Origin: an uncultured Methanosarcinales archaeon
Lineage (GTDB): Archaea > Nanobdellota > Nanobdellia > Woesearchaeales > GW2011-AR9
Assembly (NCBI GenBank): GCA_964434885.1
Contig: CAYSWQ010000001.1
Span: 11,327-75,326 of the forward strand
Direction: 5' to 3'
Length of the DNA stretch: 64,000 nt
The notes beneath the pieces are model-generated. The model worked only from the letters and a program-made list of their open reading frames with translations. It was not told the DNA's origin and searched no databases. Both the position numbers and the translations under genes were made by a program. Shown piece by piece: positions 1 through 64,000 of the stretch (position 1 is its first letter; each line of letters starts with the position of its first letter).

Positions 1-227
1 AGATTAATTCACAAAAAGTACCTCGAGTAATCGGTAAAGAAGGAAGCATGGTTTCTTTAATCAAGAAGAAAACCGGTTGTGAGATTAGTATCGGACAAAA
101 TGGATTGGTTTGGATTAAAGGCACTCCAGAAATGGAATTATTAGCTGAAAAAGCAATCTATTTGATTCAAGAAAAATCCCACTTAAGTGGTTTAACTAAT
201 AAGATTGAGGAATTTCTAAATAAATAA
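1..227 (+). CDS. rrp4: Exosome complex RNA-binding subunit Rrp4, 3' partial (start lies before the window)
   Basis: Frame-3 translation ends ...VIGKEGSMVSLIKKKTGCEISIGQNGLVWIKG...EEFLNK*, a KH-domain GxxG motif; sits directly upstream of Rrp41/Rrp42 as in the archaeal exosome operon. Confidence 0.7.
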   Translation, partial: INSQKVPRVIGKEGSMVSLIKKKTGCEISIGQNGLVWIKGTPEMELLAEKAIYLIQEKSHLSGLTNKIEEFLNK

Positions 228-228
228 A

Positions 229-930
229 ATGGCTTACACAAAAAGATTAGATGGTCGAAAGGCCGATGAATTAAGACCAATGGAAGCAAAGGCAGGAGTA
301 ATCCCAAATGCAGATGGTTCAGCTTATTTTAAAGCGGGAAAAACCACTGCTTATGTTGCTGTTTATGGTCCACGAGAATTATTTCCAAAATTCAAACAAG
401 ATCCAAAGAAAGGTGTCTTAAGATGCCACTATGGAATGTTGCCGTTCTCTGGTTGTGGAGATAGAATCAGACCTGGAACCAGTAGAAGAGCACAAGAAAT
501 CTCTATGGTTATGGAAAAAGCATTGGAACCAGTAATTGACTTAACTGAATTCCCAAACTCTGTTTTGGATGTTTTTATCAACTTACCACAAACAGATGCA
601 GGAACAAGGTGTGCAGCAATTTCTGGAGCAGCAATTGCTTTAGCAGACGCTGGAATTCCAATGAAAGACATGATCAGTGCAGTAGCTATGGGTCAAGTAG
701 ATGGAACTGTCTTAGCTGATTTAAATTATGATGAAGAAGCTTATGATGCAATTGTTTCAGATATTCCGATTGCCATGACTCATAACGGCAAAGAAGTTAC
801 TTTGTTGCAAATGGACGGTGAAATTTCTAGAGAAGACTTAATTAAAGCACTAGAAATGGGTAAAGCTGCTGTAGAAAAAGTTCATGAAGTACAAATGAAA
901 GCCTTAAAGGAGAGGTTTACTGAAAAATGA
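229..930 (+). CDS. rrp41: Exosome complex exonuclease Rrp41 (RNase PH-like)
   Basis: RLDGRKADELRP...AGVIPNADGSAYFKAGKT is an RNase PH fold N-terminus; start overlaps Rrp4 stop; 233 aa. Confidence 0.85.
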   Translation: MAYTKRLDGRKADELRPMEAKAGVIPNADGSAYFKAGKTTAYVAVYGPRELFPKFKQDPKKGVLRCHYGMLPFSGCGDRIRPGTSRRAQEISMVMEKALEPVIDLTEFPNSVLDVFINLPQTDAGTRCAAISGAAIALADAGIPMKDMISAVAMGQVDGTVLADLNYDEEAYDAIVSDIPIAMTHNGKEVTLLQMDGEISREDLIKALEMGKAAVEKVHEVQMKALKERFTEK

Positions 931-1715
931 TTTCCAATAAACAAACAATTTCACAATTAGCTAAACAAGAAAAGCGAATGGATGGTCGAGAGCTAACAGC
1001 TTATCGAGGACCAATCGAAGTAGAAACCGATATTTCTTGGACAGCAGAAGGTTCAGCTAAAGTAACTATTGGTAAAACAGTAGTAATGGCAGGAGTTAAA
1101 ACTGAAATTAACAAACCTTACAATGATACTCCAAACGAAGGAGGAATCATGATTAATGCAGAATTATTGCCTTTATCCAGTCCAGAATATGAACCAGGAC
1201 CTCCGGGAATGAAAGCAATTGAATTAGCCAGAGTAACTGATCGAGGAATTAGAGAAGCTAAAGCGATTGATATGAAAAAGTTATGTATTGAACCTGGAGA
1301 AAAAGCATGGTTTATCATTATTGATATTGTAACTATTAACGACGCAGGAAATTTGTTTGACGCTGCAGGTTTAGCAGCATTAACTGCATTAAAAGCAGCT
1401 AAGTTTCCAGCAGTTGATCCAGAAACTGGAGCAATTGACTATAAACACAAAACAGAGGAATCTTTGCCGTTGTTAAAAGAACCATTACCTGTAACAGTCT
1501 ATAAAGTTGGAGGAAAATTATTAGTTGATCCAACTGCAGAAGAAGAGCATGCTTATGATGCTCGGTTAACAGTAGCTTCCGACGAAAAAGGAACAATTTC
1601 AGCGTTACAGAAAGGAGGTTCTACTCCTTTGACCGTTGATGAAATTTCTAAAATGGTAGAAATTGCCTTGGAAAAAGCTAAGTTTTTGCGAGATCAACTA
1701 AATAAGATCTTTTAA
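927..1715 (+). CDS. rrp42: Exosome complex subunit Rrp42
   Basis: [19 protein letters not shown]... is an RNase PH-like non-catalytic subunit; 4-nt overlap with Rrp41. Confidence 0.85.
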
Positions 1716-1716
1716 A

Positions 1717-1914
1717 ATGGAAAAATACACCAAGTATGAACAAGCTAGAATGGTTGGTAGTCGAGCTTTACAGCTCTCCATGGGTGCTCCTTTTTTATTA
1801 AATTTAAATGAAAAGGATTTAGAAGAATTAAAATTTAACCCAATTCAAATTGCATTAAAAGAATTTGAAGCAGGAGTTATTCCAATTACGGTTAAAAGAC
1901 CACAACCCGAATAA
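1717..1914 (+). CDS. rpoK: DNA-directed RNA polymerase subunit K (Rpo6)
   Basis: [25 protein letters not shown]...[10 protein letters not shown] matches the RpoK/Rpb6 signature. Confidence 0.75.
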
Positions 1915-2029
1915 ATTTTTTGTTACTTTATAGTAAATAATACCAAAAAGTTTATAAACAAAAGAGGATTTTCTGATAGTTATTAATTAAAAAGAGAGGT
2001 TCTTAGATTGTTAAGGAGGATAATTAAAA

Positions 2030-2818
2030 ATGATCGTACAAAAAGATTTCCTAAACAAACTGAAGGACTTCGGTTTAAATAGTTATGAAAGTAAACTTTG
2101 GGTGGCATTACTCTCGAGAGGAATTTCCACCGCAGGAGAATTATCAGATATCTCTAATGTTCCTAGATCTAGAGCATATGATGTTTTAGAAAGCTTAGAA
2201 AAGAAAGGCTTCATTATTGTTAAAGTTGGTAAACCTATCAAATATTTAGCAGTTCCACCGGGGGAAGTGGTGGAGAGAGTTAAGAAAAAAGTGGCTAAAG
2301 ATGCTGAAGTTAAGAGTAAAATTTTAGATAACCTGAAAGAAAGTGATGTTTTAGGGGAATTAAACTTATTGCATAATACTGGAGTTAAATTAGTTGATCC
2401 AACTGATAAATCTGGTTCTTTCCGAGGAAGAGAAAAAATTTATGAACATTTGTCTACTATGATTAAAGGAGCTCAAAGTGAAATTACTTTAGTTACTTCT
2501 GGAAAAGGTTTGGAAAGAAAGAAAGATGCTTTATTTTCTTGTTTGAAAAAAGCTGCTGGCCGAGGAGTTAAAGTTAAAATTGCAGCCCCAGGAAATGCAG
2601 GAAAAGAAATCGTTAATCAATTTTCAAAAATTGCAGAAGTAAGAACTGCAACTGGAAATTCTCGGTTTTGTATTGTAGATAACAAAGAATTGTTGTTTAT
2701 GTTAACTGAAGATAAAAAAACCCACAAAGATTATGATTGTGCTGTGTGGGTAGATACTCCTTATTTTGTTGAATATTTTAACAAAATGTTTGGAAGTCAG
2801 TGGCAAGAGATGCGGTAA
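2030..2818 (+). CDS. TrmB-family transcriptional regulator (N-terminal wHTH plus C-terminal effector domain)
   Basis: N-terminus LNSYESKLWVALLSRGISTAGELSDISNVPRSRAYDVLESLEKKGFI is the TrmB HTH; GGAGG Shine-Dalgarno-like motif 8 nt upstream. Confidence 0.6.
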   Translation: MIVQKDFLNKLKDFGLNSYESKLWVALLSRGISTAGELSDISNVPRSRAYDVLESLEKKGFIIVKVGKPIKYLAVPPGEVVERVKKKVAKDAEVKSKILDNLKESDVLGELNLLHNTGVKLVDPTDKSGSFRGREKIYEHLSTMIKGAQSEITLVTSGKGLERKKDALFSCLKKAAGRGVKVKIAAPGNAGKEIVNQFSKIAEVRTATGNSRFCIVDNKELLFMLTEDKKTHKDYDCAVWVDTPYFVEYFNKMFGSQWQEMR

Positions 2819-2880
2819 AAAATTTCAATTGATTTTGAATACACAAGTTTTTTATAACTTCTTTTTTTATATCTTTTTTA

Positions 2881-3819
2881 ATGAGTCTTGTTCAATTGTT
2901 AAGGAAAATTGTTAATTCTTCAAGTAAGAAAATAGTTACCTTGGGTTTGGGAGCTAGTTTGGTTATGGGATGTACTGTAAATAACTACGAATATATTGGT
3001 GGAGATAAGGGTAGCCAGAAAGATTTTAATGTAATAAAAGATATAGGAGTTCAAGATAAACCTGCAGACATGACCTTAATCGTTCCTACAAGTGATTTTT
3101 TTACTGGACCCGACAAACCATTAATTTATCCTATTATTGATATGGGAAATGATTTTGGGACTGATTTGAGACCAATAAAAAAAGATTCTTCTGTTGCTGA
3201 TTTGGTTGTTCCTGATATAATACAACCTGATGTTGCTGTTCCTGACCAATATGTTCCTGATTTGATGGTGCCAGATAAGATGCAGCAAGATTTATTAGTT
3301 CCAGACAAATTAATTCCAGATTTGCCTAAACCAGATATAGTAGTACCAGATCAAAAGATAGCTGATAGTTATGTTCCTGATTTAAATCAACCAGATGTGG
3401 CTGTTCCTGACCAATATGTTCCTGATTTGATGGTTCCAGATAAAGGTGTTGTTTGTCCAACAAATATGGTTTTGGTAAAATACACTGGTGGTTTGTTTTG
3501 TATTGATAATAAAGATATATTTGGGAAAACTAAAAGTATGGGTATTGCAGATTGTAAAACACGAGGAAAAAATGGAAAAGTATGTAATGTGAAAGAAATT
3601 GATTTGGCTGTTACACATATAGGGATTAAACCTTCTCACGAACTTGCTACAACTGATTCAACTGGGTGTTGTTGCCCTTGTGGTTCATATAAAGGACCAA
3701 GCCAACATTTTTGGACTCCAACAGGCGGTGCCCATGGTTTTAAAAGAGGAAAATGTGAATGTTGGTTTGAAAATAGGCCAAATGTAAAGACATTTTATAG
3801 GTGTTGTGTTAAACCTTAA
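2881..3819 (+). CDS. Secreted/lipoprotein with tandem (V/I)PD repeats and a Cys-rich C-terminal domain
   Basis: N-terminal signal with lipobox-like LVMGC; at least 12 xPDxxVPD repeats; C-terminal 10-Cys module (CCCPCG...CECW...RCC). Confidence 0.5.
   Translation: MSLVQLLRKIVNSSSKKIVTLGLGASLVMGCTVNNYEYIGGDKGSQKDFNVIKDIGVQDKPADMTLIVPTSDFFTGPDKPLIYPIIDMGNDFGTDLRPIKKDSSVADLVVPDIIQPDVAVPDQYVPDLMVPDKMQQDLLVPDKLIPDLPKPDIVVPDQKIADSYVPDLNQPDVAVPDQYVPDLMVPDKGVVCPTNMVLVKYTGGLFCIDNKDIFGKTKSMGIADCKTRGKNGKVCNVKEIDLAVTHIGIKPSHELATTDSTGCCCPCGSYKGPSQHFWTPTGGAHGFKRGKCECWFENRPNVKTFYRCCVKP
3229..3443 (+). repeat. Two copies of a 50-nt near-identical direct repeat (3229-3278 and 3394-3443) inside the PD-repeat gene
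   Basis: gatgt(t/g)gctgttcctgaccaatatgttcctgatttgatggt(g/t)ccagataa occurs twice, 48/50 identical, and encodes the duplicated peptide VAVPDQYVPDLMVPDK. Confidence 0.6.
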
Positions 3820-3872
3820 ATAAAATATACTCACCAAAACTATTTTAAAGTCTTTTTCTTTTCATTGTTTTT

Positions 3873-4226
3873 ATGTCTGATATTAATTATAAGCAAGTTA
3901 TTCTAGTGAGGCAGGATTTGAAGTTGCCGAAAGGAAAGTTAGCAGCTCAAGCAGCACATGCTTCTGTAGAGGCAGTATTGCGTTCTGATGAAGAGATGGT
4001 TAAGAGATGGAGAATGGAAGGAATGGCTAAAATTGTGATTAAAGTTAAAGATGAGAAAGAATTAGTTAAATACTTTCAACAAGCCAAAGATGAAGATATT
4101 GTTGCTTCTTTGATTACTGATGCAGGTAAGACAGTGATTGCTCCGGGAACTAAAACTTGTGTGGGAATTGGCCCTAGTGAAGTAGAAGAAATTAACAAGA
4201 TAACTGGAAATCTCCCACTATTATAG
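3873..4226 (+). CDS. pth2: Peptidyl-tRNA hydrolase, archaeal type (Pth2)
   Basis: KQVILVRQDLKLPKGKLAAQAAHASV... matches the Pth2 family; 117 aa. Confidence 0.8.
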   Translation: MSDINYKQVILVRQDLKLPKGKLAAQAAHASVEAVLRSDEEMVKRWRMEGMAKIVIKVKDEKELVKYFQQAKDEDIVASLITDAGKTVIAPGTKTCVGIGPSEVEEINKITGNLPLL

Positions 4227-4264
4227 AAACTTTTTTAAATGAACTCCCTTCTAAATAAAAAGAA

Positions 4265-4582
4265 ATGAAGATTCCTAAAACTAGAAAAAGACATTGTCCA
4301 CATTGTAAAAAACACTCTGAACATAAAGTAATTAATCAGAAGTTTAAAGGACTGAATAAAACTCATACTCAGACCAAAGGTTCTCAAACTAGAACTAGAA
4401 AGAGAGGATTGAGAGGTGGCGTTGGTAATAAAGGAAGATTATCTCGGCCAGCAATCGCAAAATGGAAAAGAACTGGAGCTAAAACCTCTAAAAAAACAGA
4501 TTTAAGATATACTTGCCAAGATTGTAAAAAAACACATATTCAAGCTAAAGGAATCAGAGCTAAAAAATTTGAACTAAAATGA
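4265..4582 (+). CDS. rpl44e: 50S ribosomal protein L44e
   Basis: CPHCKKHSEHKV...KTDLRYTCQDCKK is the L44e zinc-ribbon pattern. Confidence 0.8.
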   Translation: MKIPKTRKRHCPHCKKHSEHKVINQKFKGLNKTHTQTKGSQTRTRKRGLRGGVGNKGRLSRPAIAKWKRTGAKTSKKTDLRYTCQDCKKTHIQAKGIRAKKFELK

Positions 4583-4767
4583 AAGCAGAAAACCCACAAC
4601 CAAAAAGCAAATTTATCAAAGTTAGATGCGCTAAATGTAAAAATGAGCAGATTATCTATGGTAATGCTTCAAGTATCGTTAAATGTTTAGTTTGTAATAA
4701 AGAATTAGTTTATCCAACAGGAGGAAAATCAAACATTTCCGGTCGGGTATTAGAAGTTTTAGAGTAA
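4579..4767 (+). CDS. rps27e: 30S ribosomal protein S27e
   Basis: FIKVRCAKCKNEQIIYGNASSIVKCLVCNKELVYPTGGK is the C4 zinc finger of S27e. Confidence 0.8.
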   Translation: MKAENPQPKSKFIKVRCAKCKNEQIIYGNASSIVKCLVCNKELVYPTGGKSNISGRVLEVLE

Positions 4768-4802
4768 GTTTTTTAAATATACTCCTTTCTTATTATTAAA
4801 CG

Positions 4803-5573
4803 ATGTTATACAAACGAGAAGGTCTACCAGAAACTGATGAAATAGTTCTTTGTAAAGTTACAAAGATCTTTCCCAATTCTGTTTTTGCTGAATTGGTTGA
4901 GTATAGAGATTCTGGAATGATTCACATTTCTGAAGTTTCTCCGGGAAGAATTAGAAATCTGAGAGATTATGTTAGTGTGGGTAGGCAAATTGTCTGTAAA
5001 GTGCTTAGAATTGATCGAGAGCGAGGCCATATTGACCTTTCTTTGCGAAGAGTTAATTCTAATCAAAGAAGACAAAAATTAGAAGAAGTAAAACAAGAAA
5101 TTAAATCAGAAGGTTTAATCTCAAATTTAGCTAAAAGATTGGATATTCCTTTTAGAGAACTATATCAAAAAATATCAAAGAAGGTTTTTGAAGAATATTC
5201 TCATTTGCATTTATGTTTCAAGGATGTTGTTTCTGGAGATGTAGATTTGGTTAAATTAGGTTTGGAAAAGAAAATTGCAGAAGGTTTGACTACTGCAATC
5301 AAAGATAAATTTAAACCCCCTAAAATTAGGATTAGTGGTGAAATTAGATTAGAAACTTATACTTCTGAAGGATTGGAAAAAATCAAAAAAACATTGGGTG
5401 AAATCCAAAAAATATCTAAAAAGATTGATTTGTTTTATTTGGGAGCTGGAAGATATAAATTTTCTGTAGAAGAAGCAGATTACAAACCAGCAGAAAAGAA
5501 ATTTAAGCAGGCTCAGAAAATCGTTGATAAATTTAATGATAAAATATCTAAAGCTGAGTTTATCCGAGAATGA
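4803..5573 (+). CDS. eif2a: Translation initiation factor 2 alpha subunit (aIF2-alpha)
   Basis: N-terminal S1 domain (PETDEIVLCKV...GMIHISEVSPGRIRNLRDYVSVGRQIVCKVLRID); conserved L44e-S27e-aIF2alpha-Nop10 order. Confidence 0.85.
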   Translation: MLYKREGLPETDEIVLCKVTKIFPNSVFAELVEYRDSGMIHISEVSPGRIRNLRDYVSVGRQIVCKVLRIDRERGHIDLSLRRVNSNQRRQKLEEVKQEIKSEGLISNLAKRLDIPFRELYQKISKKVFEEYSHLHLCFKDVVSGDVDLVKLGLEKKIAEGLTTAIKDKFKPPKIRISGEIRLETYTSEGLEKIKKTLGEIQKISKKIDLFYLGAGRYKFSVEEADYKPAEKKFKQAQKIVDKFNDKISKAEFIRE

Positions 5574-5740
5574 AGCATATTCTTAAATGTTCTAAATGTG
5601 AAAAGTATACTATGAAAGAAGAATGTTGTGGTGTGAAATGTATTTCTCCTAGGCCAGTTAAGTTTTCTCCGGAAGATAAATATGGGAATTATCGTCGGGA
5701 AGAGAAAAAGAAAGATTTGAAGAAGAAAGGTCTTTATTAA
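5570..5740 (+). CDS. nop10: H/ACA RNP protein Nop10 (56 aa; absent from the ORF track)
   Basis: MKHILKCSKCEKYTMKEECCGVKCISPRPVKFSPEDKYGNYRRE... is the Nop10 zinc ribbon plus FSPEDKY motif; ATG overlaps the aIF2alpha stop. Confidence 0.7.
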   Translation: MKHILKCSKCEKYTMKEECCGVKCISPRPVKFSPEDKYGNYRREEKKKDLKKKGLY

Positions 5741-6483
5741 CCTAAGTTGAAGTTGTAATCTCCTTGAACAGATAATCCACTGGCGGTTCCCTGTAAGGAA
5801 ACTAAACGATTTTCTGAAACATCTAGGCTACCTTGATAGTGGTTCATTTTAAGTTGATCTTTGTAAGTTAATTTGTAAGTTAATTTTGGTTGGACTTTTA
5901 AGTTTCCATCACCTTCAACAAAACTCAAAGATTTTAGATTTGCTCCATTAATCTTAAGAGAATCATAAACTAAACCTGCAAAAGATAGTTTCATGGCTTT
6001 TTTGGTCGATATACCAATACCATTAACTTTTGCTTTAGTAGCAACTCCATTCAAAGATAAACTAGTTCCATCAAAATCTATTTCTCCTTGGAAATTATTA
6101 ATATCTAATTCTGCAGATTTAAGGCCCTTTAATTCTAAAGTTTCTTCGTTAAGAGTAATTTTAGTTTGAGGGTCGTTAAACTTAATGGAAAGGGTGGAGA
6201 TCTTTGTATTTTCTTGTTTGACTTTGGGAATTGTGTTATAGCTTAAAGTCAATCCAATCTTTGTAGTTGGTTTGGAAGTGTCTAAAGGAGTTGTTTCTGG
6301 ATTGCCATCTATGGCATTAGAAACGGTGCTTGCTCCCAATATCCCTACAGCAGAACCAGTTAAACCTAGTTTTCCATCATTAGCTAATAAAAGTAGCATG
6401 ATAGCTCCAACTACAACTGTAGTAACTAAAATATAGAATCTACGGGAATGATGATGTGGTTTTGGATAAGGTGGGTGTACCAT
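5737..6483 (-). CDS. N-terminally membrane-anchored hypothetical protein with a beta-rich extracellular domain
   Basis: One N-terminal TM (ILVTTVVVGAIMLLLL) followed by a Thr/Ser/Asn-rich beta-strand-like domain; no recognisable family. Confidence 0.4.
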   Translation of the reverse strand: MVHPPYPKPHHHSRRFYILVTTVVVGAIMLLLLANDGKLGLTGSAVGILGASTVSNAIDGNPETTPLDTSKPTTKIGLTLSYNTIPKVKQENTKISTLSIKFNDPQTKITLNEETLELKGLKSAELDINNFQGEIDFDGTSLSLNGVATKAKVNGIGISTKKAMKLSFAGLVYDSLKINGANLKSLSFVEGDGNLKVQPKLTYKLTYKDQLKMNHYQGSLDVSENRLVSLQGTASGLSVQGDYNFNLG

Positions 6484-6539
6484 TTTATATCGCTCTTTTT
6501 TTAATTATTAATCTGCAATGATTTTTATATCTTTCTGTT

Positions 6540-7019
6540 CTAGTTCTCTTTATCTTTGTGTGTTGATTTTCTGTTCTTGCCAATCATTTCTTCCATGTGT
6601 TCCATCATTTTTTTAGGTTTGTTTATGTCTTTGATAACAAAAGCCGGAGAACCTGCTCCAGAAACCGAAATAGAACCATAATTTAACAATCTTTGTAATC
6701 TACCTTGGTGAATGTTCATATCAGGAACAAAACCTAAAGAATAAAAGTAAACGTTCTTTTTGTGTTGTTTGATTAACCCTTTAATGATGATTAATTTGGA
6801 ACTGGTAATTAAATATTTATTCATCATTCGGGAAATTTCTGCGGAACCAAGGGAAAAAAGAGAAAGACCCAAAACAAAGTATGTTATTGTTGGGTTTAAA
6901 GCTACTTCCCTAGAATAAACAAATGCTAAAATAGCTAGAAGGAAAAAACCACTCAAATACTCTGGCAAATAAGCCTTTCTACTTTTATTAAATTTGAAAA
7001 TAACCTCTTCTTTGCTCAT
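6540..7019 (-). CDS. Membrane protein with bacterial-type PH domain (YdbS/DUF304-like)
   Basis: Two N-terminal TM helices then ...ITSSKLIIIKGLIKQHKKNVYFYSL...; architecture typical of bPH_2. Confidence 0.45.
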   Translation of the reverse strand: MSKEEVIFKFNKSRKAYLPEYLSGFFLLAILAFVYSREVALNPTITYFVLGLSLFSLGSAEISRMMNKYLITSSKLIIIKGLIKQHKKNVYFYSLGFVPDMNIHQGRLQRLLNYGSISVSGAGSPAFVIKDINKPKKMMEHMEEMIGKNRKSTHKDKEN

Positions 7020-7069
7020 AAGGTAATGATATCCTAAAACTTTATATATTTTGTTGTCATTGTTTGATT

Positions 7070-7870
7070 ATGCCGGAATTACCTGAAGTTGAAACAATCA
7101 CTAATCAATTGAATAGAATGATTAAAGGAAAGAAGATTGTTGATGTTAAAGTAATTGATTATCCTAACCGGTTCCAAGGTGGGCGAAAATTAGTCTTGGA
7201 TAAAATAATTGAAATTGAGAGAAAAGCTAAACATATTGTTTTTGATTTAGCTAATAAGCATTCTTTTATTATTCATCTGAAGATGTCTGGGCAATTGATT
7301 TTTCATAAGAAACTTCCTGGGGAGATTAAGAAAGCAACCCATGTAATCTTTTTCTTTTCTGATGGAAGTTGTTTGTTTTTTAATGACTTTAGGAAATTTG
7401 GTTTTGTAAAAGTGATGAAAACTGGTACTGTGGATAAGTATTTTGAAAAGTATGGTCCTGATTCTTTGCAAATGAGTTTTTCTGAATTTAGGAGAGTTCT
7501 TGAAAAGAAGAAAAGATCAAAATTGAAACCTACTTTGTTAGATCAAAAAGTGTTAACTGGGCTAGGGAATATTTATGCCCAAGAAGCTTGTTATATCGCT
7601 GGAGTGTTGCCAGATAGAGTAATTGGTTCTTTAGATTTAAGAGAGTTGAAGAAATTGTATTCGGCGATTAAGAATGTGTTGAAAGCAGCAATTAAACACC
7701 AAGGTACTTCATTTGATACTTCTTATCGAACAATGGAAGACAAACCAGGTGGTTATCGGAAATACATTAAAGTTTATCATCAGAAAGAATGTTTAAAATG
7801 TAAGTCTAAATTAAAATCTGAAAAACTAGGGGGTCGAAGTACTTATTATTGTATAAAATGTCAAAAGTAG
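7070..7870 (+). CDS. Formamidopyrimidine-DNA glycosylase / endonuclease VIII family (Fpg/Nei)
   Basis: N-terminal MPELPEVE (catalytic Pro2/Glu3) and C-terminal C4 zinc finger CLKCKSKL...YYCIKCQ; the ORF track starts 2 codons earlier. Confidence 0.75.
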   Translation: MPELPEVETITNQLNRMIKGKKIVDVKVIDYPNRFQGGRKLVLDKIIEIERKAKHIVFDLANKHSFIIHLKMSGQLIFHKKLPGEIKKATHVIFFFSDGSCLFFNDFRKFGFVKVMKTGTVDKYFEKYGPDSLQMSFSEFRRVLEKKKRSKLKPTLLDQKVLTGLGNIYAQEACYIAGVLPDRVIGSLDLRELKKLYSAIKNVLKAAIKHQGTSFDTSYRTMEDKPGGYRKYIKVYHQKECLKCKSKLKSEKLGGRSTYYCIKCQK

Positions 7871-8094
7871 AAGAAGAATTGCGGAAAGAGATTGATAACT
7901 GGTTGCCTAAAGCTGAGAAAGAAGTTGCTAAGATTAAGAAAGTTAATGATGAAGAATATTTAGTGAATATCAAGGCATATGTTAAAGATACAAAGTATTT
8001 TTTAGATAAAGGGGATTTGGTGAAAAGTTTTGAAGCAGTGGTCTGGGCGTGGTCATGGCTTGAGATAGGTAAATTGAAAGGAATGTTAGAATGA
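7849..8094 (+). CDS. Small hypothetical protein (DUF357-like?)
   Basis: 81 aa helical; ...KYFLDKGDLVKSFEAVVWAWSWLEIG resembles small archaeal DUF357 proteins; overlaps the Fpg 3' end. Confidence 0.35.
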   Translation: MYKMSKVEEELRKEIDNWLPKAEKEVAKIKKVNDEEYLVNIKAYVKDTKYFLDKGDLVKSFEAVVWAWSWLEIGKLKGMLE

Positions 8095-8190
8095 TACCTA
8101 AAAAAGAAAAGAAGAAAAAGAAGAAGGAATTGGAAATCGATGAAGGTTCTGATTATCCGGTGCATGAAAAGTATACTAAGGAAGAACCAG

Positions 8191-8919
8191 TTAAAGAGTA
8201 GATAAGTTCTTAACTTTGCCAAAATTATAAACTTTTTCTCCAATGGCAAAAACTTCGAAGTTAGAAATATCTGGGAGATAGGGGCTAAATCTTCTGCTGC
8301 CAGTAATGTCTGTGCCACCAGACAAAGGATTAAAAGAAGGCATTACCAACAAATTCTTTTTCTGAAATTTTCCTTTTAAGAAACATTTATACTTTTCTGA
8401 TTTTCCTTGGTGTTTGAGTACAATTGCTGGGTGTTCATGAGCAATTATTAAGGTTTTAATTTTTTTACCAGCAAGGGCAAGGTGTTCTTCATTTTTTTTA
8501 TTGGTGTTTCCATGACAAATAAAAATATCTTTGATGATGTAGTCGTCCACTATTTTGACTCTTCCTTTACTTGCAATTGGACCTAAGAATAAATCATGAT
8601 TGCCCCTGACAATGATTAATTCTTGACAATTTCTTTTTAAGAAATCAACTAGTTTTAGTACATTTCTCCATTCTTGTTTTAGAATTTTGGGATAATGATG
8701 TTTTAAATCTCCATTGATAATAATTTTGGTAGGTTTAACTTTTTCAAAAATAGCAATTAGTCTTTTTAAGATATCTTCTAATTGAAACTTAGGGATTAAA
8801 ATACCTGTCTCTTCCAATTCTCCTTCATAGCCAATATGGAAGTCGCTAAAAAGGATTGTTTTTTCTGATTTAATCCATAAAGCTAAATCAATAATTTCTA
8901 AGTTGGGTAAAATTTCCAT
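8191..8919 (-). CDS. Calcineurin-like metallophosphoesterase
   Basis: Metal-binding motifs DFH, GDLKHH, GNHD, ICHGN, AHEHP. Confidence 0.6.
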   Translation of the reverse strand: MEILPNLEIIDLALWIKSEKTILFSDFHIGYEGELEETGILIPKFQLEDILKRLIAIFEKVKPTKIIINGDLKHHYPKILKQEWRNVLKLVDFLKRNCQELIIVRGNHDLFLGPIASKGRVKIVDDYIIKDIFICHGNTNKKNEEHLALAGKKIKTLIIAHEHPAIVLKHQGKSEKYKCFLKGKFQKKNLLVMPSFNPLSGGTDITGSRRFSPYLPDISNFEVFAIGEKVYNFGKVKNLSTL

Positions 8920-8982
8920 AATATTTAATTTGAATCTTGATTTATAAAATTAAGTAAAATTTTTAAAGAATAAAATATTACT

Positions 8983-9213
8983 TTGATTATGGATCATCGC
9001 ATAAAATCTTGGTTGATAGTAATATTATTTATTGTAATCATGGTAGGAATTGGTTTTTTACTAGGATCTAATCAAAGTATTGTTGGGGGGTCAGTAGTTA
9101 AAACAGTTGCTTGTTCTGATAATAGTGATTGTGATGATCGGATTAGTGCGACTGAAGATATTTGTAGAAATCCAGGGACAATTAATTCTTTATGTGTGAA
9201 TAAAAGGAAATAA
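8983..9213 (+). CDS. Small membrane-anchored Cys-rich protein
   Basis: 76 aa with N-terminal TM and a 6-Cys extracellular tail (CSDNSDCDDRISATEDICRNPGTINSLC). Confidence 0.35.
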   Translation: MIMDHRIKSWLIVILFIVIMVGIGFLLGSNQSIVGGSVVKTVACSDNSDCDDRISATEDICRNPGTINSLCVNKRK

Positions 9214-10572
9214 TTATTTTCTTTTGATAATGATAATACTAGTGCCAATGATTATTAAAGTTAGTGCTATTCCACCAATGAGATAGTTGGGAGGAATGTT
9301 TTTTAATTCGCTGATTGTTAAACCAGTAATGAGGTTTTTATTGGTGGAAAGAGGAGATTCAACTATGGTTTTTTGAGCCAATAGTTTAGTACTAGGAATT
9401 ACTTTAAATATTTCTTGATTAACACATTTTCTTTTTTCTTCTGGTTTTTTATCCATAGTTCCACAAGCGTTTTTATCAAAACATTTTCTAACATTGTAAT
9501 TATTAGTGCAATTAGTGTCCCAGGGATAACAATACCACTTTTCTTGACAATTAGATGAATAGGTGGTTGAGACATAGTTTTGAGTGGGTGTAGAATTATA
9601 ATTTAAACTTCCTCCTCCAGAACTACTAGATGAACTTCCCGATGATGTTCCTCCTCCCGAAGATGATCCTCCGCCGGAAGAGCTACTAGAAGAAGAAGAA
9701 GAAGAGCTACTAGATGAATTGCTACTTGAACTAGAAGAAGTAGTGGTGTTGTTAACAATGACATAAATTGTTTCATTATCACTTAAATTGCCATCAGAAA
9801 CAACAAAAGTTAAATTATGAGTTCCTACTTGAGTAGAGTTAGGTAGCCAAGAAAATAATTGACTGATGAAAGTTGCGCCAGTTGGTAAGTTGATAACGGA
9901 ATAAGTAAGATTATCTGATTCATTATCTGTTGCATTGATAGTGAAATTTAAAGTGTTGTTTTCAGTGATGGTGTGGTTACTGATTGAATTTAAGATTGGA
10001 GCGGTGTTGGTTGTGTTTGTGGTGTTGGTTGTTGAATTGGTGGTGGAAGTGTTGTTGGTTAAAATAGTATTAGTTGAATTATAAGTGCAATTTTGTTTAA
10101 TCCAGTCTACACTGTCAATGTTTGTATCTTGTCCATTGGGATTTCTAGCTAGACATTCATCGGAAACATTATTTGAATTTCCATCGGGAGCATTATCTGA
10201 AGTATTGCCATCATCCCAATCAGCATAAGTAACATTATCTATCTGGTTGCTTTCGTTATCATAAAGAATTATTTGTCCATTATTATTTTGGGCCCCACTT
10301 GGATTAAGTATTGTGTAATAACTTCCTGCAGAGATTGTTCCAGAAAGAGTTTCATTTACTGGGGTGCTATCTATTAAAGCTAAAATCCAACCAGTGATGT
10401 TAATTGAAGAAGTGTTGTTGTTATATATTTCAAACCATTCATCACTTGATCCTGTTTTTCCACTGTTATCCCAATCTGTTTGTGGATCAACAACAAATTC
10501 ATTGATTAAAACATTGGCAGAAACTAAATAACACAAACATAGCAAAAATAATACTCCTATCCAAAACCTCAT
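9214..10572 (-). CDS. Surface protein: signal peptide, lamin-tail domain (LTD), He_PIG-like Ig domain, poly-Ser linker, Cys-rich module, C-terminal TM anchor
   Basis: VLINEFVVDP...EWFEIYNN is the LTD signature; APILNSISNHTITENNTLNFTINATDNESDNLTYSV is Ig-like; a 40-residue Ser/Gly run; C-terminal hydrophobic helix plus KRK; more than 30 N-x-S/T sequons. Confidence 0.6.
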   Translation of the reverse strand: MRFWIGVLFLLCLCYLVSANVLINEFVVDPQTDWDNSGKTGSSDEWFEIYNNNTSSINITGWILALIDSTPVNETLSGTISAGSYYTILNPSGAQNNNGQIILYDNESNQIDNVTYADWDDGNTSDNAPDGNSNNVSDECLARNPNGQDTNIDSVDWIKQNCTYNSTNTILTNNTSTTNSTTNTTNTTNTAPILNSISNHTITENNTLNFTINATDNESDNLTYSVINLPTGATFISQLFSWLPNSTQVGTHNLTFVVSDGNLSDNETIYVIVNNTTTSSSSSSNSSSSSSSSSSSSSSGGGSSSGGGTSSGSSSSSSGGGSLNYNSTPTQNYVSTTYSSNCQEKWYCYPWDTNCTNNYNVRKCFDKNACGTMDKKPEEKRKCVNQEIFKVIPSTKLLAQKTIVESPLSTNKNLITGLTISELKNIPPNYLIGGIALTLIIIGTSIIIIKRK

Positions 10573-10657
10573 AAAATAAGATAAACTTTGATTTGGTTTT
10601 AAAAGATTTCGTAATTACAAAACAATGTTGTTAGAATAAGAATTAAAAAAAATAAAA

Positions 10658-10930
10658 TTATAAAACTGTTTTGATACTCTCAATGTTCCGAGCGATATCG
10701 TGGCCTTTCTTAGTTAATTCTAATAACTTTAATCGACCTTCTTTTTTGAAATTAATCAAGTTGGCTTTTTGCATTTCCTGCAAGATCTTCACAACATGTG
10801 AATAAGTGCAATCAATTTGTTTTGCCAAAACAGATGCATAAACCTGGGAGTTAGCATTCTTTAATTCTACTAACATCATAGCTGGTTTTTCACGGAAAAA
10901 CACGTCAAATATTTCTTTATTTTTAACCAA
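10658..10930 (-). CDS. Small winged-helix transcriptional regulator
   Basis: 90 aa; YASVLAKQIDCTYSHVVKILQEMQKANLI is an HTH recognition region; divergent to XPD. Confidence 0.5.
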   Translation of the reverse strand: MVKNKEIFDVFFREKPAMMLVELKNANSQVYASVLAKQIDCTYSHVVKILQEMQKANLINFKKEGRLKLLELTKKGHDIARNIESIKTVL

Positions 10931-11073
10931 TGTTACCCACCTCGAATACTATCTTATGCACCCCTATATATTGTATAAACTTCGTAACGCCTAGTATATT
11001 TAAACATTTATAGTTTGGAACATATATGATTAAGAAGATGTATATTTAAAAGTTGTGGTTTTTAATTGGTAAT

Positions 11074-12978
11074 ATGCTCTCGGATGAACGAAAAAAAGAA
11101 TTGTTGTTTCCTCACGAAGAAGTTAGGAATTCTCAAGAAGAATTAATTCTAGATGTAGAAAAAACACTAATGGACAAAGGACAATTATTAGCAAATGCTC
11201 CGACTGGTTTAGGGAAGACTTCTTCAGCATTAGGACCAGTATTAAATCATGCTTTAAAAAATAAATTGACAGTTTGGTTTTTAACCAATAGACACACACA
11301 ACATAGATTGGCAGTAGAGACGCTAAAGTTAATACAAGATAAATTTGGTTTGAAATTTAGTTGTGTTGATTTGATTGGAAAGAAATGGATGTGTAACCAA
11401 GACGTTAAAGAATTGTATTCTCAAGAATTTAATGAGTTCTGCAAAAGCATCACTGAAAAAAAAGAATGTGAATTTTTGAATAAAGTTAAAGAGAAAAATA
11501 AATTAACTGTAGAAGCAAAATTATTGTTAGAAAGGTTGGAAAAGAAAGGAGTTTTACATAATGAAGAGATTATTGAAATTTGTCAAGAAGGTGGTTTTTG
11601 TAGTTATGAAATTTCTTTAGCCTTAGCTAAAAAAGCAAAAGTGATGATTGGAGATTATTACTATATTTTTAACCCATTTATTCAAGATCGGATCTTTGGT
11701 AAAATAAATCATGAATTGGAAAAAACAATTTTAGTTATTGATGAAGCACATAATCTACCCAATCGAGTAGTAGAAATGTTGAGTACTGTATTAACAACAA
11801 ATATGTTGAAGAATGGAGTTTCAGAAGCTAGAAAATATGGTTACTTTAATGCGGCAGATCATTTAGATGCCATAAAAAAAGTTTTGGAAAACTTAAATAA
11901 TTCTCAACGACAAAGTTCTTTAAATGAAGGTTTTACTGCCAGTAGCAAGATAGGAAAAGATAATGAAAGAAAAGTAACTAAAAATGATTTTTTGAATCAA
12001 GTGAAAGAAGTTGCAGATTATGAAATTATGGTTAATGAATTAGAAATAGCTGCGGATGATATTAGGAAAAAGAAGAAAAGAAGTTATGTGGGTGGGGTAA
12101 TTAGTTTTTTGGAATCTTGGACTGGGGAAGATGAAGGCTATACTCGAATCATATCTGAGAAAGAAGGTCGTTTTGGAAGATATATTAGTTTGAATTATCA
12201 TTGTCTAGATCCATCTTTAGTTACTAAAAAAATATTTGATCAGGTTTATGCGACAGTATTGATGAGCGGTACTTTGAATCCAACTTTTATGTATAAGGAT
12301 GTTTTGGGGATGAAAGGGATAGAGAAAGATTATCCCAACCCTTTTCCAAGTGAAAATAAATTAACTTTAATTGTTCCCGAAACTAGTACCAAATATAATT
12401 TACGAGGAGAAGTAATGTATCAAAAGATTGCAGAGAAGTGTTCTGAAATGTTAGATTTAATTCCAGGTAATTGTGCCATCTTTTTCCCGTCTTATTATTT
12501 ACGAGACCAAATTGGATATAAAATTAAAGAAGGAAAGAAAAAGTTTTGGGAGAAGAGTGAGATGAGTAAGGAAGAAAAAGAAGAATTTCTGGAAGATTTC
12601 AAAAAAGGGAAGGAAGAAGGAGGAGTTCTTCTTGGAGTAATGGGAGGTAATTTTGGAGAAGGAGTAGATTTACCAGGAGATTTATTGCAAGGAGTGGTGA
12701 TTGTTGGTGTTCCTTTGGGTACACCAGATTTGAAAACTAAAGAAGTAATCAAATATTTTGATGAACAATATGGTAAAGGATGGAATTATGGATATCTTTT
12801 TCCAGCAATGAACAAATGTTTGCAGAGTGCAGGAAGATGTATTAGATCAGCAGAAGATCGAGGAGTAGTTATTTATTTAGATGAGAGATTTGCTTGGCAA
12901 AATTACTATTGTTGTTTTCCTCGAGAAGGGTTGATTGTGACTAAAGATTATAAGAAGTTTTTAGAAGAATTTTTTTAA
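11074..12978 (+). CDS. xpd: XPD/Rad3-family 5'-3' DNA helicase (Fe-S)
   Basis: Walker A APTGLGKT, DEAH box VIDEAHNLP, four-Cys Fe-S insertion, C-terminal helicase motifs. The ORF track begins at an upstream TTG (11053); the first ATG is 11074. Confidence 0.8.
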   Translation: MLSDERKKELLFPHEEVRNSQEELILDVEKTLMDKGQLLANAPTGLGKTSSALGPVLNHALKNKLTVWFLTNRHTQHRLAVETLKLIQDKFGLKFSCVDLIGKKWMCNQDVKELYSQEFNEFCKSITEKKECEFLNKVKEKNKLTVEAKLLLERLEKKGVLHNEEIIEICQEGGFCSYEISLALAKKAKVMIGDYYYIFNPFIQDRIFGKINHELEKTILVIDEAHNLPNRVVEMLSTVLTTNMLKNGVSEARKYGYFNAADHLDAIKKVLENLNNSQRQSSLNEGFTASSKIGKDNERKVTKNDFLNQVKEVADYEIMVNELEIAADDIRKKKKRSYVGGVISFLESWTGEDEGYTRIISEKEGRFGRYISLNYHCLDPSLVTKKIFDQVYATVLMSGTLNPTFMYKDVLGMKGIEKDYPNPFPSENKLTLIVPETSTKYNLRGEVMYQKIAEKCSEMLDLIPGNCAIFFPSYYLRDQIGYKIKEGKKKFWEKSEMSKEEKEEFLEDFKKGKEEGGVLLGVMGGNFGEGVDLPGDLLQGVVIVGVPLGTPDLKTKEVIKYFDEQYGKGWNYGYLFPAMNKCLQSAGRCIRSAEDRGVVIYLDERFAWQNYYCCFPREGLIVTKDYKKFLEEFF

Positions 12979-13304
12979 ACATCAAAACCTCTTTTCTTGC
13001 GAGAATATCTTGCTTCTTCAATCATGTTGTTGATATTAGGTGTTCCTACACAATTGTATCTGCGACATATTGATGGTCTTTTATGATAGATAGAACATTT
13101 TCTTTCTTCTTCATCAAGGAAAACACAAGGCCCAAATTGAGGGTGGGTTTTGTTTTTAAGATAATAATGTTTTCCCGATAGAACTAGGTTTTCTAAACCA
13201 ATGGTCTCTACTTCTTTTGGACGGACTCTTTTTTTGAGGTAATAACAGCAATAGTTGTAGCAATAATTTTTTTTAGGTAATTTACAAATGGCTGGTTTAA
13301 CCAT
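12975..13304 (-). CDS. YkgJ-family (UPF0153, CxxCxxCC) Fe/Zn-binding cysteine-cluster protein
   Basis: ...CYNYCC... N-terminal cluster and ...CVFLDEEERKCSIYHKRPSICRRYNC matches the YkgJ pattern. Confidence 0.55.
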   Translation of the reverse strand: MVKPAICKLPKKNYCYNYCCYYLKKRVRPKEVETIGLENLVLSGKHYYLKNKTHPQFGPCVFLDEEERKCSIYHKRPSICRRYNCVGTPNINNMIEEARYSRKKRGFDV

Positions 13305-13457
13305 AATAAAGAGAATATTGTGGAGTTAATTAAGGTTATTAAGCTAAAAAGGACTATTACTACCCCAATATAGTATTGTTCCTTTTTAAACAACCAGTAT
13401 ACAAAAACGTAACATTTATATACTTGTTTAACTTTTCTAAAAATATTAAGATCATAA

Positions 13458-13497
13458 GGGCTCCACCCTTATTCTACCACCCCTCACTCAGGAGCCC
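13458..13497 (-). other. GC-rich stem-loop (7-bp stem GGGCUCC/GGAGCCC) downstream of the transglutaminase-like gene; possible terminator or small RNA
   Basis: gggctcc-N26-ggagccc in an otherwise AT-rich spacer, followed on the minus strand by a U-rich run. Confidence 0.3.
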
Positions 13498-13505
13498 TGA
13501 TCTTT

Positions 13506-14153
13506 TTACTCTAAATATCTTTTCTTAGAATTAGTATATTTGTAATGAATCTCGCCAAACTTACAATCTTGGCAAGTTGAATCTAAGTTGATCCAATTGT
13601 TTTCTGTTTTGTAAGAAGAGATTGCTTCTGGAATTTTAACTTGGATGTAAACATGTCTAGGAACAAAAACAAATCTGGTTTGGAAACCGACAGATTGTAA
13701 TAATGAAGATAAGAGAATTGAACTGTCGTCACAATCTCCGGCAGTAGATGAGAAGCTCTCTTGAGGAGTTTTATAATATTCATATTTCAAAGGGTCATTA
13801 ACGTAGTTGAAGTTCTTTTGGACAAAGTAAAACAAAGCTTTGGCATTGCAAACTTTATGGGTGTTTGGACAAGATTGAGCTACTATCTGATCTGCTATTC
13901 TTTTAATATCTGAAGTAGTTTGAATATAATTTCTGATATCGGAAGAAGTAATGTTGGGAATCGATAGTTTAGGTAGGTTTAATTGATTTAAAGTAGGAAT
14001 CTGCTTTGGTTCAGGATTTTGTTTTAATCCATAACTAGGAACTACCCACATAACAACAATTAAAATAAGAAATAAACCAATAACAATTTTGAAGAATATT
14101 TTATAACCTGGTTCTTTTTCATCTTCAATAGTTTCTTCGTGATGTTCTTTCAT
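13506..14153 (-). CDS. Membrane-anchored transglutaminase-like cysteine protease superfamily protein
   Basis: N-terminal TM; core GDCDDSSILLSSLLQSVGF...PRHVYIQV gives the Cys-His-Asp arrangement of transglutaminase-like domains. Confidence 0.6.
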   Translation of the reverse strand: MKEHHEETIEDEKEPGYKIFFKIVIGLFLILIVVMWVVPSYGLKQNPEPKQIPTLNQLNLPKLSIPNITSSDIRNYIQTTSDIKRIADQIVAQSCPNTHKVCNAKALFYFVQKNFNYVNDPLKYEYYKTPQESFSSTAGDCDDSSILLSSLLQSVGFQTRFVFVPRHVYIQVKIPEAISSYKTENNWINLDSTCQDCKFGEIHYKYTNSKKRYLE

Positions 14154-14188
14154 TTTATGACTAGATTAAACATATTTATTAAATTAAC

Positions 14189-15889
14189 TTAATAACAAGT
14201 TTCTTGAGCATCCGTTAAAGAAAGAGTGAATCCACTTAATAATTTGTTTACGCCAGAGTTGGGATGAGTAATTGGAGAACTAGTTTGTCCAACTCTCAAA
14301 ATAATAACTTCTTTACCAACAACTTTTACCTTAGAATCAACCAAATCTGTTTTCTCTATTTCAATAGGAACTTTGATTGGGGCACCAGTACAATAAGAAG
14401 GAATTGTTTTAATAGTCCAAGCTAAAGCTCCAGCCGCAGTATAACTACCTTGTTTGGCATGTAGATTATAAATTTCTCCATCACTAGTGAGAATTGCAAT
14501 ATCGTGAACTTGGCATTTCTTAGTATTAGGACATTCGGTTTGATATTCTTTTAGTAAAGAACCACATTTTTTGTTAATACAAAACTGGCCAGGACTACAT
14601 TCATTGTTGTCATTGCAAGTTGTGGTTGTAGTAGTAATTGTTTTCGTTTTGTTCTTTTCATATTCTTCTTCATCATCACAAACATTATTTTTGTTTTTAT
14701 CTAAACAACAACCACCAACAGTTTCAATGTGGGGAGGTGTACAAACAAAAGGTTTACTTTCTTCAAAAGCATATTGGGTTTGGATTGCTTTTCCAGAAAG
14801 AGCCCCAGTTTTCATTAAAACAGCAAAAACAATGATAAAAACAATTAAACCAATTCCTCCAAAAATTAGTAATTTCTTTTTATTTTTATTTACCGACGAT
14901 TCTTTATCTCTAACATGAGAACTAGTTTTGGTTGTTTTTGATTGGTGAGTTTTTTTAGTATGGTCTTTCTTACGTCCCATTAACATATTGAGATGAGAAG
15001 GTTTTCTTTTACTTTTCTTGTGTTTTTCATAACGATGAGATAAAACTTCTTTGTAAGCTTCATCTGCTTGTTCTTCAGTCCAACCAGCTTGCAATAATTC
15101 TCTTCTAATTACAGAATAAGGTTTATCTGCATTCATGCTTTGGTGAATATACTTCATCAAATCTAAGGGGAGATCTGGAGTGTGGGCTCTTTTGTATAGA
15201 ACAAATAAAAGTACTCCAGCAGCTGTGAAAATTGTGATTAAGATAAATAAAACTGTTTTAGTTAAAGGTCTTGATTTTTCTACATTAGACAATTTTGTGG
15301 TGATATTACTTACTTTAGTGTCAGTGCTTTTAACATTTTTTTGTAATGAAGCTAATCCAGTGGAAACTGAATTAACTGTTTGAGAAGTTTGAGAAACTGT
15401 ATTTTTAATTGATTGTTGACCTGTTTTTAAACTAGTAAGATCGGAACCTAATTTTTGAACATTGAGATTTATTTTTTGGATATTTAGTGTATTAGTGTTC
15501 AGAGATTTATTTAATGCAGTTAGTTCTGATTGTAAACTATTTATTTGTTGAACCACATTAAAATAAGATGTATTGGTTGAGGTTGTATTTGTTGCATTTC
15601 TAAGAATTTTTGTTTTTTTACATTGAACTCCAACACAAGTGTATTTTGGACCAAATTTAGTTTGACAAGTGGTTGTGTTTCGACAGTAATATTTGTAATA
15701 ATTAGTTGTGTTGGTTGTTGAGGTGGTGTTGGAAGAAATTGTTTTTTGACAAGTATAATTGACACAAGAGTAAGCAGTACTATTAAATTTAGTTTTACAA
15801 GAGAGATCAGAAGTACAACTTATAGCTAAACTAACAGCTACAAAAACTAGTAAAAACACTCCCAGGATTACTAAAAACCTCTTTTTCAT
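14189..15889 (-). CDS. Cys-rich, sequon-rich two-pass membrane surface protein with coiled-coil segment
   Basis: Signal peptide; N-terminal Cys-rich domain with many N-x-T sites; coiled-coil; TM1, about 110-aa basic cytoplasmic loop, TM2; C-terminal Cys-rich extracellular domain with TTTTTTC mucin-like run. Confidence 0.5.
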   Translation of the reverse strand: MKKRFLVILGVFLLVFVAVSLAISCTSDLSCKTKFNSTAYSCVNYTCQKTISSNTTSTTNTTNYYKYYCRNTTTCQTKFGPKYTCVGVQCKKTKILRNATNTTSTNTSYFNVVQQINSLQSELTALNKSLNTNTLNIQKINLNVQKLGSDLTSLKTGQQSIKNTVSQTSQTVNSVSTGLASLQKNVKSTDTKVSNITTKLSNVEKSRPLTKTVLFILITIFTAAGVLLFVLYKRAHTPDLPLDLMKYIHQSMNADKPYSVIRRELLQAGWTEEQADEAYKEVLSHRYEKHKKSKRKPSHLNMLMGRKKDHTKKTHQSKTTKTSSHVRDKESSVNKNKKKLLIFGGIGLIVFIIVFAVLMKTGALSGKAIQTQYAFEESKPFVCTPPHIETVGGCCLDKNKNNVCDDEEEYEKNKTKTITTTTTTCNDNNECSPGQFCINKKCGSLLKEYQTECPNTKKCQVHDIAILTSDGEIYNLHAKQGSYTAAGALAWTIKTIPSYCTGAPIKVPIEIEKTDLVDSKVKVVGKEVIILRVGQTSSPITHPNSGVNKLLSGFTLSLTDAQETCY

Positions 15890-15928
15890 ATTACTATCTC
15901 CATAAGGTTTATTTTTTCATTTATATAT

Positions 15929-16585
15929 TTATTGCCTAGATACAAGTTCAAACACCACCTGAAAGGCTTTTTTTAGTTCTTTTTCTTGAATAATAATCAA
16001 ATGTTCCGAGTAACAAATCATCGAATCAATAATACTAATATTGTTTGCTGCAAGTTCGTTGGAAAGATAAGCAAAAACACCAGGAGTTTTAGTGATATCT
16101 GTATCATAGATAATTGTTAGTTCTCCCAGGTTTTTTTCCAAATTAACAATTTCTTTTTGGTTGAAAATCTCTTTGGTTTCTTTTAATGTTTTCTCGTCAA
16201 TAATTATCTTGATATATTTATTAACTTCAAATATTCTTAATGTGTCTCCCCCTTGGAAATCTATTTTTTGATAGAGTTTTGCTAATTTGTTACGGATAGT
16301 TTCATTTTTTCTTAATAATATAGAAGCTAATTTGGTTTGAGTGGAAATTTTTGATTTTTTTAACAGGCAATAGATATTTTTTAATTGATCTTTTTCTTTG
16401 ATATCTAAATGATATCTTCTTATGGCAGTGATAACTGCGTTTAAAGAACAAGACATATGGAGTTCTTTGATTATTTTTTTGGCTAAAGCTCGGACATTAA
16501 TCAGTTCATCAGCGAGGTTTTTCTTTATGGTGGTGTGATTATCTAAATATCTCCATACTTCTCGGTTGATGTTTTTTGTTTTCAT
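15929..16585 (-). CDS. Hypothetical protein with C-terminal ACT-like domain
   Basis: C-terminal GVFAYLSNELAANNISIIDS... resembles an ACT regulatory fold; no family assigned. Confidence 0.35.
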   Translation of the reverse strand: MKTKNINREVWRYLDNHTTIKKNLADELINVRALAKKIIKELHMSCSLNAVITAIRRYHLDIKEKDQLKNIYCLLKKSKISTQTKLASILLRKNETIRNKLAKLYQKIDFQGGDTLRIFEVNKYIKIIIDEKTLKETKEIFNQKEIVNLEKNLGELTIIYDTDITKTPGVFAYLSNELAANNISIIDSMICYSEHLIIIQEKELKKAFQVVFELVSRQ

Positions 16586-16742
16586 GGTTTTGTGATTGTT
16601 AATCTGTTTTACTTTAAAAAAGTTGTGTTATTTTTCAAATTTAGTTAAAATATTTCATTTTTTAGTTATTTGATTATAATTTGTCATAATTTTAATAAAG
16701 AAAATAGAGTGAAAATTATCATCAGTCAAATAGACTTAAAAT

Positions 16743-17360
16743 ATGGGGAATGAAAAAATGAAGCAACATGATTTAGTAAAACAAGTTGTTATCGCATTCA
16801 AAGAAACTGTTGATCGGGGTGAACCAGATGAAGAAATGAGAGAACAATTGATGGATGCCATTGATGGCAGATATTTAGATGTAGTTGATCGTCAATTGAA
16901 AGAAAAGATTTTTGATCAAGCTGTTGAGGAATATGATGCTTTTTTAGAATTTGGTCAAATTTTGAATACTTTCAAAGATTTGATTGGAGATAATGGTCCA
17001 AAATTTACGGCAAATATTCTTTTTAATCAAGGGGCAGCTTATGAAGGATTGGGAAAGAAAGATCTAGCTATTGAAACGTATCAAAAAGCATTGGAACAAG
17101 AAGATATGACTAATCAAACATTAACTAGAGCGAATTATAATCTAGGAACAGTACTAGCTGAGAAGGGAAATTTTCGTGAAGCGCAAAAACACCTCTTGGA
17201 AGCTCAAAGAAAAGGAATGAACCACCCTAGATTAAGACAGAATTTAGATTATGTAGCTCGTCAATTGGATTTCATTGAAGATAATACTGGTCCAAATCAA
17301 ACTCTTGAACAGGCTCAACGGTTAAAACATAAGTTGTATAAGCAAACTCCTTGTGGTTGA
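16743..17360 (+). CDS. TPR-repeat protein
   Basis: Several 34-aa TPR-like units (AAYEGLGKKDLAIETYQKALEQ; ANYNLGTVLAEKGNFREAQKHLLEAQ); GC content visibly above the flanks. Confidence 0.55.
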   Translation: MGNEKMKQHDLVKQVVIAFKETVDRGEPDEEMREQLMDAIDGRYLDVVDRQLKEKIFDQAVEEYDAFLEFGQILNTFKDLIGDNGPKFTANILFNQGAAYEGLGKKDLAIETYQKALEQEDMTNQTLTRANYNLGTVLAEKGNFREAQKHLLEAQRKGMNHPRLRQNLDYVARQLDFIEDNTGPNQTLEQAQRLKHKLYKQTPCG

Positions 17361-17404
17361 ATTTCCAACAATCTTTAAATACCCAAACCGATTACTAAGA
17401 TAAA

Positions 17405-18700
17405 ATGTTAGATATCAATTTGATTAGAGAGAAGCCTGAAGTGGTACGAAAATCAGAGAAACATAGAGGACACGATCCTAAACTAGTTGATGAAGTCTTG
17501 AAATTAGATGATAAATGGAAGAAAGACTTAAAGTTGATGGAAAAACTTAATCATCAACGGAATGTGGTTTCTCAAGAGATTAATCAAGCGAAGAAGAAGA
17601 AAGATAACAAGACTGCTGCGGCCAAGATTAAAGAAATGCGGGCAGTGATTGATAAAGTTCGTAAGCAAGAAGATAAAGCTGCTTTAGCTTTGGAAAAAAG
17701 AAATGAAGTAATGGAAAAAATAGGTAATGTCTTACATAAAAGTGTTCCGAAAGGGAAAGACGATACTGAGAATGAAGAAATTAAGAAAGTAGGTAAAAAA
17801 CCTAAGTTTAATTTTCCAATTAAAGACCATATTGAATTGGGTTTAGATTTAGATTTAATTGATTTAGAGACAGCAGCAAAGACATCAGGAGCAAGATTTT
17901 ATTATTTGAAGAATGAAGCAGTTTTATTAGATATGGCTTTACAAAGGTTTGCTATTGATAGATTATTGGCTAAAGGATATCAATTAATTTATACTCCTTT
18001 TATGTTGAATCGAGCAGCTTTGAAAGGAGGAGTTAATCTTAGTGAGTTTGAAGATACAATCTATAAGATTGAAAATGAAGATTTGTATTTGATTGCTACT
18101 TCAGAACATCCATTGGTGGCGTTGAGGAAAGATCAGATTTTGAATGAAAAAGAATTGCCGATTAAAATAGTGGGAACTAGTACTTGTTTTAGAAAAGAAG
18201 CAGGTAGTCATGGAAGAGATACTAAAGGAATCTTTAGAGTACATCAATTTACCAAAATTGAGCAAATTGTATATTGTAAACCCAAAGAATCTTATACTTT
18301 TTTTGATGAAATTCAAAAGAATGCAGAAGAAATGTTTAAAGAGCTTGAATTACCATTTAGAGTAGTTAGAATCTGTACAGGAGATATTGGAAATAAGCAA
18401 GCTTTGCAGTATGACATTGAAGCATGGTTCCCCGGACAAAATAAGAAAAATGGAGCTTACCGAGAAGTAACTTCATGTAGTAATTGTACAGATTATCAAG
18501 CAGTCTCTTTGAATACTAAATATTTAGATACTGAAGGTAAGAAAAAATATGTTCATTTATTGAATAATACTGCTTTAGCTACGGCACGAGCAATTGCTGC
18601 TATCTTGGAGAACTTTCAGACTAAAGAAGGTAATGTGAAGATTCCTAAAACTTTATGGCCATATATGGGTGGAGTGAAGGAAATAAAGTCTAAAAAGTAA
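17405..18700 (+). CDS. serS: Seryl-tRNA synthetase
   Basis: N-terminal coiled-coil arm, class II motifs (FRKEAGSHGRDTKGIFRVHQFTKIE; GNKQALQYDIEAWFP). Confidence 0.9.
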   Translation: MLDINLIREKPEVVRKSEKHRGHDPKLVDEVLKLDDKWKKDLKLMEKLNHQRNVVSQEINQAKKKKDNKTAAAKIKEMRAVIDKVRKQEDKAALALEKRNEVMEKIGNVLHKSVPKGKDDTENEEIKKVGKKPKFNFPIKDHIELGLDLDLIDLETAAKTSGARFYYLKNEAVLLDMALQRFAIDRLLAKGYQLIYTPFMLNRAALKGGVNLSEFEDTIYKIENEDLYLIATSEHPLVALRKDQILNEKELPIKIVGTSTCFRKEAGSHGRDTKGIFRVHQFTKIEQIVYCKPKESYTFFDEIQKNAEEMFKELELPFRVVRICTGDIGNKQALQYDIEAWFPGQNKKNGAYREVTSCSNCTDYQAVSLNTKYLDTEGKKKYVHLLNNTALATARAIAAILENFQTKEGNVKIPKTLWPYMGGVKEIKSKK

Positions 18701-18769
18701 AAAAAAACGACTTCGCGTTTTTAACCATAAAGGCAATATGCTGTATTTATGATAATAAAGTTAATATAG

Positions 18770-19864
18770 TTGTTTCTTTCTTTGTTGTTTATGAGCTTAT
18801 TCAAAGATATGTTAAAAAGTGGAGAGAGTTTGTTTAGAGATACTATTGTGCTTTCTTATGATTTCCAACCAAAATTATTGAAATATCGTGAGAATGAACA
18901 GGTGCGTTTTGCAGTAGCAATTAGGCCTTTGTTGCAGGAGAGGAGTGGGCGTAATTTGTTTGTTTATGGGGCCCCAGGAATTGGAAAAACTACTGCTTGT
19001 AAACATGTAATTAGAGAATTAGAAGAAAGTGGGGAAGACGTAGTTCCCATTTACATTAATTGTTGGAAAGAAAATACAACATTTAAGATTTTTACAAAAA
19101 TTTGTGAAGAATTCGGACATAAGTTTTTACAACAGAAAAAAACTACTGATTTGTTTAACATCATTAGAGCCAAATTGAATAAAGCGGGAACAAGTGCAGT
19201 GTTTATTTTTGATGAAATAGATAAGTTGGATGATTTTGATTATTTATATACAATTCTAGAGGATATCTATCGGAAAAGTATTTTTTTAATTACTAATTAT
19301 AAAGAAAGTTATAATGATTTAGATGAACGAATTAAAAGTAGATTGGGGGTCGAATTTCTTTATTTTAGACCTTATAATAAAGCAGAGATAAAAGGGATTT
19401 TGGAAGAGAGGAAAAAGTATGCTTTTGTTCCAGGAGTGTGGGGAACAGAATCTTTTGATAAATTAGTTGATAAAACTGCCCAGTTGGGTGATTTAAGAGT
19501 TGGTTTGTATTTAATGAAAGAAGCTTGTATGTTAGCGGAAGATAAAAGTTTGAAAAAAATAAGTTTAGAAGAAGTTGATAGTGCAGTTAAAAAAGTAGAT
19601 GAATTTCAAATCAAACAAAAAGATGGTTTAGATGAAGAATTGATTAACATTTTAGATCTGATTAAAAATAATTCTGAAAGTAGAATTGGAGATTTGTTTG
19701 GTTTATATGAAAAGAATTCTGGAAAATTAAGTTATAAAAGTTTTAAAAGGAAAATTGATAAATTGGATGAAGGAAGATTCATTTCAACTAAACAAGATCG
19801 TTCTGGTGGCGGAGTGACTACGATTGTTAGTTATGGTGCTGAAAAGAAATTAACTGATTTTTGA
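18770..19864 (+). CDS. cdc6: Orc1/Cdc6 replication initiator (AAA+ ATPase plus winged helix)
   Basis: Walker A GAPGIGKTT, Walker B IFDEID, sensor regions, C-terminal wH; the true start may be the internal Met (MSLFKDML..., 18791). Confidence 0.8.
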   Translation: MFLSLLFMSLFKDMLKSGESLFRDTIVLSYDFQPKLLKYRENEQVRFAVAIRPLLQERSGRNLFVYGAPGIGKTTACKHVIRELEESGEDVVPIYINCWKENTTFKIFTKICEEFGHKFLQQKKTTDLFNIIRAKLNKAGTSAVFIFDEIDKLDDFDYLYTILEDIYRKSIFLITNYKESYNDLDERIKSRLGVEFLYFRPYNKAEIKGILEERKKYAFVPGVWGTESFDKLVDKTAQLGDLRVGLYLMKEACMLAEDKSLKKISLEEVDSAVKKVDEFQIKQKDGLDEELINILDLIKNNSESRIGDLFGLYEKNSGKLSYKSFKRKIDKLDEGRFISTKQDRSGGGVTTIVSYGAEKKLTDF

Positions 19865-19903
19865 AGGAAAATTTTATATTGTTGTTTATCCTCAAGAAAA
19901 AAA

Positions 19904-20463
19904 TGGAAAGAGAAATTAGAGATAGAAATATTTTAGATACGTTTTGTACTGAATTTTGTGATATTGTTGAAAAACATTGCAAGTATATTATTGTGAGTGG
20001 GTTTGTAGCTATTGCTTCAGGTAGAACTAGAGGAACAGAAGATATTGACATGATTATTGAAAAAATTAATTTTAATGAATTTAAACAACTTTATGCTAAT
20101 TTAGTAAAAGAGGGATTTGTTTGTATGCAATCTGATAAAGAAGAAGAAATTTATTCTTATTTAAAAGATAATATTTCAATTCGATTTACCTGGAAAGATA
20201 AAGTGCTTCCTGAAATGGAAATTAAATTTGCAAAAGATTGTTTGGATGATTATCAAATTAAAAATCGTATTAAATTAGATCTAACTGGATTAAATGTCTG
20301 GTTTAGCAGTATAAACGACAATATTGCATTTAAAGAAGAATTATTAAAAAGTGCTAAAGATTTAGAAGATGCTAGGCATTTGAGAATTGTTTATACTGAA
20401 TTAGTTGATGAAGATAAAATAAAAGAAATTAAAAGATTGGTTAAAGAATATAGATTAAAATGA
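19904..20463 (+). CDS. Nucleotidyltransferase-fold domain protein
   Basis: SGFVAIASGRTRGTEDIDMII fits the minimal NTase motif hG[GS]x9-13DhD; start taken at MEREIRD to avoid overlap with cdc6. Confidence 0.45.
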
Positions 20464-20675
20464 GAAAAGAACATCAAGAACAAATTGAACGTTGGGCAAT
20501 TTTTGTTAAAAATAATCCAACTAAATGGAAAAAAATACATACTGAATTTATTGATAGTATTTTTGATAAACATGAACAATTTAGAGAAAGAATGTTAAAG
20601 CTTCCTGGAGGGAAGGAGAAATTAATTAAACTTCATAAGATAAAAAATAAATCAAATTATGATTTCTTAAAATGA
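20460..20675 (+). CDS. Small hypothetical protein, translationally coupled to the NTase gene
   Basis: 71 aa; 4-nt overlap with the upstream NTase gene. Confidence 0.3.
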   Translation: MRKEHQEQIERWAIFVKNNPTKWKKIHTEFIDSIFDKHEQFRERMLKLPGGKEKLIKLHKIKNKSNYDFLK

Positions 20676-20766
20676 TAATTTTCCCAAAAATCATTTAGAA
20701 AAACAAACTATTTTACAACTAATCTAATAATATTTTAACATTTTGTAGAAAAGAAAGTTATTTTGA

Positions 20767-21222
20767 TCAAATCAAATAAACTAGCATGGCCATTGCAAAA
20801 CCAATTAAAGAACCAACAAAAACTTGTAATGGTGTGTGTCCCATGGCAAAATGAGTTTCTTTTTTTATTTTCAATTTTTTGATAATCTGGTTGATAATAT
20901 GTCCTTCTTCACCCACTGTCCTTCTAACTCCAAAAGCATCCCTGATCACAACAAAAGCCAAAACTAAACTAACAGCAAAAGTAGTAGTAACTCCATCGAC
21001 TAAATAAATGATTGTCGCTAAGGAAACCACAAAAGCAGAGTGAGATGAAGGCATGCCGCCAGTCACAATCAAATCTGACCAAGTTAATTTTTTATGTTTT
21101 AACCAGATAAATATGAGTTTTATTAAGGGTGTACCCAAACCAGCTACTAATAAAGTCCACAATATCTTGTTCATTTTTAGAAGAAATATTTTGGAGTTTA
21201 TATAAGTTGCTTTTGGAAACAT
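20767..21222 (-). CDS. Divergent PAP2-family membrane protein (DUF212)
   Basis: Signature GGMPSSHSA plus 4 TM helices. Confidence 0.5.
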   Translation of the reverse strand: MFPKATYINSKIFLLKMNKILWTLLVAGLGTPLIKLIFIWLKHKKLTWSDLIVTGGMPSSHSAFVVSLATIIYLVDGVTTTFAVSLVLAFVVIRDAFGVRRTVGEEGHIINQIIKKLKIKKETHFAMGHTPLQVFVGSLIGFAMAMLVYLI

Positions 21223-21253
21223 ATAAATAGGTTAAATCATTACTTGAAGAAAG

Positions 21254-21949
21254 ATGAAATATAAACATCGAATTAAAAGTTATGTGATTTTAGGTTTAAT
21301 TATCTTGGGTTTTTTTGCTTTATCAAAATTTTTTCCGGGGTTAAATAAATTTGCTTCTCCTACTTTTGTCAGAGATTATTTGATTGGATTAGGTACCGCA
21401 GGATATTTTATGTTTATTGTGTTGTTATTAGCAACTATTCCTTTACCAATGCCTAGCACACCAGTAGTTTTAGGTGGAGGTTATGTATATGGTGTTTTTT
21501 TAGGAACAATCTTGGCATTGATTGCTTGTGCAATAGGGGGAACAATATCTTTCTTATTAGTTAAAAAATATGGTAAACCTCTTTTGTATAAAATGGTGGA
21601 TGAAAAACATATTGTTCATTTCAACCATGTGTTCAAAAAGAGAGGAATTATGGCGGCGATTGTTTCTTATTCTATCCCTTTATTTCCTAGTGATGTAATT
21701 AATTTTATTTTAGGTTTAACAAAAATGAAATACCATATTTTTTTAATTTTGTTGATATTAACTCACATTCCAAGATATTTAATTGTTAATTCATTGGGAG
21801 AAGATTTAGCCACTCGTTTTACTTTAAAAACTTTGATTATAGCAATTTTAGGAGCGGTGTTTGTTTTAGTAGCAATTTTTAGAGAAAAATTAAAGAAAAT
21901 ATTCTTTAAAGAATTGAATGTTTTGGAAAAAGATTTAGGTATAAAATAA
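21254..21949 (+). CDS. TVP38/TMEM64/DedA-family membrane protein
   Basis: 6 TM; ...YSIPLFPSDVINFILGLTKMKY resembles the DedA/SNARE-associated core. Confidence 0.55.
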   Translation: MKYKHRIKSYVILGLIILGFFALSKFFPGLNKFASPTFVRDYLIGLGTAGYFMFIVLLLATIPLPMPSTPVVLGGGYVYGVFLGTILALIACAIGGTISFLLVKKYGKPLLYKMVDEKHIVHFNHVFKKRGIMAAIVSYSIPLFPSDVINFILGLTKMKYHIFLILLILTHIPRYLIVNSLGEDLATRFTLKTLIIAILGAVFVLVAIFREKLKKIFFKELNVLEKDLGIK

Positions 21950-22003
21950 TCATTACTTTTTATTTATAAACAACACATTTCTTTTCAAGAATAGTTAGAA
22001 ATT

Positions 22004-22819
22004 TTAAAAAGATTCAGATATCGAAAGCAAGTGCGTTCTTCTTAATTTAACAGTATTACTGATTGAATTTAATCCCATCTTTATTAAACCAGATAAACCC
22101 TTGCCTTCTCTAGGGCGATAATACGCACCTTGAACTAATGGGTCAGCAGCAATTTGAGTCAACGTTTTTTCATCTCCCACTGCACCATAAATTACTGGTT
22201 CTTCTACCTCTCCAAAAGAAAGCTTGATTGGAATTGTTAAAACATCATAATCTTTTGGCCTAGTAACCATGCATTGAGTATTGCTAACATTACCAATTAA
22301 ATGAAGACTACAGAAATTATAATTAGTATTTAATTCTTGATTGGCTTTTTTTACTAAATCAATTTGTTTTCCAAAAAAAGAATCAAAGTAAACATCTTGA
22401 GAAGAAACCCTATATTCCTTAAGCAATTTTATGGTCTCTTTAATTGCAATTTCAGAAGTTGGTTTTTTTAGTTCGAAACAAAGAACCATTCTTTGGTTAT
22501 TGGTGTGTTGATAATTTTGAATAGTATCCAATACTTCTCTTAAGCTAGTGGCAATTCCTAATTGATTTAATTCCTGATATTTTGCCTGAGAAGGTAATGA
22601 GAAATTTTGATGAGTTAAAATTAATTCTCCAGTCTCTTTGATTGTTAAGAGATCTCCTTCAAAACAAGGAATTACTTTTCGTTGAACTATTGGTTCCAAA
22701 CTAATTAAATCTTCAATAGTTCTTTTCAAAATATCATCACCATGGTTAATGTTTCCATCTAGAAAACTATGTTTAACCACTAGAAATTCTTCTGGAGTAA
22801 TTATCTTATTTTCAGTCAT
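22004..22819 (-). CDS. Hypothetical protein, possibly a GDPD-like TIM-barrel phosphodiesterase
   Basis: Weak similarity of C-terminal ...VIYGAVGDEKTLTQIAADPLVQGAYY to GDPD-family C-termini; N-terminal motif not canonical. Confidence 0.3.
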   Translation of the reverse strand: MTENKIITPEEFLVVKHSFLDGNINHGDDILKRTIEDLISLEPIVQRKVIPCFEGDLLTIKETGELILTHQNFSLPSQAKYQELNQLGIATSLREVLDTIQNYQHTNNQRMVLCFELKKPTSEIAIKETIKLLKEYRVSSQDVYFDSFFGKQIDLVKKANQELNTNYNFCSLHLIGNVSNTQCMVTRPKDYDVLTIPIKLSFGEVEEPVIYGAVGDEKTLTQIAADPLVQGAYYRPREGKGLSGLIKMGLNSISNTVKLRRTHLLSISESF

Positions 22820-22885
22820 GTTTTTATTATAAATAAAGAATTAATTTATAAATCTTTTGTTATTTAATAATAGTAACAAAATAAA

Positions 22886-23845
22886 TTATTTATTTTTTAC
22901 CAGATGTTTGGTGTGTTTGTGTTTTAATAAATTTTTTTTCTGAACCTTGCTATGATGAGACAAGAAATGATGGAAAAAATGATTATCTTTTATTTTTTTC
23001 TTGAAATAATTCCACTCTAACAAGCCACGATCTTCCCACATTTTCTTAATCTGATTATGGGGGGCTTTCTTTTCTTCTCGAATAAATTTTCCTACAGCAT
23101 GAACTGCATCGGTTAATAATTTTTCTTGTTTACCAACTACAATTGATTTTTTCTTTTTGATTTGATTCAAAAATTCTTCTACTGTGTCTGCCTTACAAAT
23201 AGTCAAAGCAGTTCCTAATTCTGCCAAACAATGTCCATCAGAACCACCAGTAAAACCTTTGTTAATCTTTTTACCCCATTTAATAGCTTTGGTATTCATG
23301 TCCCCAATACAACAACCATTGATTGCTTCCACCGCATGAATTTTTTTAATAGTTTGAGAATTAGTTCTAAATTTTTTAATTCCGCAGAAACCAGGACCAT
23401 AAGGATGAGGGGCAGTGATTAAACAATTATACTGGCTAGCTAAATCAACTAATTCCATATGGTTTAAATCAATAAACCAAGGATTTTTTTTAATTCGTTC
23501 TTTCATTTTTGAAGCATAGAATTCTTTAAATTCTTTAACATCATAAAAATGTAATAAAATATGGACTCCGTTGTGGCAAGTAACTTCCATCCCTGGGACC
23601 ACAAAAACTTTTTTCCGAGCCATTTTTATGGCCTTGAATGAGCCCTCAACATGGTTATGGTCTGTAAATGAAATTCCAATAGAATCCTTTTTACATTTGT
23701 TAATAATTTGAGGTACTGTAGCTAAACCATCAATACTAAATCGAGAATGATAATGCATATCTACTGCTTGATAACCTTCTTTTTTAAGAAGGGAGAAAAT
23801 TGGTCCTTTTAGGACATCTACATCTTTAAAATATACTTCACTCAT
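22886..23845 (-). CDS. PHP-domain metal-dependent phosphoesterase
   Basis: DMHYHSRFSIDG, FTDHNH, GMEV, GSDGH give the histidine-rich PHP motifs. Confidence 0.6.
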   Translation of the reverse strand: MSEVYFKDVDVLKGPIFSLLKKEGYQAVDMHYHSRFSIDGLATVPQIINKCKKDSIGISFTDHNHVEGSFKAIKMARKKVFVVPGMEVTCHNGVHILLHFYDVKEFKEFYASKMKERIKKNPWFIDLNHMELVDLASQYNCLITAPHPYGPGFCGIKKFRTNSQTIKKIHAVEAINGCCIGDMNTKAIKWGKKINKGFTGGSDGHCLAELGTALTICKADTVEEFLNQIKKKKSIVVGKQEKLLTDAVHAVGKFIREEKKAPHNQIKKMWEDRGLLEWNYFKKKIKDNHFFHHFLSHHSKVQKKNLLKHKHTKHLVKNK

Positions 23846-23891
23846 TGTAACCTCTTTTTTAAAATGAATTTAAGCGAGTATAAAAAATTAT

Positions 23892-24428
23892 CTATAATAT
23901 ACTTCCCAGATAAGCAAAAACAATGAACCTAGGGATTCTAGTAATTATGGAAAATAAGACTACAATCCAGACATTCATCCGATATATTCCAGAAAGCCAA
24001 CAAATAGCACTGAAAGGAACAGGAGATAAAGCACCAAAAATAATTGCTAAAGGTCCCCATCGATGGAATAGTCTTTCACCTTTTTTTACATGTTTATCTC
24101 CAAAAAGATGAATAAAACCGGGTGTTCCAATCTTTTTACCAATCAAATGTCCAATAGTTCCAGCTATCACACTTGCAGCTCCGGCTACTAACGCAATTGA
24201 AAATAAATTTTCACTAATTAAACTGGATCCAAAAACAACTACATCTGGAGAAAAAGGTTGAATAATGACATCCATTATAAAAACAATTATCATTATTCCA
24301 GCTAAACCATACATAGAAATAAAATAAGAACTTTGGGATTTAAAATAATCAAAATTAAAGATAAATAATAATGTTAACAAAATTAGCAAAATAATTGCTA
24401 TTAAGGTGATGCTTTTTTTTCTTTCCAT
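23892..24428 (-). CDS. Small DedA/YqaA-like membrane protein
   Basis: 4 TM; ...RWGPLAIIFGALSPVPFSAICWLSGIYRM. Confidence 0.35.
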   Translation of the reverse strand: MERKKSITLIAIILLILLTLLFIFNFDYFKSQSSYFISMYGLAGIMIIVFIMDVIIQPFSPDVVVFGSSLISENLFSIALVAGAASVIAGTIGHLIGKKIGTPGFIHLFGDKHVKKGERLFHRWGPLAIIFGALSPVPFSAICWLSGIYRMNVWIVVLFSIITRIPRFIVFAYLGSIL

Positions 24429-24676
24429 CGGTACCCTTCATAAATTTTTCCATTAATACAAATTTTAATGGGTTTATTAAAAACATATAATCGAATATAA
24501 TTTTTCATTCCCATCCACAAAGGGACATTTTCATAATGGCCTTTTTTCCATTCTTCTCTCCACCAACATTTCCCCGTATGTTTGATATCTCGTGTATGTC
24601 TTTTTTCATAAGGACAATTAGGACAAATATATTTGAGATGAACTTGAATCCACCACTTTTTAATAAGATTAGCCAT
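24401..24676 (-). CDS. Hypothetical Trp/Cys-rich small protein
   Basis: 91 aa; CPNCPYEKRH...KCWW; no family; overlaps its neighbour by 28 nt. Confidence 0.3.
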   Translation of the reverse strand: MANLIKKWWIQVHLKYICPNCPYEKRHTRDIKHTGKCWWREEWKKGHYENVPLWMGMKNYIRLYVFNKPIKICINGKIYEGYRWKEKKASP

Positions 24677-25407
24677 TACCTAATTAAATTATTAATTCTC
24701 TTAAAAATGTTTCTAAATTTCAAAGAATATATTTTTAAATAATTTCTTTCAGCAATAGCCATTAGATATTGGGCAATATCTCGAGGAGACAACATTTGAT
24801 TCTGAGAAGGTTTGTTTTTGTATTGGGAAAAAAATTCAGTTTTTATTCTTGCTGGAAAAATAGTTGAAACCTTAATTTTGTTTTTCCATAGTTCTAAACG
24901 AATCGATCTTTTAAACCCAGTTACTGCGTGTTTTGATGAACAATAACCACTATAACCGGGAGCACCATATAATCCCGCTATAGAAGAAACAGTAATAATG
25001 TGTCCGGGAGTTTTGTTCTTTTTCATTATTTTTACTGCTTCTTTAGTGCACAGAAAGACCCCTTTAACATTAGTTTGATGGACATCATCCCATTCCGATT
25101 CAGAAATATCTAAAAGATTTGATTTTAATCCACGACCAGCATTGTTTATTAAAATGTTAATAGTTCCGAATTGTTTTTCGGTCTGAAAAAAAACTTGATG
25201 AACTTCTTTTGATTGACCAATGTCTGCTTTAATTACCAGAATCTGATTATTAATGGTTTTAAGATTATTTTTTAATTGAATTAGTTTTTCTAAGCGACGA
25301 GCAACTAAAACTAAGCGGCATTTTTTTTTAGCAAATTCAATAGCTGTAGCTTTTCCAACCCCACTACTAGCTCCAGTGATAATTACTACTTTATTACTTA
25401 ATTTCAT
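24676..25407 (-). CDS. Short-chain dehydrogenase/reductase (classical SDR)
   Basis: TGASSGVGKA Rossmann motif, NNAG, catalytic S...YxxxK (YCSSKHAV). Confidence 0.8.
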   Translation of the reverse strand: MKLSNKVVIITGASSGVGKATAIEFAKKKCRLVLVARRLEKLIQLKNNLKTINNQILVIKADIGQSKEVHQVFFQTEKQFGTINILINNAGRGLKSNLLDISESEWDDVHQTNVKGVFLCTKEAVKIMKKNKTPGHIITVSSIAGLYGAPGYSGYCSSKHAVTGFKRSIRLELWKNKIKVSTIFPARIKTEFFSQYKNKPSQNQMLSPRDIAQYLMAIAERNYLKIYSLKFRNIFKRINNLIR

Positions 25408-26398
25408 TTTTCATCCAATTATTAATATCATTGATGGTTTGTTTAAATTCAATTTGGGGATACCAATTAAGTTTTTCTTTTGCTTTTTGATTATTAAAGT
25501 ACCTAAATTGAAAAGAAGAATGAAGATTATCAGAAGTTAATTTGGGGCTTGTTTTAGATCTATTTTCTATAAACAATAGCAAAGGGTAAAGAAAAGAGAT
25601 GAGGAAAAGGGGCAAGGTTCTTTTTGGTGGTAAGACATTTAAGACTCGAGAAATAATTTTGTTTTGTTCGTCAAAAGTTAAATTATAACCAGACAACAAA
25701 TAATGATTTTTGGGTTTGCCTTTTTCTAGAATAGCAATTAAACCTTGAACTACATCTCTAACATCAATAAGATTAGTTCCTCCTGGTGGGTTGAAAGGAA
25801 TTTGCCCATTTTTAATGGCTTGAATTAATTTAGGAGAATTACATAAGTCTCCAGGTCCCAACATCAAACCAGGATAAGCAATGTTCAGATTTATTTCATT
25901 TTGATTTTGAATTAAATATTTATCTGCTAAATATTTTGAAAGCATATAGTATTTTTTGAATTTTTTAGCTATCTTCCAATTGAATTTGAAGTTTTCATCA
26001 ATTGGTTGATGAGGTTTGTTATTATAACCTAAAGCTGCTACCGAACTGATATGAATAAATCGTTTAATTTTATTATTTATTGCTGCTTGAAAAACATTTT
26101 TTGTTCCTTGAACATTAACAGAAAATAACTTCTTTTTATCTTTAGTCCAAAAAGAAACAATTCCTGCTAAATGAAAAACAACATCAATTTCTTTGAAATC
26201 TTGATTGATTGATTGAAGATTACAAATATTTCGATTCAAAAGATAAGATACTTGTGAATGGTTATTGAATTGGTATAATGGGGTTGGGCTTTCTCTTAAA
26301 TCTAATAATTTAATTTTAATTTGGGGATATTGTTCTAGAAGAGTTTTAGTTAAATGTTGACCCAAGAAACCACAACCTCCTGTAATTAAAACATTCAT
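25394..26398 (-). CDS. NAD-dependent epimerase/dehydratase family protein
   Basis: VLITGGCGFLGQHL Rossmann; extended-SDR architecture; overlaps the SDR gene (likely operon). Confidence 0.7.
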   Translation of the reverse strand: MNVLITGGCGFLGQHLTKTLLEQYPQIKIKLLDLRESPTPLYQFNNHSQVSYLLNRNICNLQSINQDFKEIDVVFHLAGIVSFWTKDKKKLFSVNVQGTKNVFQAAINNKIKRFIHISSVAALGYNNKPHQPIDENFKFNWKIAKKFKKYYMLSKYLADKYLIQNQNEINLNIAYPGLMLGPGDLCNSPKLIQAIKNGQIPFNPPGGTNLIDVRDVVQGLIAILEKGKPKNHYLLSGYNLTFDEQNKIISRVLNVLPPKRTLPLFLISFLYPLLLFIENRSKTSPKLTSDNLHSSFQFRYFNNQKAKEKLNWYPQIEFKQTINDINNWMKNEIK

Positions 26399-26473
26399 GG
26401 TTTTTTGGAAAAAAAATCACTTTATAATAATTTAGATATTAAGTAGTATATTACAGATTATATTAATAAAATA

Positions 26474-27688
26474 TTATTTAAGAATACCATAACCAATAAG
26501 TCTAAAACGATCTCCAATTCTTCTGGAAATAGTTACTCTCTCTCCAGAATTAGCACAAACTGGTTTTTTCAGAATACAAGTAGCTAATTTCTTTTTCATG
26601 TTGCTAACTACCCCAACTGTAACTGCAGAACCAACATTAAGCATTAGTACTTCTTTCAAAGCCAAAGGTTTAACTTCAGTTTCTTGTTTAGTTCCAACTA
26701 CTCTATTAAGTAAATGAGTTTCTAAAATTAATTGTGAATGTAATGTTGGTAATTTTCCAGGTAAACCAACTAATGAACCAGAAAGAGAATCTGATTTAAC
26801 TACTGCTGGATCTAAAGTTGTGGACAAGGCCATACTTCCCCCAGGTAAAATTTCATCTACTGGGGATCCTCCGGAAAAAATCTGTAATATTTTTGTTTTC
26901 AAAGGTTTCCAAACTTTACGATTTTTTTCTTCAACAGAATAACCAGGTAAAATTTCTACTTCTTGACCGACTTTTAATTTCCCTTGTTTTACAGTTCCAC
27001 CTAGAACTCCACCTAATAACTTATTTGGTTTAGTTCCGGGTTTGTTAATATCAAAAGACCTAGCTACTAACATATAAGGTTCTTTTTTCAAATCTTTTTT
27101 GGAAGTGGGAATGTATTCTTGAATAGCTTCTACTAAAACATCAATATTTACATTAGCTCGAGCCGAAATAGGAATAATAGGGGTGTCTTTGTAATCTGTA
27201 TCAGCTAAAAATTCTTTTATCTGTTTATAATTTTTCAAAGCCTCTTCATGACTTACTAAATCAATCTTATTTTGAATAATAATTAAATTTTTAATTCCGG
27301 CAATCTGTAGAGCCATTAAATGTTCCCTGGTTTGAGGTTGAGGGCATTTTTCATTTGCTGCAACCAACAAGAGGGCCCCATCAACAATAGCAGCTCCTGA
27401 AAGCATAGTGGCCATTAGAGACTCGTGTCCAGGTGAATCAACCAAAGATATTTTTCTTAAAGGGGTAGATGTATCATTACATTTAACACATTTTTCTTTA
27501 GTAGTTAGAAAGTTACATTTTTTACATTCATAAATTGTAAAATCAGCATAACCTAATCTAATGGTAATTCCTTTTTTTAATTCTTCAGAATGAGTATCTG
27601 TCCATTTACCAGATAATCTTTCTGTAAGGGTTGTTTTACCATGATCTACATGTCCAACTAAAGCTATATTTAATTCAGGTTGAGTCAT
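26474..27688 (-). CDS. eif2g: Translation initiation factor 2 gamma subunit (aIF2-gamma)
   Basis: GHVDHGKTTL, DSPGH, NKID GTPase motifs with the zinc-ribbon insertion (CKKC...CVKC) typical of aIF2gamma. Confidence 0.85.
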   Translation of the reverse strand: MTQPELNIALVGHVDHGKTTLTERLSGKWTDTHSEELKKGITIRLGYADFTIYECKKCNFLTTKEKCVKCNDTSTPLRKISLVDSPGHESLMATMLSGAAIVDGALLLVAANEKCPQPQTREHLMALQIAGIKNLIIIQNKIDLVSHEEALKNYKQIKEFLADTDYKDTPIIPISARANVNIDVLVEAIQEYIPTSKKDLKKEPYMLVARSFDINKPGTKPNKLLGGVLGGTVKQGKLKVGQEVEILPGYSVEEKNRKVWKPLKTKILQIFSGGSPVDEILPGGSMALSTTLDPAVVKSDSLSGSLVGLPGKLPTLHSQLILETHLLNRVVGTKQETEVKPLALKEVLMLNVGSAVTVGVVSNMKKKLATCILKKPVCANSGERVTISRRIGDRFRLIGYGILK

Positions 27689-27846
27689 TAAAAGTCTAGA
27701 GAAGTAGCTTATTTATAAAGTTTTAGGGAAATTCTCCTTCTTCCCCCACCAAAGATACTCACCTTTATTTTTGCGAAGTTTCTTTAACCAAATGATACCT
27801 CCAATAATTAGAGATAAACCCAAAAATAATAAAAAAAGAGGAAGAA

Positions 27847-28131
27847 TCATGGTCTTTTATTCAAAGTAATTTCAATATTACTAACTCGAACATCTCTACC
27901 TTCTTTATTGGTAAATTCTTCGCTACTAATATTAATATCTTTAACTTCCACACTGCTATCTAGGAATCTTTTAGCAGCCACTTCTGCTACATCTACTGCT
28001 CGAGAGATAAATTTTCCTCGGGCTTTTACTACTACTTCTGGTACATTCTTAGTTGTAAATTGCATCACAACTGCGGTAACATAATTCATAAATGGTTTGT
28101 TACCAATAAACACAGAATTGTCTTCCGTCAT
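27847..28131 (-). CDS. albA: Alba (Sso10b) DNA/RNA-binding protein
   Basis: 94 aa; ...KARGKFISRAVDVAEVAAKRF... matches the Alba fold. Confidence 0.75.
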   Translation of the reverse strand: MTEDNSVFIGNKPFMNYVTAVVMQFTTKNVPEVVVKARGKFISRAVDVAEVAAKRFLDSSVEVKDINISSEEFTNKEGRDVRVSNIEITLNKRP

Positions 28132-28155
28132 TTTTGTCTACCTCCTTAGGTGCCT

Positions 28156-28347
28156 CTATTTTGCTTCTTTCTTCTTTAATCTAGTTAAATAACCAGCAAT
28201 AGTATTTCTTAATTTCTTACTAGAAACGTCTGTCAATTTTCCAGTAATTTTTTTATTAGCGACAAAATCACCAGTAACTTGATCGCCATGTAGTTCTAGT
28301 ATTTCTTTGGTTTTCTGTTTAATAAACGTAGTTTTTATTCTTCCCAT
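28156..28347 (-). CDS. rps17e: 30S ribosomal protein S17e
   Basis: MGRIKTTFIKQKTKEILE...SKKLRNTIAGYLTRL is the S17e signature. Confidence 0.75.
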   Translation of the reverse strand: MGRIKTTFIKQKTKEILELHGDQVTGDFVANKKITGKLTDVSSKKLRNTIAGYLTRLKKKEAK

Positions 28348-28455
28348 AGTTATTATTCTGTAGAGGGTTGTTTTTATAAAGTTTTTGTTATTTTATTGAA
28401 TATGTCAGTATACTAAAGAGTAACATTTATATATTAATTTAATTTTTTATACCTA

Positions 28456-28845
28456 ATGGTTATCTTATTTGATTTATTTAATTTACCGGATGATATCTAC
28501 CAGATTGTTTTTGCAACTGAACAACAACAGTTAGTTGGTCGTTTGTTGGTGAGTCACCTTAAGAACAATGGAGGAGAAATTGGGAAAACAGAGATGAGTA
28601 TGTTTGCCATGAAATTACACGAAGGTGATGTTGTTATTAAAGGGAAAGGTAAATCTCCATTAGATCAAGCCACCAAGATTTCCTACAATAAAAGACAATT
28701 CTATGATCGAATATTAACGCCAATGAGAGGAATGGGTTTAATTGAATATGACCTATACAAGAAAACTTACAAATTAAGTGATAAATTTAACAAAATGATG
28801 ATTAAAGTGGGTATTATTTGGTTAAAAGAATTAGAAAAGAAATGA
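28456..28845 (+). CDS. Hypothetical protein
   Basis: 129 aa ORF with typical codon usage; no recognisable motif. Confidence 0.35.
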   Translation: MVILFDLFNLPDDIYQIVFATEQQQLVGRLLVSHLKNNGGEIGKTEMSMFAMKLHEGDVVIKGKGKSPLDQATKISYNKRQFYDRILTPMRGMGLIEYDLYKKTYKLSDKFNKMMIKVGIIWLKELEKK

Positions 28846-28974
28846 TTATTTGAACAACGTATCTTTATTCTTTAAAGCTGTGTCATAATAAGGACATTTT
28901 TTACAAAAATTATCTATTTCTTCCGGACAATCAGGAAATTGTCTTCTACATGCATCTACTTTTAATTTCTTCAT
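28846..28974 (-). CDS. Small Cys-rich ORF (42 aa; not in ORF track)
   Basis: MKKLKVDACRRQFPDCPEEIDNFCKKCPYYDTALKNKDTLFK has a C-x7-C-x9-C-x2-C pattern; sits in a 200-nt otherwise empty gap. Confidence 0.3.
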   Translation of the reverse strand: MKKLKVDACRRQFPDCPEEIDNFCKKCPYYDTALKNKDTLFK

Positions 28975-29052
28975 AAATTAAAGAATGTTGTTGATACATA
29001 TAAATGCTATATTAATGATGTATATACTTTTTGAAGGAAAAAAAGAAAAAAA

Positions 29053-30240
29053 TTAAATTTCTTGGGGTGCTGAACCAAGATTGGCTTCTTGTTTTAGGAT
29101 TTCAATCTTGTCTGTTTTTTCCCAAGTGAAATCTGGATCATCTCGACCAAAGTGACCATAGGCAGCAGTTTTCTGATAGATTGGTCTTCTTAGATTCAAT
29201 GTATCAATAATTGCTTTTGGTCGGAAGTCAAATACTTTTCCAACTACTTCGGAAATTTTTTCATCTGGAATCTTTCCAGTGTCAAAAGTATTTACTAAAA
29301 TACTAACTGGTTGAGCAACCCCAATAGCATACGCTACTTGTACTTCACATTTATCTGCTAAACCTGCAGCTACAATGTTCTTAGCTACATATCTAGCAAA
29401 GTAAGAAGCTGAACGATCTACTTTACTTGGGTCTTTTCCAGAGAAACATCCTCCACCATGACTACCATGCCCACCATAAGTATCAACAATTATTTTTCTT
29501 CCAGTAAGACCAGCATCTCCAACTGGACCCCCAGTTACAAATCTTCCTGTGGGGTTAACAAAGTATTTGGTGTTTTCGTCTAAATAATCCCCACAAATAG
29601 GTTTGATAATCTTTTCAATCATATCTCTCCTAATGGTTTCTAAATCAACATCTGGATGGTGTTGGGTGGAAATAACAACTGCATCAACTCTAACTGGCTT
29701 ACCATTTTCATATTGAACTGTTACTTGAGATTTTCCATCTGGTCTCAAATACCAGACTTCTCCTCTTTTTCTAGAGCTAGCTAACCTCTTAGTTAATTTG
29801 TGAGCTAAAATGATTGGTAAAGGCATATATTCTGGAGTTTCATTAGTAGCATAACCAAACATTAAACCCTGGTCTCCAGCCCCTTGTTCTTCATGTAAAC
29901 CTTCTCCTTCGGAAACTCCTTGGGAAATATCGGGAGATTGCTCTGAAATAGCTGCTAAAACTCCACAAGTGGAACCTTCAAAACCATATTCTGGTTTATC
30001 ATAACCAATATCTACAATAGTTTTTCGAACTATTTTTTGTACGTCAACATAAGTTTTAGTAGTTACTTCTCCCGCAACTACTACAAAACCGGTTTTGTTT
30101 AAACACTCTACTGCAACTCTTGCTTGAGGGTCGTCTTTGTAAATCGCATCTAAGATTGCATCACTGATTTGGTCAGCCATTTTGTCGGGGTGTCCTTCAG
30201 TTACACTTTCAGATGTAAAAAAATATTTTCCATTAGTCAT
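29053..30240 (-). CDS. metK: S-adenosylmethionine synthetase, bacterial/eukaryotic type
   Basis: [31 protein letters not shown], full-length MAT domains. Confidence 0.9.
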
Positions 30241-30242
30241 TT

Positions 30243-30554
30243 TTAATTTCCTCCATAAACAGGCATGTGACAGTTATCCCATCCACCTGCAACTTCTTGT
30301 TTAGTTCCATTGCCTGAATTAAAATAAATTGGGGCAGTTGTTTTTAATTTTTGATAATCCTCAGCTAGTGCTTTGCTAATTTTTCCAGCTTCCATTTGAT
30401 CTTCTACTAACCCAACCACATAATCTACTCTTTGGGCAGGTCCCATTACATCTGCTAAAGATTGGTCAAAGTGACTTTTTATTTCACGCCGATTAACTAT
30501 ACTATTGACAATATTTCCAATTTCTTCTGTTATTTGCATATTATTTACCTCCAT
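30243..30554 (-). CDS. Hypothetical protein
   Basis: 103 aa, 3-nt gap to metK (likely co-transcribed). Confidence 0.35.
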
Positions 30555-30652
30555 TCAGATAGAATGAAAAGATTTGACCCCAATATATAAACGCTCTTGA
30601 CAACAATATTCCAATAGGAATATTTATATAGTATTTATATTCTTTAGACCAT

Positions 30653-31195
30653 ATGTATAAATTAAGTGAAATAAAACGATTAAGAAAAAAATTAGAGATT
30701 AATCAGAAAGAGTTAGCTGTGCGAGCAGGAGTTTCCCAAAGTTTAATTGCCAAAATTGAAGCTGGAAAGATTGAACCGACTTATTCAAAAGCCTGTGGTA
30801 TTTTGGAAACATTAAAAGATTTGGAAGAACAAGAAGAAGCAAAAGCAAAAGAATTAATGAATAAGAAAGTTGTGTTTGTTAAGCCAACAGAGAAAGTTAA
30901 AGAAGTGATTAAGCTGATGAAACAAAAAGGAATTTCTCAGATCCCAGTACAAAATGAAAAAGTGGTGGTGGGTTTAATTAGTGAAAAAATAATCTTAGAT
31001 AAACTAGCTGAAGGAGAAAATATTACTGGGTTAACTGCAGCCGAGATCATGGATGACTGCCCACCAATAATTTCTTTAGAAACTAAACAAAGAACAATTT
31101 TAGAGATTTTAAGAGAACATTCAATTGTGTTGGTAGCTAAAAAAGGAGAAGTAAAAGGAATAATTAGTAAAAGTGATTTGTTAGAAAATTTTTAA
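30653..31195 (+). CDS. XRE-type HTH plus CBS-domain transcriptional regulator
   Basis: N-terminal QKELAVRAGVSQSLIAKIEAGK HTH followed by a CBS pair. Confidence 0.6.
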   Translation: MYKLSEIKRLRKKLEINQKELAVRAGVSQSLIAKIEAGKIEPTYSKACGILETLKDLEEQEEAKAKELMNKKVVFVKPTEKVKEVIKLMKQKGISQIPVQNEKVVVGLISEKIILDKLAEGENITGLTAAEIMDDCPPIISLETKQRTILEILREHSIVLVAKKGEVKGIISKSDLLENF

Positions 31196-32049
31196 TCTTT
31201 ACTAGCTTGGAAAGCAAGAATATCTTCTGTACTTAGTTTCTTTCCTTTCTTGATTTTGTCTTTAACTTCAGCAGTTTTTTCTTTTACTTGAGCTTTAAAG
31301 CTTTTTTCTTCAACATCTTTGAAATGTTTTCCTAATTCATTTAATCTTTTTAGTTTTTCTTCCAATTCTTTCTTTACTTTTTCGTATTCAACAGTTAATT
31401 TTAGTAATTGTTCGGAGAAAGGCCTAACTTTTTCCTTTAGTTGTTTATTTTCTTTGAATAAGACATTGATCTCTTCGTGTCTCTTTTGAGATTCTTGAGC
31501 TGTTTTTTGAATCTCTTGATGTACAGTTTCAGCTTTTTGTTTATCTTCTCTTAATGATTTGGATGCTTTATTGATCTCTTTCCAAGTATTTCCAAATTTT
31601 TCAACTTCACTATATTTTTTCTTTAATTCTTTAATGGTTTTATTCATTTGTTTTTCTTTAGAAAAAGGCATGGCTTCAGTTTCTAATTTAAATTCTAAAG
31701 CATCAATTTGTTTTTTTATTTGTCCAGGATCTTCTTTTAAATCTAATTTTTGCAAAAGATCTTTCTTTTTTTGATCAACTGCTTTCTTTTGAGAAAAACC
31801 TTCTTTAACAGTTTTGTTTAATTTTTCTCTTTCTTCTTTTAACTCTTTAACTTTCTTAGTAAAATCATCTCTTTCTTTCTTAAGATTTTTAATTCGAGAA
31901 TTATTAGATTTAATCTTATTGTTGGTTTCTTTAGAATCTTGAAATAATTTTTTTTTCTCAATGCTAACTCGATTGAGATTAGACTTTAATTTAGAAACAT
32001 CTTTTTTCAGTTGATTGAATTCTTTTCTGGATTCATTAGTTTTTTTCAT
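31192..32049 (-). CDS. Lys/Glu-rich coiled-coil protein
   Basis: 285 aa almost entirely heptad-like K/E-rich helix. Confidence 0.4.
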   Translation of the reverse strand: MKKTNESRKEFNQLKKDVSKLKSNLNRVSIEKKKLFQDSKETNNKIKSNNSRIKNLKKERDDFTKKVKELKEEREKLNKTVKEGFSQKKAVDQKKKDLLQKLDLKEDPGQIKKQIDALEFKLETEAMPFSKEKQMNKTIKELKKKYSEVEKFGNTWKEINKASKSLREDKQKAETVHQEIQKTAQESQKRHEEINVLFKENKQLKEKVRPFSEQLLKLTVEYEKVKKELEEKLKRLNELGKHFKDVEEKSFKAQVKEKTAEVKDKIKKGKKLSTEDILAFQASKD

Positions 32050-32065
32050 GTTTTCGTTAATAGTC

Positions 32066-32146
32066 TAAAAATAAAAAAAAGACATAAAAAAATAAAAAAA
32101 CCCTAAAGTCAGTTTTAGGATTTTTAATCTTGCCTAAATTGGCAAG
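32066..32146 (-). terminator. Probable terminator of the L1-P0-P1 operon: two hairpins followed by long U tracts
   Basis: Minus-strand transcript CUUGCCAAUUUAGGCAAG ... CCUAAAACUGACUUUAGGG followed by UUUUUUUAUUUUUUUAUGUCUUUUUUUU directly 3' of the rpl12 stop. Confidence 0.45.
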
Positions 32147-32158
32147 AAATAAAAAAAC

Positions 32159-32470
32159 TTAACCAAATAATGCGCCTAATCCGGCAGCAGCGGCTTCTTC
32201 AGTTTTTTTATCATCTTCTTTTTTCTCTTCTTTCTTTTCTTCTTTAGCTTCTTCGGCAGGAGCAGCAGCAGTTGGAGCAGCAGCGACGGGGGCTACAGCA
32301 GCCTTTTTAACAGCTTCCTCAATATTAACTCCTTCTAAAGCAGTGACTAAAGCTTTAACTCTGGCTTCTTCAACTGTGACACCAGCAGCCTCAACCACTT
32401 TTTTAACATTATCTTCGTTAATATCTTTTCCTGCTTTGTGAAGCAACATAGCAGCATAGACGTATTCCAT
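32159..32470 (-). CDS. rpl12: 50S ribosomal stalk protein P1 (L12e)
   Basis: [26 protein letters not shown]...[13 protein letters not shown]; start taken at MEYVYAA rather than the upstream ORF-track ATG. Confidence 0.8.
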
Positions 32471-32498
32471 TTTTTTGACCTCCATTGAAATTTGAGTA

Positions 32499-34010
32499 TT
32501 AGTTTTCTTCTCTTAAAGTTCCTTGTTTCTTTAATTTTTCAAATAAGTTTTCTCCAGCTTCAACATTAGCATCTTTCTTTGGTTTTTCTGCTTCCGCTTT
32601 AGTTTTTTCTTCTTGAACTAAGTCGCTTGCTGAAGGAACTTCTTGAATAGCTGGTTTCTCTTCAACTATTTCTGATTTGTTTTCTGGTTCTTCTTTAGCA
32701 AATTGTTTTTTAGTAGCTTCAATAATATCTAAAGCAGCATCTTTTTGAGCTTCTGGAGTAGGATTTGGTTCTGAGGTTGGTTCTGGTTCAGGTCCAACCT
32801 CTTCTTGTTTTTCTTCCTCAACTGGTTTTTCTTCAACCGGTTCTTCTGCTGGAGATTCTTCTTTCTTTTCTTCTTCAGCAGGTTCAGTAGTAGGTTCTTC
32901 TGTAGGTGTTTCCTCAGGTTTAGATTCTTCAGCAGGAGCTTCTTCTTTAGGCTCTTCTTTTGGTTCTTCAGGTTTAGATTCTTCTGCAGGAGCTTCTTCT
33001 TTAGGCTCTTCTTTTGGTTCTTCAGGTTGAGCTTCCTCTTCAGGTTTGGCTTCTTCCTCTTGAACAGGTTCTTCTGCTGGAGCTTCTTCTTTCTTTTCTT
33101 CTTTAACTGGTTCTTCTGCAGGTTTATCTTCTGATTTTGATTCTTCTTTAGGTTTGGCTTCAGTCGAAGCTTCAATCTTAGCAGTCTCTTTCAAACTCAA
33201 AGCTTGCTGTTCAGTTTTAGCTAAAATCTCTTCTGTAGTTTCATCAGTTAAGATGTCTTGATCTAAAGCCAAATTACGTGAATCTTGAGCTGCTTTCTGT
33301 AATAATAATTCAATGTTATCTTTAGTTGGGTAACCAACTTCCATAGCTAAGTTGAATGCTTCTTGGAAGGCCACTCCAATGTTGTTTAAGTAAGCTTCTT
33401 CATCAACATGTAAGTCTTTACCAGCGAAAACAATTTTATCTTCCCAAGCAGCAACTAAATCTAGGCCAATTTCCATTGGTTGAATGTCTAATCTTTTTAA
33501 CATGCTAGCTAATTCTCCAGAAATAGTATCTCCTTCTTTAGCGACAACTGCATCGTCGGTGATTTTTAATTTTCCACCATCAACTTTGGTTTTAATACCT
33601 ACTGCAGCTAATTCAGAAATAATTGGTCCTGGAGCAAAATTAGTTGGTCCAGCTGGAACAACAATATCTTTTGGAGCTTCTTGTCCAGCTTTAGCAGGAG
33701 CTGAAGATTTGTTTTTTTCCAAAATTTTGTATAAAATAAAAGGATTTTCTTTAGATAATAAGACTGCAGGCATACCTTTGATTTTTTCAATCAGAGCATC
33801 AATGTTTTCTTTTTGTGAATTTTTTAAAGCTAATTGTAATAATCTTCTTCGAGCCATTACAATCAAAACATCTTTTTTTAGTAATTGTGCCCGCATGTTT
33901 TGTAGCTGTTGGGCAGGTAAATTCTGCATATTAACAATTGCAATAACAGGATAGTCTTTGATCTGTTGAGTTAACTTTTCTACCAATTTTTTCTTTTTAT
34001 CAGAGACCAT
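32499..34010 (-). CDS. rplP0: 50S ribosomal stalk protein P0 (L10e) with about 160-aa acidic Pro/Glu/Lys repeat extension
   Basis: N-terminal L10 domain ([32 protein letters not shown]...); C-terminal tail carries degenerate [18 protein letters not shown] repeats, including two exact 18-aa copies. Confidence 0.75.
32917..33024. repeat. 54-nt tandem direct repeat (2 copies, 1 mismatch) inside the P0 C-terminal extension
   Basis: ggtttagattcttc(a/t)gcaggagcttcttctttaggctcttcttttggttcttca occurs twice in tandem. Confidence 0.6.
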
Positions 34011-34011
34011 T

Positions 34012-34650
34012 TTATATCTTAACTGGTTTACCCATTGTTAATTTTAATTGAACATTCTTGATGTTTTGTTTTTCTTGAGGTACATTTTTAATTGTGGAAT
34101 TATAAACAGCCACAGCATTTTCTGCAATGTGATCATCACTTTGATCTTCTTTACCAATCATACATTGTAAATTGGTTGCTTTGTTATTAGATAATCTAAC
34201 AGTGGCTTGTAATTTTTTAATTAAAGGTTCTAAATTAGCATTTGGTGGAACTACACAACCTAGTTTTGGATTGGGCATTTTTCCTTTTGTACCTAATACC
34301 TTACCAAAGTTTTGAGCTACTTTAGCCATTAAATTTGCTTGAGCAATAAAATAATCATATTCTTGGGCTAATTTCTTAATAGCTTTAGGATCTGCGTATT
34401 TTGGAAAATCAGCTTCAGTAATAACCAAATCACAAACTTGTTTAGCTTGATCTTTTAATTCTGGACCAGAAAAGATAGCTATTTTTGGTTTTTTTGGTTT
34501 AGGATGAGGTAAAGTAACAAAGAAATCAACATTTTCAGATTTTGGATTAATACCTTTAAGATTAATAATTAAGTCATAAGATTGAGAGAATTTTCTTTTG
34601 GTCCCTTTCTTTAGTTCTTTTATTGCTTTCTCGACTTGTTGTTTATTCAT
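34012..34650 (-). CDS. rpl1: 50S ribosomal protein L1
   Basis: 212 aa, L1 family; conserved L1-P0-P1 order. Confidence 0.8.
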   Translation of the reverse strand: MNKQQVEKAIKELKKGTKRKFSQSYDLIINLKGINPKSENVDFFVTLPHPKPKKPKIAIFSGPELKDQAKQVCDLVITEADFPKYADPKAIKKLAQEYDYFIAQANLMAKVAQNFGKVLGTKGKMPNPKLGCVVPPNANLEPLIKKLQATVRLSNNKATNLQCMIGKEDQSDDHIAENAVAVYNSTIKNVPQEKQNIKNVQLKLTMGKPVKI

Positions 34651-34743
34651 ATTTACCTCCTACACAAGGTAGTTGACGGTTTTATGTTAAGATTTAAGGT
34701 TATTTATAAAGTTTTGGGTGGTGAATGAATAACAACCCTAAAA

Positions 34744-35043
34744 TTAATCTTCGTCTCTGCCTTTGCCTGCTTTAATGTCTTTCACGGTTTTTTTGAAGGC
34801 GTCGATTTGTTTCTTAGAAAGGGATTTGTACATTAAGTAAGATTGTCTGATGTTTCTTAAGAATCTTGATTTTTCATAGGTTTTCTTGGGAATGTTAAGA
34901 AAATCGTATTTTTTAGCAGTAACTTCTTCGGCAAAGATTTGTTTCATATGGCATTTAATGCAAATTGGGAATTCACGATGACGAACAACAACCCAATCTT
35001 GATGACAGATTTTACATTTCTGTTTAAATTTTAAATAAGCCAT
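34744..35043 (-). CDS. Small zinc-finger-like hypothetical protein
   Basis: C-x2-H...C-x2-C (CKICHQD...CIKCHMK) in a basic 99-aa protein. Confidence 0.35.
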   Translation of the reverse strand: MAYLKFKQKCKICHQDWVVVRHREFPICIKCHMKQIFAEEVTAKKYDFLNIPKKTYEKSRFLRNIRQSYLMYKSLSKKQIDAFKKTVKDIKAGKGRDED

Positions 35044-35161
35044 ATTTATTAGAATGTGGGGTCTTATATAAGGTTATGGGTGATTAGTAGTAAAAATCTA
35101 GTAAAAACTTCAATAAGATTTAAAAACGCTCAAAAAATGATATCTTGAAAAGAGGGATAGA

Positions 35162-36091
35162 ATGAAAATATTGACTAATTTAATTAGATTTGCTGAAAAG
35201 TCGAAAGGTTTGCAGACTAAAGATAAGATTAAACTACTCCTCTTTCTAAAGAAAGTTAAACCAAATACTGAAATTTTGTTAAAAGTTGGTCCTAAAAATC
35301 TAGGAGAGAAATATCTTTTAGAAAAATTGTTGAAACAAAATAAAGTTTTGTTTTCTGTAAGTAATCCCAAGAGTTATGAAGAAGTTAAAAAAATCAAAGG
35401 AGATAAAGTAATGTGGGAGATAAAAGGGACATATTATAGTTATGATATTTTTAGAAGTAAGAAAGATAAGGAAAAATTTAGGCATTATTTAGATTTATTA
35501 GATAAAGGTAAATACAATCAAGGAGATAAGATTGCAGGGGAACATTATGGTTATCCAAAATGTTGTTTAACTCGTTTTGTTAAAGAAAAAAGTACAACTT
35601 TTTTGAAGAAAAATTACACTTACTGGGAATACTATAAGAAATTAAGAGATATGGATCTTAAGTTTCCATTTTTATCTCATTTACCACATTCTTTAGATTG
35701 TAAAGAAAGTAATAAACTAAATAAAAAATATGAAGAAATAATAAAGAGAACTAGTAAGAAAATTTACAAGGAATTTTCTAGTAAAGGAAAATACAAAGGT
35801 AGTTTAATTATTGGTGGAATCTCAGATGTAGAAATCAAAGGTAAAAGTATCTGGCCTAAAAAAGCAGGTTATGAATATGAGTTAATTTACAAAAAACCCT
35901 TTCGCAGACATTATTATTTAATTAGTTTTTTGAGTAAGAAAAAATATAGAAAAGGGCAAGTTTTGAAAGGAATTGTAACTTTGCAATATGATTATGCAAC
36001 TGTTAAGATTATAAAAGAAAAAAACAAAGTTATTTCTGGTTTACATCATGAAAGAAAATTACCTTTGTTAGGTGAAGTTACGATTGGTTGA
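35162..36091 (+). CDS. Hypothetical Lys-rich protein
   Basis: 309 aa ORF, no family recognised; contains EHYGYPKCC. Confidence 0.35.
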   Translation: MKILTNLIRFAEKSKGLQTKDKIKLLLFLKKVKPNTEILLKVGPKNLGEKYLLEKLLKQNKVLFSVSNPKSYEEVKKIKGDKVMWEIKGTYYSYDIFRSKKDKEKFRHYLDLLDKGKYNQGDKIAGEHYGYPKCCLTRFVKEKSTTFLKKNYTYWEYYKKLRDMDLKFPFLSHLPHSLDCKESNKLNKKYEEIIKRTSKKIYKEFSSKGKYKGSLIIGGISDVEIKGKSIWPKKAGYEYELIYKKPFRRHYYLISFLSKKKYRKGQVLKGIVTLQYDYATVKIIKEKNKVISGLHHERKLPLLGEVTIG

Positions 36092-37364
36092 ATTGTCTAC
36101 ATAATGCTTCTACATCTGTTTTAATTCTTTCTTTTAATTCAGAATTGTCTGGGTTTTTGATTACTCTGGCCATCCATTCCCCAACTACTTTCATTTCTGA
36201 TTCTTTCATCCCCATCGTGGTCATGATAGGAGTACCAATTCTAACTCCAGAAGGTTTGAAAGGGGTAGAAGGATCAAAAGGAACTGTGTTGCAATTGGTC
36301 ACTATTCCTGCTTGTTCTAAAGCAACTGCGACTGGTTTTCCCAAACCAATGCCGAAAGGTCTTAAGTCAATTAAGATTAAATGGTTATCCGTTCCGTTGG
36401 TTACTAGTTTGATATTGTTTTCCATTAATGTTTCTGCTAGTTGTTTGGCGTTTTTGATAATTTGTTTTGCGTAATCTTGAAATTGAGGTTGTAGTGCTTC
36501 TCCAAAAGCAACTGCTTTAGCAGCAATGATGTTTTGGTGTGGTCCTCCTTGTAAACCAGGGAAAACAGCTCGGTCGATTTTACCAGCTAAATTTTGATCT
36601 TTTTTGATTTGTTTTTCTTCTAAACCTTCAATTTGGGCTAATCTGTCTTGTTGTTTAGACATAATCATTGCTCCTCTTGGACCCCTTAATGTTTTGTGAG
36701 TAGTAGTCATTACTACATCAGTAAATGGAAAAGGAGAAATGTGGGCATTACCTGCAATTAATCCAGCAATATGTGAAATATCGGCCATCGAATAAGCTCC
36801 AACTTCTTCGGCAATCTCGTGGAATTGTTTGAAATCAATAGTTCTTGGATATGCAGTTGCTCCGCTGACTAAGATTTGTGGTTTTTCTTGTAAAGCTATT
36901 TTTCTGATTTCCCCCATATCTAATAATTCAGTTTCTTGATTAACCCCATATTGAACTGCTTGGAAATATCTAGAGGTAGCACTAACTTTATGGCCATGAG
37001 TTAAATGTCCACCCATATCTAAACGCATCCCCATGATTTTTTCTTGCGGTTTTAGTAAAGCATGGTAGATAGCTAAGTTAGCCGGACTACCGGAATAAGG
37101 TTGAACATTAACATGTTCGGCATTGAATAATTGTTTAGCTCTGGCAATAGCTAGTTCTTCGATAGAATCAACATGATCATTACCTTGATAATATCTTTTT
37201 CTTGGATAACCTTCTGCATATTTGTTAGTTAATAAACTGCCAGAAACCATTCTAACTGCTAAACTAACATAATTTTCTGAAGGAATCAGGTTGAGGGTGG
37301 TTTTTTGTCTGATTCTTTCTGCTTCTAGGTGTTGGTAAACTTCAGGATCTAGTTTATTTATCAT
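36078..37364 (-). CDS. glyA: Serine hydroxymethyltransferase
   Basis: PLP-lysine region TTHKTLRGPRG and full SHMT architecture. Confidence 0.9.
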   Translation of the reverse strand: MINKLDPEVYQHLEAERIRQKTTLNLIPSENYVSLAVRMVSGSLLTNKYAEGYPRKRYYQGNDHVDSIEELAIARAKQLFNAEHVNVQPYSGSPANLAIYHALLKPQEKIMGMRLDMGGHLTHGHKVSATSRYFQAVQYGVNQETELLDMGEIRKIALQEKPQILVSGATAYPRTIDFKQFHEIAEEVGAYSMADISHIAGLIAGNAHISPFPFTDVVMTTTHKTLRGPRGAMIMSKQQDRLAQIEGLEEKQIKKDQNLAGKIDRAVFPGLQGGPHQNIIAAKAVAFGEALQPQFQDYAKQIIKNAKQLAETLMENNIKLVTNGTDNHLILIDLRPFGIGLGKPVAVALEQAGIVTNCNTVPFDPSTPFKPSGVRIGTPIMTTMGMKESEMKVVGEWMARVIKNPDNSELKERIKTDVEALCRQFNQS

Positions 37365-37827
37365 TTTTCCTCCGGTAAATTACAAATTCAAATTCTTCAA
37401 AGTCTTTTGTTTGTTCTATCTCCCATTCTTCTTTATTGAATTCTGGAAAGTAAGTATCTCCTTGGTATTCTTTTTTGATGTAGGAGAGGTACATTTTATT
37501 GGCGTAAGGAAGAAATTGTTGATAGATTGTTGAACCACCAATGATGAATAAATCTTGATTAAACGTTTTGGCTTTTTTTATGCTATCTTCAATATTATTG
37601 CAAATGATGAGATTTTCTGTTGGTGGCATTGAACGACTAAGAACCAGATTATTTCTATTAGGTAATGGCCTGCCAATTGATTCGTAAGTTTTCCTACCCA
37701 TTAAAATGGTTTTTCCGGAAGTTAATTCTTTGAAGTTTTTTAGATCTTCAGGAATGTGCCAAGGAAGAGCATTATCTTTACCGATTACTCTTGAGTTGGT
37801 CATTCCAGCAATTAATATGATATTCAT
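37354..37827 (-). CDS. folA: Dihydrofolate reductase
   Basis: MNIILIAGMTNSRVIGKDNALPWHIPEDLKNFKELTSGKTILMGRKTYESIG matches the DHFR signature; start taken at MNIIL (the ORF track extends 6 codons upstream). Confidence 0.75.
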   Translation of the reverse strand: MNIILIAGMTNSRVIGKDNALPWHIPEDLKNFKELTSGKTILMGRKTYESIGRPLPNRNNLVLSRSMPPTENLIICNNIEDSIKKAKTFNQDLFIIGGSTIYQQFLPYANKMYLSYIKKEYQGDTYFPEFNKEEWEIEQTKDFEEFEFVIYRRKNDK

Positions 37828-37828
37828 T

Positions 37829-38695
37829 TTAAACAGCAATCTCAAATTTTATTGATTTGTGGGGTTCATAATTTTCAATTTTAGAATCTGTATATTTCCA
37901 ATCAAAAATGGAAGTAAAGTTTTCTGTTTCTAATTTGGGTAAATCCCTAGTTTCTCTTTTTAATTGTTCTTGTAAACCTTCTAAGTGATTCACATAAATG
38001 TGGGTATCAGCCAAGAAACCAACTAGTTTGCCTTCTTCAAAACCAGATTCTTTTGCTAGAAGATGAAGTAGAAGAGCATAACTAGCAATGTTAAATGGTA
38101 AGCCCAATGCTGTATCTACAGAACGTTGATTCCACAACAAGTTTAATTTGTTATTAGTTACAGTTACTTGGAAACTATAATGACAGGGAGGTAATGCCAT
38201 ACGATGGAAATCTACTGGATTCCAAGCAGAAACAATCATTCTTCGGTCTTGTGGATTGTTTTTTAACATATGAACTAATTTTTTTAATTGATCAATCCCT
38301 TGTCCTTCTGGTTGTTGGTCTGAAGAAGTGTAATTTGCTCCAAAATTTCTCCATTGCCAGCCATAAATTGGACCCAATTCTGATTCTTCCAACATACGCT
38401 TTTTTGTTTCTACATCATGAGCATAAGTTACTTTATCTGGAGAACACCACTCGTCCCAAATGTGGTTGTTTCTTTCTTGTAACCATTTTTTATCAGTAAT
38501 TCCTTTGATGAAGAATTCTAATTCAGAAGCAACTAGTCGGAAAGGAACCCTTTTAGTTGTTAACAAAGGAAAACCTTTTGACATGTCATGTTCAAACATG
38601 GCTCCTGCCACGGCAATAGTATCTACGCCAGTACGGTTTGGTTTATGGTCCCCTTGTTCTAGAATTTTTTTAACAATGTTATGATAAGCTTGCAT
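37829..38695 (-). CDS. thyA: Thymidylate synthase (ThyA, folate-dependent)
   Basis: ...RMIVSAWNPVDFHRMALPPCHYSFQ places the catalytic Cys in the classic ThyA motif. Confidence 0.9.
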   Translation of the reverse strand: MQAYHNIVKKILEQGDHKPNRTGVDTIAVAGAMFEHDMSKGFPLLTTKRVPFRLVASELEFFIKGITDKKWLQERNNHIWDEWCSPDKVTYAHDVETKKRMLEESELGPIYGWQWRNFGANYTSSDQQPEGQGIDQLKKLVHMLKNNPQDRRMIVSAWNPVDFHRMALPPCHYSFQVTVTNNKLNLLWNQRSVDTALGLPFNIASYALLLHLLAKESGFEEGKLVGFLADTHIYVNHLEGLQEQLKRETRDLPKLETENFTSIFDWKYTDSKIENYEPHKSIKFEIAV

Positions 38696-38822
38696 ACTAA
38701 ATCACCCAGACAGAGGTAATGATAATAGTTTAAATAAATTGTTGTGTTTGAGTTGATGGAATAAAGATAAACTATTTTGGAGAACCACAATTCTTATTAA
38801 TCCAATCTCAAAAATAAAAAAT

Positions 38823-39467
38823 ATGAGTAAATACAAAGTAGGAATTTTTGATCATAGTGGAGTGCTAAGTGATGATCGAAAACCAGTTCATGCATCAAAT
38901 GTGGTTTTGTTAGAAAGATATTGTCCTGGCGTAAAGAACCCAAGTTTTGATGACTGGTTAAAAATGTCACATGCTTCAGCTGGGGAATTTATTCAAAGTC
39001 AAGGTGGTAAAGCACCACTAGAAGAAATCAATAGAGAATATGAGAATGTGTATAGAGCGATTACTTCTCGAGCAGATAGCCCTATTTTACCAACAATGTA
39101 CCCACAAGTACCTGGTGTGTTAGATCAATTAAGAATTAGAGGAATGAAAACTGCAATCGTGAGTAGTCATCCTAAAAGTAGTTTATTTGAAGAATTAGAA
39201 AGATATGGAATTAAAGATAAATTTGATTTGATTTCTGGAGATCCTGCTCCCAAAGATGGTCGTTTGATAGAAATATGTGATTCATTGAAAGTGGGTGTGA
39301 AAGATGCTTTTTTTGTAGAAGATACAATTTATGGATTACAAGCAGCTGAACGTATTGGAATGGATGGTTTTGGAGTAACAACTGGATATCATTCTCGTGA
39401 CAGGTTGGAAGCTGAGAAGCAAGTAAAAGTAGTTGATTCTTTAACAGAATTATTATTGGTAGTATAG
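38823..39467 (+). CDS. HAD-superfamily hydrolase
   Basis: Motif I FDHSG, motif IV E-D near the C-terminus, Rossmannoid fold pattern. Confidence 0.55.
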   Translation: MSKYKVGIFDHSGVLSDDRKPVHASNVVLLERYCPGVKNPSFDDWLKMSHASAGEFIQSQGGKAPLEEINREYENVYRAITSRADSPILPTMYPQVPGVLDQLRIRGMKTAIVSSHPKSSLFEELERYGIKDKFDLISGDPAPKDGRLIEICDSLKVGVKDAFFVEDTIYGLQAAERIGMDGFGVTTGYHSRDRLEAEKQVKVVDSLTELLLVV

Positions 39468-39506
39468 TTTCAGTAATTTTTTATATTGGTGTATGAGGGT
39501 TAAGTT

Positions 39507-40721
39507 ATGCAGAAAACTCTGGATTATCTTTATGGGTTGGAGAGGTTTGGAATTAAATTAGGTTTGGAAGTAGTTGGTGAGTTGTTAAGATTATTGGGTA
39601 ATCCACAAGAGAAATTTAAATCAATTCATATTGCAGGAACTAATGGAAAAGGAAGTACGGCTAATTTTATTTATTCTGTTTTGAAAGAAGCTAGATATAA
39701 AGTGGGAATATATACTAGTCCCCATTTAGTTAAGTTTAATGAAAGGATTAATGTTGGTGGGGAGGAAATTACTGATTCTGAATTAGTGGAGTTAACTAAG
39801 AAAATAAAAATGGTTGTGGAAGAGAATGATTTATCCCCTACTTTCTTTGAGTTTACTACTGCATTAATGTTCCTTTATTTTGCGGAAAAGAAAGTTGATT
39901 ATGCGATTATTGAAACAGGAATGGGTGGTCGTTTAGATGCTACTAATGTTTTACATCCTTTGGTTAGTGTAATTACCAATATTTCTTTAGACCATACCAA
40001 ATATTTGGGAGAGAGTAAATTAGAAATTGCCCAAGAGAAGGTGGCTATTGTTAAAGAGAATGGAATTTTGGTTACTTCTGAGGAAGATTATTTGGTTTTG
40101 GAATTGTTTGAAAAAGTTTGTAAAGAAAAGAAAGCAGAATTAATTGTTTTGGATAATGTTAGTGATATTGAAATAAAGATGTTTGGAAAACATCAAAAGA
40201 AAAATGCTGCTTTGGCTAAAAAAGTAATTGAAGTTTCTGGGATTAAAGTTAATGAGAGTGATTTGAGAAAAGGTTTGTTGAAAGCAAAATGGCCTGGTCG
40301 GTTACAAGTAGTTAACGAGAAACCTTTTGTTATTTTAGAAGGGGCCCATAATGTTGAAGGGATGAAAAAACTAAGAGAATTTCTTGCTGAATATTTAGTA
40401 GAGACTAAATTTGAGAAAAAAATATTGGTGTTGGGAATTGCTAAAGATAAAGAGATTAAAAAGTTGGTTGATTTGATTGTGCCTTTTTTTGATGAAATTA
40501 TTTTAACTAAAGGGAATTTTAAACCAGCAGAGTTGGAAGTGATTGAGAAAGAAATTTCCAAAGAAGTTATTAAAATTGAAGATCCTAAAAAGGCAGTGGA
40601 AACAGCAATTAGTTTAGTTGAGGAGAAAGGTTTTGTTTTGGTTACTGGTTCATTGTATTTAGTTGGGGATGTTTTAAAATATATTCCGGACTTTAGTAAT
40701 TTATTTAAAAAAATTAAATAG
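39507..40721 (+). CDS. folC: Folylpolyglutamate synthase / dihydrofolate synthase (Mur-ligase family)
   Basis: HIAGTNGKGST P-loop, ...SLDHTKYLG..., Mur ligase middle and C-terminal domains. Confidence 0.8.
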   Translation: MQKTLDYLYGLERFGIKLGLEVVGELLRLLGNPQEKFKSIHIAGTNGKGSTANFIYSVLKEARYKVGIYTSPHLVKFNERINVGGEEITDSELVELTKKIKMVVEENDLSPTFFEFTTALMFLYFAEKKVDYAIIETGMGGRLDATNVLHPLVSVITNISLDHTKYLGESKLEIAQEKVAIVKENGILVTSEEDYLVLELFEKVCKEKKAELIVLDNVSDIEIKMFGKHQKKNAALAKKVIEVSGIKVNESDLRKGLLKAKWPGRLQVVNEKPFVILEGAHNVEGMKKLREFLAEYLVETKFEKKILVLGIAKDKEIKKLVDLIVPFFDEIILTKGNFKPAELEVIEKEISKEVIKIEDPKKAVETAISLVEEKGFVLVTGSLYLVGDVLKYIPDFSNLFKKIK

Positions 40722-40724
40722 TGG

Positions 40725-41453
40725 ATGATTATGAAAATTAAAAAATTATTTACGAAAAAAAGAATTATTTTTATGTTATTATTTTTTGTTTTGGTGTTAG
40801 TGGGAAAGAAAATTAACTTTTCCCCTTTAGTCGGAGCAGAGAGCCAGTTTTTTACAATGTTTCAATTTTTTGGACCAATTGCCGGAAGTTTCTTAGGTCC
40901 GGTGTTTGGGATTATTGTTGTGTTTTTTTCACAGTTGGTTGATTTTTTTATTGTAGGAAAAGAAGCAAGTTGGATTAATTTATTAAGAATGATGCCAATG
41001 TTGTTGGCAGCATATTATTTTGGAAGTAAGAAACAAACTTTAAGAGTATTAGTACCAATTGCTTGTATGATCTTGTTTGTAGTTCATCCAGTTGGACAAC
41101 AAGCATGGTTTTATTCTTTGTTGTGGTTAGTTCCTATTTTAGGAGTAGTATTACCAAAGAAATTTCCAGGGAAATTGTTGTTTAGAAGTTTTGGGGCAAC
41201 ATTTACAGCTCACGCAGTAGGAACTGCTTTGTGGATTTATACTGTACCTTCTACACCGCAAATGTGGGCAGGACTATTACCAATAACTGCTTATGAAAGA
41301 TTCTTATTTGGTTTAGGAATTGCTGGCTCGTATGTGGTAGTTAATACCATGTTAAATTATGTTTTGGATAAATGGAAATTTAATGTTCCAAATAATGTGT
41401 TGTTTTTGAATAGAAAGTATAGTTTGATGCAACTGGCAAAGATCTGGAAATGA
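40725..41453 (+). CDS. Integral membrane protein (5-6 TM), possible vitamin/folate transporter S-component
   Basis: Hydrophobic helices throughout; 3 nt downstream of folC; the functional call is inference from context only. Confidence 0.4.
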   Translation: MIMKIKKLFTKKRIIFMLLFFVLVLVGKKINFSPLVGAESQFFTMFQFFGPIAGSFLGPVFGIIVVFFSQLVDFFIVGKEASWINLLRMMPMLLAAYYFGSKKQTLRVLVPIACMILFVVHPVGQQAWFYSLLWLVPILGVVLPKKFPGKLLFRSFGATFTAHAVGTALWIYTVPSTPQMWAGLLPITAYERFLFGLGIAGSYVVVNTMLNYVLDKWKFNVPNNVLFLNRKYSLMQLAKIWK

Positions 41454-41606
41454 TTATTTCTCTAATTTTTTTTCTAATCCTTGTGTTTTAGGTTCGGGTT
41501 TGGGCAAACCACTGATGTATTTCCCACCATATTGATCAATGTATTTTCTTTCTTCATCAAAATTTTGTTCTAGCTCTTCATTACAGAAAAAATATTTTTT
41601 GCTCAT
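41454..41606 (-). CDS. Small hypothetical ORF (50 aa)
   Basis: MSKKYFFCNEELEQNFDEERKYIDQYGGKYISGLPKPEPKTQGLEKKLEK; fills an otherwise empty 190-nt gap. Confidence 0.25.
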   Translation of the reverse strand: MSKKYFFCNEELEQNFDEERKYIDQYGGKYISGLPKPEPKTQGLEKKLEK

Positions 41607-41643
41607 TTTAATATTTGGTATTTAAACTAATTTTTAAACTTTG

Positions 41644-41952
41644 TTAAATACAGCCTTGGGGGTGATAATCAACCTTGAATTGGTTCCTCATTAAAATAGT
41701 GTAAGCCACATACAAGCACATGCCCAAATAAGCCCCACAGATTACTACTTCTTCACCAGGTTTAAACATTTCGGGAAGACCATGAAAATTCTTTTGATTT
41801 CTTGGGATTTGGACACATTGTTGAGGTCGTTCTTCCAAAAGTTGGTCAATGGTTGTCAATGCTTTAGTAGCGTCTTTCCTACCAGTAGCACTTAGTGTGT
41901 TTTGGCCAAAGATTACGGATTCACGATGAATTACTAAATAACGCATTTTCAA
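41644..41952 (-). CDS. Hypothetical protein; possible isochorismatase-like fragment
   Basis: ...EEVVICGAYLGMCLYVAYTILMRNQFKVDY weakly resembles the C-terminal half of the cysteine-hydrolase fold; 102 aa is too short for a full domain. Confidence 0.25.
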   Translation of the reverse strand: MKMRYLVIHRESVIFGQNTLSATGRKDATKALTTIDQLLEERPQQCVQIPRNQKNFHGLPEMFKPGEEVVICGAYLGMCLYVAYTILMRNQFKVDYHPQGCI

Positions 41953-42014
41953 TATAACCCATCAGAACTCTTTATTATCACCAAAAGAAAGGATTATTTA
42001 AAAAAGTTTTTGAA

Positions 42015-43208
42015 TTACAACCCAAACCAACCTCGAATCATGGGATAGAATAAGTTCAATAATAAGACAAGTAAGAAGAATAAAGAGATCTTACGATACC
42101 ATTTTTCTCCGGATTTCCTGCCTCTTGATTTATGTAAGAAGACTTGTAACATTCTTCCCCCATCTACAATGGGCAAAGGTAATAGGTTGAATAAACCAAT
42201 TCCTAAACTTAGTAAGAATAACCATCTAAAAAAGCCAGCGAACCAATCAACTAAAACATAAACAACTTTCCAAGCACCTTGGTCATATTTAGCTTTAACT
42301 TTGAATTCATTTTTGATTGTTTTGATTCCCATATAAGGTTTACTTTTATCAGTGGGATTAGTAGCTAAAATGACAGCATAATTTTTATTCTTAGTGGAAA
42401 CAGTTATTTCTTCCCCTGGTGCTCGACAATTTAATTTTTCACTAAATTTGTAAAAATCAGTAGTGGTTTTCCCATCAATTCCCGTAATTAAGGCATTGGG
42501 GGGAATTCCAGCTTTAGCAGCAGGATAAGTTTGATCATGATATTCAGCAAAACTAAATCCAGTTGGTTCGACCATGGTTTGTTGTAAAGGCACAAAAGCA
42601 AAATTAAGTAATAATAAAGCAACAATTGCTAATAAGATATTAGAGAAAGAACCAGCAGCTAAAACAGAATATTGTTTGATATCTGATTGTCGGCGTAAGT
42701 TCTTTTCTTCAGGTTCAACAAAAGCACCAATAATTGGTCCTAAGAAAACTAAACCAGTGTTATTAACTTTAATTTTATGAGCTCGAGCAACAACTCCATG
42801 GGAAAATTCGTGAACTAGGGCGATAACAAAGATTGCAATGATCCAATACCAAAAAGGTAATACTCCCATTCCAGGAACATTAATTCCAGGTAAAACTAAA
42901 GAAACTCCAGAAGTTGTAGAAGGAGTAATAATTAAATCAACGAGGTTTTTTACTAAAACAACAGAGATTACTGCTAAACCAACATAACCTGCTCCAACTC
43001 CCACATAACCCAATAAAATTGTAGACTGACGATATTTTTGAGCAATTTTCTCAATAAATTTTAAACCAAATTTCATTCGGTAAAGAAATATTATTTTGGC
43101 TTGAACATCAATAGATTTTCTTTTAATAATCAGAAAAACAATAACAATTAGATAGAAGAATAAAATATATTTATACTTTAAAATAAATGAGATTATTGGT
43201 TCAATCAT
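42015..43208 (-). CDS. Site-2 protease (M50 family) with PDZ domain
   Basis: HEFSHG (HExxH), LPLPIVDGGRML (LDG motif), multi-TM, internal PDZ. Confidence 0.8.
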   Translation of the reverse strand: MIEPIISFILKYKYILFFYLIVIVFLIIKRKSIDVQAKIIFLYRMKFGLKFIEKIAQKYRQSTILLGYVGVGAGYVGLAVISVVLVKNLVDLIITPSTTSGVSLVLPGINVPGMGVLPFWYWIIAIFVIALVHEFSHGVVARAHKIKVNNTGLVFLGPIIGAFVEPEEKNLRRQSDIKQYSVLAAGSFSNILLAIVALLLLNFAFVPLQQTMVEPTGFSFAEYHDQTYPAAKAGIPPNALITGIDGKTTTDFYKFSEKLNCRAPGEEITVSTKNKNYAVILATNPTDKSKPYMGIKTIKNEFKVKAKYDQGAWKVVYVLVDWFAGFFRWLFLLSLGIGLFNLLPLPIVDGGRMLQVFLHKSRGRKSGEKWYRKISLFFLLVLLLNLFYPMIRGWFGL

Positions 43209-43225
43209 CTATACACCTGGAAAGT

Positions 43226-43387
43226 CTACTTCTTTCTCTTAGGGCGTAATTTTTTAGAACTGCACTTACGACAGCTAATTTTGTTTTGACTAACCTTCAG
43301 AGAAGGGGCCCTAATCTTTGATTTACATTTCTTACAAACAAAAATATTTTTTGTTTTACGTACTTGCGCTTCTGGGAATTTAACCAT
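43226..43387 (-). CDS. rpl40e: 50S ribosomal protein L40e (53 aa; not in ORF track)
   Basis: MVKFPEAQVRKTKNIFVCKKCKSKIRAPSLKVSQNKISCRKCSSKKLRPKRKK is the L40e C4 pattern after an FPEA motif. Confidence 0.65.
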   Translation of the reverse strand: MVKFPEAQVRKTKNIFVCKKCKSKIRAPSLKVSQNKISCRKCSSKKLRPKRKK

Positions 43388-43389
43388 TT

Positions 43390-43794
43390 TTAATTTTTAA
43401 CCTGTTTCATTAATTTTTGGCCCATTAGAGTCCAATATAACACTGTACATCCCTCAGTGACCTCTGCTTTTAAATCTTCCGGAATTTCCATGTCAAAAGT
43501 CTCATATGTTTCAGAATCCATTACGTTGGCCATGTTGCCAGAAATAGATAAAACTTGAGCGTTTTTCTTTTCAACAATCGGAACTTCAACTTTATCATGA
43601 CCAGGCATGACTGTGTTTCTTTTTTTACCATCAATTAAACCAACTGCCATTAAATTAACTTTGGCATGGCCATGTTTCCCAGGTCGGGAAGTTTGCATAC
43701 TTGTGATTTTGCATGGAGCACCATCAATAATCAATGTGTCTCCTTTTTTTAAGGAACCAATACTTGCTAATTTTTTTTCATACATGTGGACCAC
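43390..43794 (-). CDS. eif5a: Translation initiation factor 5A (aIF-5A)
   Basis: Hypusination loop TSRPGKHGHAKV. Confidence 0.8.
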   Translation of the reverse strand: MVHMYEKKLASIGSLKKGDTLIIDGAPCKITSMQTSRPGKHGHAKVNLMAVGLIDGKKRNTVMPGHDKVEVPIVEKKNAQVLSISGNMANVMDSETYETFDMEIPEDLKAEVTEGCTVLYWTLMGQKLMKQVKN

Positions 43795-43795
43795 C

Positions 43796-43999
43796 TTATG
43801 ATTTTACAGCTAAACGAACATCTTTATCGGTAATTGTTTTCCGACCTGCATGTTCAGCATATTTTTTGGCTTCTTTCGCAACTTCTAATGCTTTCTTTTC
43901 TAAAATTTCAGCTAATTTTTCTTTAGCGGAATGAGATACTCTTAATCCTCCGGCTTGACGAAGTAAAGTATCCATAGCGTTACGAGATAAAACACCCAT
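43796..43999 (-). CDS. Archaeal histone (HMf-like histone fold)
   Basis: 67 aa; ...LLRQAGGLRVSHSAKEKLAEILEKKALEVAKEAKKYAEHAGRKTITDKDVRLAV parallels HMfB. Confidence 0.8.
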   Translation of the reverse strand: MGVLSRNAMDTLLRQAGGLRVSHSAKEKLAEILEKKALEVAKEAKKYAEHAGRKTITDKDVRLAVKS

Positions 44000-44021
44000 G
44001 TTTTTAATAAAATTAGGTTTT

Positions 44022-44720
44022 TTATTTAAAGGTTTCTAAAACTGCTTGAAAGAAAGATTGTTTTCTTGGTCTTTTTCTAATGATTTTGTTTAGTTCTTGT
44101 TCAATTTGTTTTTGGTTTGGAAATTGGCTTTCTGCTTGTCTAAATTGTTTAGTGTGAAAATAATTTCTTCCGGCTTTGTATTGGAATTTCTGTTTTTTAT
44201 GGAGGAGTTCATGATAAATTAAATAATCTAATATTTCTGGTTTAACTTCTTTAAATAAAGTAGAAACTGTGATTGTATCATTATGGAAATTATAACAAGC
44301 TAGTTTTCTTCTGGAATCTGTTCCCCAAACAAGATTGGGTTGATCAATAAGATTATAAAATTGATTTTGGTTAACGCGGTGAAATGATGCTTCTAAAATT
44401 GGATCAGTTTTTGTTTTGGGAGTGATGGAAGGGATTTTTTTAACAAAGTTATTGTACAGTTCAATGTTGAAAGTAGTGTTTTTAGCTGGGTATCTGAATC
44501 GCTTAGCAAACATTTTAACAAGTAATGTTTGAATTAGGCCTTTTTGGATTTCTTCGTCAATTTCTTGCCACTTGTAATTCATATTTACTTGCAAGGTATT
44601 GTATTGTAATTTAATATTGCCATTAAAATCCCCTAGTTTTTTATTATATTTTAGAATTGTTTTGTAAGTTAGTTGTTTGGTAGGGAAAAGTTCTTGGAAT
44701 GATTGTTGGATTAGGTTCAT
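44022..44720 (-). CDS. DUF45/SprT-like (WLM-type) zinc metallopeptidase-fold protein
   Basis: HELLH zinc motif near the C-terminus. Confidence 0.5.
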   Translation of the reverse strand: MNLIQQSFQELFPTKQLTYKTILKYNKKLGDFNGNIKLQYNTLQVNMNYKWQEIDEEIQKGLIQTLLVKMFAKRFRYPAKNTTFNIELYNNFVKKIPSITPKTKTDPILEASFHRVNQNQFYNLIDQPNLVWGTDSRRKLACYNFHNDTITVSTLFKEVKPEILDYLIYHELLHKKQKFQYKAGRNYFHTKQFRQAESQFPNQKQIEQELNKIIRKRPRKQSFFQAVLETFK

Positions 44721-45817
44721 TCTAACTCAAATCTTAATATTCCAGCAAGACCACCCATATCTTTTAATTGTTGGCCTTCTCTTGTTTCGGTAGAAATTAA
44801 TTTTAGGTCTGCCCCCGTAGTTTGGGCTAGTTCTTCTAGTTCTTGAATTTTCTGATCAGAATTGATTTCTGAAACTAATAATGTTTCTACTGCTCCCATC
44901 TCTAAGGCTTTTTTAATCTCTGCTTCTCCATAAGTTACCTTACCTGGTTTTTTAGCTAACAAATCAAAGAACTTCTTCATCAGGTTTTTTTCTTGAGTAA
45001 CTTCTTCTTGGGCAAGTAAATCTTCAGATTTATCAAGTAATTCTTGTAAACCAAAATCTCCAGTATAACTTAAATCTTTGTTACCAATAATTTTTTTCTT
45101 GATATCTCCAGTCAAATAGTCTTTTTCCATGAAACTAGCAATTGTGGTTCCAGGACCACCAATAATAATTCCTTTCAAATCATTTCCCAAAGGAAGGAAT
45201 TGTTCTTTCATAAATTCAGCAATTTTTTTAAAATGATCTTTGTAAGCTCCTTCTCTGATTCGGGCGAATCTTTGAGAAGATTGACCTCCAGCTCTAGTTT
45301 TTCCAGGAACTTCAGAATGAGTTTTCTTTAGTGGGACGATGGTTTTTCCCTTTAACAAAGCCAAGTTAGCATCTCTTCGGTCCATAACCACTAGCCCATA
45401 AACTTCTTTTTCTACAATCATCTCTTCTAGGATATCAGTAACAAAGAATTTATCACAACGGTAGATTCTGGTCTTCAATGGTAAAGGTGGTTCAACACTA
45501 AACACTTGTAAATCTTGTTTGCCTTCTTTCGCAGCCACATTACCTGCAAAAGCAGCTAATCCGTTTGGAGGTGTTTTTTCTATTCCTCGCAAATGTTGAA
45601 TCATTCTTTCTAATGCATTTTGGACGTTCTTCCGAGTAGAAGCAGATTTGATGTTAGAAGCAGTTCCTTGCTCCTGTGCTAAATGTTGTATAATCTTAGT
45701 TAAATCATAACCTTGAGGAACATAAACTGTTACAAATTCGGTATGGGTAGCTTTATGACTAGCTAAATCAGCAATAAAACGTTTCAATTTTAACTTTTCA
45801 GATAAAGGTAAGCTCAT
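44717..45817 (-). CDS. prf1: Peptide chain release factor aRF1
   Basis: NIKS motif and GGQ motif (TRAGGQSSQRFAR). Confidence 0.9.
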   Translation of the reverse strand: MSLPLSEKLKLKRFIADLASHKATHTEFVTVYVPQGYDLTKIIQHLAQEQGTASNIKSASTRKNVQNALERMIQHLRGIEKTPPNGLAAFAGNVAAKEGKQDLQVFSVEPPLPLKTRIYRCDKFFVTDILEEMIVEKEVYGLVVMDRRDANLALLKGKTIVPLKKTHSEVPGKTRAGGQSSQRFARIREGAYKDHFKKIAEFMKEQFLPLGNDLKGIIIGGPGTTIASFMEKDYLTGDIKKKIIGNKDLSYTGDFGLQELLDKSEDLLAQEEVTQEKNLMKKFFDLLAKKPGKVTYGEAEIKKALEMGAVETLLVSEINSDQKIQELEELAQTTGADLKLISTETREGQQLKDMGGLAGILRFELE

Positions 45818-45840
45818 TTTAAGCTATAATTAAATGTGGT

Positions 45841-46662
45841 TTATAATTGTTTTGTGAATAATTGTTTGGCTGTTCGGGAAGTGGCTTGAATTGCCTGAAA
45901 GATAATGGAATTAATTTCTTTTATTTGGGAATTGGGTTGGAGTTCATCCAAGTATAATTTTTTATTTGTTTCTAATTGTAAAACATGAATGTTGTTTTTT
46001 GGATTGTGATATTTTTGAGTGATGTATCCACCTTGATAAGGTTTGTCGATAGCCACAGAATTTGTTTTTTTTAAATTTTCAGAGAAAACAGAAATTAATT
46101 TGGTGTGGGCAGAAGTTTGGTTTAAAGTTCCAATGACAAAATCTGCTCTTTCTTTTCCAGCATCAGGAGTATTTTGTAATCCAATTGGAAACATAGAATG
46201 GCAATCAAATAATAATGCATAGCCTAGTTGTTGTTTCATCTCTTTTATTGCTTGTTCTAATTGTTGATGGTAGTGATGATAGTGTTGAAGTAATTCTTGT
46301 TTTTCTTCTTCATAAAATTCTTCTTTTAGAATTGGTTCTCCAGTTAAAGAATCTAAATGAAAAGGGTCTGTTTGAAGGTGTTTTGGTTTGGTTGGATCTG
46401 GAATTATATTTCTACCAACATTAATAACATAAGGGTTGAGATTGAAATTAATTTTAATACCTTGTTCAAAATTATAAAGTTGATTTGTGAATAAATCAGT
46501 GCCAATTAAGATCGATTGGTTGAGATTTAATTTTTCTTTTATTTTTGTAGGAACTAACAAACCAGAATGGGGGATGGAAATAATGAATTCATTTGAAAAT
46601 AATTTGGTTTCAATTATTTGATGTTCTTTTGTTTCGTTGGTGAGAAGGTGGATGGTTTTCAT
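45841..46662 (-). CDS. N-formylglutamate amidohydrolase-family protein
   Basis: IPHSG and ...DCHS... metal-site motifs consistent with the FGase fold. Confidence 0.4.
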   Translation of the reverse strand: MKTIHLLTNETKEHQIIETKLFSNEFIISIPHSGLLVPTKIKEKLNLNQSILIGTDLFTNQLYNFEQGIKINFNLNPYVINVGRNIIPDPTKPKHLQTDPFHLDSLTGEPILKEEFYEEEKQELLQHYHHYHQQLEQAIKEMKQQLGYALLFDCHSMFPIGLQNTPDAGKERADFVIGTLNQTSAHTKLISVFSENLKKTNSVAIDKPYQGGYITQKYHNPKNNIHVLQLETNKKLYLDELQPNSQIKEINSIIFQAIQATSRTAKQLFTKQL

Positions 46663-47336
46663 TAGAGCAAATCACTTTTTGAATCTTCAATTATTTCTTG
46701 ATATAATTTATCTTGTAAGTTAATTTTTTCTTCACCTAACTTTTTAGATATAGCTAAATTAAGTTGTCGATATTCTTTATTGGAATAATGTTTTTTTTCC
46801 TGGATGTGTTTAATAGAACCTAAGACTGATTGACAAAACTTACACCCCCACAAGAAAGGTCGAATAAAACCAGCTAATCCCCAATCAGCAATTAAATCTG
46901 CATCTTGTAAAATTTTTAATTCATAAGTTTTATTTTCCATGGTTCGATGATCATGGTGTTTGACTAGATAACTAACTTCTTCAATAAATTCTTCTGAGTG
47001 TCCTAGTTTTTTTAATATTTTTTGGGCAATCTTAACTCCTAACTGAGCATGTTTACGCCATTCTTTGACAGATTTATCTCCCAGAAATTGACCAAAAACT
47101 TTCTGATCATTTAATTTAGTTTTACCTATGTCATGTACTAACGCGGCTACTAAAATTTGTTCTTTTTGACATTTCTTTTTGCTGAGTTTAATTAATTTCT
47201 TAGCAGTTTCATAAACATGAAGAGAGAAATAAGTTTCGTCAAATGGGCCATGATAGAAATGGTTAGTTTGGTTAAATTTCTTTTTGACTATTTGATAGAT
47301 TTGTTTATAATCTGGTTTTTTATCTATTTGGTTCAT
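46662..47336 (-). CDS. HD-domain phosphohydrolase
   Basis: ...ALVHDIGK... H...HD...D motif set. Confidence 0.6.
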   Translation of the reverse strand: MNQIDKKPDYKQIYQIVKKKFNQTNHFYHGPFDETYFSLHVYETAKKLIKLSKKKCQKEQILVAALVHDIGKTKLNDQKVFGQFLGDKSVKEWRKHAQLGVKIAQKILKKLGHSEEFIEEVSYLVKHHDHRTMENKTYELKILQDADLIADWGLAGFIRPFLWGCKFCQSVLGSIKHIQEKKHYSNKEYRQLNLAISKKLGEEKINLQDKLYQEIIEDSKSDLL

Positions 47337-47381
47337 AAATAAATTGTTTCTTAATTGAATATAAAAAGATTTGCTAATGAA

Positions 47382-47876
47382 TCAAATCAATTTCTTAATT
47401 TGTTTAACTACTTCAGTTTTGTTTATTCTTTTACTGGTGTCAATAGCTAATAATTTGTGTTTCTTTTTCTTAGCTTCTTCTAAACAAATATCAAAGATTT
47501 CACATTGTAGGTTCTCCATGACTTTTTTACGAGAGTATTTTCTTTTTAGTAATCGTTGTTCTAGTTTTTTGAGATTAGAACACTTAATAATAAGACAAAG
47601 ATCAACATAACGTTTTGGAAAGTGATGAATTAAATGAGAAGCAATAATTAATCCAGATGTTTTGTTTTTCTTTTTTTCTTTGATTAATTTAATTATGTCT
47701 TGATTCATTTTTTTAACATCAACTACATAACATTGCTTCTTGCGATCATACTTTTCAGAAGCTTTTTTTACAATAGGTTTTATATCTAGAAATTCAAATT
47801 TTAATTTTTTACTTAACCATTGAGATAAAGTCTTTTTTCCAGCAGCTGGAGTTCCACTAACAATAATGACTTTCAT
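47382..47876 (-). CDS. Putative adenylate kinase AK6/Fap7-type (P-loop NTPase)
   Basis: MKVIIVSGTPAAGKKT P-loop; ...VDLCLIIKCSNLKKLEQRLLKRKYSRKKVMENL parallels the Fap7 LID region. Confidence 0.55.
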   Translation of the reverse strand: MKVIIVSGTPAAGKKTLSQWLSKKLKFEFLDIKPIVKKASEKYDRKKQCYVVDVKKMNQDIIKLIKEKKKNKTSGLIIASHLIHHFPKRYVDLCLIIKCSNLKKLEQRLLKRKYSRKKVMENLQCEIFDICLEEAKKKKHKLLAIDTSKRINKTEVVKQIKKLI

Positions 47877-47890
47877 AATCTAAAAAGAAT

Positions 47891-49657
47891 TCATTTCTTT
47901 TTTAATTTTTTCATCAATTTTTTCTTTTTTTCTCTGATATGTTTATGGTGTTTGTAAGATAATTTAGTAACAAAATGTTTACCAATAATTCCATCAATAA
48001 TCAGAATCAAAATAAATAAACCTAAACCATACCCTGCCAACATCAACAAGTCTTGATAAATTACTTGGATGGAGCTACCAAAAATGAATACTTCTCGAAG
48101 TAATTTTTCAGCCAAAACAAAAGGATTGTAGTGAATTACTTTTCTCACTACTGCCGTCATGTTTTCTAAAGGTAAGATAACTCCAGAAACAAACAAGAGT
48201 AAACTACCAACTGAAATAGAAGCCAGAGTTCCTGAATCTTCTGAATTAAACAAGTAACCAATTAAAATTCCAATTAAAGTAAATGTGGAAGAGGCTAAAA
48301 AGAGAATCAAAGTAGTTAAAGGTAATTTATCATAAATGTCTCCTAAGAAAACTAGAGAAACACCCAAAATAATAACTACTTGGATTAAAATAAGTAAAAC
48401 ATTAGTTAAGTAAGTAGAAAAAATAAAAGTAATTTTTCTTACTGGCATCATGAAGTTTCGGAAATATGCAGGACTATGTTTTTCCATCATTACTAACGTA
48501 GTTCCAAGTAAAATAGAGACAAACATAACGACCATAATAATTAAACTAGGGAACATATATCCCAAGTAGGTTTTTTCAGTAGTGATTTTTTTAATGTTGG
48601 TTTTAATTGGAGCAGTGATAGTTGAAGCACTAGTGACTTTTTGACTAGCTAAATCCTTTTGAATTTCATCCAAAGTTTTCTTAATCGCATCTAAAGAAGT
48701 AACACTGGCCTTAACTGAAGAAGCTAAAGAATTCAATTTGGTTCCAGAAGCAGAAACTTTGCTAGAAGCAGTAGTTAATTTTTTCTTAATCTCACCCATA
48801 TCTGATTGTAATCCAGAAACCATGGTAGAAACTTCTGCTAAACTACTAGTAGTATTGTTAGTACCTTCTAAAAGGTTTACTAGTTGGGTTAATTCTGCTT
48901 TAGCATCACTGACTTGATCATTGATTTCTGATTTTTCTGAGCTATTCAGATTAGAAGAATCAACTGCAGATTCAACTGAATTTAATTTAGTCTTAACATC
49001 AGCAGTTTTAGTGTTAGCTGCTTTCTTAAAATTATCTAATGAAGTAGTATCATAAGTTTTAGCAGCAGGGGCTTTAAGATCTAATTTAGTGAGGTCTGCT
49101 TTAATTGCTTCTGATTCTTTAGCAGCTTGTTGATTTTTGGCTTTAGTTGATTCTATTTGGGTAACTTCTTTTTTGATTTTACCTTCAGTAGTTGTAATTT
49201 TATTTAAAATACCGGAAATTAATTCCTTAGAAACTTCTTCTGATTTAAGATTAAATTTAGTATTGAGAACGTTGGTTACCATGTAAACTAAATTGATTTT
49301 GGTCTGATCAATATGAAAAGTGATCTCTTTTTGTTTATTATCTTTAATTTGAAAGTCTTTGGGTAAGACAACACAAGTGTGAGTAAATCCTAGTTTAATA
49401 TCTCCAATACAATCTAATGAATTATCATATTTAATTATTTTATATTGTTCTTCTTGCAATGAACTAACAAATGAATTTACATCTTTATTAAAGTCAGGAG
49501 CATAAACCCCAATATTTAGGCCTGTTTGGGAAGTATTATAGGATAAACCAATCAAAAGAATAAATAGTAACGGAGAAAGAATAATGATTAGGGCTGAACT
49601 CTTAGAACGAATCAATAATTTGAGATTCTTTTTAACTAAATAATAGATATTTCTCAT
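47891..49657 (-). CDS. ABC-2 type transporter permease with large extracellular coiled-coil domain (YhgE/Pip-like)
   Basis: N-terminal TM, about 300-aa helical ectodomain, C-terminal 5-TM ABC-2 permease core. Confidence 0.6.
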   Translation of the reverse strand: MRNIYYLVKKNLKLLIRSKSSALIIILSPLLFILLIGLSYNTSQTGLNIGVYAPDFNKDVNSFVSSLQEEQYKIIKYDNSLDCIGDIKLGFTHTCVVLPKDFQIKDNKQKEITFHIDQTKINLVYMVTNVLNTKFNLKSEEVSKELISGILNKITTTEGKIKKEVTQIESTKAKNQQAAKESEAIKADLTKLDLKAPAAKTYDTTSLDNFKKAANTKTADVKTKLNSVESAVDSSNLNSSEKSEINDQVSDAKAELTQLVNLLEGTNNTTSSLAEVSTMVSGLQSDMGEIKKKLTTASSKVSASGTKLNSLASSVKASVTSLDAIKKTLDEIQKDLASQKVTSASTITAPIKTNIKKITTEKTYLGYMFPSLIIMVVMFVSILLGTTLVMMEKHSPAYFRNFMMPVRKITFIFSTYLTNVLLILIQVVIILGVSLVFLGDIYDKLPLTTLILFLASSTFTLIGILIGYLFNSEDSGTLASISVGSLLLFVSGVILPLENMTAVVRKVIHYNPFVLAEKLLREVFIFGSSIQVIYQDLLMLAGYGLGLFILILIIDGIIGKHFVTKLSYKHHKHIREKKKKLMKKLKKK

Positions 49658-49683
49658 TGAGTACCTCTTTTTTTTAATTTGGT

Positions 49684-50439
49684 TTAGTTTTGTTTGATTA
49701 TATTCTCAAACACTTCTTCCAAGGACACTTCTTTGTCCATCCTTTGATAAGGTTTTTTAACCTCTTTAACTGTGCCTTGAGCAACAATCTTGCCTTTTTT
49801 TAGCAAGATGACTTGGTTGCAAATTTTTTCAATATCATGTAAATGGTGGGAAGCAATAACAACTGTAATTCCTTGTCTGTTAGCATGATCAATTAAATGC
49901 AAGATTTCTTTTTGTAAAATTGGATCTAAATTAGCAGTTGGTTCGTCCAATAATAACAATTTGGGATTGTGAATTAAGGAACAAGACAAATCTAATCTTT
50001 TTTGCATTCCGACAGAAAGATGTTCAGATAATTTATTTTCAAATTCAATAAGTTCTGTGAATTCTAATAAATTTTTGATATTTTTCTTTAGGATTTTAGT
50101 TTTAACACCATATAATTTACCAAAATGATATAGGTTTTCTTTAATAGTTAATTTGGGATAGAATGAAGATACTTGAGCTGCAAAACCAAATTTTCTCTTA
50201 ACTTCTTTTTGATTCTTGTGGACATGCTTTCTTTTTTTATTTACATCTAATTGATAAGTAACTTCTCCTTCATCTGGCTCATAAAAACCAATTAATGTAT
50301 TGAGAATTGTTGTCTTTCCACTTCCCGATTGTCCAATGATTCCAACAACATCTCCTTCTTTGATTGAAAAACTAACATTATCTAAAATTATCTTCTTACC
50401 AAATTCCTTGGTGACCTCTTTTAATTGGAGCAATTCCAC
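49684..50439 (-). CDS. ABC transporter ATP-binding protein
   Basis: Walker A GQSGSGKTT, signature LSVGMQKRL, Walker B LLLLDEPT, H-loop. Confidence 0.85.
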   Translation of the reverse strand: MELLQLKEVTKEFGKKIILDNVSFSIKEGDVVGIIGQSGSGKTTILNTLIGFYEPDEGEVTYQLDVNKKRKHVHKNQKEVKRKFGFAAQVSSFYPKLTIKENLYHFGKLYGVKTKILKKNIKNLLEFTELIEFENKLSEHLSVGMQKRLDLSCSLIHNPKLLLLDEPTANLDPILQKEILHLIDHANRQGITVVIASHHLHDIEKICNQVILLKKGKIVAQGTVKEVKKPYQRMDKEVSLEEVFENIIKQN

Positions 50440-50545
50440 AAGATTAGAAGAATCTTTTTATTTATAAACTTAACTATCATCTTTGTTATTGGTTTGATTA
50501 AAAGCAACAATATTTATATACTACTGATAATTTGGAATTAAAATC

Positions 50546-51424
50546 ATGAAGAATAAACTATTACATTTTTATGATAAGCAATACAAAAAATTGTTGGTTA
50601 TCCCTTTTGTACTCTTAATTTTGGCGTTGGGAATAATTGGTTTTACTTATGTTAGTACTGGTGATTTTGTAAATAAAGGAATCAGTTTAAAAGGAGGATC
50701 TACAGTTACGATTAGTAAAACTGTTGATATTAAAGGCCTAGAATCTTTTCTTCAACAACAATTTCCGCGAGGAGATATTGCAGTTAGAAGTTTAAGTTCA
50801 GCAGGAAAAACTGTGGGCATAGCTGTTGATTCTGATGCTCAAGAAAGTAAAGAAATCAAAGCTTTAACTGATGTTTTGGAATCTAAATTAGGTTTAAAAA
50901 AAGCAGATTATGGTGTAGAAGTAATGGGTAGTGCTTTAGGAAAAAGCTTCTTTAAGCAAACTCTTTATGCTTTATTGATTGCTTTCTTATTAATGGGTTT
51001 AGTGGTGTTTTTTTACTTTAGGACTTTAGCCCCCAGTTTAGCTGTTATGTTAGCGGCCATTTCAGACATTGTTGTAACTTTAGCTATTTTTAATTTAACT
51101 GGAATGAAACTAGGAACTGCAGGAATTGCAGCATTCTTGATGTTAATTGGTTATTCTGTAGATACTGATGTTTTATTGAGTACTCGGGTTTTGAAAAGAA
51201 AAGAAGGTTCCGTTATGGATAGAGTGTTGAGCAGTATGAAAACAGGATTAACAATGAGTGTTACTACTTTAACTGCAGTTATTGTGGGTTTAATTTTTGT
51301 TAAAAGTGAAATCATTAAACAAATCATGATTATTTTGTTAATTGGGTTGATTGTGGATATTATCATGACTTATATTCAAAACGTAGGTATCTTAAGATTG
51401 TATTTGGAGAAGAAGAAAAAATAA
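50546..51424 (+). CDS. secF: Protein-export membrane protein SecF
   Basis: GISLKGGSTVTI motif, 6-TM C-terminal core. Confidence 0.75.
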   Translation: MKNKLLHFYDKQYKKLLVIPFVLLILALGIIGFTYVSTGDFVNKGISLKGGSTVTISKTVDIKGLESFLQQQFPRGDIAVRSLSSAGKTVGIAVDSDAQESKEIKALTDVLESKLGLKKADYGVEVMGSALGKSFFKQTLYALLIAFLLMGLVVFFYFRTLAPSLAVMLAAISDIVVTLAIFNLTGMKLGTAGIAAFLMLIGYSVDTDVLLSTRVLKRKEGSVMDRVLSSMKTGLTMSVTTLTAVIVGLIFVKSEIIKQIMIILLIGLIVDIIMTYIQNVGILRLYLEKKKK

Positions 51425-51425
51425 A

Positions 51426-53000
51426 ATGGAACTAAAAAAATTAATAACTAATTGGAGAGTAATTATCTTATTGATTTTTATGGTCTTTGCTCTAGTGGCA
51501 ATTAAACCTTCACCTACAATTGAGGGAGTTAGTATTAGAAGTGTAGATGCCAATTCTTCCGCTGCAGTAGCTGGAATTGTTAGCCCTAATTCTAAATTAA
51601 CTCCTTTAGCTAAAGAAAGAATCATTGATGTGAATGGTCAGAAAATTAATTCAGTTCAAGATTATTTTTCAGAAATTAACAAATTGCAAGAAAATTTAAC
51701 TATTCATTTAGAAACAAACAAGAAAACTTATAGTTTAATCACCAAAAAAGATTCTTTTGGCCAAATAGATTTAGGAATTAAAATATATGAAGCACCAACT
51801 TCTAATTTAAGAAAAGGTTTAGATTTAGAAGGTGGAACAAGAGTTTTGTTAAAACCAGCTCAACAAGTTTCTGATGACAACATGGACATTATTTTAGCTA
51901 ATTTAAAAGAAAGGCTAAACGTTTATGGTTTAGCAGATATTATTGTTAGAACAGCAACAGATTTGGCAGGAGAAGATTATATTTTAATTGAGATGGCTGG
52001 TGTAACTGAAGACGAAGTTAAGGAATTATTAGCTAAACAAGGAAAATTCGAAGCAAAAATTAGTAATGAAACAGTTTTCTTTGGAGGAAAGAAAGATATA
52101 ACTTATGTTTGTCGAAGTGCAGATTGTTCTGGAATAGATCCTCAGCAAGGATGTGGTAAAACACAAGATGGTTGGGGTTGTGGTTTTTTCTTCGGAATTA
52201 CTTTAAGTCCAGAAGCGGCCAAAAGACAAGCTAGCTTAACTCAGAATTTAGGAGTAGTTAGTGAAGCAGGTGGTTCTTACTTAAATGAAAGTTTGATTTT
52301 ATATTTAGATGACAAAGAAGTTGATTCCTTACGAATTGGTGCTAGTTTGAAAGGACAAGCTACAAGTGATATTCAGATTTCTGGTGGGGGTTCAGGTAGA
52401 ACTCAACAAGAAGCAGCCACAAACACATTGAATAACATGAAAAGACTACAGACAATCATTATTACTGGTTCTTTACCAGTAAAATTGAATATTGTTAAAA
52501 TGGATACTATTTCTCCAGTATTAGGGAAAGAGTTTTTGAGTAATGCAATTTTAGTTGGAGCTTTGGCTTTATTATCTGTGGTGGTTGTGGTTTTAATTAG
52601 ATATCGGAAAATAAAAGTTGTTTTACCAATGATAACAACCTTAGCTTCAGAGGTAGTTTTGGTTTTAGGTTTTGCTGCATTGGTAGGTTGGAACTTAGAT
52701 TTAGCTTCGATTGCTGGAATAATTATTATGGTAGGTACAGGTGTAGATCATTTAATTATTATTACTGATGAAACATTAAAAGGTAAAGTAGTTTATGATT
52801 GGAAAGAAAAGATAAAAAGAGCAATGTTTATTGTGATGGCAGCTTACTTTACTACTTGTGCTGGAATGATTCCATTATGGTTTGCAGGGGCAGGATTGTT
52901 GAAAGGTTTTGCATTTACAACCATTGTAGGTATTTCTTTTGGAGTATTGGTTGCTAGACCAGCTTATGCGGCAGCAGTTGAAATATTGTTGAAAGAATAA
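51426..53000 (+). CDS. secD: Protein-export membrane protein SecD
   Basis: GLDLEGGTRVLLKP motif, large periplasmic-like domain, C-terminal 6-TM core; 1-nt spacing to secF. Confidence 0.75.
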   Translation: MELKKLITNWRVIILLIFMVFALVAIKPSPTIEGVSIRSVDANSSAAVAGIVSPNSKLTPLAKERIIDVNGQKINSVQDYFSEINKLQENLTIHLETNKKTYSLITKKDSFGQIDLGIKIYEAPTSNLRKGLDLEGGTRVLLKPAQQVSDDNMDIILANLKERLNVYGLADIIVRTATDLAGEDYILIEMAGVTEDEVKELLAKQGKFEAKISNETVFFGGKKDITYVCRSADCSGIDPQQGCGKTQDGWGCGFFFGITLSPEAAKRQASLTQNLGVVSEAGGSYLNESLILYLDDKEVDSLRIGASLKGQATSDIQISGGGSGRTQQEAATNTLNNMKRLQTIIITGSLPVKLNIVKMDTISPVLGKEFLSNAILVGALALLSVVVVVLIRYRKIKVVLPMITTLASEVVLVLGFAALVGWNLDLASIAGIIIMVGTGVDHLIIITDETLKGKVVYDWKEKIKRAMFIVMAAYFTTCAGMIPLWFAGAGLLKGFAFTTIVGISFGVLVARPAYAAAVEILLKE

Positions 53001-53006
53001 TGAGTT

Positions 53007-53219
53007 TTATTTTTTTCTAAAGTAATCATAAACAGCAGAGAGAATAAAGACTGCTTGTAGAATGATGAAGATTGGGTCTTTAAGATAGATGCTGTATATT
53101 TCAAGACATACTCCTCCGAAGATGAAGAATAAGTCTTTTTGTTTTCTTTTCTTTAGTAAAACTCCAAAAATAATTAGAAGCAAACCTACAATCCCAAATA
53201 ATTTGAAAAGATTAAACAT
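53007..53219 (-). CDS. Small 2-TM membrane protein
   Basis: 70 aa, two hydrophobic helices; overlaps the upstream membrane protein gene. Confidence 0.3.
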   Translation of the reverse strand: MFNLFKLFGIVGLLLIIFGVLLKKRKQKDLFFIFGGVCLEIYSIYLKDPIFIILQAVFILSAVYDYFRKK

Positions 53220-53709
53220 GATGTTTGCTCCTAAATCGATCGATCAAATAAGGGGCAATAAACGCTACTGCAAAAACCAAAGCAATAATCCAAGGATTAT
53301 GGGTTGTGTTCTGTACTTTTAAGTCTTTAATGAATTGGTTGGAAATAATAACCATGATTATAACATTAATTAGGCCGAGAAGAGGAACGATTATTCCAGC
53401 AAGAAGATGATGTTTTTTTTCTAAATGTCCAATATCTAAAACTAAGAAATTATAGAGGAAACCAATTGTGCCGGCTAAAACAACAATTAAAATATACAAC
53501 AACCATTTATTCAAGACAATCAAAAAAGGAATTAAAATTAATGATACAATTAAGTTAGCGAAGACAATTACTACTAATGCCGACCAAAAGATGATCTTAG
53601 AGAAAAAAACATCGTGTTTTTCAGTTTGTTCTAGGAGCGTTTCAGCTTTCTTAATCTCGGCTTCGTGCCAGCCTTTGTTCAATAGTGCCTCTTTTTTTTG
53701 GGGATGCAT
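53212..53709 (-). CDS. 4-TM membrane protein
   Basis: 165 aa, hydrophobic; immediately downstream of minD. Confidence 0.4.
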   Translation of the reverse strand: MHPQKKEALLNKGWHEAEIKKAETLLEQTEKHDVFFSKIIFWSALVVIVFANLIVSLILIPFLIVLNKWLLYILIVVLAGTIGFLYNFLVLDIGHLEKKHHLLAGIIVPLLGLINVIIMVIISNQFIKDLKVQNTTHNPWIIALVFAVAFIAPYLIDRFRSKHHV

Positions 53710-53711
53710 TC

Positions 53712-54446
53712 TTAACTTATTTTTTCATCCAGTAAATACTCTGCCAGTTTTAAATATTGCTTAGATGATTTGGCGCGCGGATATAAATGATGTGAAGGTG
53801 CTTGTTTATGTAATGCTTTTTTGATTTTCTTATCTTGTGGGACATCTATTAGTAGGGGTATCCCTAATGTTTTTTCGGTATCAGTTGCTTTGATTTCATG
53901 ACGTCCTTTATTAGTTAGGTTTAAGACAAAACCAGGGATTGTGTTGTTGTTTTCCCTAGCTAATTCTATCGCTTTCAGAGAATCTATTAGAGAGCTTAAA
54001 TTAGGGTTAGCAACAACGATTGCTTCGTCTGTGTTTTTTAATACTTGGACCAATTCATATCCTAAACCAGCAGGACAATCAACTAAAACAATATCTGCGA
54101 TGTTTTCTAAATGTTCAAAAATTTCGGTGATTTTGTCAGGTTGGGTTTTTTTGAAATCTTGATAAGAAACGGAACTGGGAATGAAATTTATTCCAGAATG
54201 ATGTAAATGAATAACTTCAGGTAATGATTTTGTTCTTCTAAGAAAATCATTTAAACTCGCTTCCACAGAAGCAACCCCCAAATGACCAGCCAAATTAGGA
54301 GTAGCAAAGTTAGCGTCTAAAAGAATTACTTTTTTTCCCAATTTAGTTAATGCATGACCTAAATTTAAAGTGGTGGTTGTTTTACCTACACCTCCTTTTC
54401 CAGAAATCATGGCAATAAATTTAGTCATCTTCGGTAATGCCCTCAA
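53712..54446 (-). CDS. minD: MinD/ParA-family P-loop ATPase
   Basis: Deviant Walker A ISGKGGVGKTTTT, ...ILLDAN..., 244 aa. Confidence 0.8.
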   Translation of the reverse strand: MRALPKMTKFIAMISGKGGVGKTTTTLNLGHALTKLGKKVILLDANFATPNLAGHLGVASVEASLNDFLRRTKSLPEVIHLHHSGINFIPSSVSYQDFKKTQPDKITEIFEHLENIADIVLVDCPAGLGYELVQVLKNTDEAIVVANPNLSSLIDSLKAIELARENNNTIPGFVLNLTNKGRHEIKATDTEKTLGIPLLIDVPQDKKIKKALHKQAPSHHLYPRAKSSKQYLKLAEYLLDEKIS

Positions 54447-54888
54447 TAAATTCTACGGCGTAATCAAAAAATTGAAAAGATACTTTTTCGCAAGTTCCAA
54501 GATTGTCGATATCTAATTCTGTTGTTTTAAAACCATTGTTTACTACCAAAGTTACATGGCGACGATATTCTTCTCTTTTCGAATATTTGGAATTCAAAGT
54601 ATCTCTTAAGAAACAATAAAAAGTAATCATATTCAAAAATCTTTGATCTTCTGGATAAGTATCAATAACCAATGTACTCTTTAAAGAAGGGCTTTTGGGA
54701 ATGGAAGAAATTAAATTTTTTTCTTTCGCATCTTCTAAAATAGCTTCAATTAAAAAGTCAAAAATACTAATTAATCTTTCTAAAGCGTTCCTAATAACGT
54801 CTACAGTTCGAGTGTACTTTAACGTAACATGGATAGTGTGTTCTAAGCGTTTAAGTTCTTCCCGAGCATCTAAAAGAGATTCGTTCAT
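54421..54888 (-). CDS. Hypothetical protein, paralog A of a tandem pair
   Basis: 155 aa; aligns with the upstream neighbour (HTIHVTLKYTRT...IEAIL versus DHILNVTYPLIK...ISSIL; YRRHVTLVVNNGFKTTELDIDNL versus FKRKDRFIICNKNYQMRGITTNQL). Confidence 0.4.
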   Translation of the reverse strand: MNESLLDAREELKRLEHTIHVTLKYTRTVDVIRNALERLISIFDFLIEAILEDAKEKNLISSIPKSPSLKSTLVIDTYPEDQRFLNMITFYCFLRDTLNSKYSKREEYRRHVTLVVNNGFKTTELDIDNLGTCEKVSFQFFDYAVEFIEGITEDD

Positions 54889-54907
54889 CTTGTTTTTAAG
54901 TAGAATA

Positions 54908-55399
54908 TTAGAGGTTCTTAAAAAACCTTTCCCTCTGGGAAGTGATATCTTGTGTTATTTTTAAGAATTCCTTAGTTTTTTGTAAATATGTTTTAAGTTG
55001 ATTAGTGGTAATTCCTCGCATTTGATAGTTCTTATTGCAAATAATAAAGCGGTCTTTTCTCTTAAATTCAATAGGGCTTTTTTTGTGTAAATGAATTATT
55101 TCTTGTAAATCTTGAATTAAGTTCATATATTCTTGGTCTATTTTGTATCTGGGGACGCACTTGTATCTAAAAATATTAAATTTACTTTCAAAAGTATCTT
55201 CGAATAAAGGAACTAATTTGAAAATTCTTTCGTGGTGAAGAATAGAACTAATAGCGTTGTTTAGTGCTAAAAAAAGATTATCTGTTACACCAAGTAATAA
55301 TTTAGTATCTTTAATTAAAGGATAAGTTACATTAAGAATATGATCTGCTACTTGGAAATTCTTATGAGATTCTTCTCTTAAGGCCTGAAATTTTTCCAT
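54908..55399 (-). CDS. Hypothetical protein, paralog B of a tandem pair
   Basis: 163 aa; see paralog A. Confidence 0.4.
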   Translation of the reverse strand: MEKFQALREESHKNFQVADHILNVTYPLIKDTKLLLGVTDNLFLALNNAISSILHHERIFKLVPLFEDTFESKFNIFRYKCVPRYKIDQEYMNLIQDLQEIIHLHKKSPIEFKRKDRFIICNKNYQMRGITTNQLKTYLQKTKEFLKITQDITSQRERFFKNL

Positions 55400-55445
55400 T
55401 ATTTAAGGGTAATATGTTGAATTATAAAAAATTTTAGGAGAAAAA

Positions 55446-55787
55446 TTACTCTTTCTTCAATTCCATGATTGTTTCAGCTAGATCCCCTTGGTTCTTTTCT
55501 AAGGTTTCTTTGGCTTCTTCTTTAGAACAACCAGTCTGTTCAACCACTGTTTGAATGTCTTCTTCAGAAATATCTGGGGTGGTTGATCTTTCTTGTTCGT
55601 GTACTTCTCCAACAACTTGGTAGGTTTCTTGACCCATCATATTAACTTTAGAAACTTGAGGATTGGTGATGATTAAGTCTTTGTCTTCAGATTTGATAAT
55701 CACTTCTGTTGCAGGAACCTCTACTTGTTGAATCCCCATCTGCTTCATCATCTGTTGCATCTTACGAGGATTCATTCCTGGAAACAT
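55446..55787 (-). CDS. nac: Nascent polypeptide-associated complex protein (NAC alpha) with UBA domain
   Basis: N-terminal MNPRKMQQMMKQMGI, NAC domain, C-terminal UBA (EEDIQTVVEQTGCSKEEAKETLEKNQGDLAETI). Confidence 0.8.
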   Translation of the reverse strand: MFPGMNPRKMQQMMKQMGIQQVEVPATEVIIKSEDKDLIITNPQVSKVNMMGQETYQVVGEVHEQERSTTPDISEEDIQTVVEQTGCSKEEAKETLEKNQGDLAETIMELKKE

Positions 55788-55969
55788 CAGTTAGTCACCC
55801 CAAACCAAGCTCCACCAAAAGAATGAAGAATGATGATGATTATCATAACAATAATACATAAAACAATTACGGCGTTAGGAGAAAATTCAATCTTTGATCT
55901 GTACTCATCAAAATATCTCGTTAAGCCACCTTGTCCAGAAGGCATTCTTAATTTGTTATCTCTTCCCAT
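55787..55969 (-). CDS. secG: Preprotein translocase Sec61-beta (archaeal SecG)
   Basis: GLTRYFDEYRSKIEFSPNAVIVLCIIV... gives the conserved G(L)xRYF motif plus C-terminal TM. Confidence 0.6.
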   Translation of the reverse strand: MGRDNKLRMPSGQGGLTRYFDEYRSKIEFSPNAVIVLCIIVMIIIIILHSFGGAWFGVTN

Positions 55970-56023
55970 TTTAGTTTTGAATTAGTAGAATTTTAAATAG
56001 TTTTTGGTATTTGTTTAAAAAAA

Positions 56024-56391
56024 TAGAGTAGAGTGGAATAAGCCACCTTCTGTCAGACCCAAAATATTCATTGAATATCGATGGTCTGTTTTAGCATTCT
56101 ACTAAGCGTGTCTAAGCACTTGCACCAACCGGGTCCAGAAAAAGCCTAAGCTTTTTAGGACCCCCGAGTTATACTCGGAGGGTTTCGCCGTTTCATCGTT
56201 CCCTTTGAGGACGTCGATGGATTAACTCGCTTATTTCTCAACAAGCTTCGCCATTTTCATTCCATAACTCAAAGGACGTGTCGTTTCTAAGCCAGAGCCA
56301 AGAGATTTCCTCTTCTCCGAAGAGCGGTCTTTGTGTGGTGGGTGGACTTTCCTCAGTCAAATTGACCGTTAGCTAAATACCACTACTACTC
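56024..56391 (-). ncRNA. rnpB: RNase P RNA (archaeal type A-like)
   Basis: Minus-strand transcript contains CR-I/P4 5' strand GAGGAAAGUCCACC and CR-V/P4 3' strand ACAGAAGGUGGCUUAU; 5' GAGUAGUAGUGG and 3' CCACUCUACUC form P1; the region is protein-free and GC-enriched relative to flanks. Confidence 0.75.
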
Positions 56392-56412
56392 ATTAATTTT
56401 ATTTAAGTTGGG

Positions 56413-56421
56413 CTTTATAAA
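56413..56421 (-). promoter_or_regulatory. TATA box (TTTATAAAG on minus strand) about 23-30 nt upstream of the RNase P RNA 5' end
   Basis: ctttataaa at the archaeal TATA position relative to the inferred P1 5' end. Confidence 0.4.
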
Positions 56422-56521
56422 TGTTTTGTTAAATTGTTACTTTATAGAGATTACATTTATACTGGTGATGCTGAATAGAAAATTATTTAAACATTAATCA
56501 TTTGAATGAATAAATATTAGA

Positions 56522-56806
56522 GTGAGGTGTTATCCAATGTTAAAAATGAAAAAAATTTCAGAAACTTATGATATGAAAGTATTTACAGACTCTGGAGATT
56601 ACTTCGGAGATGTTGAAGATAGTATTATTACTGGCAACAAGGTTTTCGGATGGAAAATCAAAGCCACTAAAGCATCATTGTTAAGTAAGGTTTTGGGTAG
56701 TGCAAAAGGAGTTATTGTTCCACACCAATTAGTTGGGGCTGTAGGAGATGTGTTAATTATCTCAAAAAGTGCTATTCCAAGTCATGTAGAAGAAAAAGAA
56801 GAATGA
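56522..56806 (+). CDS. PRC-barrel domain protein
   Basis: ...ISETYDMKVFTDSGDYFGDVEDSII...VIVPHQLVGAVGDVLIISK is the PRC-barrel pattern. Confidence 0.55.
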   Translation: MRCYPMLKMKKISETYDMKVFTDSGDYFGDVEDSIITGNKVFGWKIKATKASLLSKVLGSAKGVIVPHQLVGAVGDVLIISKSAIPSHVEEKEE

Positions 56807-56994
56807 ATTTTGAGAAGTTAATAAATGACTTAGTTGTATCTAATTTCTTTTCTGGTAGCCAATGGCATCCAGAACAAGAAGAATTGGATGAAATTTTTAT
56901 GGCTAGTTGAGTTTTTATCTTATTCAATTATGTTTAATTATTTTGTAAGTTAGTTAATAATTTAGTTAATTTTTTGTATTGTAACTACTAATAA

Positions 56995-58050
56995 ATGATT
57001 AAAAATAGAAAGATTTATAAACTAAAACCCATCATTATAAGTAAAATGGAGATGACTAGAAGAAAAATGATATTGACAAGCTTAGGAATTGCGGCTCTTG
57101 CAGATTTAGCTCTTGAAACTCAAGGCAAAGGGGTTGTAACTCTTTCTGCCAAAGCGCTCGATCGTGAAGTTGGAGTTAGTTCTAATTATGATAAAATGAA
57201 AGAACATGCTCAAAAAATAACTGCTTCGGATGGAGTAGATATATTTTATTGGATAACTTCAAAACCAGAAATGAATAAACCAACAGTTTTACTTCACCCT
57301 GGATCATCTTATAACCATACTTCTTTTTTGGGTTTAGAGAAAAAACTTAATGATCAAGGTCATCCAACTATTGTTTTTGATCCGCGTGGGTTTGGATATT
57401 CTGAAGCGCCTGCCATTTCTGAATCATTTACACTAAAAAAATATACTTGTGATTTAGGTGAGATATTGCATAAAGAAGGAATTGAAAATCCAATTTTGTT
57501 AACTTGTAGTTTTGGGTTTATGCCTGCTGTTAATTACACTGCCGAAACAAAGAATGTTTCAAAGTTATTAGGTGTTTCAGCCACCCCTTGTACCAAGAAA
57601 ACTGCTTCAAGTGAAACTCAATTTGAAATATTTGATCGTGTGGGAAGATATGTTTTAGAATATCCAGGGAGTGTAGCCACTGCTTTGAAACATTGGGTTA
57701 AAGGGACAGAACGTGGATATCCAGACCAATCAATATATGAAGGGAAGACTGACATAGATATGTTTTGGACTATTGCAGATCAGCCTTTTAAAAAATTAAA
57801 GATGAATACTACTAGTGGTCGAGCGATAAATAAATGGGATGTTTCAGAACAACTTGGAAAAATTAATGTGCCAGTTCACTTAGTTTATGGATCAAAAGAC
57901 ATGTTAGTTGTTCCAGAAATGGCAGGTTCTTATATTAAAGAAAGAGTTAAAGGTAAATGTACAGTAGATATTATTCCTGATGCAGAACATATGGTTGCTA
58001 CCACAAACCCCGCAGTAGTTTTGCAAACGTTGAACAAATATTTAAAATAA
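56995..58050 (+). CDS. Alpha/beta-hydrolase fold protein with twin-arginine-like signal
   Basis: N-terminal ...MTRRKMILTSLGIAALADLALE fits an RR signal; followed by HPGSSYNH... and a C-terminal ...DAEHM histidine, typical of alpha/beta hydrolases. Confidence 0.55.
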   Translation: MIKNRKIYKLKPIIISKMEMTRRKMILTSLGIAALADLALETQGKGVVTLSAKALDREVGVSSNYDKMKEHAQKITASDGVDIFYWITSKPEMNKPTVLLHPGSSYNHTSFLGLEKKLNDQGHPTIVFDPRGFGYSEAPAISESFTLKKYTCDLGEILHKEGIENPILLTCSFGFMPAVNYTAETKNVSKLLGVSATPCTKKTASSETQFEIFDRVGRYVLEYPGSVATALKHWVKGTERGYPDQSIYEGKTDIDMFWTIADQPFKKLKMNTTSGRAINKWDVSEQLGKINVPVHLVYGSKDMLVVPEMAGSYIKERVKGKCTVDIIPDAEHMVATTNPAVVLQTLNKYLK

Positions 58051-58054
58051 ATTT

Positions 58055-58798
58055 CTAATCATTATCTACTCGAGGAGCTAAGATGAAACTTAAAGATAAT
58101 TTATCTACGCATTTGTATTCTACCTTAAGTGGATAATCATTGTTAAAACTTAAAGAAACCCTATCTGTTAATTTAGATCCAGCAATCATCTTTTTGAGAT
58201 ATTCTAAACTGTATTTGGCTTTGAACTTATCAACAGAATCAGTTTTGATAGCGGTGTCGTTATCTGGGTTGATTTCAATAAAAGCTTTAGATAAATCCCC
58301 TTCTGCTTTAATGACCATTTGGTTCTTTTCAGCTAATAAAGTAACTGATTCAGCTACCACACTAACATCTTCTACTGATTCAGTAAGAATATTTGCTCTA
58401 GTGTCTATGGCAACAGGAAAAGTAAGCTCGGGAACTTTTTGTTCTTTATCTTCCAATTCAATTAAAGGAATAGAAAATGAACGAGTAGTTCCACCTTTTA
58501 ATTTGATTTGTAGTTTGTTTTCTTCTGTTTCTAAGGTTAAAATATCATCACTTTTAGTTCTTCTAAGAACTTGTTTAAGATTGTTTAAATTAATAGCTAA
58601 TTCTTCTGGTTTTTCAAGTTCGTATTGAGTAAAACAACTACTTAATAATTTGAAAACAACCATGGCTACATTAGCGGGATCCATGGCCACCAATTCTAAG
58701 CCATCAGTAGTAATTTTGAATTTTGCTTCTGTAACTAAATCTGAGATAATAGAGATACTGTCTTTGAAATATTTTGGTTCTGCTAAGACTAATTTCAT
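58055..58798 (-). CDS. pcn: DNA polymerase sliding clamp PCNA
   Basis: 247 aa, two-domain PCNA pattern (MKLVLAEPKYFKDSISIISDLVTEAKFKITTDGLELVAMDPANVAMV). Confidence 0.85.
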   Translation of the reverse strand: MKLVLAEPKYFKDSISIISDLVTEAKFKITTDGLELVAMDPANVAMVVFKLLSSCFTQYELEKPEELAINLNNLKQVLRRTKSDDILTLETEENKLQIKLKGGTTRSFSIPLIELEDKEQKVPELTFPVAIDTRANILTESVEDVSVVAESVTLLAEKNQMVIKAEGDLSKAFIEINPDNDTAIKTDSVDKFKAKYSLEYLKKMIAGSKLTDRVSLSFNNDYPLKVEYKCVDKLSLSFILAPRVDND

Positions 58799-58849
58799 TA
58801 ATAACCACCTAGAAAATCTTGAGAATACTTGGATTTATAATAATTATGG

Positions 58850-60196
58850 TTATGGAGTAGTTAAGTTCAAACGTTGTCCATCTTTCATTAAATGAACTGT
58901 TTTGTCTTGTACATAACCCATCTCAACTGCTAAATCTGCTAAATGGTGAGAAAGTTTGTATTCACAATGAGAAGGAATGATGTGTTTTGGTTTTACTAAC
59001 TCAAATAGATCTCGATGATCTTCTCTAGCGGCATGACCTGAAACATGGATATCTCTAAAGATTCTTGCCCCTTTTTGTCGTAAAGCACTTTCTAATTCGG
59101 CCCGGTTGTCTTTATTTAAAGTAACTGGAATGACTGAACAACTGAAAACAACTAAATCTCCTGGCTTCAAATCAAACTTTAATTCTCCACGGGCCATTCT
59201 TGGTAATATTGCTCGTGGTTCTCCTTGATGTCCGGTTACAACCATTAAATATTTTCCTTTATTTTTAGAGGCCTGTTGCAAGAAACTTTGAATTTGTCTT
59301 CTTTTTTTGATTAGTTTTACATCTTTACGAAAATCAATAATATCTAAGTTTTGTCCAGCTAAAGTATATTTGGATAAAGACCTTCCTAAGAAAACAATTT
59401 GTCTTCCTAGTTTTTTACCCATTTCAACAATACTTTTTAATCTAGCTAAATGAGAAGCGAAAGTAGTTACAATCAAAGCGTGATTTTGGGAATTAACTCC
59501 TAGTAAAACGTCTTTTAACATCTGTTTGGCTACTGATTCAGAAGGCATCTTCTTATGATCATGAGCATATAATGATTCGCAAATTAAAGCGAGAACATTT
59601 TTATTTCCTAGTTCTTCTAGTCTTTTGAAATTTGGTTTCTTTCCCAAAGTTGGTTGACGATCGAACTTGTAATCATTAGCATACATAATAGTTCCATATT
59701 TGGTGTGTAGCGCAATCAAAGAAGCTTGTGGGATTGAATGTGTAACATTAATTAGTTCTAGAGTGAGGTTCTTGGAAAGTTGATATATAGAGTTAAGATT
59801 TAAACCAATAACTTTGTTAGGAACATCAATATGGTCATCTCTAATCATCCCTTTCAAAACTTCAGCAGTATAAGGGGTACAAATAACTGGTGCTTTTGGA
59901 AAATGAGAACTACAAAAAGGAATTGCCCCAATGTGGTCTAAATGACCGTGAGCAGGAACGATGGCTTTGACTTTGTCATGCCAATCTTTGATTAACCCCA
60001 TATCTGGAACAGCCTCAACATTTAATAATTCTTCATATTGTTTAGGGCTGATGTCTTCTCTGTCTTCAGAATAACTGATGTAGTTTTCCATGTGCAAACC
60101 AATATCAAAAATAACAACTTCATCATCTACTTTGATGGCAGTACAATTCTTTCCAGTTTCGGAGTAACCTCCAACTGCACATATTTCTACTGGCAT
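58850..60196 (-). CDS. Beta-CASP family ribonuclease (metallo-beta-lactamase fold; aRNase J / aCPSF2-like)
   Basis: HGHLDH motif, beta-CASP motifs; start taken at MPVEICAVGG (60196). The ORF-track start at 60301 would read into the structured GC-rich element. Confidence 0.75.
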   Translation of the reverse strand: MPVEICAVGGYSETGKNCTAIKVDDEVVIFDIGLHMENYISYSEDREDISPKQYEELLNVEAVPDMGLIKDWHDKVKAIVPAHGHLDHIGAIPFCSSHFPKAPVICTPYTAEVLKGMIRDDHIDVPNKVIGLNLNSIYQLSKNLTLELINVTHSIPQASLIALHTKYGTIMYANDYKFDRQPTLGKKPNFKRLEELGNKNVLALICESLYAHDHKKMPSESVAKQMLKDVLLGVNSQNHALIVTTFASHLARLKSIVEMGKKLGRQIVFLGRSLSKYTLAGQNLDIIDFRKDVKLIKKRRQIQSFLQQASKNKGKYLMVVTGHQGEPRAILPRMARGELKFDLKPGDLVVFSCSVIPVTLNKDNRAELESALRQKGARIFRDIHVSGHAAREDHRDLFELVKPKHIIPSHCEYKLSHHLADLAVEMGYVQDKTVHLMKDGQRLNLTTP

Positions 60197-60248
60197 TTTA
60201 AGAGAAAAATAGTTTTGGTTTAAAAATGTTTGTTTAAAAGAAATAAAT

Positions 60249-60460
60249 GTGCGCGGCAGGGCTTTCGAAAAAAGTTGCACTTTTTCTAAATCATTAAGCA
60301 CAGCTTAATATTCGAACCTGCGTAGGTACTAAACCAACGGATGGCTCCCGAGTATTTCATCAGTCTGGATAGACCTCTTCACTCAATGACTTGAGTATGG
60401 ACTCATTAGCACCTTAATGCTAAACGAACCGTCCCGTTTGACCACTCCGGCACGCGCACA
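60249..60460. ncRNA. Candidate structured non-coding RNA of unknown class (about 210 nt)
   Basis: GC-enriched block in an AT-rich spacer; ends are perfect inverted complements (GUGCGCG...CGCGCAC); internal perfect palindromes (AUUAAGC-UGU-GCUUAAU, GAAAAAG-UGCAA-CUUUUUUC); K-turn-like GAGU-GAAGA ... UGAUGA-AAU-ACUC; TATA-like boxes on both sides. Confidence 0.4.
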
Positions 60461-60561
60461 AGTAAAATGATAAATTATTGTGTTTTTATAAAGTTATTGT
60501 AGAAAAAGAAGTGTTAAATTAGTACTATATAAATACTAAAAAAAGTAGGAATAAAAAATAA

Positions 60562-61044
60562 TTAAGAAAGACTGCTTAGTTTCTTTTCGATTTCTCCAAG
60601 TTCTTTTTCCAAAGAATCTAGTTCTGGATGAACTGGTGGAGCTGGTTCTGGCTCAGGTTCTTGTTCAGGCACAGGTTCTGGCTTAGGTTCTGGTTTTGGT
60701 TTTAACTCAGGATGTTCAGCCTCAATCTCTTTCTTGATCCGACCATAGGTTCTTTCAGCTTTAAGTTTGCTTCGAGGTAACAATCTTCTTAGTTTATTGA
60801 TAGTTAATTTAATTTCTCGTAGGTCTTCTTTTAATAAACCAATGGTGAATGTTTTCTCTTCTTTAACTTTCTTGAACTCTTCATAACTTTGTAAGAATTG
60901 AATTACTTCTCGTGTTGGCTCTAAAACATTTCTACGTAACTCTACAGGATCACCCAAACCAATAAAATACGGTTCTTTTGGTTTAGCAACTGGTTTTCTT
61001 TTAGAAGTTGTTCTCTTCCGTTTGGTTGTTTTTTTCTTAGCCAT
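60562..61044 (-). CDS. Hypothetical basic/helical protein with PEPK-repeat tail (member 3 of motif-sharing triplet)
   Basis: K/R-rich N-terminus, motif PYFIGLGDPVEL, helical core, KPKPEPKPEPVPEQEPEPEP repeat, short C-terminal helix. Confidence 0.4.
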   Translation of the reverse strand: MAKKKTTKRKRTTSKRKPVAKPKEPYFIGLGDPVELRRNVLEPTREVIQFLQSYEEFKKVKEEKTFTIGLLKEDLREIKLTINKLRRLLPRSKLKAERTYGRIKKEIEAEHPELKPKPEPKPEPVPEQEPEPEPAPPVHPELDSLEKELGEIEKKLSSLS

Positions 61045-61046
61045 TC

Positions 61047-61274
61047 TTAAAATCGTTCTGGTTCATGCAATGAATTTTCTATTGTCTTGATACGATTGTC
61101 TATTTCAGCTAAAGCGCCTTGCCAACTTTGTAATTGAGCGTCTTCTTCTTGTTTTAGCTGATTGATTTTATTTAATGTTTCTTTAGCAGAAGCTAACCTA
61201 GCTTTTAGAGTAGCAGTGGTATTAATAACTTCCTCATATTCTTCAATTTTAACAAAAACAGGCATTTTTTCCAT
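61047..61274 (-). CDS. Hypothetical small coiled-coil protein (member 2 of triplet)
   Basis: 75 aa; N-terminal PVFVKIEEYEEV motif then a single long helix. Confidence 0.4.
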   Translation of the reverse strand: MEKMPVFVKIEEYEEVINTTATLKARLASAKETLNKINQLKQEEDAQLQSWQGALAEIDNRIKTIENSLHEPERF

Positions 61275-61280
61275 TTTGAA

Positions 61281-61721
61281 TCACCTTTTAAAGATTAGAT
61301 CATCCATGTATAATAATCTCTCATGGATTTTTCTTAACTCTTTTCTTAATTTTTCATAATTTTTATTTTCATTATACTCTGAATTTTCAAGTTTTTCTGT
61401 AGTTAAATCCAACTCTAAAACATGAGTCTTAATATCGCTGGCATCCTTGAGAAGTTCTTGATAAGATTGGACTCGAAGAAAGAAAGGATAATTAAGAGCA
61501 GGAGTACTCATCGTTGTTGGTTTAGGAAAACTTTTTTCTTCAGAAATTTCTGTAGGTAGTGGTTCCATGTCAGGCATCTGAGGAGGTTCCTCCAATCCAA
61601 CAGATTTTTTAATATCTTCTGGAGCAGGAATTTTACTAGTTGATTCAGGGAATTTTAACAAATCATCTGAATGTTCAGGTAAAGGTACTGTCACTTTCTT
61701 TTTTTTAAAAAACCATCCCAT
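61281..61721 (-). CDS. Hypothetical protein with disordered acidic/Pro N-terminus and helical C-terminus (member 1 of triplet)
   Basis: 146 aa; motif PFFLRVQSYQEL at the start of the helical part. Confidence 0.4.
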   Translation of the reverse strand: MGWFFKKKKVTVPLPEHSDDLLKFPESTSKIPAPEDIKKSVGLEEPPQMPDMEPLPTEISEEKSFPKPTTMSTPALNYPFFLRVQSYQELLKDASDIKTHVLELDLTTEKLENSEYNENKNYEKLRKELRKIHERLLYMDDLIFKR

Positions 61722-61820
61722 TTTATCTATTTAAAAAGAAATACTCTTATAAACTTTGTTGAGTATTTTATAATAGTAAAAATAGAAAAGTATTTATTGT
61801 GGATAAAATTCCCGTGGAAG

Positions 61821-64000
61821 ATGAGGTGGAAAGTTGTTAATTGGATTTTTTGTTTTTGGTTATTTATTCTGAGTGTTGAAGGGAGTGTACTGATTAATGA
61901 AGTTATGTATGATCCTGGGCAGTGTGCAGATAGTTATTGTGAATGGGTAGAGTTGTATAATTCAGGAAATGAAACTTTTGATTTGCAAGGTTGTTTTTTT
62001 GATGGAGATAATTTATCTGGAAACATTTCTGCTAATGAATATTTAGTTTTAGTTAGAAATAAAGATAATTTTCAAAAGTATTTTGGTGGGAATAATTTAG
62101 TTGAGATTTCTTTGAGTTTAGTTAATAAAGGAAAAGAATTGAAATTAAATGGTAATTGTTCAGATATTTTTGATTATAGTTCTTTTGTTAGTTTAGCTAA
62201 GGGTAACAACTATACTTTAGAAAGAAATAACAAAGGAAAATGGGAAAAAAGTTTAGTTGATGGTGGAACTCCGGGAAAGAAAAATAGTGTTGTTAATTTT
62301 AATCAAGATTATTCTAAATTAAAAATTACTGAGGTGATGGTTGATCCTTTTGGTAAGGATAATGAACAAAAACCACTTGGAGAGTGGATAGAAGTTTATA
62401 ATTCTGGGGGGAAACCAATTAATTTAGGTGGGTTGGTGTTGTATGATTCGGAAGATGATCACGAATTATTTATTAGTCAAAGTAATTTTGATAAAGTTGT
62501 GTTGGGTGGTGGAGAATATGGGGTAATATATAGGAACCGAGATTCAGATTTTGATTTGAGTAAAACAAAAGATAAAGTGAGGTTATATACTGGATATCCT
62601 CTTTCTAATGCGGTTTTGATAGATCAAGTTAGTCTTTCCAATTCAAAAGAAGGAATGAGTTGGAGCAAATTCGGAAATAATTGGTATCAAACTAAACCAA
62701 CTCCGGGAAAAGAGAATATTTATACAGAGAAATGTGATTGGATGATTGATTTGGAATTAGATAATTCGATCTTTCAAAATAAAGGTTTGGATTTTAAAGT
62801 TAATGTAAAAAGAAATTTTGGAGTAGAAGAAAATATTTCTGTTTCTGGTAAGATTGAAGATTTGTTTGGGAAAGTTGTAAGAAGTTATACTCCCTGGACA
62901 AATTACCGGATAGTTGGTTCTAGTAGCAAATCTTATTCTCCAAATTTAAAAGAAGGAAATTACCAATTAATTTTTGAATTGAGTGGATTGAAGTGTAATG
63001 ATTCGGAGTGGGAAAATAACCAAGTTCGTCGATTAGTTTCAATCAATCCGGCATATCAAAAAAATGATTCTAAATTGGAGATTGAGAGATTGTATTTGGG
63101 TTCGGATAATTCAGTAGAATGGGGAGATCAATTTCAAATTAAATTAAATTTGTATAAAGGACAAAATAGTAAATCTACTGTAGAGGTTTATGTTGAGAAA
63201 GACGGAGAAGTGATAAGCAAAAGAACAAAAATTAATCTGTATGATGAATATAAAAATTATCCTTTGGTTTTGCCGATACAATTAATTCCTAATTGTAATG
63301 AAAAAATAGAAGATGGAAAAGGAAAACTTGTTTTGAAAGGATTAGGTTTGGAAGTGGGAAAAGAATTTGAAATTTCGGGAGTAGATAAAGAGGTTTGTAA
63401 AGATTATTTAGATTATGTAAAAGAAGACAATAAGAAAAAAGATAAGATTCGGAAACAAAATGCTTATCAAGTTTTGGAATTTCCTAGGACCTTGTATTCA
63501 GGCGAGGTTTATTCAGTAAAAGTACAGCTTTTGGGAGATGCTGATGAACATGATTTTAAAGTTTGGAGTTATCTTTACAAAGGCAATAAATGTGTTTCTT
63601 GTTTTGGTGGAAATCGAGAAAGTAATTTAATTGATTTTAAATTGAAAGAAGATGAAGTTAAGCAAATTGAGATGTTGATTAAAGTTGATGAAGAAGTTTC
63701 AATGGGTGAGTATCGATTGAAAGTTAAGTTGAATAAAGATGGATTAAAAACAAATCGGGAGTTGATGAAAAGCGTTTATATTAAACCTAAGGATAAGAAG
63801 AAAGTAATTAATCAATCTACTTCTTTATTTGGGATCTCCGAATTGAATGATAAATCTGTGAATGAGAGAACAAGTGTTGATTCTCGGAAAGAAAAAATAA
63901 TTCATGAACTTCCTGGAATTGTGGTTTATGAATCTAGTTCGCAGAAAGCAAATAATTTAATTCCTTATTTATTGGTGGGTGTTTTTGGATTATTAAGTGT
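61821..64000 (+). CDS. Large surface protein with signal peptide and two lamin-tail domains, 3' partial (runs off the window)
   Basis: MRWKVVNWIFCFWLFILSVEG signal; LTD1 VLINEVMYDPGQCADSYCEWVELYNSG; LTD2 LKITEVMVDPFGKDNEQKPLGEWIEVYNSGG; open frame to the window end with a hydrophobic stretch (IPYLLVGVFGLLS) near the edge; not in the ORF track because it has no stop. Confidence 0.55.
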   Translation, partial: MRWKVVNWIFCFWLFILSVEGSVLINEVMYDPGQCADSYCEWVELYNSGNETFDLQGCFFDGDNLSGNISANEYLVLVRNKDNFQKYFGGNNLVEISLSLVNKGKELKLNGNCSDIFDYSSFVSLAKGNNYTLERNNKGKWEKSLVDGGTPGKKNSVVNFNQDYSKLKITEVMVDPFGKDNEQKPLGEWIEVYNSGGKPINLGGLVLYDSEDDHELFISQSNFDKVVLGGGEYGVIYRNRDSDFDLSKTKDKVRLYTGYPLSNAVLIDQVSLSNSKEGMSWSKFGNNWYQTKPTPGKENIYTEKCDWMIDLELDNSIFQNKGLDFKVNVKRNFGVEENISVSGKIEDLFGKVVRSYTPWTNYRIVGSSSKSYSPNLKEGNYQLIFELSGLKCNDSEWENNQVRRLVSINPAYQKNDSKLEIERLYLGSDNSVEWGDQFQIKLNLYKGQNSKSTVEVYVEKDGEVISKRTKINLYDEYKNYPLVLPIQLIPNCNEKIEDGKGKLVLKGLGLEVGKEFEISGVDKEVCKDYLDYVKEDNKKKDKIRKQNAYQVLEFPRTLYSGEVYSVKVQLLGDADEHDFKVWSYLYKGNKCVSCFGGNRESNLIDFKLKEDEVKQIEMLIKVDEEVSMGEYRLKVKLNKDGLKTNRELMKSVYIKPKDKKKVINQSTSLFGISELNDKSVNERTSVDSRKEKIIHELPGIVVYESSSQKANNLIPYLLVGVFGLLS

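What the first reader, a model, noticed from the sequence alone, without database searches (positions are those of the whole stretch)
9214..10572. Heavily sequon-decorated LTD plus Ig-like surface protein with C-terminal anchor
The protein has a signal peptide and a lamin-tail domain (VLINEFVVDP...EWFEIYNN), followed by a He_PIG/cadherin-like Ig domain. Then come a 40-residue Ser/Gly linker, a Cys-rich module and a single C-terminal TM helix. It carries more than 30 N-x-S/T sequons, with runs such as NTSTTNSTTNTTNTTNT. In small-genome episymbiotic archaea, LTD proteins are candidate host-attachment factors. A second LTD protein lies at 61821 onward, so this window carries two of them. A small wHTH regulator (10658-10930) lies immediately upstream.
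Basis: partly seen in the sequence, partly recalled or inferred. Interest (0 to 1): 0.55.

Follow-up and report, generated by a model that had tools for sequence, protein, structure and literature searches.

The report
Sugar-site-rich archaeal surface protein, LTD head
This gene encodes a membrane-anchored cell-surface protein of a probable DPANN archaeon, with a lamin-tail-domain head, an Ig-like domain and unusually many potential sugar-attachment sites; it is a fast-evolving member of a known kind of protein, and its likely role in binding a partner cell is untested.

Summary
ORF 9214-10572(-) encodes a 452-aa protein with these parts, in order:
- a signal peptide;
- a lamin-tail domain (Pfam E = 4e-13; the lamin-B1 Ig-fold is the top fold hit);
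- an Asn/Thr linker;
- a He_PIG Ig-like domain (E = 1e-11, seen only when scanned alone);
- a 47-residue Ser/Gly linker;
- a 6-Cys module, a stalk, a TM helix and a KRK tail.

It has exactly 30 N-x-S/T sequons, not "more than 30". That is 6.6 per 100 aa, against 1.9 or fewer for every other ORF of at least 100 aa that lies wholly within the window. The excess over shuffles (z = 4.1) lies in the folded domains, not the linkers.

New findings:
- The LTD head recurs on different anchors: a TM helix, PEP-CTERM, a dockerin, or Ig arrays.
- The 6-Cys module belongs to a large uncurated repeat family (778 representative proteins). It forms a recurrent C-terminal anchor cassette in DPANN proteins.
- Its resemblance to thrombospondin repeats is weak at the fold level and fails at the sequence level.
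- The gene diverges faster than its syntenic neighbours.
- It probably has its own promoter, so a regulatory link to the wHTH gene is unsupported.

The best reading is a glycan-shielded surface binding protein. Host attachment is plausible but untested. It is a new member of a known kind, of moderate interest.

The parts
9214..10572 (-). Complete gene for the 452-aa surface protein (stop codon 9214-9216)
   Evidence: ORF list. The same gene is called on JGI and Logan contigs that are 100% identical in DNA.
10516..10572 (-). Signal peptide, aa 1-19 (MRFWIGVLFLLCLCYLVSA), predicted cleavage after VSA
   Evidence: Read from the sequence: an n-region with Arg, a hydrophobic core and a small-x-small site. 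The LTD begins right after comparable N-termini in P0002, P0003 and P0004. AF2 gives helix 2-15. No signal-peptide predictor was available.
10069..10518 (-). Lamin-tail-domain head module, aa 19-168. The Pfam LTD core is aa 19-117. A conserved acidic C-terminal segment follows, with the Cys140/Cys162 pair (DECLAR...CTY) and a sequon conserved in 5 of 5 homologues (DGN-x-S/T-DN).
   Evidence: PF00932 E = 4.4e-13. Alignment A1 shows 56-72% identity across five proteins, with both Cys invariant. Foldseek top hit is the lamin-B1 Ig-fold. 10 sequons against 4.7 expected. 22 Asp+Glu against 3 Lys+Arg.
10003..10068 (-). Asn/Thr-rich linker, aa 169-190 (TILTNNTSTTNSTTNTTNTTNT)
   Evidence: Read from the sequence. 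AF2 pLDDT is below 50 over aa 159-192. It holds five overlapping sequons, no more than its composition predicts.
9754..10002 (-). He_PIG (putative Ig / cadherin-like) domain, aa 191-273
   Evidence: PF05345 at 45.2 bits (cut-off 24) and Big_9 at 35.2 bits when scanned alone. The closest solved sequence is a cadherin-like module of SraP, 4m03, E = 0.002. Six beta-strands are predicted, but at pLDDT 50-60 only. 11 sequons against 3.8 expected, z = 4.6.
9607..9747 (-). Ser/Gly low-complexity linker, aa 276-322 (47 residues)
   Evidence: Composition is 32 S, 10 G, 4 T and 1 N. AF2 pLDDT is below 50. At the DNA level there are only short imperfect repeats.
9424..9549 (-). Single copy of a 6-Cys module of about 42 aa, aa 342-383 (CQEKWYCYPWDTNCTNNYNVRKCFDKNACGTMDKKPEEKRKC)
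9292..9423 (-). Membrane-proximal stalk, aa 384-427, with the NLITGL motif
   Evidence: The region is conserved in P0006 and P0056, and the NLITGL motif also in P0100. [ILV]TG lies within 35 aa before the TM helix in 8 of 31 TM-anchored 6-Cys proteins, against a 4.4% background. AF2 confidence is low.
9217..9291 (-). C-terminal TM helix (aa 428-449) and cytoplasmic KRK tail (aa 450-452)
   Evidence: Hydropathy scan. AF2 gives helix 428-451 at pLDDT 83-88. The basic tail fits the positive-inside rule (established knowledge).
10597..10604 (-). TATA-box-like TTTTAAAA, centred about 28 nt upstream of the ATG: a putative own promoter with a leaderless or short-leader mRNA
Evidence: Sequence read.
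10645..10657 (-). Oligo-T tract TTTTATTTTTTTT directly after the wHTH stop codon: a putative archaeal terminator separating the two genes
   Evidence: Sequence read. Inference only.
10658..10930 (-). Upstream neighbour: a small winged-helix protein of 90 aa. Its adjacency is conserved in one relative, but it is probably a separate transcription unit.
   Evidence: HTH_27 at 23.1 bits against a cut-off of 22.2. 98.6% identical in L087.
61821..64000 (+). Second LTD protein of the window. It is partial (more than 726 aa, runs off the window end), with a signal peptide and two LTDs, and it is not sequon-enriched.

Best explanation
The gene encodes a type-I membrane-anchored cell-surface glycoprotein of a probable DPANN archaeon. 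It most likely works as a binding protein held away from the membrane.

Proposed mechanism:
1. The Sec system exports the protein and the signal peptide is removed.
2. The C-terminal helix, with its KRK tail in the cytoplasm, anchors it in the membrane.
3. From the membrane outwards it presents a short stalk, one disulfide-stabilised 6-Cys module, a flexible 47-residue Ser/Gly tether, an Ig-like He_PIG spacer, an Asn/Thr linker and, at the tip, an acidic LTD head.
4. The oligosaccharyltransferase AglB attaches N-glycans to many of the roughly 27 usable sequons. These lie mainly on the two folded domains, so the glycans would coat and stabilise them and leave a limited protein surface for ligand contact.
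5. The LTD head is the functional binding unit. The likeliest target is a surface structure of a partner or host cell, or an extracellular polymer.

What is shown and what is inferred:
- Shown: the domain architecture, the topology signals, the sequon excess and where it sits, reuse of the head on alternative anchors, and faster divergence than the neighbours.
- Inferred: actual glycosylation, the disulfides, the binding function and the identity of the ligand.
For: Architecture and topology:
-.
- All 30 sequons lie between aa 52 and 354, inside the predicted ectodomain.
- Cys counts are even in each extracellular module, 2 in the LTD module and 6 in the 6-Cys module.

Sequon excess beyond composition:
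- Whole protein z = 4.1.
- LTD z = 3.0, He_PIG z = 4.6, combined 21 against 8.5 expected (z = 5.2). The mirror motif S/T-x-N occurs only 12 times.
- N-x-T outnumbers N-x-S 22 to 8, although Ser is the more abundant residue.
- One sequon is conserved in 5 of 5 homologues. Homologues P0001 and P0002 are also enriched (z = 4.3 and 5.6).
- The protein is the single outlier among the window's complete ORFs of at least 100 aa.

The head as the functional unit:
- The same LTD module, 32-72% identical, sits on Ig arrays of about 740 aa (L005, L006, P0002) and on a bare C-terminal hydrophobic anchor with an Arg-rich tail (L007).
- It also sits on PEP-CTERM signals (P0163, P0171), on dockerins (P0158, P0159) and at the end of a 2131-aa protein (L017).

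Fast evolution at a conserved locus:
- In L087 the flanking XPD is 80% and the wHTH 98.6% identical. The surface protein is 66% identical and differs by a whole domain of about 235 aa.
- In L085 its C-terminal region is the most diverged of five syntenic proteins, 54% against 62-79%.

Precedent:
[quoted passage not shown] It has surface proteins with 13-49 predicted N-glycosylation sites, Ig-like folds and C-terminal TM helices (bioRxiv 10.1101/2023.10.27.564410).
- Cell-surface proteins are the most diversified gene class in Nanoarchaeota populations (PMC6142677).
Against: - No ligand, host or glycan is known.
- No AglB/STT3 gene was identified in the window. Only the large multi-TM ORFs of 42-53 kb were scanned for it, so the glycosylation machinery is assumed rather than seen.
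- The role of prokaryotic LTDs is unresolved in the literature (PMC6085458).
- No strain-level variation is seen. Contigs from three samples are 100.000% identical in DNA over 8.8-20.6 kb.
- The divergence excess over neighbours is modest in L085 (54% against 62% for Metallophos).
- The second LTD protein in the window is not sequon-rich.
- Assignment of the organism to DPANN, and to an episymbiotic lifestyle, is indirect.
Confidence: 0.5

Rival explanations
1. The protein is a structural envelope component: an S-layer-associated or S-layer-anchoring glycoprotein. It would build or tether the cell envelope rather than recognise a partner.
For: The layout is a signal peptide, beta-rich glycosylated ectodomains, a Ser/Thr-rich membrane-proximal stalk and a C-terminal TM helix. 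That is the design of haloarchaeal S-layer glycoproteins (own knowledge) and of the proposed SlaB-like anchoring proteins of Nanobdella. S-layer proteins also diverge fast between genera.
Against: - It is only 452 aa, with two flexible linkers (pLDDT below 50) that fit a tether better than a lattice.
- The head module is reused on dockerin and PEP-CTERM proteins and on soluble Ig arrays. That is unexpected for a lattice subunit.
- An orthologue carries an extra N-terminal domain.
- There is no PGF-CTERM or archaeosortase signal.
- No expression data are available.
Confidence: 0.2
2. The protein is a substrate-capture receptor. The LTD head would bind extracellular DNA or another polymer for scavenging, as suggested by LTDs fused to bacterial extracellular nucleases.
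For: - LTDs occur at the N-terminus of membrane-anchored extracellular nucleases such as ExeM. Deleting the LTD lowers in vitro nuclease activity (PMC6085458).
- LTD-nuclease proteins occur in DNA-degradation loci of marine sediment bacteria (PMC8289736).
- DPANN archaea generally depend on external nucleotides (own knowledge).
- The orthologue P0001 carries an extra N-terminal domain whose motifs look hydrolase-like (my reading of the sequence; no Pfam hit).
Against: - The LTD module is strongly acidic, 22 Asp+Glu against 3 Lys+Arg, which is unfavourable for direct DNA binding.
- The protein has no nuclease or other catalytic domain.
- The neighbouring Metallophos protein has no hydrophobic N-terminus or TM segment.
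- In ExeM the LTD was dispensable for extracellular DNA degradation in vivo.
Confidence: 0.12
3. The sequon richness is a by-product of an AT-rich genome and of Asn/Ser/Thr-rich low-complexity sequence. On this view the protein is an ordinary surface protein with little or no glycosylation.
For: The window has about 31% GC. The protein is 13.7% Asn and 27% Ser+Thr. The linkers alone show no excess over composition.
Against: - The excess over composition-matched shuffles lies in the folded domains (z = 5.2), and the mirror motif is far rarer (12 against 21).
- N-x-T is preferred over N-x-S, and one sequon is conserved in 5 of 5 homologues.
- No other ORF of at least 100 aa in the same AT-rich window exceeds 1.9 sequons per 100 aa.
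Confidence: 0.1
4. The protein is a virus- or provirus-encoded receptor-binding protein inserted in the chromosome.
For: There is a weak sub-threshold Pfam hit to a tailspike C-terminal domain (E = 0.0015). One weak LTD relative occurs on an IMG/VR contig.
Against: - There is no PHROG match.
- Only 1 weak hit was found in the scan of the viral-contig collection (2.9 million contigs).
- The gene sits among housekeeping genes (XPD, Fpg, exosome, ribosomal proteins), with synteny conserved in two relatives.
- Composition is uniform across the region.
Confidence: 0.03

Closest known systems
[quoted passage not shown]
   Same: They share a signal peptide, Ig-like beta-sandwich domains, many predicted N-glycosylation sites (13-49) and a C-terminal TM helix. 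The genome encodes aglBDE. They are proposed to act in the envelope or in host interaction.
   Different: No LTD or 6-Cys module is reported for them. They have more Ig-like folds (4-7). Sequence homology to the focal protein was not tested here. Focal sequon density is 6.6 per 100 aa; the one Nanobdella protein whose length is given has 15 sites in 1000 aa.
Prokaryotic lamin-tail-domain proteins (Pfam PF00932), such as the extracellular nuclease ExeM of Shewanella oneidensis
   Same: The LTD sits directly after the signal peptide of a membrane-associated extracellular protein. The fold matches the lamin Ig-fold.
   Different: The focal protein has no nuclease or other catalytic domain. Its head is highly acidic. 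It belongs to a narrow subfamily with a conserved Cys pair and the DPQTDW and DGN-x-S/T-DN motifs, found mostly in Pacearchaeota-, Woesearchaeota- and Nanoarchaeota-labelled sequences.
Haloarchaeal S-layer glycoprotein (Halobacterium salinarum / Haloferax volcanii) (own knowledge)
   Same: It has an N-glycosylated ectodomain, a Ser/Thr-rich stretch next to the membrane that is O-glycosylated in haloarchaea, and a C-terminal hydrophobic anchor.
   Different: It is much larger and forms a lattice. It has no LTD or He_PIG domain. In Haloferax the anchor is a PGF-CTERM processed by archaeosortase, and no such signal is present here.
Serine-rich repeat adhesin SraP of Staphylococcus aureus (PDB 4m00-4m03)
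   Same: Its cadherin-like modules are the closest solved sequences to the He_PIG domain (E = 0.002). It also combines binding modules with a long glycosylated Ser-rich region on a surface-anchored protein.
   Different: It is a bacterial protein anchored to the cell wall and O-glycosylated through a dedicated export pathway (own knowledge). There is no overall homology. The similarity is a functional analogy plus one shared domain class.
Thrombospondin type-1 repeat (TSR; Pfam TSP_1), as in TSP-1, properdin, complement C6-C8, semaphorin-5A and apicomplexan MIC2

Membership tests
Lamin tail domain (Pfam PF00932) | Match to the family HMM above the curated gathering score | tested here: met
   50 bits against a cut-off of 34.3, E = 4.4e-13, covering model positions 6-108 of 109. 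The isolated module scores 51.7 bits.
Lamin tail domain (Pfam PF00932) | Ig-like beta-sandwich fold resembling the lamin tail | tested here: met
   AF2 gives the core pLDDT 81-90. The top Foldseek hit in the PDB is human lamin-B1 426-558 (3jt0_A, probability 1.00, TM 0.57 on the target), and 3umn_A also matches.
He_PIG putative Ig domain (Pfam PF05345) | Match to the family HMM above the gathering score | tested here: met
   45.2 bits against a cut-off of 24, E = 1.3e-11, model positions 1-95 of 96, when aa 190-276 are scanned alone. It is not reported in the full-length scan, probably because of the composition-bias correction.
He_PIG putative Ig domain (Pfam PF05345) | Ig-like beta-sandwich fold | tested here: inconclusive
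   Six beta-strands are predicted between aa 193 and 276, but at pLDDT 50-60, because no homologues were in the alignment.
Thrombospondin type-1 repeat (Pfam TSP_1) | Sequence-profile similarity to TSRs | tested here: not met
   No TSP_1 hit at E <= 10 for the module, or at E <= 1 for multi-copy proteins. The repeat profile finds no TSR chain in the PDB. hhalign of 72 repeat units against 7 authentic TSRs gives 3.4% probability.
Thrombospondin type-1 repeat (Pfam TSP_1) | Elongated three-stranded fold with stacked Trp/Arg layers and three disulfides | tested here: inconclusive
Archaeal N-glycoprotein (AglB substrate) | N-x-S/T sequons in an extracytoplasmic region, in excess of chance | tested here: met
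   30 sequons, all at aa 52-354. z = 4.1 overall and 5.2 in the folded domains. N-x-T is preferred, and one site is conserved in 5 of 5 homologues.
Archaeal N-glycoprotein (AglB substrate) | The organism encodes the oligosaccharyltransferase AglB | not testable with these tools
   None of the four large multi-TM ORFs at 42-53 kb is STT3/AglB; the other ORFs of the window were not scanned for it. The rest of the genome is not available. AglB is present in the cultivated DPANN archaeon Nanobdella.
Archaeal N-glycoprotein (AglB substrate) | Glycans demonstrated on the protein | not testable with these tools
   This needs glycoproteomics.
Archaeal S-layer protein | Lattice formation and very high expression | not testable with these tools
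   No expression or imaging data are available.
Archaeosortase / PGF-CTERM-anchored surface protein | C-terminal PGF-CTERM or related sorting signal | tested here: not met
   No NCBIfam sorting-signal model matches; the nearest is GG_III-CTERM at E = 0.97, 9.4 bits against a cut-off of 22. The C-terminus is a plain TM helix plus KRK. Some relatives of the head do carry PEP-CTERM (PF07589).
6-Cys repeat family (uncurated; consensus SCTENWSCTDWSECINGQQTRTCTDLNNCGTTENKPAETQSC) | All six Cys, both Trp, and the Arg, Asp and Pro of the repeat in register | tested here: met
   Focal aa 342-383 aligns with 71 other units, keeping the invariant C, W, C, C, C and the near-invariant C, W, R, C, D, P. A profile built from the family hits the window ORF at E = 7e-12.
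Winged-helix regulator (neighbour gene 10658-10930) | Match to a wHTH family HMM above the gathering score | tested here: met
   HTH_27 scores 23.1 bits against a cut-off of 22.2, which is marginal. Eleven other HTH families score below their thresholds.
Winged-helix regulator (neighbour gene 10658-10930) | Functional link to the surface-protein gene: co-transcription or conserved pairing | tested here: inconclusive
   The adjacency is conserved in L087 but absent at the LTD genes of L005, L006 and P0003. Terminator-like and promoter-like elements lie between the two genes.

The most novel reading that the evidence does not exclude
Two readings are not excluded.

1. The C-terminal cassette is an undescribed, widespread membrane-proximal anchoring device of DPANN surface proteins. 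It consists of a low-complexity tether, one 6-Cys module, an ITG-motif stalk, a TM helix and a basic tail. Its 6-Cys module may be a prokaryotic counterpart of the eukaryotic thrombospondin type-1 repeat fold.

2. The focal protein uses this cassette to present a glycan-shielded LTD head that serves as the cell's partner-recognition adhesin.
Probability: 0.2. Interest if true: 0.65.

Novelty: new member of a known kind. Interest (0 to 1): 0.4.

Why it matters
How DPANN archaea recognise and hold on to partner cells is still largely unknown, and candidate surface proteins are the obvious place to look.

- **A concrete candidate.** This protein has a defined head (aa 20-168) that could be expressed and tested for binding.
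- **The head as a portable unit.** The same head is carried on TM, PEP-CTERM, dockerin and Ig-array scaffolds in related organisms. That points to the LTD module, not the whole protein, as the unit to study.
- **An unusual sequon load.** The density, about one site per 15 residues, is concentrated on the folded domains. If the sites are used, this would be a dense glycan coat on a small archaeal surface protein.
- **An annotation gap.** The 6-Cys repeat family has 778 representative proteins at E <= 1e-3 and no Pfam or NCBIfam model. A curated model would improve annotation of many surface proteins from uncultivated archaea.

None of this overturns current views. It is an incremental, testable lead.

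Tried and rejected
- **Full-length Pfam scan for the Ig domain.** It returned nothing for He_PIG. This was a false negative, resolved by scanning the domain alone.
- **First homologue search with the full protein.** It was swamped by low-complexity words and gave only 4 hits. Repeating it with the LTD-module alignment gave 22 more.
- **Word-indexed search with the C-terminal 130 aa.** It found only a 100%-identical fragment. The exhaustive HMMER search was needed to reveal the repeat family.
- **Strain-level variability.** The three other contigs carrying the gene are 100% identical in DNA, so there is nothing to analyse. No read data are accessible.
- **Taxonomy and sample origin.** The cluster-member lookup gave no organism names. 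Sample identifiers were not found in the paper library.
- **Viral origin.** PHROGs and the viral contig scan were negative.
- **Slippage-prone DNA repeats in the linkers.** Only short imperfect repeats are present.
- **N-glycosylation genes in the window.** None was identified; only the large multi-TM ORFs and their neighbours at 42-53 kb were scanned.
- **Extra N-terminal domain of orthologue P0001.** It has no Pfam match, and the 3' end of that contig is chimeric.
Full report
**1. The observation**

The ORF at 9214-10572 on the minus strand is real. It has an ATG start and encodes 452 aa. JGI gene calling reports the same ORF on contigs from independent samples. The window is archaeal, because it carries an archaeal RNase P RNA at 56027-56387. 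It is AT-rich, at about 31% GC.

- **Signal peptide.** The N-terminus MRFWIGVLFLLCLCYLVSA|NV looks like a signal peptide. This is read from the sequence; AF2 gives helix 2-15.
- **LTD.** Pfam PF00932 matches aa 19-117 at 50 bits against a cut-off of 34.3, E = 4.4e-13.
- **Asn/Thr linker.** aa 169-190, containing NTSTTNSTTNTTNTTNT.
- **He_PIG domain.** aa 191-273.
- **Ser/Gly linker.** aa 276-322, which is 47 residues rather than 40.
- **Six-cysteine module.** aa 342-383.
- **Stalk, TM helix and tail.** One C-terminal TM helix at aa 428-449, followed by KRK.

Two corrections are needed. First, the He_PIG domain is missed when the whole protein is scanned. It is clear when aa 190-276 are scanned alone: PF05345 at 45.2 bits against a cut-off of 24, E = 1.3e-11. 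The full-length miss is most likely due to HMMER's correction for biased composition. Second, there are exactly 30 N-x-S/T sequons, or 27 if adjacent overlapping ones count once.

**2. Is the sequon load more than chance?**

Yes.
- Shuffling the protein gives 16.4 +/- 3.3 sequons, and none of 5000 shuffles reaches 30.
- The excess is not caused by the low-complexity linkers, which show none.
- The excess sits in the two folded domains. The LTD module has 10 against 4.7 expected (z = 3.0). He_PIG has 11 against 3.8 (z = 4.6). Together they have 21 against 8.5 (z = 5.2).
- The mirror motif S/T-x-N has the same compositional expectation but occurs only 12 times in those domains.
- N-x-T outnumbers N-x-S 22 to 8, although Ser is more abundant than Thr (all).
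- One sequon, in the loop DGN-x-S/T-DN, is conserved in all five members of the close family. Homologues P0001 and P0002 are also enriched (z = 4.3 and 5.6).
- Within the same AT-rich window, no other complete ORF of at least 100 aa exceeds 1.9 sequons per 100 aa, against 6.6 here.
- All sequons lie between aa 52 and 354, inside the predicted ectodomain.

The second LTD protein, at 61821 onward, has two LTDs (E = 3e-25) but is not enriched (z = 0.9). Heavy decoration is therefore a property of this protein and its close family, not of LTD proteins in general. The window has exactly two LTD ORFs.

**3. Structure**

A full-length AlphaFold2 model built on a composite alignment has mean pLDDT 59, in a beads-on-a-string pattern:
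- Confident: the LTD core (81-90), the 6-Cys module (82-92) and the TM helix (83-88).
- Below 50: both linkers and the stalk.
- Uncertain: He_PIG shows six beta-strands but only at pLDDT 50-60, because it had no homologues in the alignment.

The top Foldseek hit of the model in the PDB is the Ig-fold tail of human lamin B1 (3jt0_A, probability 1.00, TM 0.57 on the target). This confirms the LTD independently of sequence.

The closest solved sequence to the He_PIG domain is a cadherin-like module of the staphylococcal serine-rich adhesin SraP (E = 0.002).

**4. The LTD head is a portable module**

Aligning the close relatives gives a unit of about 150 residues (aa 20-168), 56-72% identical to the focal sequence. 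It has an invariant Cys pair (DECLAR...CTY) and the motifs DPQTDW and DEW-x-E-x-YN.

The same head, at 32-72% identity, is attached to very different bodies:
- Big_13-type Ig arrays of about 740 aa without a TM anchor, in a Pacearchaeota MAG (L005), an unclassified archaeal MAG (L006) and P0002;
- a C-terminal hydrophobic anchor with an Arg-rich tail and nothing else, in a Woesearchaeota MAG (L007, 190 aa);
- PEP-CTERM sorting signals (P0163, P0171);
- N-terminal dockerin repeats (P0158, P0159);
- the C-terminus of a 2131-aa protein in an Aenigmatarchaeota single-cell genome (L017).

One member is labelled by NCBI as [quoted passage not shown]. More distant relatives, at 27-38% identity, occur in Patescibacteria, Chloroflexota and other bacterial MAGs.

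The simplest reading of one conserved head on many alternative display devices is that the head is the functional unit, presumably a ligand-binding one. It is strongly acidic, with 22 Asp+Glu against 3 Lys+Arg.

**5. The Cys-rich module belongs to a large uncurated repeat family**

- The word-indexed search found nothing but a fragment of the same protein.
- An exhaustive HMMER search with the C-terminal 130 residues found 778 representative proteins at E <= 1e-3. The match was confined to the 6-Cys stretch, with up to ten copies per protein.
- In 147 of the 150 best hits there are 555 copies. The consensus is SCTENWSCTDWSECINGQQTRTCTDLNNCGTTENKPAETQSC.
- Neither Pfam nor NCBIfam has a model for it. 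A protein with seven tandem copies gets no hit at all.

A single copy recurs in a fixed C-terminal cassette: a variable ectodomain, a low-complexity linker, one 6-Cys module, a stalk of about 40 residues often containing [ILV]TG, a TM helix and a basic tail. Examples are L017 6500-7324 (Aenigmatarchaeota), L005 1533-2369 (Pacearchaeota), L086 1261-2034, P0100, P0147 and P0006. The [ILV]TG motif precedes the TM helix in 8 of 31 TM-anchored family members, against a 4.4% background.

**6. Is the 6-Cys module a thrombospondin repeat?**

The support is weak, however:
- Foldseek is not significant. Its best hit, at E = 3.4, is a membrane-attack-complex chain, and its fourth is Unc5A.
- The repeat profile finds no TSR in the PDB by sequence.
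- There is no Pfam TSP_1 hit.
- hhalign of the repeat alignment against seven authentic TSRs from TSP-1 and properdin gives 3.4% probability.

I therefore report a fold-level resemblance as a lead, and not as family membership.

**7. Genomic context and evolution**

The gene lies among housekeeping genes. On one side are XPD helicase, a CxxCxxCC protein and seryl-tRNA synthetase. On the other are a calcineurin-like phosphoesterase, DUF357, Fpg, Nop10, eIF2-alpha, ribosomal proteins, the exosome subunits and SBDS.

Contigs from three samples are 100.000% identical in DNA to the window over 8.8-20.6 kb. They represent one clonal population, so no strain variation can be assessed.

Two related but distinct genomes keep the locus:
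- **L087.** XPD is 80% identical and the wHTH 98.6%. The surface protein (P0001) is only 66% identical over aa 21-205. It also carries an extra domain of about 235 residues between the signal peptide and the LTD. That domain has no Pfam match. The 3' end of this low-coverage contig is chimeric (GC 0.63).
- **L085.** On this Tara Oceans contig the C-terminal cassette is 54% identical. The small convergent ORF is 73% identical, Metallophos 62%, DUF357 75% and Fpg 79%.

The surface protein is thus the fastest-diverging gene at a conserved locus, and its domain content changes. This fits a protein exposed to partners or predators, although the excess in L085 is modest. P0003 sits next to the same exosome/Rpb6/SBDS cluster in a 160-kb contig, which suggests a positionally related locus with yet another body.

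**8. The wHTH neighbour**

The ORF at 10658-10930 is co-directional and 85 nt upstream. It only just passes Pfam HTH_27 (23.1 against 22.2 bits). Several points argue against a dedicated regulatory link:
- An oligo-T tract (TTTTATTTTTTTT, 10645-10657) follows its stop codon.
- A TTTTAAAA box at 10597-10604 is centred about 28 nt upstream of the focal ATG. From the known layout of archaeal promoters and terminators, this suggests separate transcription and a leaderless or short-leader mRNA. That step is an inference.
- The wHTH is missing next to the LTD genes of L005, L006 and P0003.
- It is under far stronger constraint than the surface protein.

**9. Function**

The literature in the library holds no study linking LTDs to host attachment in DPANN archaea. 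The published position is that the role of prokaryotic LTDs is unresolved. One suggestion is targeting to membrane-associated structures, and there is a partial contribution to nuclease activity in ExeM (PMC6085458; PMC8289736).

[quoted passage not shown] That organism also encodes aglBDE (bioRxiv 10.1101/2023.10.27.564410). Surface proteins are the most diversified gene class in Nanoarchaeota populations (PMC6142677).

My estimates for the readings considered:
- **Tethered, glycan-coated binding protein whose LTD head contacts a partner-cell surface or extracellular polymer:** about 0.5.
- **Envelope or S-layer-associated structural protein:** about 0.2.
- **Substrate capture such as extracellular DNA:** about 0.12. 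This is disfavoured by the acidic head and the lack of any catalytic domain.
- **Sequon richness as a compositional by-product:** about 0.1. This is disfavoured by the directional and domain-specific controls.
- **Viral origin:** about 0.03. There is no PHROG match and only one weak hit among viral contigs.

**10. Novelty and verdict**

The protein is a new, fast-evolving member of a known kind: N-glycosylated, Ig-fold-containing, TM-anchored archaeal surface proteins, and LTD-containing secreted proteins.
- the LTD head is modular and reused on alternative anchors;
- the large 6-Cys repeat family has no curated model and forms a recurrent C-terminal anchor cassette;
- the contrast in divergence with the flanking genes has been quantified.

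Glycosylation, the ligand and the lifestyle of the organism remain untested. No AglB gene was identified in the window, although only part of it was scanned. Interest is moderate, at 0.4.

Noticed in passing
window 9424-9549 (focal aa 342-383); also P0007, P0008, P0024, L005 1533-2369, L017 6500-7324, L086 1261-2034: A six-cysteine repeat of about 42 residues (consensus SCTENWSCTDWSECINGQQTRTCTDLNNCGTTENKPAETQSC). It occurs in 778 representative proteins at E <= 1e-3, with up to 10 tandem copies. No Pfam or NCBIfam model covers it. A single copy forms a recurrent membrane-proximal cassette in DPANN surface proteins. It resembles thrombospondin repeats only weakly, at the fold level.
   Followed up: yes
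window 8983-9213 (+): A small ORF of 74-76 aa, convergent with the focal gene, whose stop codon directly abuts the focal gene's stop. It has an N-terminal TM segment plus a 4-Cys motif (CSDNSDCDD...DICRNPGTINSLC). It is 73% identical at the same position in the Tara contig L085, so it is probably a real gene. No family match was found.
   Followed up: partly
window 10658-10930 (-) and L087 517-738: The small wHTH protein is 98.6% identical in a relative whose flanking XPD is 80% and LTD protein 66% identical, at about 79% DNA identity across the region. That is unusually strong purifying selection for a 90-aa DNA-binding protein. It suggests a core chromatin or transcription role rather than a local regulator.
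   Followed up: partly
window 9292-9423 (focal aa 384-427); P0006, P0056, P0100, L086: A conserved (N/S)LITG(L/F) motif lies in the stalk just before the C-terminal TM helix. [ILV]TG lies within 35 residues of the TM helix in 8 of 31 TM-anchored 6-Cys proteins, against a 4.4% background. Its significance is unknown; it could be a processing or packing site.
   Followed up: partly
window 14189-15889 (-) and 13506-14153 (-): A 566-aa protein with hydrophobic segments at the N-terminus and near aa 209 and 337, 20 Cys, weak coiled-coil-type hits and 11 sequons. It lies next to a transglutaminase-like protein (PF01841, E = 2e-10) that has an N-terminal hydrophobic segment. This may be a second envelope-related gene pair.
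   Followed up: no
window 3207-3278 and 3372-3443: A 72-bp direct repeat, 91.7% identical, inside ORF 2881-3819 (312 aa, 13 Cys). It was seen as secondary blastn hits.
   Followed up: no
window 1-64000; 56027-56387 (-): No tRNA gene was detected by ARAGORN in 64 kb. An archaeal RNase P RNA is present (105.5 bits).
   Followed up: no
L087 about 2140-2307: The 3' end of this low-coverage ENA contig (2.2x) jumps from about 35% to 63% GC and encodes an unrelated regulator-like peptide. It is probably a chimeric assembly, so the apparent C-terminus of P0001 is an artefact.
   Followed up: yes
P0158, P0159 (249 aa each): These proteins fuse two dockerin-type repeats (PF00404) to the same LTD head (57% identity). 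That implies display on a cohesin-bearing scaffold in some relatives.
   Followed up: no
L005 1533-8157 (Pacearchaeota RIFOXYC1_FULL_38_15): Six consecutive co-directional genes for secreted or TM-anchored proteins end in the LTD gene. One (4103-5176) shares its C-terminal domain with the LTD proteins P0003, P0004 and P0162. This suggests domain shuffling within a surface-protein gene cluster.
   Followed up: partly
L017 40-6435 (Aenigmatarchaeota SAG AM-311-K14): A protein of at least 2131 aa made of many repeated beta-rich units, with the LTD at its extreme C-terminus. It is immediately followed by a 274-aa protein carrying the linker / 6-Cys / TM cassette.
   Followed up: no

What the first reader, a model, noticed from the sequence alone, without database searches (positions are those of the whole stretch)
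13506..16585. Transglutaminase-like membrane protein adjacent to a Cys-rich two-pass surface protein
A membrane-anchored transglutaminase-like domain (GDCDD...PRHVYIQV) is encoded immediately upstream of a 566-aa protein with two extracellular Cys-rich, sequon-rich domains. Those domains are separated by TM1, a basic cytoplasmic loop and TM2; there is also a coiled-coil segment and a poly-Thr run. Transglutaminase-like enzymes next to surface proteins suggest covalent maturation or cross-linking of an envelope component. An ACT-like small protein follows. A GC-rich hairpin (13458-13497) follows the transglutaminase gene on its strand.
Basis: partly seen in the sequence, partly recalled or inferred. 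Interest (0 to 1): 0.5.

Follow-up and report, generated by a model that had tools for sequence, protein, structure and literature searches.

The report
Unlinked archaeal envelope genes, hidden RNA
In a DPANN (Woesearchaeota-like) archaeon, a membrane-anchored transglutaminase-like cysteine enzyme sits beside a two-pass coiled-coil surface protein. Comparison with about 130 related loci shows the pairing is a local accident of gene order, and the "hairpin" after the enzyme gene is a conserved, undescribed small RNA gene on the opposite strand.

Summary
13506-14153(-) encodes a 215-aa single-TM transglutaminase-like protein (PF01841, 41 bits). Its Cys141/His167/Asp191 triad is conserved in 31 homologs. 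14189-15889(-) encodes a 566-aa protein with signal peptide, Cys-knot modules, coiled coil, TM1, basic loop, TM2 and a Cys-rich C-terminal domain.

The proposed enzyme-substrate link is not supported. Of 80 species-level loci carrying the enzyme, only 5 have a homolog of the big protein within 10 kb, all in the closest clade and 0.6-2.9 kb away. In about half, the enzyme sits beside the ribosomal L1-L10-P1 operon. Homologs of the big protein usually lack the enzyme nearby.

The enzyme's nearest characterised relative is the bacterial adhesin-releasing protease LapG, but it fails the LapG family model. I read it as an autonomous extracytoplasmic cysteine protease or amidase with an unknown substrate.

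The big protein belongs to an uncharacterised DPANN family (703 cluster representatives). Its C-terminal domain has no match among solved structures.

The GC hairpin (13458-13497) is the core of a roughly 60-nt small RNA on the + strand, with a conserved promoter, a covarying stem, an invariant C-rich loop and a U-tract. It lies downstream of the XPD helicase gene and is absent from Rfam.

The parts
13506..14153 (-). Gene for a 215-aa membrane-anchored transglutaminase-like (BTLCP/LapG-like) cysteine enzyme. It has an N-terminal TM anchor at about aa 20-40 and a catalytic triad of C141/H167/D191.
   Evidence: PF01841 at 41.3 bits. 107 homologs, nearly all 208-238 aa. Conserved triad. Model pLDDT 89 with TGase-fold matches. 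The only PDB sequence-profile hits are LapG.
14189..15889 (-). Gene for a 566-aa two-pass surface protein ('BIG'). Order of parts: signal peptide, two Cys-knot modules, coiled coil ending in VSTGLASLQ, TM1, conserved cytoplasmic helical motif (..AGWxEE..AYK), TM2, Cys-rich beta-rich C-terminal ectodomain.
   Evidence: Sequence features. The architecture is conserved in 13 homologs. A profile of the C-terminal half finds 703 cluster representatives. No Pfam family matches. The C-domain model has pLDDT 80 and no PDB fold match.
15929..16585 (-). Gene for a 218-aa cytoplasmic protein with a weak C-terminal ACT-like region. It lies upstream of BIG on the same strand.
   Evidence: PF13840 ACT_7 at 26.1 bits, below the cut-off of 27. 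Weak matches to aspartate-kinase C-termini. Homologs lie upstream of BIG in L014 and L125 only.
13445..13507 (+). Candidate small non-coding RNA gene. It has a short leader, a 7-bp GC stem (13458-13464 / 13491-13497), a 26-nt C-rich loop (UUCUACCACCC..CUCAC) and a U-tract that overlaps the TGase stop codon. The 5' end is inferred.
   Evidence: Covariance-model hit at 13439-13506(+), 48 bits, E 7e-10. There are 45 distinct homologous instances. 6 of 7 stem pairs show compensatory changes, and no shuffle of 500 reached the observed values. U.G wobbles occur only on this strand. A T-tract of 4 or more follows the stem in 42/45. No Rfam match.
13393..13423 (+). Conserved archaeal promoter block (AACCAGTATACAAAAACGTAACATTTATATAC; TATA box at 13415-13422) that drives the small RNA.
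   Evidence: The block is present 54-112 nt upstream of the loop core in 42 of 45 instances. A second copy at 28405-28434 lies 30 nt before the ATG of a 129-aa ORF. This calibrates the transcription start at about TATA+30.

Best explanation
Three independent features sit side by side because of lineage-specific gene order.

(a) The 215-aa protein is an N-in/C-out membrane-anchored enzyme of the transglutaminase-like superfamily. It is closest to the bacterial BTLCP/LapG type. It most likely uses its Cys141-His167-Asp191 triad to hydrolyse, or possibly transfer, a peptide or isopeptide/amide bond in an extracytoplasmic substrate. That substrate is probably a cell-surface protein or glycoprotein, processed in trans. 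The acidic residues around the nucleophile (D140, D142, D143, D120, E125) may bind Ca2+, as in LapG. The gene is conserved and usually sits among housekeeping genes. It is not dedicated to the neighbouring 566-aa protein.

(b) The 566-aa protein is a glycosylated two-pass envelope protein. An N-terminal coiled-coil stalk tipped by small disulfide modules and a C-terminal disulfide-rich beta domain both face outward. A small conserved helical domain faces the cytoplasm. It is probably a structural or adhesive surface component of these DPANN cells.

(c) The GC hairpin is the body of a roughly 60-nt small RNA transcribed from the + strand (convergent with the TGase gene, co-oriented with XPD). 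Its invariant C-rich loop probably base-pairs with G-rich targets, such as Shine-Dalgarno-like sequences, or binds a protein.

What is shown: domain membership, triad conservation, fold, lack of synteny, RNA covariation, promoter and U-tract.
What is inferred: topology, protease rather than cross-linker chemistry, Ca2+ dependence, surface role of the 566-aa protein, RNA function.
For: TGase:
- PF01841 scores above its cut-off.
- The triad and the flanking acidic residues are conserved.
- The model has pLDDT 89. Foldseek top hits are PNGase, LapG, putative cysteine proteases and PeiP/PeiW, at E 4e-5 to 1e-2 and probability about 1.
- The family profile hits only LapG chains in PDB sequence space. 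The shared motif is Y..D..(D/E)Y..TP.E....GDC(D/E)D.
- There are more K/R residues before the TM than after it (2.3 vs 1.3).

Independence of the two genes:
- Only 5 of 80 TGase loci have a BIG homolog within 10 kb.
- 41 of 80 have ribosomal L1 about 150 nt downstream on the same strand, with L10, P1, UPP synthase, AMMECR1 and RpoL nearby.
- BIG loci without TGase are listed.
- TATA-like sequences precede each gene (read).

BIG:
- The architecture is conserved.
- The family has 703 representatives. They include about 70 full-length proteins and many stand-alone C-domain proteins of about 200 aa. 57 of 71 of those have N-terminal hydrophobic or lipobox-like leaders.

RNA.
Against: - No biochemical data exist for any family member.
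- The positive-inside signal for the TGase anchor is weak.
- Fold similarity to LapG and PNGase is modest (TM about 0.3-0.45).
- The LapG equivalog model scores 14 bits against a cut-off of 320.
- In this genome the two genes are only 35 nt apart and could be co-transcribed. Absence of synteny elsewhere does not exclude action on the BIG protein in trans.
- RNA expression is not demonstrated.
- The strand call rests on wobble asymmetry (19 vs 10 in my own count; 14 U.G with 0 unpaired at one pair) and on the promoter and U-tract.
Confidence: 0.6

Rival explanations
1. One reading: a LapG/LapA-like pair. The anchored TGase-like protease specifically cleaves, matures or cross-links the neighbouring two-pass surface protein, for example to release or fix an adhesin used for host attachment.
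For: - The two genes are 35 nt apart on one strand.
- Both products are predicted to face outward.
- LapG is the nearest characterised relative.
- LapG cleaves at di-alanine motifs such as PAAG and AAAG (PMC6890996).
- The BIG C-domain carries GSY-TAAG-AL.W in a predicted inter-strand turn.
- A BIG homolog lies upstream of TGase in 5 related genomes.
Against: - Adjacency is absent in 75 of 80 TGase loci and in most BIG loci.
- Where both genes occur, they are separated by 0.6-2.9 kb and other ORFs.
- The TAAG motif is present in only 69 of 143 family members, with variants such as TGAG, TAVG and SYAG. It looks structural.
- The enzyme is not a LapG ortholog (14 vs 320 bits).
- No LapD-like partner is present.
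Confidence: 0.12
2. The enzyme is a true transglutaminase (an isopeptide cross-linker of the S-layer or envelope proteins) or a PNGase-like glycan amidase, not a protease.
For: - It belongs to the superfamily that also contains cross-linkers and PNGase.
- Mouse and yeast PNGase are among the top structural hits.
- A UPP-synthase gene (lipid carrier for glycosylation) is often just upstream in distant relatives (24 loci).
- The neighbouring protein is rich in sequons.
Against: - PNGase similarity is no better than LapG similarity (E 3.7e-5 vs 4.6e-5, TMq 0.32 vs 0.44).
- The sequence profile picks LapG only.
- In my understanding, small single-domain prokaryotic members studied so far (LapG, PeiW/PeiP, CPR-C4) are hydrolases.
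- The UPP-synthase proximity sits within a block of housekeeping genes.
Confidence: 0.15
3. The GC hairpin is only a (bidirectional) transcription terminator between the convergent genes.
For: A stem plus T-tract lies on the + strand. There is also a T5 run about 10 nt after the stem on the - strand. The element sits between convergent genes.
Against: - A roughly 20-nt loop sequence is nearly invariant across 45 distinct instances while the stem covaries.
- A conserved promoter block lies directly upstream on the + strand in 42 of 45.
- In the window an antisense gene (CxxCxxCC) separates it from XPD, so it cannot simply end the XPD mRNA.
- To my knowledge, archaeal termination needs only oligo-T.
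Confidence: 0.1

Closest known systems
LapG / BTLCP (bacterial transglutaminase-like cysteine proteinases, DUF920; PDB 4FGO, 4U65)
   Same: Both are about 200-aa single-domain extracytoplasmic proteins with a Cys-His-Asp triad. They share the signature around the nucleophile, Y..D..(D/E)Y..TP.E....GDC(D/E)D. LapG is the best PDB hit by sequence profile and among the best by fold. Acidic residues flank the Cys at the position where LapG binds Ca2+ (PMC4359373).
   Different: This protein is archaeal. It is anchored by an uncleaved N-terminal TM rather than being a soluble periplasmic protein. The NCBIfam LapG equivalog scores 14 bits against 320. It has no LapD receptor, no type I secreted adhesin and no c-di-GMP circuit. 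It carries two extra conserved Cys pairs (C95/C102, C194/C197).
Pseudomurein endoisopeptidases PeiW/PeiP and CPR-C4 protease (small prokaryotic TGase-fold hydrolases)
   Same: They share the TGase/papain-like core, and the Foldseek matches have probability of at least 0.95. They are envelope- or surface-directed hydrolases of archaeal or ultrasmall-cell lineages.
   Different: E-values are weaker (2e-3 to 3e-2). There are no pseudomurein-binding repeats and no detectable sequence similarity. The hosts here are not known to have pseudomurein.
Peptide:N-glycanase (PNGase, PDB 2F4O/1X3W)
   Same: It is the top Foldseek hit (E 3.7e-5) and has the same catalytic triad type.
   Different: TM-score is only 0.32. 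PNGase is cytosolic and has a Zn-binding domain and Rad23-binding parts that are absent here. No sequence-level match was found.
C-rich-loop regulatory sRNAs of bacteria (e.g. RsaE/RoxS-type, which target Shine-Dalgarno regions); comparison from my own knowledge
   Same: Both are short RNAs with their own promoter, a stable hairpin presenting an unpaired C-rich loop, and a U-tail.
   Different: This RNA is archaeal and has no sequence or Rfam relationship. No target has been identified. The loop is only an imperfect anti-SD mimic.

Membership tests
Transglutaminase-like superfamily (Pfam PF01841 Transglut_core) | Profile score above the curated gathering cut-off | tested here: met
   41.3 bits against a cut-off of 23, E 2.1e-10, profile positions 6-107 of 108. 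PF01841 is precomputed for nearly all 107 homologs.
Transglutaminase-like superfamily (Pfam PF01841 Transglut_core) | Conserved Cys-His-Asp catalytic triad | tested here: met
   C141 and H167 are invariant. D191 is at least 90% conserved in 31 sequences, with one Glu.
Transglutaminase-like superfamily (Pfam PF01841 Transglut_core) | Papain-like alpha+beta TGase core fold | tested here: met
   The predicted model has pLDDT 89.2. Twelve PDB matches at E of 1e-3 or better are all TGase-fold proteins. This rests on a prediction, not on an experimental structure.
LapG / BTLCP | Score above the NCBIfam equivalog cut-off (NF045674) | tested here: not met
   14 bits against a cut-off of 320.
LapG / BTLCP | Signature around the nucleophile (..TP.E....GDCED..) with acidic Ca2+ ligands | tested here: inconclusive
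   The aligned motif is shared: TPQES....GDCDD against TPIEA....GDCED. Ca2+ binding itself cannot be tested here.
LapG / BTLCP | Genomic association with a LapD-type receptor and a large secreted adhesin carrying a di-Ala site | tested here: not met
   No such neighbours appear in the window or in 80 loci. The neighbouring BIG protein has TAAG, but the motif is not conserved family-wide and the adjacency is not conserved.
ACT domain (PF13840/PF22468), for the 218-aa upstream protein | Profile score above the gathering cut-off | tested here: not met
   26.1 vs 27 bits (ACT_7) and 17.4 vs 27 bits (ACT_9). It is marginal and is best called 'ACT-like'.
Any Pfam/NCBIfam family, for the 566-aa protein | Profile score above the cut-off | tested here: not met
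Any Rfam 15 family, for the hairpin RNA | Covariance-model score at the gathering threshold, or E of 1 or better | tested here: not met
   There is no hit at gathering over the whole window apart from RNase P. Only noise at E 1.9-9.5 appears in the 181-nt region.
Box C/D sRNA, for the hairpin RNA | C box RUGAUGA near the 5' end and D box CUGA near the 3' end, forming a K-turn | tested here: not met
   UGAUGA-like boxes occur in the leader of a few instances only (L121, L189). CUGA follows the stem only in the window (reading).
Structured non-coding RNA (generic) | Base pairs maintained by compensatory substitutions beyond controls | tested here: met
   88.5% of cells are paired. 6 of 7 pairs have double changes, in 38 cells. 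No shuffle of 500 reached the observed covariation score, and the slid controls score lower. Caveat: the alignment was fitted to the model.

The most novel reading that the evidence does not exclude
The most novel reading still open concerns the element first taken for a terminator. It may be the founding member of an undescribed archaeal regulatory RNA family in Woesearchaeales. Its invariant loop, UUCUACCACCCUCACCCCCUC, would act as an anti-Shine-Dalgarno-like decoy or a protein sponge. Such RNAs are essentially unexplored in DPANN archaea.

A second and less likely novel reading is an archaeal analogue of the LapG-LapA adhesin-release switch. The anchored protease would clip the BIG protein or its stand-alone C-domain relatives to control attachment to host cells.
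Probability: 0.25. Interest if true: 0.6.

Novelty: new member of a known kind. Interest (0 to 1): 0.3.

Why it matters
DPANN archaea live attached to other cells, and their surface biology is almost unknown. This analysis separates a tempting operon story from what the comparative data support.

- **The enzyme.** It defines a compact, highly conserved anchored cysteine-enzyme family related to LapG. It is a tractable target for biochemistry.
- **The surface protein.** It defines a large DPANN-specific surface-protein family whose ectodomain has no match among solved structures.
- **The small RNA.** It flags a strongly promoted, structurally supported small RNA that annotation pipelines and Rfam miss. 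If it is a regulator, it would be one of the first conserved sRNAs described for this superphylum.

None of this is a major surprise on present evidence.

Tried and rejected
- **Profile search for more BIG homologs.** The word-indexed profile search added only 2 sequences because low-complexity candidates saturated it. The exhaustive search was needed.
- **First RNA alignment.** MAFFT plus RNAalifold mis-registered the stem and predicted a wrong structure. I replaced it with a covariance-model alignment.
- **Metagenome scan for the RNA loop.** Most of the 120 hits to the 16-mer were chance matches in coding DNA, and about 32 were genuine. The single viral-contig match is a chance hit inside a Gly-rich ORF.
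- **Small-peptide reading of the RNA.** L007 has an ATG-started 21-codon frame, but this reading was rejected. The ATG is absent in the window and in L018, and the frame shifts in L183.
- **Other identities for the RNA.** K-turn, C/D box, H/ACA, origin-recognition box and G-quadruplex readings were considered and not supported.
- **RNA targets.** A search of the window for targets complementary to the loop found nothing beyond 8-mers.
- **LapG-type cleavage site.** The TAAG di-alanine motif in BIG was checked across the family and found only in 69 of 143 members.
- **Bacterial-type promoter scan.** It is not informative for an archaeon.
- **Cluster look-up.** It gave no organism names.
Full report
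**Source and setting.** The window is archaeal. It carries an archaeal RNase P RNA at 56027-56387(-) and has about 31% G+C. Homologs of its proteins that carry a name are labelled Woesearchaeota, Nanoarchaeota or Pacearchaeota. Around the finding the gene order is as follows:
- XPD/Rad3-type helicase, 11053-12978(+)
- CxxCxxCC protein, 12975-13304(-)
- GC-rich element, about 13450-13500
- TGase-like gene, 13506-14153(-)
- 566-aa gene, 14189-15889(-)
- ACT-like gene, 15929-16585(-)
- TPR protein, 16743-17360(+)
- seryl-tRNA synthetase, 17405-18700(+)
- Orc1/Cdc6, 18770-19864(+)

**Check of the observation.** The 215-aa product matches PF01841 above its threshold (41.3 vs 23 bits). It has one hydrophobic anchor (about aa 20-40) and the motifs GDCDD and PRHVYIQV.

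The 566-aa product has these parts:
- a hydrophobic N-terminus
- two C-x5-C-x10-C-x4-C modules
- 11 sequons
- a Cys-free heptad region (aa 111-208)
- two TM segments flanking a K/R-rich loop of 113 aa
- a C-terminal part with 12 Cys and a T6 run

The family HMM of the C-terminal domain also matches the N-terminal Cys modules. The same small disulfide module therefore occurs three times. The ACT assignment for the upstream 218-aa protein is marginal (26.1 vs 27 bits). The inverted repeat 13458-13464/13491-13497 is real and folds better than shuffles on both strands.

**The enzyme.** A word-indexed search found 107 homologs. Nearly all are 208-238 aa and carry the same Pfam domain. In an alignment of 31 of them, down to 32% identity:
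- C141, H167, D140, D143, C102, C194 and C197 are invariant.
- D191, C95, D120, E125 and D142 are at least 90% conserved.

The AlphaFold2 model is confident (pLDDT 89). Its best PDB matches are all transglutaminase-fold proteins: PNGase, LapG, putative cysteine proteases, PeiP/PeiW, TgpA and CPR-C4. A family profile searched against all PDB sequences hits only LapG chains. The aligned signature is Y..D..(D/E)Y..TP.E....GDC(D/E)D.

LapG is a Ca2+-dependent periplasmic cysteine protease with a C-H-D triad. It cleaves surface adhesins at a di-alanine site (PMC3032545, PMC4359373, PMC6890996). The protein here fails the LapG equivalog model (14 vs 320 bits). I therefore file it as a member of the transglutaminase-like superfamily that resembles LapG, not as a LapG.

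An N-in/C-out topology is suggested by more K/R residues before the anchor than after it (2.3 vs 1.3) and by the conserved Cys pairs. This topology is inferred.

**The synteny test.** I fetched 80 species-representative genome loci encoding the enzyme, with up to 10 kb on each side.
- tblastn and a family HMM found a homolog of the 566-aa protein in only five: L012, L014, L016, L017 and L020.
- All five are in the sub-clade with at least 60% enzyme identity.
- All five lie upstream on the same strand, but 0.6-2.9 kb away with other ORFs in between.
- In the other 67 loci (52% identity or less) there is none.

In those other loci the enzyme gene lies about 150 nt upstream of ribosomal protein L1 in 41 loci. 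L10, P1, UPP synthase, AMMECR1, RpoL and a methyltransferase are nearby. In this window the L1-L10-P1 operon is 20 kb away.

Conversely, BIG homologs sit next to SerRS/Orc1 without the enzyme:
- L007, L008 and L009
- L103, L108, L116, L161, L170, L179 and L200

The immediate juxtaposition seen here arises where two conserved blocks, [Orc1-SerRS | BIG] and [TGase | sRNA-XPD], abut. Each gene is also preceded by its own TATA-like sequence (reading). Action in trans cannot be excluded.

**The 566-aa family.** Thirteen full-length homologs share the whole architecture. This includes a conserved VSTGLAGLQ before TM1 and a cytoplasmic motif Y.T.HIK.GKKY..IK..L..AGW.EE.I..AYK. It also includes GKAI after TM2 and a C-terminal domain with 11 invariant or nearly invariant Cys.

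An exhaustive profile search with the C-terminal half found 703 cluster representatives at E of 1e-3 or better, and 156 at 1e-30 or better. About 70 are full-length proteins. Many are proteins of about 200 aa that consist of the distal C-terminal sub-domain alone. 57 of 71 of those have an N-terminal hydrophobic or lipobox-like leader. Two variants (P0119 and an L008 paralog) swap in a different C-terminal domain.

The loop motif GSY-TAAG-AL.W recalls the LapG cleavage motif. It is TAAG in only 69 of 143 members, so I treat it as a weak lead.

**The hairpin.** A 14-nt core of the element recurred downstream of the enzyme gene in related loci. A metagenome scan with the conserved 16-mer returned 120 stretches, of which about 32 carry the full element.

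A covariance model built on the C-rich-loop strand gave these results:
- It found one copy in the window (13439-13506 +, 48 bits, E 7e-10).
- It found one copy in every near-clade enzyme locus checked except L010, which has only about 600 nt of downstream flank, and in the BIG-only loci L007 and L008.
- It found none in the 67 distant loci.

On the 48-sequence alignment, 88.5% of cells pair and 6 of 7 pairs show compensatory double changes, in 38 cells. No shuffle of 500 reached the observed values. One pair reads UA 18, UG 14, CG 13 and unpaired 0. These U.G wobbles would be C.A mismatches on the TGase strand. This places the RNA on the window's + strand.

Three further observations are consistent with that strand:
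- 42 of 45 distinct instances have a T-tract of 4 or more directly after the stem on that strand.
- 42 of 45 have a highly conserved promoter block (..CCAGTATAC..GTAACATTTATATAC..) 54-112 nt upstream of the loop.
- The same block occurs at 28405-28434, 30 nt before the ATG of a protein gene. This gives a start near 13445 and a length of about 60 nt for the RNA here.

In the metagenome loci the RNA lies downstream of, and co-oriented with, XPD in at least 22 of 32. TGase or BIG converges on it from the other side.

The loop UUCUACCACCCUCACCCCCUC is nearly invariant. No ORF is conserved across instances, and no Rfam family matches. No target was found in the window. Its function is unknown. A C-rich loop that pairs with G-rich, SD-like sequences is my leading guess.

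**Verdict.** The operon-style interpretation is mostly not supported. The enzyme is a new sub-family member of a known superfamily. The big protein belongs to an uncharacterised but sizeable DPANN family. The supposed terminator is an unannotated conserved small RNA on the opposite strand. Overall interest is modest. The RNA and the surface-protein family are the parts worth following up.

Noticed in passing
window 13393-13507 (+): A conserved small RNA gene (promoter block, covarying 7-bp stem, invariant C-rich loop, U-tract) lies downstream of XPD. It is absent from Rfam. 45 distinct instances were found in related genomes and metagenomes.
   Followed up: yes
L007 8909-8950; also L016, L020, L126, L161, L183, L185, L014, L172: In a subset of loci the leader of the small RNA contains a conserved motif, AAAUAGGGAAAAAGAGGUGAUAG (seen first as CTATCACCTCTTTTTCCCTA on the other strand). 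It is absent from the window's copy and its meaning is unknown.
   Followed up: partly
window 28405-28434 (+): A second copy of the strong promoter block (CAGTATACTAAAGAGTAACATTTATATAT) lies 30 nt upstream of the ATG of a 129-aa ORF (28456-28845). This suggests a leaderless mRNA and a lineage-typical extended promoter.
   Followed up: partly
window about 60290-60460 (-): A GC-rich stretch with tRNA-like pieces (GCCGGAGTGGTCAAACGGGAC ... GGTTCGAAT) is preceded by a TATA-like box. ARAGORN finds no tRNA anywhere in the 64 kb, and Rfam finds nothing here even at E of 1 or better. It may be a multi-intron or otherwise atypical tRNA gene.
   Followed up: partly
window 56027-56387 (-): Archaeal RNase P RNA (RF00373, 105.5 bits). 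It is the only Rfam hit at the gathering threshold in the window.
   Followed up: no
window 32315-34650 (-): The ribosomal L1-L10-P1 operon is here. In more distant relatives the TGase-like gene sits directly upstream of this operon, but in this genome it is 20 kb away.
   Followed up: partly
L012 13839-14429; L014 15649-16284: Stand-alone ORFs of about 200 aa consist of only the distal C-terminal sub-domain of the 566-aa family. They lie a few kb beyond the TGase gene. Many such proteins exist, and most have lipobox-like leaders.
   Followed up: partly
L004 5398-5901 and 15 other loci: A basic ORF of about 167 aa (no Pfam family) often lies upstream of the TGase gene in related genomes. It sits between BIG and TGase in L004. 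No homolog is detectable in the window.
   Followed up: partly
window 12975-12978: The convergent XPD and CxxCxxCC genes overlap by 4 nt at their 3' ends. The CxxCxxCC gene is present between XPD and the small RNA in only some relatives (L202, L203, L018, L019, L022).
   Followed up: no
L008 4574-5971 and P0119: Paralogs or variants of the 566-aa family keep the N-terminal half, both TM segments and the cytoplasmic motif. They carry an unrelated Cys-containing C-terminal domain. The ectodomain is therefore modular.
   Followed up: no

What the first reader, a model, noticed from the sequence alone, without database searches (positions are those of the whole stretch)
53007..55399. MinD-like ATPase flanked by a tandem pair of unknown paralogs and two small membrane proteins
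minD (53712-54446) overlaps by about 25 nt a 155-aa gene. That gene's upstream neighbour (163 aa) is a clear paralog: two alignable blocks, a conserved H-x-I-x-V-T core, and a basic YRRHVTLVVNNGF/FKRKDRFIICNKNY block. Downstream are 4-TM and 2-TM membrane proteins with overlapping reading frames. The tight packing suggests one operon, a MinD/ParA-type positioning ATPase with dedicated partner proteins and membrane components. Archaeal MinD partners are poorly defined, so the paralog pair is a candidate adaptor or activator.
Basis: seen in the sequence. Interest (0 to 1): 0.5.

Follow-up and report, generated by a model that had tools for sequence, protein, structure and literature searches.

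The report
HEPN-fold pair, MinD, membrane partner
A tiny uncultivated (DPANN, Woesearchaeota-type) archaeon carries a gene cluster, conserved in hundreds of related species, that joins two distantly related HEPN-fold proteins of unknown family, a MinD positioning ATPase and a new four-helix membrane protein; these are concrete candidates for the unknown partners of archaeal MinD, but MinD is an optional member of the cluster.

Summary

MinD is an archaeal-type MinD with an intact KGGxGKT. Its likely start is the ATG at 54428, which gives an 8-nt overlap with B, not about 25 nt.

Across about 160 related loci the order Sec61beta-NAC-[A]-B-[MinD]-TM4 recurs. The 4-TM protein is immediately preceded by MinD or by B in 100 of 101 cases. 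MinD is missing from this position in about half of the diverse loci, and A in about 15-20%. The 70-aa membrane ORF is not conserved.

TATA-like signals suggest the transcription units [Sec61beta-NAC] and [A-B(-MinD-TM4)].

The link to MinD is real, but the core of the module is B plus the membrane protein. Function remains inferred.

The parts
54908..55399 (-). Protein A (163 aa): HEPN-fold protein of an undescribed family, the faster-evolving paralog of B. It lacks any Rx4-6H motif.
54421..54888 (-). Protein B (155 aa): HEPN-fold protein of an undescribed family, the most conserved member of the module. It carries a strictly conserved charged constellation: R14, H17, K24-Y-T-R-T28, D30, R38, E107-[YF]-R109-[RK].
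53712..54428 (-). Archaeal-type MinD ATPase (238 aa from the ATG; an upstream TTG at 54446 would give 244 aa). Its start overlaps the stop of B by 8 nt. It has no C-terminal membrane-targeting extension.
   Evidence: TIGR01969 195.7 bits. Pfam ParA, CbiA and AAA_31. Walker A GKGGxGKTT conserved in orthologues, and the protein ends a few residues after the last core helix. ATGACTAA overlap. Public callers use the 238-aa start.
53212..53709 (-). TM4 (165 aa): four-span membrane protein of an undescribed family. It has a conserved cytosolic N-terminal segment (L..KGW...EI.KAE) and a conserved DIGHLExKHH loop. It is the hub of the module.
   Evidence: Four hydrophobic spans. No Pfam or PDB match. 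452 homologues, all Woesearchaeota or Nanoarchaeota where named. Conserved motifs. Immediately preceded by MinD (78 cases) or by B (22 cases) in 100 of 101 cases. The gap to MinD is 2 nt here and has a median of 23 nt elsewhere.
53007..53219 (-). 70-aa hydrophobic ORF overlapping the end of TM4 by 8 nt. It is lineage-specific and not part of the conserved module.
   Evidence: ORF. No homologue among the ORFs of 87 related loci at E<=10. In many loci the TM4-to-SecD gap is under 120 nt, which leaves no room for it. Only sub-threshold Pfam hits: Imp-YgjV and LAB_N. Called by one public annotation and not by the other.
55422..55428 (-). TATA-like element (TTTATAA), with 22 nt between it and the A start codon. 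It is the candidate promoter of an A-B-MinD-TM4 transcript.
   Evidence: Sequence. A TATA-like hexamer starts at -36..-24 from the start codon in 71% of A genes. The figures for other genes are 60% for Sec61beta, 38% for MinD, 11% for B and 9% for TM4.
55446..55969 (-). Conserved upstream neighbours: NAC (55446-55787) and Sec61beta (55787-55969). They are probably a separate transcription unit.
   Evidence: Pfam NAC and Sec61_beta. NAC lies directly upstream of A/B in 63 of 72 and 41 of 47 loci. Sec61beta has its own TATA-like signal.

Best explanation
This is a gene module specific to Woesearchaeota/Nanoarchaeota (DPANN). Its persistent core is a soluble HEPN-fold protein (B) and a four-span membrane protein (TM4). 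Two components are frequent but dispensable: a second, diverged HEPN-fold paralog (A) and an archaeal-type MinD ATPase.

**Shown**
- A and B are ancient paralogs with a HEPN fold.
- They lack a family-wide Rx4-6H nuclease motif.
- MinD has an intact deviant Walker A and no C-terminal membrane-targeting helix.
- TM4 always sits directly after MinD or B.
- Promoter-like signals precede A (and sometimes MinD) but not B or TM4.

**Inferred mechanism**
- A and B form a HEPN-type dimer: a heterodimer, or a B homodimer where A is absent.
- That dimer uses B's invariant basic and polar patch to hold an anionic ligand, either nucleic acid or lipid head groups.
- TM4 is the membrane receptor. It presents its conserved cytosolic N-terminal segment and His-rich loop.
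- MinD has no membrane anchor of its own. Where present, it docks on TM4 as an ATP-dependent dimer and regulates or positions the B-TM4 complex.
- A and B therefore work as MinD's soluble partner or cargo adaptor, not as nucleases.
For: - **Fold and paralogy:**
- **No canonical motif:** R105 is conserved in only 22% and H111 in 61% of 134 representatives. R14, H17, K24, Y25, T26, R27, T28, D30, R38, E107 and R109 are 91-99% conserved.
- **Polyanion binding:** some B orthologues carry long Lys-rich C-terminal tails.
- **MinD features:**
- **Synteny across about 160 loci:**. TM4 is preceded by MinD or B in 100 of 101 cases, and MinD is preceded by B in 35 of 35 diverse and 52 of 71 close loci.
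- **Independence from NAC:** A-B-MinD-TM4 stays together without NAC/Sec61beta in L086. B keeps MinD-TM4 in nine loci that lack NAC/A upstream.
- **Translational coupling:** an 8-nt overlap between B and MinD and a 2-nt gap between MinD and TM4.
- **Promoter pattern:**
- **Conservation:** B is as conserved as NAC (50-70% identity), which indicates a constrained cellular role.
- **No defence or TA signature:**
Against:
- MinD is absent from the position after B in about half of the diverse loci. It is separated from B or inverted in 19 of 72 close loci.
- The whole region, from RNase P RNA through Sec61beta, NAC, A, B, MinD and TM4 to a tRNA or SecDF, is syntenic. Some of the adjacency may therefore be inherited order and not functional coupling.
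- All loci were found through B, so the frequencies are conditional on B being present.
- B's invariant R, H, K, Y and T residues look as much like a catalytic or ligand-binding site as a protein interface.
- The positions of these residues on the model could not be inspected.
Confidence: 0.4

Rival explanations
1. A and B belong functionally with their upstream neighbours NAC and Sec61beta, and with the nearby SecDF. They would be ribosome- or translocon-associated factors of co-translational protein targeting, with TM4 as a membrane component of that pathway. MinD would be an unrelated gene lodged in a conserved 'superoperon'.
For: - NAC lies directly upstream of A/B in 63 of 72 and 41 of 47 loci, more often than MinD lies downstream.
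- SecD and SecF are conserved on the opposite strand just beyond TM4.
- B-TM4 adjacency persists without MinD in 12 of 37 diverse loci.
- Lys-rich tails in some B orthologues resemble rRNA-binding tails.
Against: - A carries its own TATA-like signal in 71% of loci, which separates it from Sec61beta-NAC.
- A-B-MinD-TM4 occurs without NAC in L086.
- In nine loci B has left NAC but kept MinD-TM4.
- MinD, when in the neighbourhood of the diverse set, always directly follows B (35 of 35), often with overlapping codons.
Confidence: 0.2
2. B, with or without A, is an RNA-binding or RNA-cleaving HEPN protein with a non-canonical active site. It would act in RNA processing linked to the adjacent RNase P RNA and tRNA genes, possibly together with the SIMIBI-class ATPase. 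This would loosely parallel the eukaryotic Las1 (HEPN) - Grc3 (P-loop kinase) pair.
For: - The HEPN fold.
- Invariant Arg, His, Lys, Tyr and Thr residues.
- Lys-rich tails in some orthologues.
- RNase P RNA lies directly upstream of Sec61beta in the window. It is present in 10 of 12 and 5 of 10 sampled related loci, and tRNA genes often follow TM4.
Against: - The canonical Rx4-6H is not conserved.
- The ATPase is a clear MinD, not a Clp1/Grc3 kinase. The CLP1_P hit is E=0.0025 against a ParA hit of 4e-23.
- B's most constant partner is a membrane protein.
- The RNase P RNA is separated from A/B by two genes and a promoter-like signal.
- The Las1-Grc3 parallel is recalled from memory and was not tested.
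Confidence: 0.1
3. The HEPN pair is a toxin-antitoxin or anti-phage defence element that happens to sit beside MinD.
For: The closest solved structures include HepT toxins and UPF0332 HEPN proteins of HEPN-MNT pairs.
Against: - No MNT nucleotidyltransferase partner is in the cluster.
- No PADLOC match.
- The genes are single-copy in the window.
- They occupy a fixed chromosomal position beside core genes in hundreds of species, at 50-70% identity.
- The catalytic motif is not conserved.
Confidence: 0.02

Closest known systems
HEPN superfamily domains, e.g. AF0298/UPF0332 (PDB 2hsb) and HepT toxins (5yep, 7bxo)
   Different: - No sequence-level match to any HEPN Pfam family.
- No family-wide Rx4-6H.
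- The conserved residues lie in helix 1, the helix 1-2 turn, helix 2 and a beta-meander.
- There is no MNT partner.
- These are core chromosomal genes, not mobile ones.
Archaeal MinD (TIGR01969; Haloferax volcanii MinD2/MinD4)
   Same: The ATPase family and the KGGxGKT deviant Walker A are the same. MinC and MinE are reported absent in archaea, and partners are unknown (PMC11312570, PMC13228585).
   Different: - This MinD is in DPANN, fixed between a HEPN-fold gene and a 4-TM gene.
- It has no C-terminal extension.
- The Haloferax MinDs studied so far act on motility and chemotaxis machinery and on cell shape. They have no HEPN or TM4 neighbour reported in the papers read.
ParA/MinD-partner systems (MinD-MinE/MinC, ParA-ParB) and Get3-Get1/2
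   Same: All share the logic of a SIMIBI ATPase dimer working with a small dedicated partner and a surface (membrane or nucleoid). Get3 docks on cytosolic helices of small membrane receptors. This rests on established knowledge and on inference.
   Different: - The partners here have no MinE, MinC, ParB or Get1/2 similarity.
- No centromere-like repeats are present.
- The ATPase is optional and its partners are constant, which is the reverse of those systems.
Dip/Arco oscillator of FtsZ-using archaea
   Same: It is a three-protein system that positions the archaeal divisome, with a membrane-binding NTPase plus partners (PMC13228585; 10.64898/2026.07.23.738820).
   Different: It is unrelated in sequence (a Ras-like GTPase and a SepF-like protein). 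Within DPANN it is reported only in Nanohalarchaeota (PMC13228585). Nothing here ties the present module to cell division.

Membership tests
HEPN superfamily | Up-and-down helical bundle of the HEPN fold | tested here: met
HEPN superfamily | Conserved Rx4-6H catalytic motif | tested here: not met
   The window's B has R105-x5-H111. Across 134 family representatives R105 is 22% and H111 is 61% conserved. Neither the window's A nor the A-family consensus has such a motif. Whether the other invariant residues form an alternative active site is unknown.
HEPN superfamily | Sequence match to a described HEPN family profile | tested here: not met
   No HEPN family in Pfam or NCBIfam at E<=1. No PDB sequence match.
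HEPN-MNT toxin-antitoxin / defence systems | Adjacent minimal nucleotidyltransferase or a known defence partner; mobile, patchy distribution | tested here: not met
   The neighbours are NAC, MinD and TM4. PADLOC finds nothing. The locus is fixed in at least 553 species genomes.
Archaeal MinD (TIGR01969) | Profile score above the curated cut-off | tested here: inconclusive
   195.7 bits against a cut-off of 201.75. This is by far the best family; bacterial MinD scores 101 bits.
Archaeal MinD (TIGR01969) | Deviant Walker A KGGxGK[ST] with the signature lysine | tested here: met
   The window protein has SGKGGVGKTT. GKGGxGKTT is found in most of 98 orthologues.
Min system (MinCDE-like) | MinD C-terminal amphipathic membrane-targeting helix, and MinC/MinE partners | tested here: not met
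   The protein ends about 6 residues after the last core helix. A, B and TM4 have no MinC or MinE similarity. The rest of the window was not scanned for MinC or MinE.
ParABS/SegAB-type partition system | DNA-binding partner plus centromere-like repeats near the operon | tested here: inconclusive
   No repeat arrays in 52900-56600, only short two-copy matches. Lys-rich tails in some B orthologues could bind DNA. DNA binding is not testable here.
Functional MinD-partner complex (A/B/TM4 bind MinD) | Physical interaction or ATPase stimulation | not testable with these tools
Only gene-order evidence is available.

The most novel reading that the evidence does not exclude
Non-catalytic HEPN-fold proteins have been recruited, with a dedicated four-span membrane receptor, as the long-sought partners of an archaeal MinD. 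Together they would form a membrane-anchored positioning system specific to Nanoarchaeota (DPANN). These cells appear to lack both MinCE and, outside Nanohalarchaeota, the Dip/Arco oscillator. The system could organise division or the cell-surface and host-contact apparatus in them.
Probability: 0.2. Interest if true: 0.7.

Novelty: new variant of a known kind. Interest (0 to 1): 0.5.

Why it matters
**The open question.** Archaeal MinD proteins have no known MinC/MinE-type partners. The only candidate neighbour tested in Haloferax, HVO_0596, gave no phenotype (PMC11312570).

**What this adds.** The cluster supplies three concrete candidate families with no Pfam, NCBIfam or solved-structure sequence match:
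- two HEPN-fold proteins
- one four-span membrane protein

Their link to a MinD recurs in hundreds of DPANN genomes.

**Two further points.**
- It extends the HEPN fold, known mostly from RNases of defence and toxin systems, to a strongly conserved core-genome role without the canonical catalytic motif.
- It shows that the stable pair is the HEPN protein plus the membrane protein, with MinD as an add-on. That changes which interaction should be tested first.

**Limits.** The organisms are uncultivated. Every functional statement rests on gene order, conservation and predicted structure.

Tried and rejected
- Pairwise BLASTP of A against B gave nothing significant.
- A first profile comparison built from close relatives was only weakly suggestive. 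It became decisive only with a diverse profile.
- Pfam, NCBIfam and PDB sequence searches of A, B and TM4 gave only noise.
- PADLOC gave no defence assignment.
Structural neighbours therefore come from the PDB only.
- A search for homologues of the 70-aa ORF in 87 loci, and for any small membrane ORF after TM4, found none. It was dropped as a module member.
- I tested whether presence of A tracks MinD adjacency. It does not.
- I looked for centromere-like or other repeats around the cluster. Only chance-level two-copy matches turned up.
- No tRNA lies in window 50000-60000.
- The reading 'tight packing means operon' was rejected as evidence, because 70% of same-strand pairs in the window are as tightly packed.
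- The R105-x5-H111 of B was considered as the HEPN catalytic motif. It was rejected as a family feature.
Full report
**1. What is in the window**

The window is AT-rich (about 31% GC). Its gene content is archaeal: NAC, Sec61beta and a PRC-barrel protein, archaeal RNase P RNA, and PCNA and SecDF in the public annotation of the same contig. Named homologues of the focal genes all come from Candidatus Woesearchaeota, Nanoarchaeota or Nanoarchaeia metagenome-assembled genomes. The same sequence occurs on a 126.8-kb metagenome scaffold.

The minus strand carries a tight array:

| Feature | Coordinates | Size |
|---|---|---|
| RNase P RNA | 56027-56387 | – |
| Sec61beta | 55787-55969 | 60 aa |
| NAC | 55446-55787 | 113 aa |
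| Protein A | 54908-55399 | 163 aa |
| Protein B | 54421-54888 | 155 aa |
| MinD | 53712-54428 | 238 aa |
| TM4 (four-span membrane protein) | 53212-53709 | 165 aa |
| Hydrophobic ORF | 53007-53219 | 70 aa |

SecF and SecD converge on this array from the plus strand.

**2. Checking the observation**

- MinD is an archaeal-type MinD. TIGR01969 scores 195.7 bits, just under its 201.75 cut-off, and ParA, CbiA and AAA_31 are well above theirs.
- Its Walker A, SGKGGVGKTT, is intact and is conserved in orthologues.
Orthologue alignments begin at the MTKF... methionine and public gene callers use the 238-aa form. The overlap with B is therefore the 8-nt ATGACTAA.
- The 165-aa protein has four hydrophobic spans. 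The 70-aa ORF has one strong and two weaker ones.
- Tight packing carries little weight on its own. The window is 91% coding, the median same-strand gap is 24 nt, and 40 of 57 same-strand pairs lie within 50 nt. The packing also runs on into NAC and Sec61beta.

**3. Are A and B paralogs?**

The pair itself gives no clear signal.
- BLASTP gives E=0.22.
- Profiles of close relatives align end to end, but only at E=0.016 and 2.9% probability.

Homology becomes clear with more diverse data.
- Both families are large and well conserved: 129 and 304 hits, with mean column identity 61% and 67%.
- A profile search of 1.84 billion representatives with the B family found 392 clusters.
- An alignment of 40 of the most divergent listed representatives matches the A family over its full length at 97% probability and E=9.4e-11.
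- The corresponding HMM hits the window's protein A at E=5.7e-9.
- The A-family HMM hits a divergent B orthologue at E=2.5e-5.
- The AlphaFold2 models (pLDDT 88.6 and 91.6, pTM 0.85 and 0.86) have the same element order: four helices, a three-strand meander and a long C-terminal helix.

A and B are real but ancient paralogs. 'Clear' was an overstatement.

**4. What A and B are**

No Pfam, NCBIfam or PDB sequence match exists. Structure comparison is unambiguous.
- The next hits are sacsin HEPN, ST0689, TT1696, HepT toxins, Csm6, LsoA/RnlA and kanamycin nucleotidyltransferase C-domains.
- Foldseek independently ranks HepT toxins first.

Membership of the HEPN fold is therefore met. The defining catalytic Rx4-6H motif is not.
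- B has R105-x5-H111. Over 134 cluster representatives, R105 is 22% and H111 is 61% conserved.
- A has no such motif.
- B instead has a striking invariant set at 91-99%: E11, R14, [DE]16, H17, K24, Y25, T26, R27, T28, D30, R38, E107, [YF]108, R109 and [RK]110. That pattern fits a ligand-binding or alternative catalytic site at least as well as a protein interface.
- Several B orthologues carry 100-240-residue Lys-rich tails (P0290, P0296, P0307, P0330). This points to binding of a polyanion, either nucleic acid or acidic membrane.
- A toxin-antitoxin or defence reading is rejected. There is no MNT partner and no PADLOC hit. The genes are single-copy. They hold a fixed core-genome position in at least 553 species representatives.

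**5. Gene-neighbourhood evidence**

I fetched 80 loci from species-representative genomes, 80 diverse metagenome loci seeded with divergent B sequences, and several individual contexts. I labelled six-frame ORFs with HMMs. All loci were found through B, so the frequencies below are conditional on B being present.

Downstream of B:

| Arrangement | Close set (n=72) | Diverse set (n=37) |
|---|---|---|
| B > MinD > TM4 | 45 | 11 |
| B > MinD, no TM4 next | 3 | 6 |
| B > TM4, no MinD | 1 | 12 |
| MinD displaced by 0.3-3.8 kb or inverted | 19 | 0 |
| No MinD in the locus | 4 | 8 |

Upstream of B:

| Arrangement | Close set (n=72) | Diverse set (n=47) |
|---|---|---|
| NAC > A > B | 58 | 34 |
| NAC > B, no A | 5 | 7 |
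| A > B, no NAC | 0 | 5 |
| Neither | 9 | 1 |

Further points:
- When MinD is inverted or moved, TM4 moves with it (L044, L057, L068).
- The most constant rule is that TM4 is immediately preceded by MinD (78 cases) or by B (22 cases), in 100 of 101 cases. MinD is preceded by B in 35 of 35 diverse and 52 of 71 close loci.
- In the nine close loci with neither NAC nor A upstream, B still has MinD-TM4 downstream.
- In L086 the set A-B-MinD-TM4 stands alone, with no NAC or Sec61beta.
- Presence of A does not track MinD adjacency (Fisher p=0.3 and 1.0).
- The 70-aa ORF has no counterpart anywhere, and many loci have no room for it.

**6. Transcription-unit inference**

I counted TATA-like hexamers starting 36-24 nt before the start codon.

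| Gene | Loci with the signal | n |
|---|---|---|
| A | 71% | 38 |
| Sec61beta | 60% | 100 |
| MinD | 38% | 69 |
| B | 11% | 123 |
| TM4 | 9% | 82 |

There is a sharp positional peak for A and Sec61beta. In the window a TTTATAA lies at 55422-55428, with 22 nt between it and the A start codon. A similar element precedes Sec61beta.

The likely units are [Sec61beta-NAC] and [A-B-MinD-TM4], with an optional internal promoter before MinD where the B-MinD spacer is long. In this genome the B/MinD overlap and the 2-nt MinD/TM4 gap argue for one transcript from A to TM4.

**7. TM4**

This family has 452 members, confined to the same archaeal group wherever members are named. It has no Pfam or PDB sequence relative. 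Its conserved features are:
- a soluble N-terminal segment, L..KGW...EI.KAE.ILE
- invariant Asn and Pro residues in the spans
- a DIGHLExKHH loop between spans 2 and 3
- an HNPW motif before span 4

With four spans, the N-terminus, the His-rich loop and the basic C-terminus should lie on the same side, presumably the cytosolic one. This rests on charge distribution and is an inference.

**8. Most likely mechanism**

*Shown:*
- the anatomy above
- the HEPN fold without the canonical motif
- a MinD with an intact ATP-dimerisation signature but no C-terminal membrane-targeting extension
- TM4 as the constant neighbour of either B or MinD

*Inferred:*
- A and B dimerise as HEPN domains do.
- TM4 is the membrane receptor.
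- MinD, lacking its own anchor, docks on TM4 as an ATP-dependent dimer and modulates or positions a B-TM4 complex.
- B's basic patch holds an anionic ligand.

I give this 0.4.

*Rivals:*
- A and B belong with NAC, Sec61beta and SecDF in co-translational targeting, and MinD is a passenger (0.2).
- B is a non-canonical RNA-processing HEPN protein connected with the neighbouring RNase P RNA and tRNA genes, loosely like Las1-Grc3 (0.1). That parallel is recalled from memory and was not tested.
- A defence or toxin-antitoxin element (0.02).
- The remainder is 'none of these'.

**9. Relation to the literature**

- Papers read here state that archaea lack MinC and MinE.
- The four Haloferax MinDs do not act in division; they act in motility, chemotaxis placement and cell shape.
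- MinD partners remain unidentified (PMC11312570, PMC13228585).
- Divisome placement in Haloferax is done by the unrelated Dip/Arco GTPase oscillator. Within DPANN that system was reported only in Nanohalarchaeota (PMC13228585; 10.64898/2026.07.23.738820).
- Three full-text searches found no description of a HEPN-like or four-span partner of an archaeal MinD. The library is incomplete, so this is absence of evidence only.

**10. Verdict**

This is a new variant of a known kind, a MinD/ParA-type ATPase with partners, built from three undescribed protein families. Interest is 0.5. It gives testable candidates for an open question in archaeal cell biology. The organisms are uncultivated, and no interaction or activity has been tested.

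Noticed in passing
window 56027-56387 (-): Archaeal RNase P RNA (RF00373, 105.5 bits) lies directly upstream of Sec61beta on the same strand. An RNase P RNA is also present in 10 of 12 diverse and 5 of 10 close related loci sampled, usually just before Sec61beta. The gene order RNase P RNA - Sec61beta - NAC is therefore conserved in this group.
   Followed up: partly
window 56522-56806 (+): A small PRC-barrel protein (weak Pfam PRC hit, E=0.0055) is encoded divergently from the cluster. A homologue lies upstream, on the opposite strand, in most related loci. From my own recollection, PRC-barrel proteins have been implicated in archaeal cell division. This was not examined here.
   Followed up: no
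P0290, P0296, P0307, P0330; loci L083 8001-8837, L087 6616-7530, L162 5998-6834: Some B orthologues carry 100-240-residue C-terminal tails made almost entirely of Lys with Val, Pro, Ala or Ser repeats. In L083 and L162 these long forms are followed by MinD but by no TM4 gene. This raises the idea that the tail replaces the membrane partner. The sample is only three or four cases.
   Followed up: partly
L083 8847-9506: The MinD next to a long-tailed B orthologue has a degenerate Walker A (ISLGSGTGKTT) that lacks the signature lysine. It may be an inactive or differently regulated ATPase.
   Followed up: no
window 53212-53709 (-) and TM4 family alignment A4: The four-span protein has a conserved His-rich loop (DIGHLExKHH) plus invariant Asn and Pro residues within its spans and an HNPW motif. 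This looks like a metal-binding or enzymatic membrane site, but matches no known family.
   Followed up: partly
window 53007-53219 (-): The 70-aa hydrophobic ORF has sub-threshold similarity to Imp-YgjV (E=1.8e-4) and to the LAB_N lipid-A-biosynthesis N-terminal domain. It is not conserved in relatives and is called by only one of two public annotations.
   Followed up: partly
L086 9803-9873; L135 7007-7077; L134 7049-7123; L117 7006-7079; L105 7854-7924: A tRNA gene often follows TM4 directly on the same strand in related loci. The window itself has no tRNA between 50000 and 60000.
   Followed up: no
loci L006, L011, L014, L021, L030 and many others: Many species-representative records that carry this Woesearchaeota-type cluster are titled 'uncultured Methanosarcinales archaeon'. 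This is probably a labelling artefact of the submitting pipeline and not a true occurrence in Methanosarcinales.
   Followed up: no
L145 1-3686: In one diverse locus an rRNA operon (the 16S 3' end, a tRNA and 23S) lies just upstream of the RNase P RNA - Sec61beta - NAC - A - B - MinD array.
   Followed up: no
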